From Candidatus Jordarchaeia archaeon (GTDB lineage Archaea > Asgardarchaeota > Jordiarchaeia > Jordiarchaeales > Jordiarchaeaceae): 21,143 bases of DNA. The notes below the pieces were generated by a model. That model was not told the origin of the DNA. It saw only the letters and a program-made list of their open reading frames with translations, and did not search any database. Below are positions 1-21,143 of this stretch, one piece after another (the stretch's first letter is position 1; each line of letters starts with the position of its first letter). The position numbers and the translations under genes are program-made. Where the stretch lies: positions 1-21,143 of the forward strand of contig JAHQXB010000138.1 of the NCBI GenBank assembly GCA_029856435.1, in the 5' to 3' direction.

Positions 1-1
1 T

Positions 2-403
2 TACGGCAACTGTAGAATATACGGTCCAATGTGTACCTGTCCCGAGATAGCTTTGGCGTCGGAGAAAACCATCATAACCTGTGAGAGATTCATAGACAAT
101 TATGAAATAAGAAAGTATCCCAACAGGACAAACATTCCATACTTTGCGGTTGACGTAATAGCAAATGTTCCCTTCGGAGCCTATCCCGGCAACTGTTATG
201 GTGTACACTATTTTGACATGACCCATATAAGACTCTTCAGAGGAGCCTGCGAAAAGTTCAGAGCCGAAGGAGACAAAAAGCCGTTGGAAGACTATTTTGA
301 CAAGTATATTTTTGGCGTGGAGGATTTCGATGGCTTTATGGATCTAATTCCTTGGAAGCAAGTGAGAGAAGCAATCGAAAATGAACCGGGCGTTTACCTG
401 TGA
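2..403 (+). CDS. Family I CoA-transferase subunit A (glutaconate CoA-transferase GctA-like), 5'-truncated by the window edge
   Basis: Frame is open from base 2 (YGNCRIYGPMCTCPEIALASEKTIITCERFI...VDVIANVPFGAYPGNCYGVHYFD). This matches the GctA-type C-terminal pattern (GN..I.G; A...I...E; V..VPFGAYP..C...Y..D), and the gene lies directly upstream of a B subunit. Confidence 0.85.
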   Translation, partial: YGNCRIYGPMCTCPEIALASEKTIITCERFIDNYEIRKYPNRTNIPYFAVDVIANVPFGAYPGNCYGVHYFDMTHIRLFRGACEKFRAEGDKKPLEDYFDKYIFGVEDFDGFMDLIPWKQVREAIENEPGVYL

Positions 404-408
404 GGTGA
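402..408 (+). promoter_or_regulatory. Shine-Dalgarno site GAGGTGA for the ATG at 415
   Basis: GAGGTGA overlaps the subunit A stop codon and ends 6 nt before ATG 415, supporting 415 as the true start of the B subunit. Confidence 0.7.
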
Positions 409-414
409 TATTAA

Positions 415-1268
415 ATGGTGAAAGTTATTGGGGTTGAATATGCTAGGCCCGGGACATATAGTCCCCTAGAAATGATTGCAGTAGCTGGAGCACACACACT
501 AGAGGATAGAAAAACGGTGTCTGTGGGGACCGGTTACTGGCTCGGACGTGGCTAGCCGGATTTCCCATCATTGCATCAACTCTAGCGCAGTTAACGCATG
601 CTCCTAACCTGATCCCGATTTTTGAGGCTGGCAGTATAGGACCAATATTGGAGGCGGGGCTTCCTCTCTCTGTTGGTGATTCTAGGGCTTCAAATAGACC
701 CTGTTTATTGGGTGGACTCTGCACCGCCTTTGAACTTGCACAGAGGGGTGCTGTGGATTACGGTTTTATTGGTGGAGCTCAAATAGACAAGTATGGCAAC
801 GTTAACTCTACAATGCTGGGAAACTTTCCTAATGACTATCAGCATCCCAAAGTTAGGTTCTCAGGAAGCGGCGGAGCGGGAGCCATGGCTTGCTGCTGCG
901 AAAAGACAATAATAATTATGGTGCACGAGCGGGGAAGGTTCGTAGAAAAACTTGATTATCTAACTAGTCCCGGATATCTAGATGGAAGTAGAGACGCAAG
1001 AGAAAAAGCAGGGTGGCCGGGTTCCGGCCCTGTTCTAGTGATGACCAATTTGGCGTTATTGGATTTTGACGAAAAAACTAGGAGAATGAGACTAAAATCG
1101 GTTCACCTAGGGGTAACCGTCGACCAAGTGGTAGATGCTACAGGCTTTGAGTTGGTACTACCCAAGAAAGTAGGAGAAACTGAGCCGCCTACTATAGAGG
1201 AGTTAAGACTGCTAAGAGAGAAGATAGATCCCCATGGCTACTTTTTAAAGAAAACACTAAAAGAATAG
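415..1268 (+). CDS. Family I CoA-transferase subunit B (GctB-like), split as join(415..535,562..1268), 275 aa after removal of a 26-nt insertion
   Basis: Frame 1 from ATG 415 gives MVKVIGVEYARPGTYSPLEMIAVAGAHTLEDRKTVSVGTG. Frame 3 from 564 gives PIIASTLAQLTHAPNLIPIFEAGSIGP...GFIGGAQIDKYGNVNST...RFSGSGGA...FVEKLDYLTSPG. Joining gives VGTGFPIIAS, the family N-terminal motif. The likely catalytic Glu (FEAG, codon 624-626) lies upstream of the ORF-track start at 648. Confidence 0.88.
536..561 (+). other. Candidate 26-nt archaeal bulge-helix-bulge (BHB) mRNA intron
   Basis: GGGA(526-529)-CCGG(530-533)-TTA bulge(534-536)-CTGGCT(537-542)-loop-GGCTAG(550-555)-CCGG(556-559)-ATT bulge(560-562)-TCCC(563-566). 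Cleavage after the second nt of each bulge removes exactly 26 nt and restores the reading frame. Confidence 0.85.
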
Positions 1269-1415
1269 AGGATCAGGGCAGCCCAAAACCATTACTGCAA
1301 CCCTTTTTTACCCTAAAAATATTTTTCACTTTTTGCTGTGTTGCACAATTAATGGTTTTGTATTTTTCGGCGTGTTTTTGATGGCTTAAGCCACCTAAAA
1401 ACTTTATTAAGGCAC

Positions 1416-1548
1416 TGCTGTGTTGCATAATTCTTTTTTTCATTTTATTCATTCCTTTTGTTGAATTTTTTGCAATTTTACATTGTTAATTTGAAAAATT
1501 TTAAAAAACAACCAATATTTTGAAAAATTAAAATCATTCAACAGAGCC
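1416..1548. mobile_element. Internal IS5/IS903-type ends (possible nested 133-bp non-autonomous element)
   Basis: Second copy of the left IR (TGCTGTGTTGCATAATT, 1416-1432, one mismatch) and an oppositely oriented end at 1531-1548 (reverse complement GGCTCTGTTGAATGATTT, resembling the IS903 IR GGCTTTGTTGAATAAATC). No clean target duplication. Confidence 0.5.
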
Positions 1549-1549
1549 A

Positions 1550-2513
1550 TATAAGGGGAAGGTTGGCGCCTCCTACTACTACCCGGAGTCCCTAATAATC
1601 TTTCTGGGCTTCGCCTACATAATGCTCAAGGATCAGCTACAGGGAGCTTGAAGGCTTCCCGCGGAAGCTTAAAGAATACATACCCAAAATCCACGCCACC
1701 CCAGACTACTCGCAAATCTGGAGGAGTGAGAAGAACACTGCTGGACATAGAGGGCACCCTGCTTGAGCCACAAGGATGAGGAGGCTGGTCGTCTCACTGG
1801 ACTCCTCAGGGGTAAAGGTCTCAAACCGCGGGGAGTGGATGAGAGAAAAATGGAAGGTGAGGAGAGGCGGGATAAAGGTCCACATAGCTGTGGATGAGAA
1901 GGGGAAGCAGGTCGCAGCCCTAGAGGTAACAGACGAAAAGGTCAGCGACTTCCAGAAGTTCAAAACCCCCGTAGAGCAGGCGGCGAGAAACATAAAGAGC
2001 AAGGGAGGAAAATTAAAACAGATGAACGGCGACGGCGGCCAGCGACACTAGGGAAAACTTCAACATGCTAGATAAAATGGGGGTGACGCCCGGAATAAAA
2101 GTGCGCAAGAACCCCCCCCGCACCAGAGCCAGGGGGAGCCCCCTAAGAAGGAGGCATGTCAAGGAGTACAAGAAGTTAGGCTATAAGAGGTGGAGGGACA
2201 GGTACCGCTACGGCTACTGCTGGCGTGCTTTAGGAGAACCTCCCAAGCTGTGAAAAAGCGCGCCGGGGAGTATGTTCAGGCGGCTAAGACGGAGAACATG
2301 TGTTGGGAGGTCAAAATGAAGTCCCTCTTCTACAACTCCATCCTGAAGTTCGATGCTACAGGTGAACTACCCTGGGTAACCAGTGATGCAGATTCACTTG
2401 ATTCCGCCCCCCTAATAAAGCCCCAAATCATGAAAGAAGTCTTATAAACACCCCTTTTTGAGGCGAAATCGAATGATTCTACATCACACTGGGTAACCAT
2501 CAGTCAAGAATAA
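1550..2513 (+). pseudogene. IS5-family (IS903-like) DDE transposase pseudogene with multiple frameshifts
   Basis: Fragments in different frames: YKGKVGASYYYPESLIIFLG, SYRELEGF...PDYSQIWR, LDSSGVKVSNRGEWMREKW..GGIKVHIAVD, NGDGG / DTRENFNMLDKMG, YKKLGYKRWRDRYRYG, EYVQAAKTENMCWEVKMK. The start is missing and the 3' end is interrupted by a MITE; removing it gives ...ELPWVTISQE-stop at 2511-2513. Confidence 0.85.
2382..2488. mobile_element. MITE copy 1 (IS1-like GTGATG termini) inserted in the transposase 3' end
   Basis: Core 2383-2487 with ~26-bp imperfect TIRs (GTGATGCAGA...TCTACATCAC), flanked by direct repeat CTGGGTAACC(A) at 2372 and 2489. Colinear with copy 2 (17 mismatches in 105 nt by manual alignment). 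Confidence 0.8.
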
Positions 2514-2646
2514 ATACGTGAAACACAAAAATTAGCCTAAACCACAAAATTCACAGAATTGTGCAACACAGCATCACTTTTTGGTTTAAAAAGAAGCTTG
2601 CACAGGCTTTTTAAACTGAAGGGGATAATTTAAAACCCGAATACTA

Positions 2647-2661
2647 CCACAAGTTATAAAT
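2647..2661 (+). promoter_or_regulatory. Putative BRE/TATA promoter of thrS
   Basis: CCACAAG-TTATAAAT about 65 nt upstream of ATG 2724. Confidence 0.45.
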
Positions 2662-2723
2662 ATATTTATTTTATACTCAGAGAATCACTCCAAAGAACAA
2701 TTTTTCAATGGGATGCAATTAGA

Positions 2724-4595
2724 ATGAGGATTCTACTTATACACTCTGATGAGTTTTCTTACCGGGTAACCCAGAAAACGCCCATTGCTGAGAAGTTAGA
2801 GGACGAATCAGTTAAGCAGGGAGCTTCAGAGGACTGCTTGGTGGTCTTTTCAGCGGTTGAGAAGGGCGATGAACTTAACAAGACCTACGTTATCAACCAG
2901 ACTGTTGAAGAAATAAAGAAGGTAGCAGACCAAGTGGGAGCCAAAAAAATAGTGGTTTATCCCTACGCCCACCTATCACACAATCTTTCAGATCCCAAAA
3001 CAGCCATAGAGATTCTTAAGGGAGTTGCCAGTAAGTTGGGAGAACAGTACTCAGTTATGCGCTCCCCATTCGGTTTCTACAAGGCCTTTAAGCTGAGCTG
3101 TAAAGGACATCCTATGTCCGAACTCTCCCGCGAGATCCACCCCCTAGAAAGAGAGGTCGAAGAAAAGGAGGTACCAAAGGAGGCGCCCCGAAAAATCGCC
3201 AAGAGGTTTCTGGTGCTCACCCCCAACGGTGAGGAAATAGAGCCCGGAGAATTTGTGAAAAACTGTGAGGACGACGATTTCAAGATCCTTGTGGAAAAAG
3301 AGGCGCTGGGTAAGGAGAGCCCGGGTTCAGGTGAGGAACCAGAATTCATAAGCATAGTCAAGAAGTATAATATAAACTGGGAGAGCTTCTCTGATAGAGG
3401 ACATATGAAGTTTGGGCCTGAAGGCAACCTACTATTTGAACTCATAGCGGACTATGCAGAGAGAATAGTCAGGGGCTTCGGTATCCCCGTTTACTCTGTG
3501 AGGGGGACAAACATGTTTGATTTGGAAATGAAGCCAGTGAGAGAACATGCGGAACTCTACGGCGACCGCCTATACCAGTTGGAAGTGGAAGATAAAAAAT
3601 TGGTTATGCGATACGCTGCATGTCACCAGCAATTCTCCATGATTAAGGACTGGACAATCAGTTACCGCAACCTTCCCTTTGGAGCCTTCGAAGTGGCGGA
3701 CAGTTACCGCATGGAGCAGAGCGGAGAACTATTGCTCTGTTTCAGAACCCGAAAAATGCACATGCCTGACTTCCACGTAATATGTCGAGACGAGAATGAA
3801 GCCCTAGAATGGTTTTACAAATTACACGAAAAAATCTACGAAGCCATGGAGGAGTTGGGACGAAACTATGAACTGCTCATAAACCTCACCTCAGAAGAAT
3901 TCTACGAGAGAAACAAGGATTTCCTGCTCAAACTCGCCAAAACCCGCAAAAAGAACCTGCTCCTATGCTTCTATCCTCCAGGAATAAACTACTACTGGTC
4001 AATAAATAATGAGTACCACATAACCGACGACCTAAACAGGCCCAGAGAGATTGGAACTGTTCAGATAGATTTTGGAAACAGTAAAAGGTTCGGAATAAAA
4101 TACACTGATGCTGATGGAAGCGAAAGGTTCCCCTTCATACTGCACACCGCCGTTATCGGCACCATTGAGAGATACCTATTTGCTCTCTTCGACACCGCGG
4201 TAAAAATGAAGAAGGAAGGTAAACCCCCCATGCTGCCAGTATGGGTCTCCCCCATACAGCTGCGGATAGTTCCCGTCGCTGAGAGGCACCTGAAATTCGC
4301 TGAAGAACTGGCAAGCAAAATCAGAGGAGTACGGGTGGACATTGATGATAGAAGCGAAACAGTGGCAAGGAGAATAAAGCAGGCTGAGGAGGAGTGGATA
4401 CCCTACATAGTAGTAGTGGGAGACAAAGAAGTGGAGGGAGAAAAACTCACAGTTCGAATCCGAGAAATCAGAGAAGAAGTCCAAATGACCCTCGAAGAGC
4501 TTGAGAAGGAAATTCAAAAAAAGATTGGCGGCAAACCCTTCAAACCCCTAACTCTGCCAATCCACGTTTCAAAAAGGCCGATATTTAATGTTTAG
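2724..4595 (+). CDS. thrS: Threonyl-tRNA synthetase, archaeal type with N-terminal editing domain
   Basis: MRILLIHSD...VVYPYAHLS...RSPFGFYKAFKLSCKGHPMSELSR archaeal editing domain; RYAACHQQF, SYRMEQSGE, HMPDFH and HTAVIGTIER catalytic/Zn motifs; C-terminal anticodon-binding domain (P.QLRIVPV...RVDIDDRSETVARRIKQAE). Confidence 0.97.
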   Translation: MRILLIHSDEFSYRVTQKTPIAEKLEDESVKQGASEDCLVVFSAVEKGDELNKTYVINQTVEEIKKVADQVGAKKIVVYPYAHLSHNLSDPKTAIEILKGVASKLGEQYSVMRSPFGFYKAFKLSCKGHPMSELSREIHPLEREVEEKEVPKEAPRKIAKRFLVLTPNGEEIEPGEFVKNCEDDDFKILVEKEALGKESPGSGEEPEFISIVKKYNINWESFSDRGHMKFGPEGNLLFELIADYAERIVRGFGIPVYSVRGTNMFDLEMKPVREHAELYGDRLYQLEVEDKKLVMRYAACHQQFSMIKDWTISYRNLPFGAFEVADSYRMEQSGELLLCFRTRKMHMPDFHVICRDENEALEWFYKLHEKIYEAMEELGRNYELLINLTSEEFYERNKDFLLKLAKTRKKNLLLCFYPPGINYYWSINNEYHITDDLNRPREIGTVQIDFGNSKRFGIKYTDADGSERFPFILHTAVIGTIERYLFALFDTAVKMKKEGKPPMLPVWVSPIQLRIVPVAERHLKFAEELASKIRGVRVDIDDRSETVARRIKQAEEEWIPYIVVVGDKEVEGEKLTVRIREIREEVQMTLEELEKEIQKKIGGKPFKPLTLPIHVSKRPIFNV

Positions 4596-4827
4596 AATTT
4601 CCCCGCGCCAGAGTCGAGGAACTCCCAAATAATTAAAAAAACTTTCATGAGCTATTTACACTGAACCACGCTTCAAATCTGCGGGTCCCAAATTGGACGA
4701 AAAGTCTACCCCTTCGAACCGTTTCTCCATTTTTGTCCAATTCTTTAAGATCCGCTTCTCCCTATTCAAAATGAGATAGAAATTGGAGAGTAGAGTTTTG
4801 TTGTAAAAGAAAAAATTGTGGGTTGGG

Positions 4828-5226
4828 CTACTCTGTGGTCCGTCCGTCAAAATGCTCCTTACTATCCATGGCGTCTTTTTTGGTGCGGTGTATTACACCA
4901 TCCTGGTGTTCGGGTGGCGAGTAAATCGTGTAAAGTTTGAGATTAGCGCTTTTGGAGGTATTTATCACGTTGTGTCTTGCGCCCGCTGGAACTATGACAG
5001 CGCTTCCATCCTTCACGCGGTGTTCTATACCGTCAATTATCACTTTTCCTTCCCCTTCCTCGAATCGGAAGAATTGATCCACATCGTCGTGTGTTTCTTC
5101 ACCTATTTCTTCGCCAGGTTTAAGGCTCATAAGCACCAGTTGACTGTGCTTCCCAGTGTAGAGTACGTGTCGAAAATTGGTATTTTTCTTGGTTTCTTTC
5201 TCGATGGATACTACAAATCCCTTCAA
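4828..5226 (-). CDS. Cupin-domain protein; probable start TTG at 5226 (ORF track starts at 5241)
   Basis: FRHVLYTGKHSQLVLMSLKPGEEIGEETH..VDQFFRFEEGEG...VIVPAGARHNVIN cupin motifs; GGAGG lies 8 nt before the TTG. Confidence 0.9.
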   Translation of the reverse strand: MKGFVVSIEKETKKNTNFRHVLYTGKHSQLVLMSLKPGEEIGEETHDDVDQFFRFEEGEGKVIIDGIEHRVKDGSAVIVPAGARHNVINTSKSANLKLYTIYSPPEHQDGVIHRTKKDAMDSKEHFDGRTTE

Positions 5227-5503
5227 ATTCGTCGCCTCCACTAAATAGAAAGCTTATTTCCTTATCAAGATTTCTTTATAATAAACATGCTTATTGGTCT
5301 TGCTGTTTGCCGCTGGCCTCTTTTGGTAAAGAAGCTACTATAACGGTTAAAATTTTACAAATATTTTTCAAATTTTGGAGCTTACTGTTTTTGTGTGGTA
5401 CGTGTTCTCTTTGGTTATGTTGCCTTTTTGGTATTTTATTTTCTTTTATGAGTTTGTTTTTTGCTATGCTACCTATTTGAAAATTTATAGCATGAATATT
5501 GGT

Positions 5504-5610
5504 GGTGATGCAGATTTATTCGGTTCCATCTCCCTAGTAAGGCTCCAAATCGTGAAAGAATCCCTATAAACACCCCTTTTTGAGGCGAAACCGAACAATT
5601 CTACATCACC
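5504..5610. mobile_element. MITE copy 2 (IS1-like termini)
   Basis: GGTGATGCAGA...TCTACATCACC termini with 9-bp target duplication AATATTGGT (5495-5503, 5611-5619); homologous to 2383-2487. Confidence 0.82.
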
Positions 5611-5690
5611 AATATTGGTTTTGGAAAAGTATAATAGCTCGGCTGTAAACTTTGTAAAGTTAATTTTCAAAAGGATAGGAAGGACACGGT

Positions 5691-6935
5691 GTGGGTTCTT
5701 TGGGGCTAAAAGCGCTTTCCAACACTTCAGCGCGAGAAATCTTGGGAATTGCGTGTTTAAGTCTCTTTGTGGATTCTGTTGGTTATGGTGTAGTGGTTCC
5801 AATTCTTCCTACGTATGTCTTGTCTCTGGGGGCCTCAGATTACGACTTGGCACTCATTTTTTCCTCATTTGCCATGGTGCAGCTCTTCACTACCATACCC
5901 TTTGGTTTGTTTTCGGACAAGTATGGAAGAAAATTGTTCATGGTTACGGGAATGCTTCTTCTTGGTGCTTCTTTTATGTATTTTCCCTTCGCTCATAGTG
6001 TTCTTACACTTATTGCTTGTAGGGTGGTGCAGGGCTTGGCTGCTTCTGCTACTTGGTCTTCTGCCTTGGCTCTGGTTGCTGATGCGTATCCTGGTGGTGA
6101 TAAGGGTGAAAAGTTGGGTATTGCAAATGGGGCTGTGGGTTTGGGTAACATTGCTGGTCCATTGGTGGGGGGCGTTTTGGGCGATATTAATTTTGGTTTG
6201 CCCTTTTTGGTTATAGGTTCTGTTGCTTTTTTCGCCTGTTTCTATATACTTCTGAGATTGGAGTTGGAAAGAGGTGAAGCTGTGAAGGCTCCTGTAGGTT
6301 TTCGTGAAATGTTGCGGGGAGCTATCCGAGTCAGGAATGTTTTGTTGGTAGTTTTCATCAACCTTTTGATAGCTGTGTTTTTCGGCTTCATTGAGCCACT
6401 TTTGCCGCCTTACCTGAGTGGGAGGTTTAACCTCTCTGGTACCCAGATTGGTTTATTTTTTGGGGGCGCCTTCCTAACCTATGTTGTTTCACAGCCTTTT
6501 GTTGGAAGATTGTCGGACAGGTATGGGAGAAAGATATTCATTGTATGCGGGTTGATTGCTCTTAGCATCACGAATGTTGTGATTCCCTATCTTTCTGATG
6601 TGTTAACTCTTTTTGCACTGCTTGTTGTTATGGGGGTTTTTTGGAGTTTAGCGTATACGCCGCTTATGCCTCTTGCTGTGGATTCTTTGAGGAGCAAAAA
6701 TAGGGAAACTTTTGGGACAATGTCGGGTTTCTTCAATATTGCTTGGAACTCGGGCTACAGCATAGGTCCAATAATAGGGGCGCTGGTAACCTCCTATTTT
6801 GGTTTTGAATCGATATTCTGGTTTTTCAGCGGATTGCTGGTAGTAATGATAATTTTTGCCCAAACCTTGATAGCTGAGAAGAGAGTGTCTGTCTCGAAAA
6901 CGTCTATTAAAAATTTTATGAATAATAACAAATAA
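5691..6935 (+). CDS. MFS transporter (DHA1/TetA-like), paralogue 1
   Basis: About 12 hydrophobic segments; motif A GLFSDKYGRK and second-half GRLSDRYGRK. Confidence 0.93.
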   Translation: MGSLGLKALSNTSAREILGIACLSLFVDSVGYGVVVPILPTYVLSLGASDYDLALIFSSFAMVQLFTTIPFGLFSDKYGRKLFMVTGMLLLGASFMYFPFAHSVLTLIACRVVQGLAASATWSSALALVADAYPGGDKGEKLGIANGAVGLGNIAGPLVGGVLGDINFGLPFLVIGSVAFFACFYILLRLELERGEAVKAPVGFREMLRGAIRVRNVLLVVFINLLIAVFFGFIEPLLPPYLSGRFNLSGTQIGLFFGGAFLTYVVSQPFVGRLSDRYGRKIFIVCGLIALSITNVVIPYLSDVLTLFALLVVMGVFWSLAYTPLMPLAVDSLRSKNRETFGTMSGFFNIAWNSGYSIGPIIGALVTSYFGFESIFWFFSGLLVVMIIFAQTLIAEKRVSVSKTSIKNFMNNNK

Positions 6936-7056
6936 ATTTAAATAAATAGCCAAAAATTTCTTATTTTTTTAGGCTGAAAAATCGGTTAGCCTTAAAAGCA
7001 CTCCAGCCACTTTCTTTCTGGAGAAGACCAAAAAGCCGAGAAGGGGGCGTTAAAAT

Positions 7057-8337
7057 ATGCAGAGACTTTTTAAGAAGATGCCCCGCTCAACGGAAATACT
7101 AATAATGGTTTGTACCAGTGCATTTGTGGACTCGTTGGGATACGGTATAATAATTCCGTTCCTCCCACAGTACGCCATGTCCCTTGGCGCGTCTGACCTA
7201 GATGTGGGCATCATTTTCGCCACCTACGCACTGGTACAGTTAGTGACCACCATACCCTTCGGCTTGCTATCTGATCGTTATGGTAGAAGGCCTTTCATGA
7301 TTTCGGGAATGCTCCTTCTCGGTGTAGCTTCATTATTATTCCCCCTAGCCCAAACCGTGCACTTAATGATAGTATGTAGAGCAATACAGGGTTTGGCGGC
7401 TGCGGCGACCTGGTCTTCAGCCGTAGCATTAGTGGCAGACACATTTCCGGGAAATGATAAGGGAACAAAACTGGGAATAACGGCGGGAGTAACCAATATG
7501 GGAGGCATCGCAGGACCCTTATTAGGAGGAGCCCTATCCGACGTGAATTTCAACATACCATTTCTATTAATCGCCGCTCTCTCAATATTTATGTTCGCTT
7601 ACATGTTCTTCCGACTAAAACTCCCTCCCAGAGAAAATAAGGTGGGAGAAACTTCGTACATAAAGATGATAAGAGGTGCCCTAAGAATCAGAAACGTTGT
7701 TATAATCATACTCATTAATGCATTGACAATGATTTTCTGGGGCTTCGTAGAACCCTTAATGCCTCCGTACCTCTCTGGTAGATTTTCGCTGTCAAGTACC
7801 CAGATTGGCGTCATTTTTGGGGCCATGTCCCTCATCTATGCCTCAATTCAACCATTAGTGGGCAGACTCACTGACAAGTATGGACAGAAAAGATTCATAA
7901 TAGCGGGAATGGTCCTCCAGGCATCCATAGGTTTAATCATACCCCTATGCAGTGATCTGATAAGCTTAACCGTTTGCTTGGTGCTAATCGCCGCGGTGGG
8001 TGCCATAGCTTGGACACCACTAACACCCCTATATGTAGAATCTCTCCAAGACGGAAACATGGAAGCCTACGCAACAGTTGGTTCACTCTTTGGCACCGCA
8101 TACTACATAGGGTACATTATTGGGCCGGTAATTGGAACTCTGATAAGTTCCCATTTTGGATTTGGAGCAGTCTTCATCTTCAACAGCATAATACTATTAG
8201 CCCTAGTTCTCTTATCAGGATTGTATATTAAAGACGGAAAAAGGGCAGAGGAAAAAACGCAAGCAATGGAGGTTGAAACTTTCCAGACTAAGAAGCATGA
8301 ACCGCAAAAACCTCAGGAGTCAACAATAAGAGTTTAG
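7057..8337 (+). CDS. MFS transporter, paralogue 2
   Basis: GLLSDRYGRR and GRLTDKYGQK motifs; colinear with paralogues 1 and 3 (FVDSLGYG, EPLMPPYLSGRFSLS). Confidence 0.93.
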   Translation: MQRLFKKMPRSTEILIMVCTSAFVDSLGYGIIIPFLPQYAMSLGASDLDVGIIFATYALVQLVTTIPFGLLSDRYGRRPFMISGMLLLGVASLLFPLAQTVHLMIVCRAIQGLAAAATWSSAVALVADTFPGNDKGTKLGITAGVTNMGGIAGPLLGGALSDVNFNIPFLLIAALSIFMFAYMFFRLKLPPRENKVGETSYIKMIRGALRIRNVVIIILINALTMIFWGFVEPLMPPYLSGRFSLSSTQIGVIFGAMSLIYASIQPLVGRLTDKYGQKRFIIAGMVLQASIGLIIPLCSDLISLTVCLVLIAAVGAIAWTPLTPLYVESLQDGNMEAYATVGSLFGTAYYIGYIIGPVIGTLISSHFGFGAVFIFNSIILLALVLLSGLYIKDGKRAEEKTQAMEVETFQTKKHEPQKPQESTIRV

Positions 8338-8708
8338 ACCTGCTGAACATAAGATTGGTTTTACTTAATTCCACAATTAAATTTGTTCCACTGCAGTTTA
8401 TTTTCTTCACTCTCTGGATTTTCTGGCTTGCTGCTATCCATTTGCCGCCTATAGCAACTTGAAAAAGGAACCAACCCCGATTTAACTCCGAATTAGTGGA
8501 GTTCTCTCTAATAACGTAACCTACTTTCAATTAATAAAGGCGCACGGTTAACGAATGATTGGTGTGACTTATTTTTCCCAATTACCGGTTAGAATGTCAC
8601 AAACCACCCTCTTCTTTCAATCATTATTGAGATTTCTTCTTTTATCTATTTATGAAAAGTTAAGCTTAAAAATTTAAGAGCTACTGGTTTTTTGAAAAAT
8701 GGAATTAA

Positions 8709-9947
8709 TTGCGGGATCTGATTTTTTTGCGGTTATCACTAGCCAGGCCTAAACCGCCTATTGAAATATTAATCATAGTTTGCCTAAGTGCGTTTATAGA
8801 CTCCTTAGGTTACGGGATAGTGGTTCCTTTTCTTCCCCAGTACGCTTTATCACTAGGAGCCTCAGATTTAGATTTGGGTATTATCTTTTCCTCCTATGCC
8901 CTGGTGCAGCTGGTGACGGCTGTTCCTTTTGGGTTGATGTCTGACCGTTATGGCAGAAGATGGTTTATGATTAGTGGAATGCTTCTTCTGGGTGTGGCTT
9001 CTCTTGTTTATCCTTTGGCGCGAAGCGTACTTATGATATCGGCGTGTAGGGCTGTGCAAGGTTTAGCGGCTTCTGCTACTTGGTCTTCTGCCATAGCGTT
9101 GGTGGCTGACACTTTTCCGGGTAAAGATAAGGGGGAGAAGTTGGGAATCACAACTGGAGTATCTGGTATGGGTGGCATCGCGGGTCCCATGGTGGGGGGC
9201 GCCTTATCAGACATAAACTTTATTTATCCCTTCCTTCTCATAGCCGTCCTTTCTTTGGCTACCTTCATTTACATGTTTTTTAGATTGAAAATTCCCCGAA
9301 AAGAAAAAGTAGTTGAAGCTCCATCCTATGTGGAAACCGTCAAAAAGGCTTTGGGAATCAGAAACATTCTCATAATAATAGTTATCAATGCTTTAACTAC
9401 AATATTCTGGGGGTTCGTTGAGCCCTTAATGCCCCCATATCTTTCTGGACGTTTTTCGCTCTCCGCTACCCAAATAGGCTTAATTTTCGGCGGGGCGTCT
9501 CTAAGCTACGCAGTTTGCCAACCCTTTGTGGGCAGGCTATCTGACAGGTACGGAAGAAAGATTTTTATTGTAACCGGTATGGCTCTACTGGCGGGTGTGA
9601 ATCTATTTATTCCCTTCTGTGGAGACCCAGTAAGTTTAACAATAGTTATCATGTTAACTGCCTCTATTGGAACCTTAGCCTTTACTCCCTTGACCCCCCT
9701 GGCCATAGAGTCCCTTCAAGACCAAAATATTGAAGCCTATGCCACAGTGAACTCGCTGTTCGGTATAGCTTTTTATATAGGTTACAGCGCCGGCCCAGTG
9801 ATTGGAGCTCTAATCAGTTCCTATTTTGGATTCGAATCGATGTTCTTCTTCTACAGCATAGTACTGGTAACAGTGCTCCTCATGTCGCAGGCCAAATTAA
9901 AAGAAATGGTGAAAAAAGAAGCAGTAATAAAAGGCACAGAAGAATAA
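8709..9947 (+). CDS. MFS transporter, paralogue 3 (start uncertain)
   Basis: GLMSDRYGRR and GRLSDRYGRK motifs; colinear with paralogues 1 and 2. Confidence 0.92.
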   Translation: MRDLIFLRLSLARPKPPIEILIIVCLSAFIDSLGYGIVVPFLPQYALSLGASDLDLGIIFSSYALVQLVTAVPFGLMSDRYGRRWFMISGMLLLGVASLVYPLARSVLMISACRAVQGLAASATWSSAIALVADTFPGKDKGEKLGITTGVSGMGGIAGPMVGGALSDINFIYPFLLIAVLSLATFIYMFFRLKIPRKEKVVEAPSYVETVKKALGIRNILIIIVINALTTIFWGFVEPLMPPYLSGRFSLSATQIGLIFGGASLSYAVCQPFVGRLSDRYGRKIFIVTGMALLAGVNLFIPFCGDPVSLTIVIMLTASIGTLAFTPLTPLAIESLQDQNIEAYATVNSLFGIAFYIGYSAGPVIGALISSYFGFESMFFFYSIVLVTVLLMSQAKLKEMVKKEAVIKGTEE

Positions 9948-10113
9948 TCTAAAATTTCCATAAAGAGAATAAAAAAGGAAATATAAACGGGTTCAGCTGG
10001 CCTCCTTTTCAAAATTCCGCGGGCATTTTTTTCTTTTCTGGCTTATACTTACCACTAGGGATATTAACTTAGACAATAAAGGGAATAGTACCGAAATTAC
10101 TGGACGAAACATT

Positions 10114-10637
10114 ATGGTGAAAGAATTATCAAAGGAAGATGTTGACTTCGTAAGGCTACAGATGCTTTACAACATTTCTAATGGGTGGTCATGGTTCGCA
10201 CACAAAAGACTGGAATTAAAGGGCATCATGGGAGTAGAACTTAAAATGTGGAAAAACTTACTTCCACCTGCGGTTGATCTACTAGTCCAGTTGGTAGCAT
10301 CCGAAGGAACAAGTATTGAAAAGGCTAAACACTTAATTAAGTTTCCAGAATCAACGATTATGAACTTAAGGATTTAGAGGAAACTCCGAAATCACTAAAA
10401 TGGGAATACACTGTTTGTCCAAACCGGAATTCTCTGGCTCAGCTAGATTATGACGATTACCTATCCAAAGGCGGAAAACCTGCAAAAGTGTCATGCATAA
10501 ATGGATGCACTGCAGCGCATAAAAACTATTTCAAAAAGATTGACCCCCAACTCAAAATGCAATCCCTAAAAAACGGGACAAATACAGACGAAACATGTAT
10601 ATTCCAAATAACAAATTCGTTTAAACACCCAAATTAA
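10114..10637 (+). pseudogene. Hypothetical protein with a frameshift near 10340; C-terminal half has a Cys pattern reminiscent of V4R/ATC-hydrolase-like small-ligand domains
   Basis: Frame 1 ORF 10114-10377. Frame 3 is open from 10341 to stop 10635-10637 (SRINDYELKDLEETPKSLKWEYTVCPNRNS...CINGCTAAHKNYFKKIDPQLKM...TDETCIFQI), with no own start/RBS near the junction. Confidence 0.6.
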
Positions 10638-10641
10638 CTTT

Positions 10642-11388
10642 TTATAACTCTATTTCTAATTCTTTTATGCCATCCATGAAAATCAGTCTATCTTCTGCCT
10701 TGTAATCTTTAACATATTTTAAGGGCTGAGTGAGTTTGCCTATTTGGTGCAGTGTGTGCGCATCCGATCCCAGTGAGAGCTTAATTTCGTCTACTTCAAG
10801 TATCCTTTCGAATCCTTCCATCTTGTAGTTCTGATATGTGGAATTGAGTTCCACAAAGAGGTCTGCATCAACAATTATTTTAATCGCTTCCTCCAACTCT
10901 TCCTTTGGCAGTATGTGGAGGTAAGCGTGGGCCAGCCCCACTAAACAATCCTTAGGAAGCCGCTTCTTAAATTCCCTTATACGATTCAAAAGCACTAATG
11001 GCAACCTATTATTCTTGTAGGGTAAAGAATTTGCACCGGCACCAAAATTGTCCGTCACATACTCAAAAAGATAATAATCAAATTTTTGAGATGTGAGTAC
11101 TCTACTCTCCCTTGGCGAATCGAAAACACATGCTCTAGTGTCTATTTCTATACCCTTCTTTAAAACAATTTTATCCCGATAAGCTTCGCAGAGAGCCTCT
11201 AATTCTTGGAAGTAGCCGGTCAGGTCTTCCATAATTTGGGAGCACTTTACAGTGTTGTGGGAATAGTGGTCTGTGACTCCCACTGCCTTTAAACCCTTAC
11301 GAACACAGTAGCTGAGTATACTCTCAATGCTGGAATAGCCATCAGACCAAGTTGAATGGATGTGGTAATCAGTAGTAACCAGCTTCAA
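10642..11388 (-). CDS. PHP-domain phosphoesterase (HisJ/YcdX-like)
   Basis: DYHIHSTWSDG, VGVTDH, KGIE, LAH and LSLGSDAH metal-binding motifs. Confidence 0.9.
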   Translation of the reverse strand: MKLVTTDYHIHSTWSDGYSSIESILSYCVRKGLKAVGVTDHYSHNTVKCSQIMEDLTGYFQELEALCEAYRDKIVLKKGIEIDTRACVFDSPRESRVLTSQKFDYYLFEYVTDNFGAGANSLPYKNNRLPLVLLNRIREFKKRLPKDCLVGLAHAYLHILPKEELEEAIKIIVDADLFVELNSTYQNYKMEGFERILEVDEIKLSLGSDAHTLHQIGKLTQPLKYVKDYKAEDRLIFMDGIKELEIEL

Positions 11389-11547
11389 ACTAGATACCCC
11401 AAGTAGAGGCGCTAACTCAAATAATTAATTGGAAGGGGAGTAAAGTAAACGTTTTGGACGATACGAACTCCTATATTAAAATTTTATGTATGGATTAAAA
11501 CACTTTACGGATTGCCTCTAACTCGGGAGGGAAAGCATTAGGCTAAA

Positions 11548-11626
11548 TTATCATTTTTCTTGTTATTGAAAAGTGATAAAATTGTAAAAAAACTTATATT
11601 GATAATCGAATATAACAGGTTATCAA
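11548..11626. promoter_or_regulatory. Two inverted repeats with TTATCA/TGATAA half-sites in the divergent PHP/thiolase intergenic region
   Basis: TTATCATTTTTC-N8-GAAAAGTGATAA (11548-11579) and TTGATAA-N14-TTATCAA (11599-11626), flanking a TATA-like CTTATATT (11593-11600). Confidence 0.4.
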
Positions 11627-11746
11627 AAAGAGAAGATGAGGAAAAACCCCTAAAAGAAGAGGCAAAGTAGGGGACCTCAATCGGCAATAAGGAACTCTCA
11701 TGATTCAAATTATGAATAAGAATTGTTGAAAAGGGAAGGATATAAA

Positions 11747-12916
11747 ATGGTTAGAAAAGTAGCCATAGTTGGTACGGGCCAAACTAAACATGGCAAAAGA
11801 CAGGATGCAAGTTTTCAAGAGCTAGTTTACGACGCAGTTAGCAAGGCTCTGAATGATGCCGGCCTACAAATAGAAGAAATAGATGCAGTAGTAACAGGAT
11901 CTATGCCTGCCCCCATGGAAGGAGTCAACGCCCCCCACCTCTATTGGGGCGACGACCCCGCGGGAGCAGTTTTCAAACCATTGATGCGCGTTGCAACTTG
12001 TGGAACCACCGGCGTTTCTGTCGCCCACTCTGGTTACTATCATGTGGCCTCTGGTATGTTTGATGTGGTCATTGCGGTGGGCGCAGAAAAACAATATGAG
12101 GGGGAACCGCAGGGAACAATGACCACTGTTGTTGAGGGGTGCTTCCAAAGGCCCTTTACTGCTGGCGCCCCCAGCGTATTTGCAATTCAATCCAACGAAT
12201 ATGTTCACAGATATAATATTCCCGAACAAAGAGTGCGTATGGCAGCGGCAGAGGTTTCAGTGAGAAACCATAACGATGCGCTTGACAATCCCTACGCACA
12301 CATTCAGATAAAAATCACGGTGGATGATGTTCTAAAGTCAAGAATAATCTGTTATCCCGTCAGGCTCTTAGATGTCTGCCCCTCATCTGATGGCGCTACA
12401 GCAATAATATATGCTTGTGAGGAGAAAGCTAGGAAAATAACGGACACGCCCGTTTGGGTTAAGGGTTTAGGATACCGAGGGGACGAGTATTGGATAGGTG
12501 ACAGCGACAAGGTGGTTTGGGACTCAGCAATCGAGGCAGCCAGAACCGCCTACAAGCAAGCTAAAATTACCAACCCCTTAAAACAACTAGATGTGGCGGA
12601 AGTTTACAACCCCTTCACATTCCAAGAACTCTTATACTATGAATGCTTCGGCTTCTGCGAAAAGGGTGAAGCGTGCAAGTTAGTTGAGGACCAAGTAGTA
12701 ATGAGGCACGGAGAACTACCCTGTGACCCTTCAGGAGGCGTGCTCTGCACTAACCCTATAGGAGCCACCGGAATAACGAGAGTCGCAGAGGCGGTACTGC
12801 AGGTTCAGGGAAAAGCTGGAAAACACCAAATTCCAGATGTTGAAACAGCCTTTGCACACGCAATGGGTGGCGTTTCACAACTAAACGGGGTAATGATACT
12901 GGGAAGAACACCATAA
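11747..12916 (+). CDS. Thiolase-family protein (archaeal/SCP-x-like acetyl-CoA acyltransferase); start ATG 11747
   Basis: KVAIVGTGQT, RVATCGTTG (active Cys), VRNHNDALDNPYAH, PVRLLDVCPSSDGATA, DVAEVYNPF, DPSGGVLCTNPIGATG, AHAMGG. Confidence 0.93.
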   Translation: MVRKVAIVGTGQTKHGKRQDASFQELVYDAVSKALNDAGLQIEEIDAVVTGSMPAPMEGVNAPHLYWGDDPAGAVFKPLMRVATCGTTGVSVAHSGYYHVASGMFDVVIAVGAEKQYEGEPQGTMTTVVEGCFQRPFTAGAPSVFAIQSNEYVHRYNIPEQRVRMAAAEVSVRNHNDALDNPYAHIQIKITVDDVLKSRIICYPVRLLDVCPSSDGATAIIYACEEKARKITDTPVWVKGLGYRGDEYWIGDSDKVVWDSAIEAARTAYKQAKITNPLKQLDVAEVYNPFTFQELLYYECFGFCEKGEACKLVEDQVVMRHGELPCDPSGGVLCTNPIGATGITRVAEAVLQVQGKAGKHQIPDVETAFAHAMGGVSQLNGVMILGRTP

Positions 12917-13231
12917 AAACCATTTATTTCACCTTTCTTCCCACATCCAAGTTATCCCCTCTGAGAATTCTCTGCCTTCGACATGGTTCTTCGCGTTTCT
13001 TTTAATTTGGATCCTTTAACACAAATCTCCCTAAACAGATATGTACAATTGTTTCTGTAGTTTGAGAAGTTTTTTCACACCACCTTCAGAGACCAATAAT
13101 TCCCCTAAATGGGGTGTTAAAACTGCTTCTAATTAGAAGAAAGTTTTCACTTAAACTTCCAACAGTTAACGTTAAAGAAAAACCATTAAATCCATCATTC
13201 CCTTAAAAAAACAACCACACATATGTTTCGT

Positions 13232-13429
13232 GCAGCCGACTCCGGCCAAGCCCGGAATGCGGGAGGTTCGAAAAAGCCCGATGGGGACAGGGCCACAACC
13301 GGGAGTATTCTCCCACCGAAAGCAGTGGAGATGTGCCTGCTTCAATCGTTCCCCCGGGCGAAAGCCCCTATGAAACCGGGGGAGGAGGACCCAAAGTTAC
13401 CTAGGTTAACGCTGGGTCAGAACGGCAGC
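13232..13429 (+). ncRNA. Unidentified GC-rich structured RNA candidate (~200 nt; strand uncertain)
   Basis: GC-rich island in an AT-rich intergenic region. Near-complementary ends (GCAGCCG/CGGCAGC) and at least five hairpins, including GGGC-GAAA-GCCC and a GTTCGAA loop. The overlapping 85-aa ORF has no recognisable features. Confidence 0.45.
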
Positions 13430-13674
13430 TTCTATCCTAATTTTTCCGTCGGTGTGAATTCTCTTTTGGTATATAATTAGTTGCTCTTCAATTATGTTTG
13501 ACTTGGTTCCTTGATTGAAGTTGGTTTGGGTAAACCATTAATTTTGGGGCTCGATTTCGTCATATTCGTCATTTGTCGTGCCTCTAGGGGGTGTTAGAGA
13601 TAAAGTTTAAATTTGGAAGCAAACGCAATTAGAGTAAATCCAACCAATTAAGTATAGTATAGAGGTGATAACGA

Positions 13675-14091
13675 ATGAGTCTCACCTACATAAAATATGG
13701 CGTTTTACTCTCTCTCTTGGGTGGTCTCCTCGGAATCATTGCCTTCATTTTGGGACTATTGATGGCTCCTTTTTTGGCCTCGCTGACCCCTAACATGCCT
13801 CTTATTATTCTTGGATATTTAAGCCTACTAGCCTCAATCATAATACTCATACTCACTTTAGCATTAGCAGCAAGGAAGCTCCTAGCAAAAATAAAGACAA
13901 TAATTCTCCTAGTGATTATCTTGGGAGTCATCGAGCTTTTGAACCTTAACTTCGCAACCATTGCGCCAATCATTTCAATTATAGGCGGCTTACTCGCCAT
14001 AATTGGTGGTGTATTAGCTATAATGGGCATGAGACCAGCGCCAGCACCGAAACCAGCTGAACCAAAACCAAAAGCTAAAAAGGCAAAATAG
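13675..14091 (+). CDS. Small hypothetical membrane protein (about 4 TM helices, Pro/Lys-rich tail)
   Basis: GAGGTGA RBS upstream, continuous hydrophobic segments, C-terminus RPAPAPKPAEPKPKAKKAK, T-rich tract downstream. Confidence 0.8.
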   Translation: MSLTYIKYGVLLSLLGGLLGIIAFILGLLMAPFLASLTPNMPLIILGYLSLLASIIILILTLALAARKLLAKIKTIILLVIILGVIELLNLNFATIAPIISIIGGLLAIIGGVLAIMGMRPAPAPKPAEPKPKAKKAK

Positions 14092-14463
14092 GGAGATCAA
14101 AAAGCGTTTCTAAAAAACATTTTTTATTTTTCCTCCCTTTTCTTAATTTAACGGAATTTTTCTCCACCTTTTTGATTGTGGTTCCGGCACCGTTTCCTCA
14201 GCGTCTCCTGTTGAGAGGTAGTGCTGTTTTGTAACTTTTCCCCACCTTCCTACGCCTTAAATGAGTATTTTCTTCTTCCTTAAACGCCGAATTTAGGCTT
14301 AAACCAGGACATTTTCTACACACCACGAACCTGCCCACAATAAGTGACACCAGGTTAACAGTGCCGTGGTTTCAAAAAAAGGTTTTTAAACAAGTTTTTA
14401 TTTGGCATCGTTGATGATTACTTTTATTAATATTCGTGTTTTAGGAAGTATGTGGGGTTTTAA

Positions 14464-15093
14464 ATGAATATTGGAGTGCTTGTTTCCGGTAGGGGTTCCA
14501 ATCTTCAAGCTATTATAGATGCTGTGGAGTCGGGGTATATTAAGGCTAAAATCAGTGTAGTTATAAGCAGCCGAAAGGACGCTCCAGCCTTGCAAAGGGC
14601 TAAGGAACATGGGATTGAAGCCATCTTCATTGACCCCCAGGATTTCTGGAAGGATAGGGAGCACCGTGAGGAGAAGAGAATCGAATACGATAAGAAAATA
14701 ATTGCGGAGCTCGAAAAGAGAAATGTTGACCTGGTGCTCCTCGCAGGCTACATGCTCATGCTCAGCCCCTACTTTGTCAACAAATACAAAAACAGAATCA
14801 TGAACATTCACCCCGCCCTGCTCCCCTCATTCCCCGGCGTAAACGCCCAAAAACAGGCTCTAGAATACGGAGTTAAATACACCGGAGCCACGGTGCACTT
14901 TGTGGACGCAGAAATGGATCATGGACCCATAATACTCCAAGATGTTGTGCCCGTTTTTGACGATGACACTGTGGAAACCCTATCTAACAGAATCTTGGAA
15001 AAGGAACACAAAATCTACGTAGAAGCAGTTAAACTATTCACTGAAGGAAAACTAAAGGTGGAGGGAAGAAGAGTAAAAATCCTAAAAGAATAA
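14464..15093 (+). CDS. purN: Phosphoribosylglycinamide formyltransferase
   Basis: IGVLVSGRGSNLQAII, DLVLLAGYM, IMNIHPALLPSFPG, TGATVHFVDAEMDHGPIILQ, RILEKEHKIY. Confidence 0.97.
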   Translation: MNIGVLVSGRGSNLQAIIDAVESGYIKAKISVVISSRKDAPALQRAKEHGIEAIFIDPQDFWKDREHREEKRIEYDKKIIAELEKRNVDLVLLAGYMLMLSPYFVNKYKNRIMNIHPALLPSFPGVNAQKQALEYGVKYTGATVHFVDAEMDHGPIILQDVVPVFDDDTVETLSNRILEKEHKIYVEAVKLFTEGKLKVEGRRVKILKE

Positions 15094-16539
15094 GTTCCCA
15101 ACCTGTGAATCTTCCCTATGCCTTTCTAGGAATTCTCTGTACTCAATCATTCTTTTTATGGCTTTAGAGGCGCGAGTCATGGTAGGCACCACGGATATGC
15201 CTCGGGCAGAGTAGAATTTTCTGAGGAATATGGCTTCATGTTCACTAAATGCGGGCAGAATTGCCATAACGAAGGGTTTCCCCAACCCGTTTTTTATGTA
15301 GTCTGCCGCCTCCTTTATGGATTTGCGGAGATCAATGTACCACTGATAGCCCCTGGAACGTTTGGCAACGCTTCTGAAGCGGTCCAGCATCTCAAAAATA
15401 ACATAGTCAATGTTATCTTCGCTGGCTGCCACCTTGACCACTTCGGCAATGTTTGCAAATCGGAAAAAGGCTGACGGAATATCCAGAGGGTTTCTGGTAC
15501 TTATCCCCGCCGCGGGAACCATTCTCTCAATTTTCTCCCGAGTCTCTTTTGAAAGTAGGGGAATCTCCAAACCCATTTCCACAGCTTTGTCCGTTTCCGT
15601 GACACTCTCCCCACCGCTGAAGGAAACTATAAGACCCCTTCTACCCCTAGGTGAGGGATTTTTCAGGAAAACCACATAAGTGTCTATAAGATCCTCTAGG
15701 TCTCGAATGTCTATGGCTCCAATCTGTTTCAAAGCCGCCCTCCAAATGTTCCCAGAACCCGCCAAGGAGCCTGTATGGGAAGAAACCGCCACCGCTCCCC
15801 TCTCTGTTTGTCCCCCCTTCCAAACTATTACTGGCTTTTTCTTAACTGCTTCTTTTAATGTTTCGAATAGTCTCCTTCCACTCCTTGTTCCCTCAATATA
15901 GGTGGAGATAATTTTTGTTTTGGGGTCTTCAGCTAAATACTCTAAAAAGTCCGGGTTGTCCAAATCTATGGCGTTCCCGTAGCTAACTACCTTGCTGAAG
16001 CCAACGCCTCTCAACCTACCAGTGTAAACCACCTGCTCCGTAAGTGCGCCGCTCTGAGCTATAAAAGCTACTGGTCCGGGACGCCTAGGAAAGCCAGGTA
16101 GGAAAGATAAACCACTCTCCGGACAATAAATACCCATACAGTTTGGGCCAATTATTCGCGTCCCCCCCTTCCTTGCGATTTTTAGAAGCTCCTGTTCCAG
16201 CTTTTTTCCTTCCTCTGTCCCCGTCTCACTGAACCCCGAGGTGAAGAAATGAACAGTTTTGACACCCTTCTCAACGCATTCCCGCATAACATCAGGAGTA
16301 TACTTTGCGGGAACAGTTACCGTGACGAAATCAATGTCGTCGGGAATGTCAAGGATGCTCTTATAACATTTGAAGTTCAAAATGCTTTCCCGATTGGGGT
16401 TGACCACATATATTTTTCCCCTAAATCCGGTAACTAGGGGACCCTGAAGATAGAACAAGGAGCCCTCATTAATGCCAATAAATGCTATGGACTCGGGGTG
16501 AAAAAGTCTTTCAAAATACTCGAATTCTTCACGGTTCAA
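15082..16539 (-). CDS. Acyl-CoA synthetase (ADP-forming) alpha-subunit / CoA-binding protein
   Basis: LFHPESIAFIG, SGFSE, RIIGPNCMG, AFIAQSGA, VSYGNAIDL, YIEG, KGGQT..GAVAVSSHTGSLAG (phospho-His), NPLD. Confidence 0.92.
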   Translation of the reverse strand: MNREEFEYFERLFHPESIAFIGINEGSLFYLQGPLVTGFRGKIYVVNPNRESILNFKCYKSILDIPDDIDFVTVTVPAKYTPDVMRECVEKGVKTVHFFTSGFSETGTEEGKKLEQELLKIARKGGTRIIGPNCMGIYCPESGLSFLPGFPRRPGPVAFIAQSGALTEQVVYTGRLRGVGFSKVVSYGNAIDLDNPDFLEYLAEDPKTKIISTYIEGTRSGRRLFETLKEAVKKKPVIVWKGGQTERGAVAVSSHTGSLAGSGNIWRAALKQIGAIDIRDLEDLIDTYVVFLKNPSPRGRRGLIVSFSGGESVTETDKAVEMGLEIPLLSKETREKIERMVPAAGISTRNPLDIPSAFFRFANIAEVVKVAASEDNIDYVIFEMLDRFRSVAKRSRGYQWYIDLRKSIKEAADYIKNGLGKPFVMAILPAFSEHEAIFLRKFYSARGISVVPTMTRASKAIKRMIEYREFLERHREDSQVGNLFF

Positions 16540-16699
16540 GAAAAATCACCAGCTTCCCTGAAACTTTTAACAACAGAAGTCATAAAGGTTTAATATTAAA
16601 CTTTTCCGAACTTTTCTACACACCAAAATTTTTGGTAATGCATATAAGTACCAACGACTAAAATACTTTATTTAATACCTTGAATAGTGAGATGGTATT

Positions 16700-18181
16700 A
16701 TGGTTAGTGTTTTAAAAGCTTTAGAAGACGCAGTAGGCTCAGAATATGTTTCAGACAAGGACTTCATAACCTATGCCTACGCCAGAGGAATAGACAGCGC
16801 CCTCCCAGCTAACCCACCAGAATATGTGGTGAAGCCAGGATCAACAGAAGAAGTCGCCGCGGTAATGCGCATCGCCAACCAGTACAAAATACCAGTAGTT
16901 CCACGTGGAGGAGGCTGCTGCTTAACCGGTGGCTCAAAGCCCATAGAGAAGGGAGGAATACTTCTAGACACAACCAGAATGCACAAAGTACTAAACATAG
17001 ACTTGAACACGCTAACCGTCACCGTTGAAGCCGGAATAACTTGGGCAGAGCTCAACAACAAACTCAACGAACTAGGCTACTACACTGGAAACCTCGGTCC
17101 AGGAAGCGGAATGTCTGCAGTGGTCGGAGGCGGACTCTCACACCACAGTGTAGGAGGCGGCGGAGGAGCAAAATATGGCACTTGCACCGAACATGTTGTA
17201 GCCTTAGAAGTAGTGTTACCAACCGGCCACATAATAAACACCGGCGCCAACGCCAGCGTCTACACCAAGGAACCATTTTGCCGCTTCGGATTCGGCCCAG
17301 ATCTAACCGGGCTATTTCTAGGCGACAATGGGCTTCTAGGAATCAAGACCAAAGCCACCCTAGAAATTTTTCCAAAACCCCCCTACCATGCGGCTAAGAC
17401 CTTCACCATAGAGGAGCCCTCAGCTGAGAACGCGGCCAAAATCTGGCTAGCCTGGAGGAGGAGAGGAGACTTGGGCATCTACGATTCACAGTGGTGGCCC
17501 TTAATAATGGTTCTAGGACTGCAACTATTGTTGGACGTGCCGCCAATAAAGCCTTGGGTGGGACTGCAGAAAGCAGTGTTCTGGTACACCATGGAGGCCG
17601 AAACAGAGGAACAGCTGGAAGCCAACATGAAAATTGTGGACCAAATATGTAAGGAGAATGGTTGCACAGAGTTGGGGCCTGAATTAAAGGATGGCAACAT
17701 CGCCAAGTGGCACTATGAGGAACAGGGGCACTGGTTGAACTGGCACAGCCTCTGGGGCGGAATGGGTCCGGGCTCCATACCCCTAACAACAGAGCATCAC
17801 CAGGCCATACACCGCGTCCCCTATATTAGCAAGAAACTTGATGAGTGGGAAGCAGCGCACAGAGCAGAACTTGATGCGAATGGTGGGATGCAGACTGGAA
17901 TATCGACAGCAATCCTTTGTGGACATACAACAGTGGAAGTCGACTCTGGGCTTCTGGGTTGGGATAAGCCAGAATACCGCAAGAAGAATCTGGAGCTCTG
18001 GAAGAGTCAGATTGAGATGCTGCTCAGAGAGGGAGCCATGCCCTATATGGTTGGGGAGATGTTTAGCAAGGGACTAATAGACACTGAGGCCTTTAATGGA
18101 ACCTATTACGCGTTTCTGAGGGATGTCAAAAAGGCTTTGGATCCCAACAGGATTCTGAGTCCCGGAAAATTCTATCTCTAG
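16700..18181 (+). CDS. FAD-binding oxidoreductase, GlcD/D-lactate dehydrogenase-like
   Basis: VVKPGSTEEVAAVMRIAN...VVPRGGG..LTGG, VTVEAGITW, VVALEVVLPTG, GPDLTGLFLGDNGLLGIKTK, C-terminal VKKALDPNRILSPGK. Confidence 0.9.
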   Translation: MVSVLKALEDAVGSEYVSDKDFITYAYARGIDSALPANPPEYVVKPGSTEEVAAVMRIANQYKIPVVPRGGGCCLTGGSKPIEKGGILLDTTRMHKVLNIDLNTLTVTVEAGITWAELNNKLNELGYYTGNLGPGSGMSAVVGGGLSHHSVGGGGGAKYGTCTEHVVALEVVLPTGHIINTGANASVYTKEPFCRFGFGPDLTGLFLGDNGLLGIKTKATLEIFPKPPYHAAKTFTIEEPSAENAAKIWLAWRRRGDLGIYDSQWWPLIMVLGLQLLLDVPPIKPWVGLQKAVFWYTMEAETEEQLEANMKIVDQICKENGCTELGPELKDGNIAKWHYEEQGHWLNWHSLWGGMGPGSIPLTTEHHQAIHRVPYISKKLDEWEAAHRAELDANGGMQTGISTAILCGHTTVEVDSGLLGWDKPEYRKKNLELWKSQIEMLLREGAMPYMVGEMFSKGLIDTEAFNGTYYAFLRDVKKALDPNRILSPGKFYL

Positions 18182-18195
18182 GAGGAAGATGAATA

Positions 18196-19401
18196 ATGGC
18201 TAAAATGAATAATACCAGAAAGCTTTCGGATATGGTTTATGCTTGTTCCGGTATAGGTGACTGTAGGATAGCTTATAGGTGGGCTGTGGGCAGATACGGG
18301 GTCTGCCCGGTTCTGGAGCACTCCCCCCAGTTCGACCCCTTCTATGCCCGGGGCAAAATACGTATTGCTAAGGGTCTTTTGGAGGGTGAGCTTGAGCCTA
18401 GCAAGGAACTGGCAGAAGTGCTATATCAGTGCACCACATGTGGTAACTGCCACTCTGCCTGCCACCAGAGCATGTGTGAGGAGATAGTACTACCCATAAG
18501 TAGGTTTATTGACCACGTGAAGCTTTTCGAGGCTATGAGGGCGGACCTAGTTGAGGAAGGATTGGGTCCCATGCCCAGGCACAAAGAGATACTGGAGTCA
18601 ACCAGAAAGGAGCACAATCCCTACATGGAGAAGCACGCTGACCGCGTAAAATGGATTCCCAAGGGTAAAAAGATTCCCCAGAAGGCAGACTTGGTGTGGT
18701 TTGTGGGTTGTACAGAGCCCTATCGACAGCCAGATTTGGCTCAAGCGTTTCTTAAAATTCTGGAGGCTTCAAAAACAGACTTTGCAATAATATATCCCGA
18801 GGAGTGGTGCTGCGGTTCAGTGTTTTTCAGAACCGGTGTTTGGGACATGGCTGAGGAGCTTGCAAAACACAACTTGGAGGCCCTCAAAGCTGCTGGAGCT
18901 AAAAAAGTGGTGATTCACTGTGCAGGGTGCTACAGAACAATTTCCAAGGACTATGTGGAACTTTTTGGAGAGCTCCCTTTCAAAGTGGTTAACGCGGTGG
19001 AGCTTATCAGAGATCTTATGAAAGAGGGCAAGCTGAAACTCAAAAAGCTGGACGCCAAAGTAACCTATCATGATCCCTGCCACCTGGGAAGACACATGAA
19101 AATATATGACGCTCCCCGAGAGATACTAAAAATGATGCCTGGAGTGCAACTGGTTGAGATGAAAAGGATAAAGGACGCTTCTTGGTGCTGCGGAGCGGGC
19201 GGAGGAGTTAAGAGCGGCTTTCCAGAGCTGGCAGTGGACATAGCTAAGGACAGAATAAAAGAGGCAGAGGAGACCGGCGCAGAGTACCTAGTGACTGCTT
19301 GTCCCTTCTGTGTGAAGAATCTCCAAGACGCTGCGGAGGCTCTGAACAGCAAAATTAGGGTTTTAGACATTGTGGAACTGGTAGCCGAAAACTTGGCATA
19401 A
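18196..19401 (+). CDS. Fe-S-binding oxidoreductase subunit, GlcF/HdrD-like (ferredoxin motif plus two CCG domains)
   Basis: CTTCGNCHSAC, FVGC, EEWCCGS, HCAGCY, YHDPCHLGRH, WCCGAGGGVK, VTACPFC; GGAGG RBS and 14-nt gap after the FAD gene indicate an operon. Confidence 0.92.
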   Translation: MAKMNNTRKLSDMVYACSGIGDCRIAYRWAVGRYGVCPVLEHSPQFDPFYARGKIRIAKGLLEGELEPSKELAEVLYQCTTCGNCHSACHQSMCEEIVLPISRFIDHVKLFEAMRADLVEEGLGPMPRHKEILESTRKEHNPYMEKHADRVKWIPKGKKIPQKADLVWFVGCTEPYRQPDLAQAFLKILEASKTDFAIIYPEEWCCGSVFFRTGVWDMAEELAKHNLEALKAAGAKKVVIHCAGCYRTISKDYVELFGELPFKVVNAVELIRDLMKEGKLKLKKLDAKVTYHDPCHLGRHMKIYDAPREILKMMPGVQLVEMKRIKDASWCCGAGGGVKSGFPELAVDIAKDRIKEAEETGAEYLVTACPFCVKNLQDAAEALNSKIRVLDIVELVAENLA

Positions 19402-19490
19402 AAAAGCGACATCACTCCCCCTTTTTCCTTCCGAACACATATTTTATTTTTTGGTGATTTGGAAGGCCAATATGGGGGTCGCCTTTTTTT
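19401..19490 (+). terminator. Long imperfect hairpin followed by a T-run after the FAD/Fe-S operon
   Basis: AAAAAGCGAC..CCCCC..CCTTCC / GGAAGG..GGGGGTCGCC-TTTTTTT. Confidence 0.4.
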
Positions 19491-19721
19491 GAGTTTTCTA
19501 TAACTCGAAGTCAAATTTGATTTTTTAATTTTGAATGGTTGAATGCTTCTATCTTAACATGTTCTCGTTAAACCTAAAAGGGCGTAGAATTCTAAGGTGC
19601 AAAAACAAATTCAATTGAGATTAAAATTCAAGATAATTATGAGCCTGTTTCGGGATAGAGATTATCTTTATGGGGGATAATCTAAATAAGGGTACCCTTC
19701 TCAGTTACTAGATAGTAACTG

Positions 19722-20600
19722 GTGATGATGGTGGAGATGGTAAACAAGGTTGGTTTCATGGTTAGGATTGGTTCCCAGATGGCATTATCATCCACCGAAG
19801 ATATTTCAAAATTTTTGAAAGGAAGGGGATTCGCCACTTATACCATTAAGGGTGTGGATGATGTGCAGGATGGCACCTTCTTCATAATTTCTAATGGGGG
19901 GGATGGTACAGTTCTGAAAACCGCTAGGACCGTTGTGGAGCGTGGGCGAAACATTCCTATTTTTCCAGTGAATTCTGGCACGGTTGGTTTTCTAACCGAG
20001 GTGGATGCCCGCAACGCGATACCAGAACTGGAAAAGATTCTGAAGGGACACTATAAGGAGGAAGTTCACCACGCATTAGACGTTTACTTGGAAGGAAAAT
20101 ATGTGGGATTCGCAGTAAACGATGTTGTCATTACCTGTGAGTATGGAAGGATACTTGATGGAAAATTGTTTCTAGACAACATTCTCGTCTCCACTATTCG
20201 CGGTGACCGAATAATAATAGCTCCACCCCTAGGTTCGACTGCCTACAATTTATCCGCAGGAGGATCAATAATACATCCCAAACTAGAGGCAATGTCAATT
20301 ACCTGTGTTGCTCAATTTTACACCAGCAGATTTTTCCCACTTATAGTACCCATTAACACCAATGTAAAATTTGTATTGTCCGACACACCATATGACAACT
20401 ATGTCATCCTAGACGGCCAAATAGCTGAAACAAATGGAAAAAAAATTACAGGGGGACACACCATCGAGGTGAAGGTGTCCCAGAAAACATTCAAACTAAT
20501 TTACACCGAGAGATCCTTCTATGAGAGAATAAATAAGGTCATCCTAACCCAACAAGAGAAATTACCACGGATAGAACCCACCCCCGGAGACATATACTAA
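19722..20600 (+). CDS. ppnK: NAD kinase (start uncertain among several in-frame GTG/ATG codons)
   Basis: GGDGTVLK, VNSGTVGFLTE, AVNDVV, PLGSTAYNLSAGGSIIHP and LDGQ motifs. Confidence 0.93.
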   Translation: MMMVEMVNKVGFMVRIGSQMALSSTEDISKFLKGRGFATYTIKGVDDVQDGTFFIISNGGDGTVLKTARTVVERGRNIPIFPVNSGTVGFLTEVDARNAIPELEKILKGHYKEEVHHALDVYLEGKYVGFAVNDVVITCEYGRILDGKLFLDNILVSTIRGDRIIIAPPLGSTAYNLSAGGSIIHPKLEAMSITCVAQFYTSRFFPLIVPINTNVKFVLSDTPYDNYVILDGQIAETNGKKITGGHTIEVKVSQKTFKLIYTERSFYERINKVILTQQEKLPRIEPTPGDIY

Positions 20601-21143
20601 ACCAATTGAAACCCTACTAACTATCTTGAACCAACCCAATGATTACGCTCTAGTGTAGAAGTTTCATAGGCTCAGGAAATCACAGTCAGTCATTGAGTGG
20701 AAATCTAACCATTATAATAGGAAGGTTGCATAACTATAGAATTTCTCATTAATTTTTTCCTAAACCTATCCTTGACCGGGGTTATTTAAGGCTTCTTTTC
20801 CCAAAAAAGGCGGAAAAAACCATACTTTCTGGAAGCGAAAAGGAAAAAATTAAATGGAAAGTATATAGTGACTCAACCGAGCAAATTTTTTGTTCATTTT
20901 TCAAAAGAATTAGAGAATTGATGTTATTACCGATTAAGATAGGATAGGAGACAAGGTGAAAATTGAGTATACTTACCCTGGACGGTGGAAATATCCTCAA
21001 CACATATGAGGGAGGAAACCCCCCGGCGATAGATTCGCAGAATTTTTTGGCTATTTTTGGGGGGGTTGCTTTATCTGGGTGATTTTTGAGGCGAATGGGG
21101 TTTAGTTTGGGGTTCTTCTCCCCCTCTCTTTGTTTTCCTCTTT

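Follow-up and report, generated by a model that had tools for sequence, protein, structure and literature searches.

The locus analysed here raises the question of how a gene that looks broken within a conserved motif could nevertheless encode an intact enzyme subunit. The window (i.e., the whole stretch of DNA analysed, 21,143 nt) contains a gene for the beta (B) subunit of a glutaconate-type CoA-transferase, which starts at ATG 415 and stops at 1268, with a 26-nt insert at positions 536-561 inside its GTGxP motif. Without removal of this insert, the reading frame from ATG 415 meets a TAG at 553-555 and gives 46 aa, and the public annotation splits the gene into a 41-aa "hypothetical protein" and a 206-aa CoA-transferase. 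We consider it very likely that positions 536-561 are a bulge-helix-bulge (BHB) intron removed by the splicing endonuclease EndA and the ligase RtcB from the CoA-transferase B mRNA of this Freyarchaeia (Asgard) archaeon; cleavage and ligation are inferred, and no RNA data are available. We favor this reading because of the fold of the insert, its exact fit to intron-less alleles, its persistence in genes under selection, and the presence of the required enzymes in the genome.

The window is a MAG contig that begins inside a neighboring gene. The features on which the argument rests are as follows:

2-403, + strand: 3' portion of the gene for the CoA-transferase alpha (A) subunit, truncated by the contig edge, with its stop TGA at 401-403
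402-408, + strand: Shine-Dalgarno-like GAGGTGA, 6 nt 5' of ATG 415 and conserved in L003, a close relative
415-535, + strand: exon 1, codons 1-40 and one base of codon 41, with ...GGG ACC GGT T at its end
526-529 with 563-566, + strand: outer helix, GGGA with UCCC, 4 bp of which 3 are G-C, both strands exonic (the 5' strand in exon 1, UCCC in exon 2)
530-533 with 556-559, + strand: central helix, CCGG (exonic) with CCGG (intronic), 4 bp
534-536, + strand: 5' bulge, UUA, first two bases coding, predicted cut between 535 and 536
536-561, + strand: putative BHB intron, 26 nt, absent from ~190 homologues and from three close 275-aa alleles
537-555, + strand: inner hairpin, CUGGCU 537-542, loop 543-549 and GGCUAG 550-555, 6 bp with two G.U
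560-562, + strand: 3' bulge, AUU, predicted cut between 561 and 562
562-1268, + strand: exon 2, last two bases of codon 41 to the stop TAG at 1266-1268

The A-subunit identity of the partial gene at 2-403 is based on relatives, in which the B gene is immediately preceded by a 337-aa PF01144 gene.

Removal of positions 536-561 joins GGT T to TT CCC and leaves an open 828-nt coding sequence for 275 aa that reads ...VGTG-F-PIIAS... across the junction (GTGFP, where relatives have GTGLP). This protein aligned without gaps to ~190 intron-less homologues from the genome and metagenome collections, all of which are themselves gap-free at the insert site (GTG[LIA]P). Exon 1 aligned to the N-termini of these homologues and ended in VGTG, and exon 2 matched PF01144 (E 1.9e-17) and chain B of glutaconate CoA-transferase (1poi_B, E 5e-44). 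Residues G38, T39, G40, P42, and E62 of the spliced protein fall in columns that are 98-100% conserved; Glu62, which by analogy with GctB we take to be the catalytic Glu, is E in 123 of 125 relatives. The domain, the glycine loop, and the Glu are thus all present once the gene is spliced, as expected for a Family I CoA-transferase beta subunit of the glutaconate type (PF01144).

The region around the insert can be drawn as a complete BHB motif, with two 3-nt bulges on opposite strands, a 4-bp helix between them, and flanking helices on both sides (14 pairs in the window, 10 of them G-C). In the canonical pre-tRNA motif, the elements follow the same order (outer helix, central helix, bulge, inner helix, then inner helix, central helix, bulge, outer helix). 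The best RNAfold structure of the window contained the 3-nt 5' bulge and the central helix and favored a 3' bulge of 2 nt, as either U562 or U563 can serve as the partner of A529; the predicted cut site is identical in both registers. For L003, both the best fold and the centroid were the canonical hBHBh' structure, while L204, another allele with the 26-nt insert, was a better fit to the 2-nt register of the 3' bulge. An allele with a 29-nt insert, described below, had no clean 3-nt 5' bulge, and its inner side was relaxed.

By itself, the BHB shape is weak evidence, since loose patterns are common and the folding energy is unremarkable. A loose BHB pattern matched 60,442 times in the 3.54-Mb genome, compared to 61,092 matches for the mirror-image motif, and the local folding energy of the locus was ordinary (z = -1.1). 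A loose scan for BHBs joining open reading frames (3+4+3 bp, G.U allowed) gave no excess over the mirror control either (1440 vs 1504). Such scans were informative only at the top scores (13 vs 5 at score >= 28 and d <= 35, where d is the number of nt between the two cut sites; 3 vs 0 at score >= 32), and most lower-ranked candidates looked like noise once translated. Among BHBs joining two open reading frames genome-wide, the window motif ranked in the top four (4 real vs 1 mirror at score >= 36; 4 vs 0 at d <= 60). A motif of equal quality with exactly d = 26 occurred 3 times (mirror control 2) in 7.08 million positions, or ~3e-7 per position, and the protein alignment independently demands a 26-nt removal at one of ~4 placements; the chance of such a placement is therefore ~1e-6. 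A blastn-short search with the motif found no second copy in the genome, and the intron is therefore not a repeated element by sequence; an Rfam search of the window returned no match.

The placement of the insert could also be compared with other alleles of the same gene. The genome and metagenome contig collections yielded only one orthologue above 63% identity, and further alleles were found through the protein collection, with their DNA then retrieved. Besides the genome of the window, the 26-nt form was recovered from Candidatus Freyarchaeota SQRJ_82 (G001), four Logan runs, two JGI metagenomes, and another two NCBI MAGs. The gene is intact, in three haplotypes, in the window, SQRJ_82, GCA_030587375, the four Logan runs, and the Jordarchaeaceae MAG L204; a fourth haplotype, from the two JGI metagenomes (L210/L211), is a decayed pseudogene. 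Four assemblies of a second clade (L203, L217, L218, and L221) carry a 29-nt insert at the same site, with identical intron regions. Three alleles (L202, L215/216, and L208/209) encode 275 aa without any insert, and their junctions (GGT TTG CCC, GGA TTG CCT, and GGA CTC CCA, respectively) read exactly as the BHB cut rule predicts. Cutting after the second base of each bulge gives a frame equal in length and register to these intron-less alleles and to the ~190 homologues. In a DNA tree built from exons only, one clade comprised all the 26-nt alleles, and the other had the form (L208/9 none, (L203 29 nt, (L202 + L215/6 none))) with support of 99-100. At least two gain or loss events must therefore have occurred at one codon; because the tree is unrooted, it remains undecided which were gains and which were losses. 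In one genome of the same genus (G004), only a decayed 3' remnant of the gene is left.

These alleles also allowed us to ask whether the interrupted gene is maintained. The spliced coding sequences of the window and L003 differ by 35 synonymous and 15 non-synonymous changes (dN/dS 0.12); dN/dS was 0.19 between L003 and L204, and in comparisons of the 26-nt clade with the 29-nt clade, where synonymous sites are saturated, it was 0.03-0.04. The intron-bearing host genes are under purifying selection, with dN/dS of 0.03-0.19. As genes are kept functional with an insert shared within each clade, removal of the insert at the RNA or translation level is required.

Within the intron, 6 of the 26 positions differ between the window and L003, which is about the synonymous rate, and none of the six falls outside the loop and the distal stem. 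More generally, alleles differ from one another in the loop, the bulges, and the distal part of the stem. No intact allele has a change in the central helix (the intronic CCGG is the same in every allele), and the base of the inner stem is invariant as well. The codon for Thr39 is ACC in all intron-bearing alleles and ACA, ACG, or ACC in intron-less ones. The exonic bases of the 5' bulge vary (UU, AC), which leaves Gly unchanged and exchanges Phe and Leu. Standard pairs filled 91% of pair cells, compared to at most 55% with slid partners, and 4 further pair types arose through one-sided changes. No pair was altered on both sides, and shuffles were not exceeded in the search for compensatory changes (only 5 haplotypes). 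In this small set, what the helices show is conservation, not covariation.

Much of this had been anticipated by a sequence-only reading of the locus. Its coordinates, letters, helices, and bulges for the hBHBh' motif were all correct, its claim that excision of 536-561 gives GTGFP and a 275-aa protein held, and so did its expectation that intron-less relatives would be contiguous across the junction (L202, L215/216, and L208/209). It had further expected the helices of intron-bearing relatives to covary; the helices are kept and the gene is intact and selected, with no two-sided changes among the 5 haplotypes. Of the outcomes it had named as refuting it, two can be compared with the present data. 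The first, that the insert is an assembly artefact, is not so, as many independent assemblies carry it; the second, BHB-breaking substitutions in a decaying gene, is seen in one lineage (L210/L211).

We then considered the enzymes that splicing would need. The genome (97.8% complete) encodes two endonuclease paralogues with the PF01974 domain, at 1178-1756 of contig C104 and 5764-6357 of contig C64. The first has the Tyr/His/Lys catalytic residues and resembles the alpha (catalytic) subunit of the Aeropyrum enzyme (3p1z_B, E 3e-45); this match spans an N-terminal stretch, GQPLGIRKPKSPQF, which we tentatively identify as the L1 loop, a feature associated with broad specificity. In the second paralogue, Thr replaces the catalytic His. 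RtcB is also encoded (E 5e-174). An (alpha-beta)2 endonuclease type has been assigned to Asgard archaea and tied to a broad substrate range (PMC5829648), and the paralogue pair likely represents such an (alpha-beta)2, or alpha/beta-type, splicing endonuclease, an inference made from sequence alone.

From the anatomy of the locus and the established tRNA pathway, the following mechanism can be proposed. As the pre-mRNA folds, the exon bases GGGACCGG would pair with the CCGG at the 3' end of the intron and the UCCC of exon 2, and the fold would present two 3-nt bulges 4 bp apart. The alpha/beta endonuclease would then cut after the second base of each bulge (between 535 and 536 and between 561 and 562), and RtcB would ligate the exons to give the codons GGU-UUU-CCC (GTGFP), which would restore the 275-aa frame. 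Any mRNA left unspliced would yield the 46-aa peptide only. The protein collection contained no clade-A 275-aa protein, as a cDNA-derived contig would give, an absence that does not speak against splicing.

Other protein genes of the same genome carry inserts of a similar kind. In cbf5, a 31-nt BHB insert lies at GTL/D/P, with DKCLD upstream and TruB_N continuing downstream, and its removal restores the TruB motif. In hypD, a 28-nt BHB insert lies at ICG/T/HE, and its removal joins an N-terminal stretch to the frame of the HypD domain. The rtcB gene has a 30-nt in-frame insert with a TGA between LPD and AHQGYG, for which the BHB is relaxed, and a gene of the aconitase family contains a 33-nt candidate insert. 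Separately, a 55-nt candidate in an NMO-family gene (contig C104) was rejected, as its exon 1 was not coding-like. With regard to tRNAs, ARAGORN and the Rfam tRNA model recognised only 2-7 tRNA genes in the whole genome; the recognisable tRNAs have 20-33-nt inserts at non-canonical sites (D-loop, anticodon region, and variable region). Five tRNAs were examined by hand, and too few were recognised for a systematic comparison of tRNA introns.

Three other explanations might account for the insert. The one that survives best, and that we still consider unlikely, is that the gene is a dead or dying pseudogene in which 26 nt of unspliced insertion fold like a BHB by accident. In its support, the window's copy shows signs of relaxation. 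Its terminal branch carries 12 synonymous and 13 non-synonymous changes, and six replacements (F36S, L41F, P141S, R165G, I201M, and P223L) fall at near-invariant residues (90-100% conserved in 125 relatives). The nearest allele, L210/L211, is a pseudogene with a 1-nt deletion that shifts the frame, a split A subunit, and a Gly40-to-Val (G40V) change that also breaks the central helix (CCGU; G533U in window numbering), and the G004 copy is the decayed 3' fragment mentioned above. Against this explanation, however, the insert is older than the split of lineages that evolve at dN/dS 0.03-0.19, and the 828 nt contain no stop or frameshift. Replacements on the window branch are still below the neutral expectation (binomial p ~0.001, with counts rounded to 13 non-synonymous and 14 synonymous), the BHB of the window is intact, and its quality and exact placement have a chance of only ~1e-6. 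In the visible part of the A subunit (133 aa), there are 2 replacements compared to the consensus of relatives. Taken together, it is likely that the window copy is under relaxed constraint, though its BHB and exons are intact. By a narrow margin, we favor the view that it still yields an active enzyme; this activity is inferred without any assay. That the intron genuinely belongs to the lineage is a separate matter and appears very likely, again without RNA evidence.

The second explanation, which we regard as very unlikely, is translational recoding, either by a frameshift within 510-553 that would add ~9 residues or by a bypass from Gly40 to the GGA at 558-560. The frame of exon 2 is open for ~18 codons upstream of 564, CCGGA is present at both ends of the insert in L003, and both insert lengths (26 and 29) equal 2 mod 3, all of which would be compatible with recoding. 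On the other hand, no slippery heptamer was found by eye, and a bypass in the window would have to start from GGU and land on GGA, which are different codons; the codon after take-off is UAC and not a stop. A frameshift would also lengthen by 9 poorly conserved residues a loop in which ~190 homologues show no gap, and the cbf5, hypD, and rtcB inserts of the same genome fit a BHB and lack a repeated codon. To our knowledge, neither frameshifting nor bypass is known in archaea at such a site. The last explanation, an assembly or sequencing artefact, is all but excluded, as no support for it was found and insert-bearing alleles with substitutions of their own occur in more than 10 independent assemblies (NCBI, Logan, ENA, and JGI).

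With BHB splicing as the preferred reading, the locus can be placed among known systems. Splicing has been confirmed for no archaeal protein gene except cbf5 (Yokobori 2009, PMC2738675), and a later study that added an intron in the 5' UTR of Haloferax volcanii HVO_1309 gave cbf5 as the only other reported mRNA case (Schwarz 2020, PMC7714728). Within the literature searched, BHB introns in protein genes of Asgard archaea are not described, and a preprint on Asgard tRNA introns (bioRxiv 10.64898/2026.10.13.758758, October 2026) does not mention introns in mRNA or coding sequence. The closest parallel is with the cbf5 introns of Crenarchaeota (Desulfurococcales and Sulfolobales; Watanabe 2002, Yoshinari 2006, PMC2738675), which are also short (16-44 nt, compared to 26-29 nt here) and in coding sequence, with a flanking BHB that is often relaxed and is cut between the second and third bulge bases. 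They too occur in hosts with a hetero-oligomeric endonuclease, are patchily present among relatives, and are mis-annotated by gene callers. They differ in that they interrupt an RNA-modification enzyme in Thermoproteota, whereas here it is a metabolic enzyme in an Asgard archaeon, and in that spliced cDNA was sequenced there, whereas the evidence here is comparative only.

The non-canonical BHB introns of archaeal tRNAs, including the intron-rich tRNAs of Asgard archaea (bioRxiv 10.64898/2026.10.13.758758; PMC5829648), share the motif, the size class, and the presumed enzymes. Unlike in those tRNAs, the substrate here is an mRNA, half of the motif is made of codons, and the splice must be base-exact because the reading frame must be kept. 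Action of EndA on an mRNA has been shown in vivo and in vitro for HVO_1309 (PMC7714728), where the intron lies in the untranslated leader and no codons are interrupted. In eukaryotes, the HAC1/XBP1 mRNAs are spliced without the spliceosome by the nuclease IRE1 and the ligase RtcB or Trl1, and the XBP1 intron is 26 nt. These are likewise short mRNA introns whose removal shifts the frame and whose exons are joined by a tRNA ligase, but the nuclease and the recognition motif are others and the splicing is regulated and cytoplasmic; the resemblance is one of analogy and not of family. A BHB intron that interrupts an Asgard metabolic gene within its codons is thus very likely an addition to a known but very rare kind, with splicing itself inferred.

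A bolder reading is that Freyarchaeia/Jordarchaeia routinely interrupt protein genes (metabolic enzymes, cbf5, hypD, and rtcB) with tRNA-type mini-introns, which come and go (by gain or precise loss at the same codon) about as fast as species diverge. The present evidence does not tip the balance for or against this reading. If it is true, split genes that must be spliced at the mRNA level would already exist in close prokaryotic relatives of eukaryotes, and expression of rtcB would require RtcB itself. If confirmed by RNA, mRNA splicing by the tRNA machinery would be a regular part of gene expression in this lineage, and gene callers would systematically report such genes as fragments or pseudogenes. 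The sequence-only reading had gone in the same direction. Its condition that the host be an Asgard archaeon held, and as to its prediction that such genes are mis-annotated as pseudogenes, the public annotation does split the gene, into proteins of 41 and 206 aa. Its inference that the lineage splices ordinary enzyme mRNAs with the tRNA machinery is supported by the comparison of alleles, with the splicing itself inferred and not observed. Its suggestion of a bearing on the origin of eukaryotic (spliceosomal) introns remains speculation without support from the present data, none of which shows a link to spliceosomal introns.

The comparative set is unusually clean, as it includes intron-bearing, exactly intron-less, and decayed alleles of one gene, and three or more further protein genes of this genome have inserts of the same kind. 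If RNA confirmed the splicing, prokaryotic relatives of eukaryotes would also become a place to follow how protein genes gain and lose introns. A protein tree with wider sampling groups the B gene with mainly bacterial sequences (Bacillota, Syntrophales, and a few archaea), all of them intron-less, and apart from the other paralogues of its genus.

Small inserts like the 26-nt one in the CoA-transferase beta subunit gene were also found in other protein-coding genes of the same genome (G000; C-handles are its contigs and L-handles the fetched DNA loci), as follows.

G000:C73:22783-22813 (L193:1284-1314), minus strand: 31-nt canonical bulge-helix-bulge (BHB) insert in cbf5, interrupting the TruB motif GTL/D/P
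G000:C136:1384-1411 (L194), minus strand: 28-nt BHB insert in hypD, interrupting ...FVHICG/T/HEQTI
G000:C93:1547-1576 (L196, identical coordinates), minus strand: 30-nt insert in rtcB, in-frame and containing TGA
G000:C68:10550-10582 (L222:551-583), plus strand: candidate 33-nt BHB intron in an aconitase-family gene, ...VMVHEMLG/M/RIAQIY...

The cbf5 insert adopts the textbook hBHBh' structure as its best fold (z = -2.1), and Pfam domains are recovered on both sides of it, with DKCLD located 5' and TruB_N (its match beginning at profile position 17), TruB_C_2, and PUA located 3'. The hypD insert forms a highly stable hairpin (z = -5.5), and the second exon aligns with positions 29-351 of the HypD profile (E 5e-133). 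For the aconitase-family gene, the canonical BHB is again the best fold and the PF00330 match of exon 2 starts at profile position 88. Exon 1 (45 aa) is too short for confirmation. The single rtcB gene of G000 (PF01139 match, E 5e-174) carries its insert between ...TLPD and AHQGYGFPIGG, and the fold (CCCG-aca-CAUG...CAUG-CGGG-aag) is a relaxed BHB with an outer helix of only 2 bp. If this insert is an intron, as inferred from sequence, the mRNA of the splicing ligase would itself require splicing.

ARAGORN or Rfam recovered only 2-7 tRNA genes in G000, which is 97.8% complete, and those recognized contained 20-33-nt inserts in the D-loop, anticodon region, or variable region. We infer that most tRNA genes of G000 are too interrupted for standard tools to detect.

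Public annotations split the interrupted CoA-transferase B gene into two ORFs at L205 and L207 (NCBI MEX2723148.1 + MEX2723149.1) and at L203, the 29-nt-insert allele (MFB0559833.1 + MFB0559834.1), each pair comprising a "hypothetical protein" of 41 or 47 aa and a "CoA-transferase subunit beta" of 206 or 239 aa. The intron, whose splicing is inferred, has gone unnoticed in these records.

The allele in the window (415-1268) carries six replacements (F36S, L41F, P141S, R165G, I201M, and P223L) at sites that are 90-100% conserved among 125 relatives, which suggests relaxed constraint or a changed function of this copy. Its sister alleles L210 and L211 (JGI 3300043569 and 3300060608) are decayed copies that retain the 26-nt insert; G40V changes their central helix to CCGU, 1 nt is deleted, and the A subunit is split. 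The same-genus genome G004 retains no more than a decayed 3' remnant, which contains a TAG and frameshifts (L094:3350-3675). Part of the genus is losing the gene.

Two further features were identified in the window.

1334-2573: IS-like element separating the CoA-transferase B gene from thrS, with inverted repeats and transposase remains
5691-9947: tandem array of three MFS_1 transporter paralogues (414, 426, and 412 aa)

The inverted repeats of the IS-like element (17-19 nt; TGCTGTGTTGCA..AATT) lie at 1416-1434 and 2555-2573, with a solo copy at 1334-1350, and its DDE_Tnp_1 transposase is fragmented into several short ORFs (1776-2447). The CoA-transferase B to thrS spacing in relatives is only ~207 nt. 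The genes 3' of the MFS_1 trio encode thiolase-like, PurN-like, and ADP-forming acyl-CoA synthetase-like proteins, together with GlcD/GlcF-like FAD and CCG-domain proteins. The region is an ordinary neighborhood for acyl-CoA metabolism.
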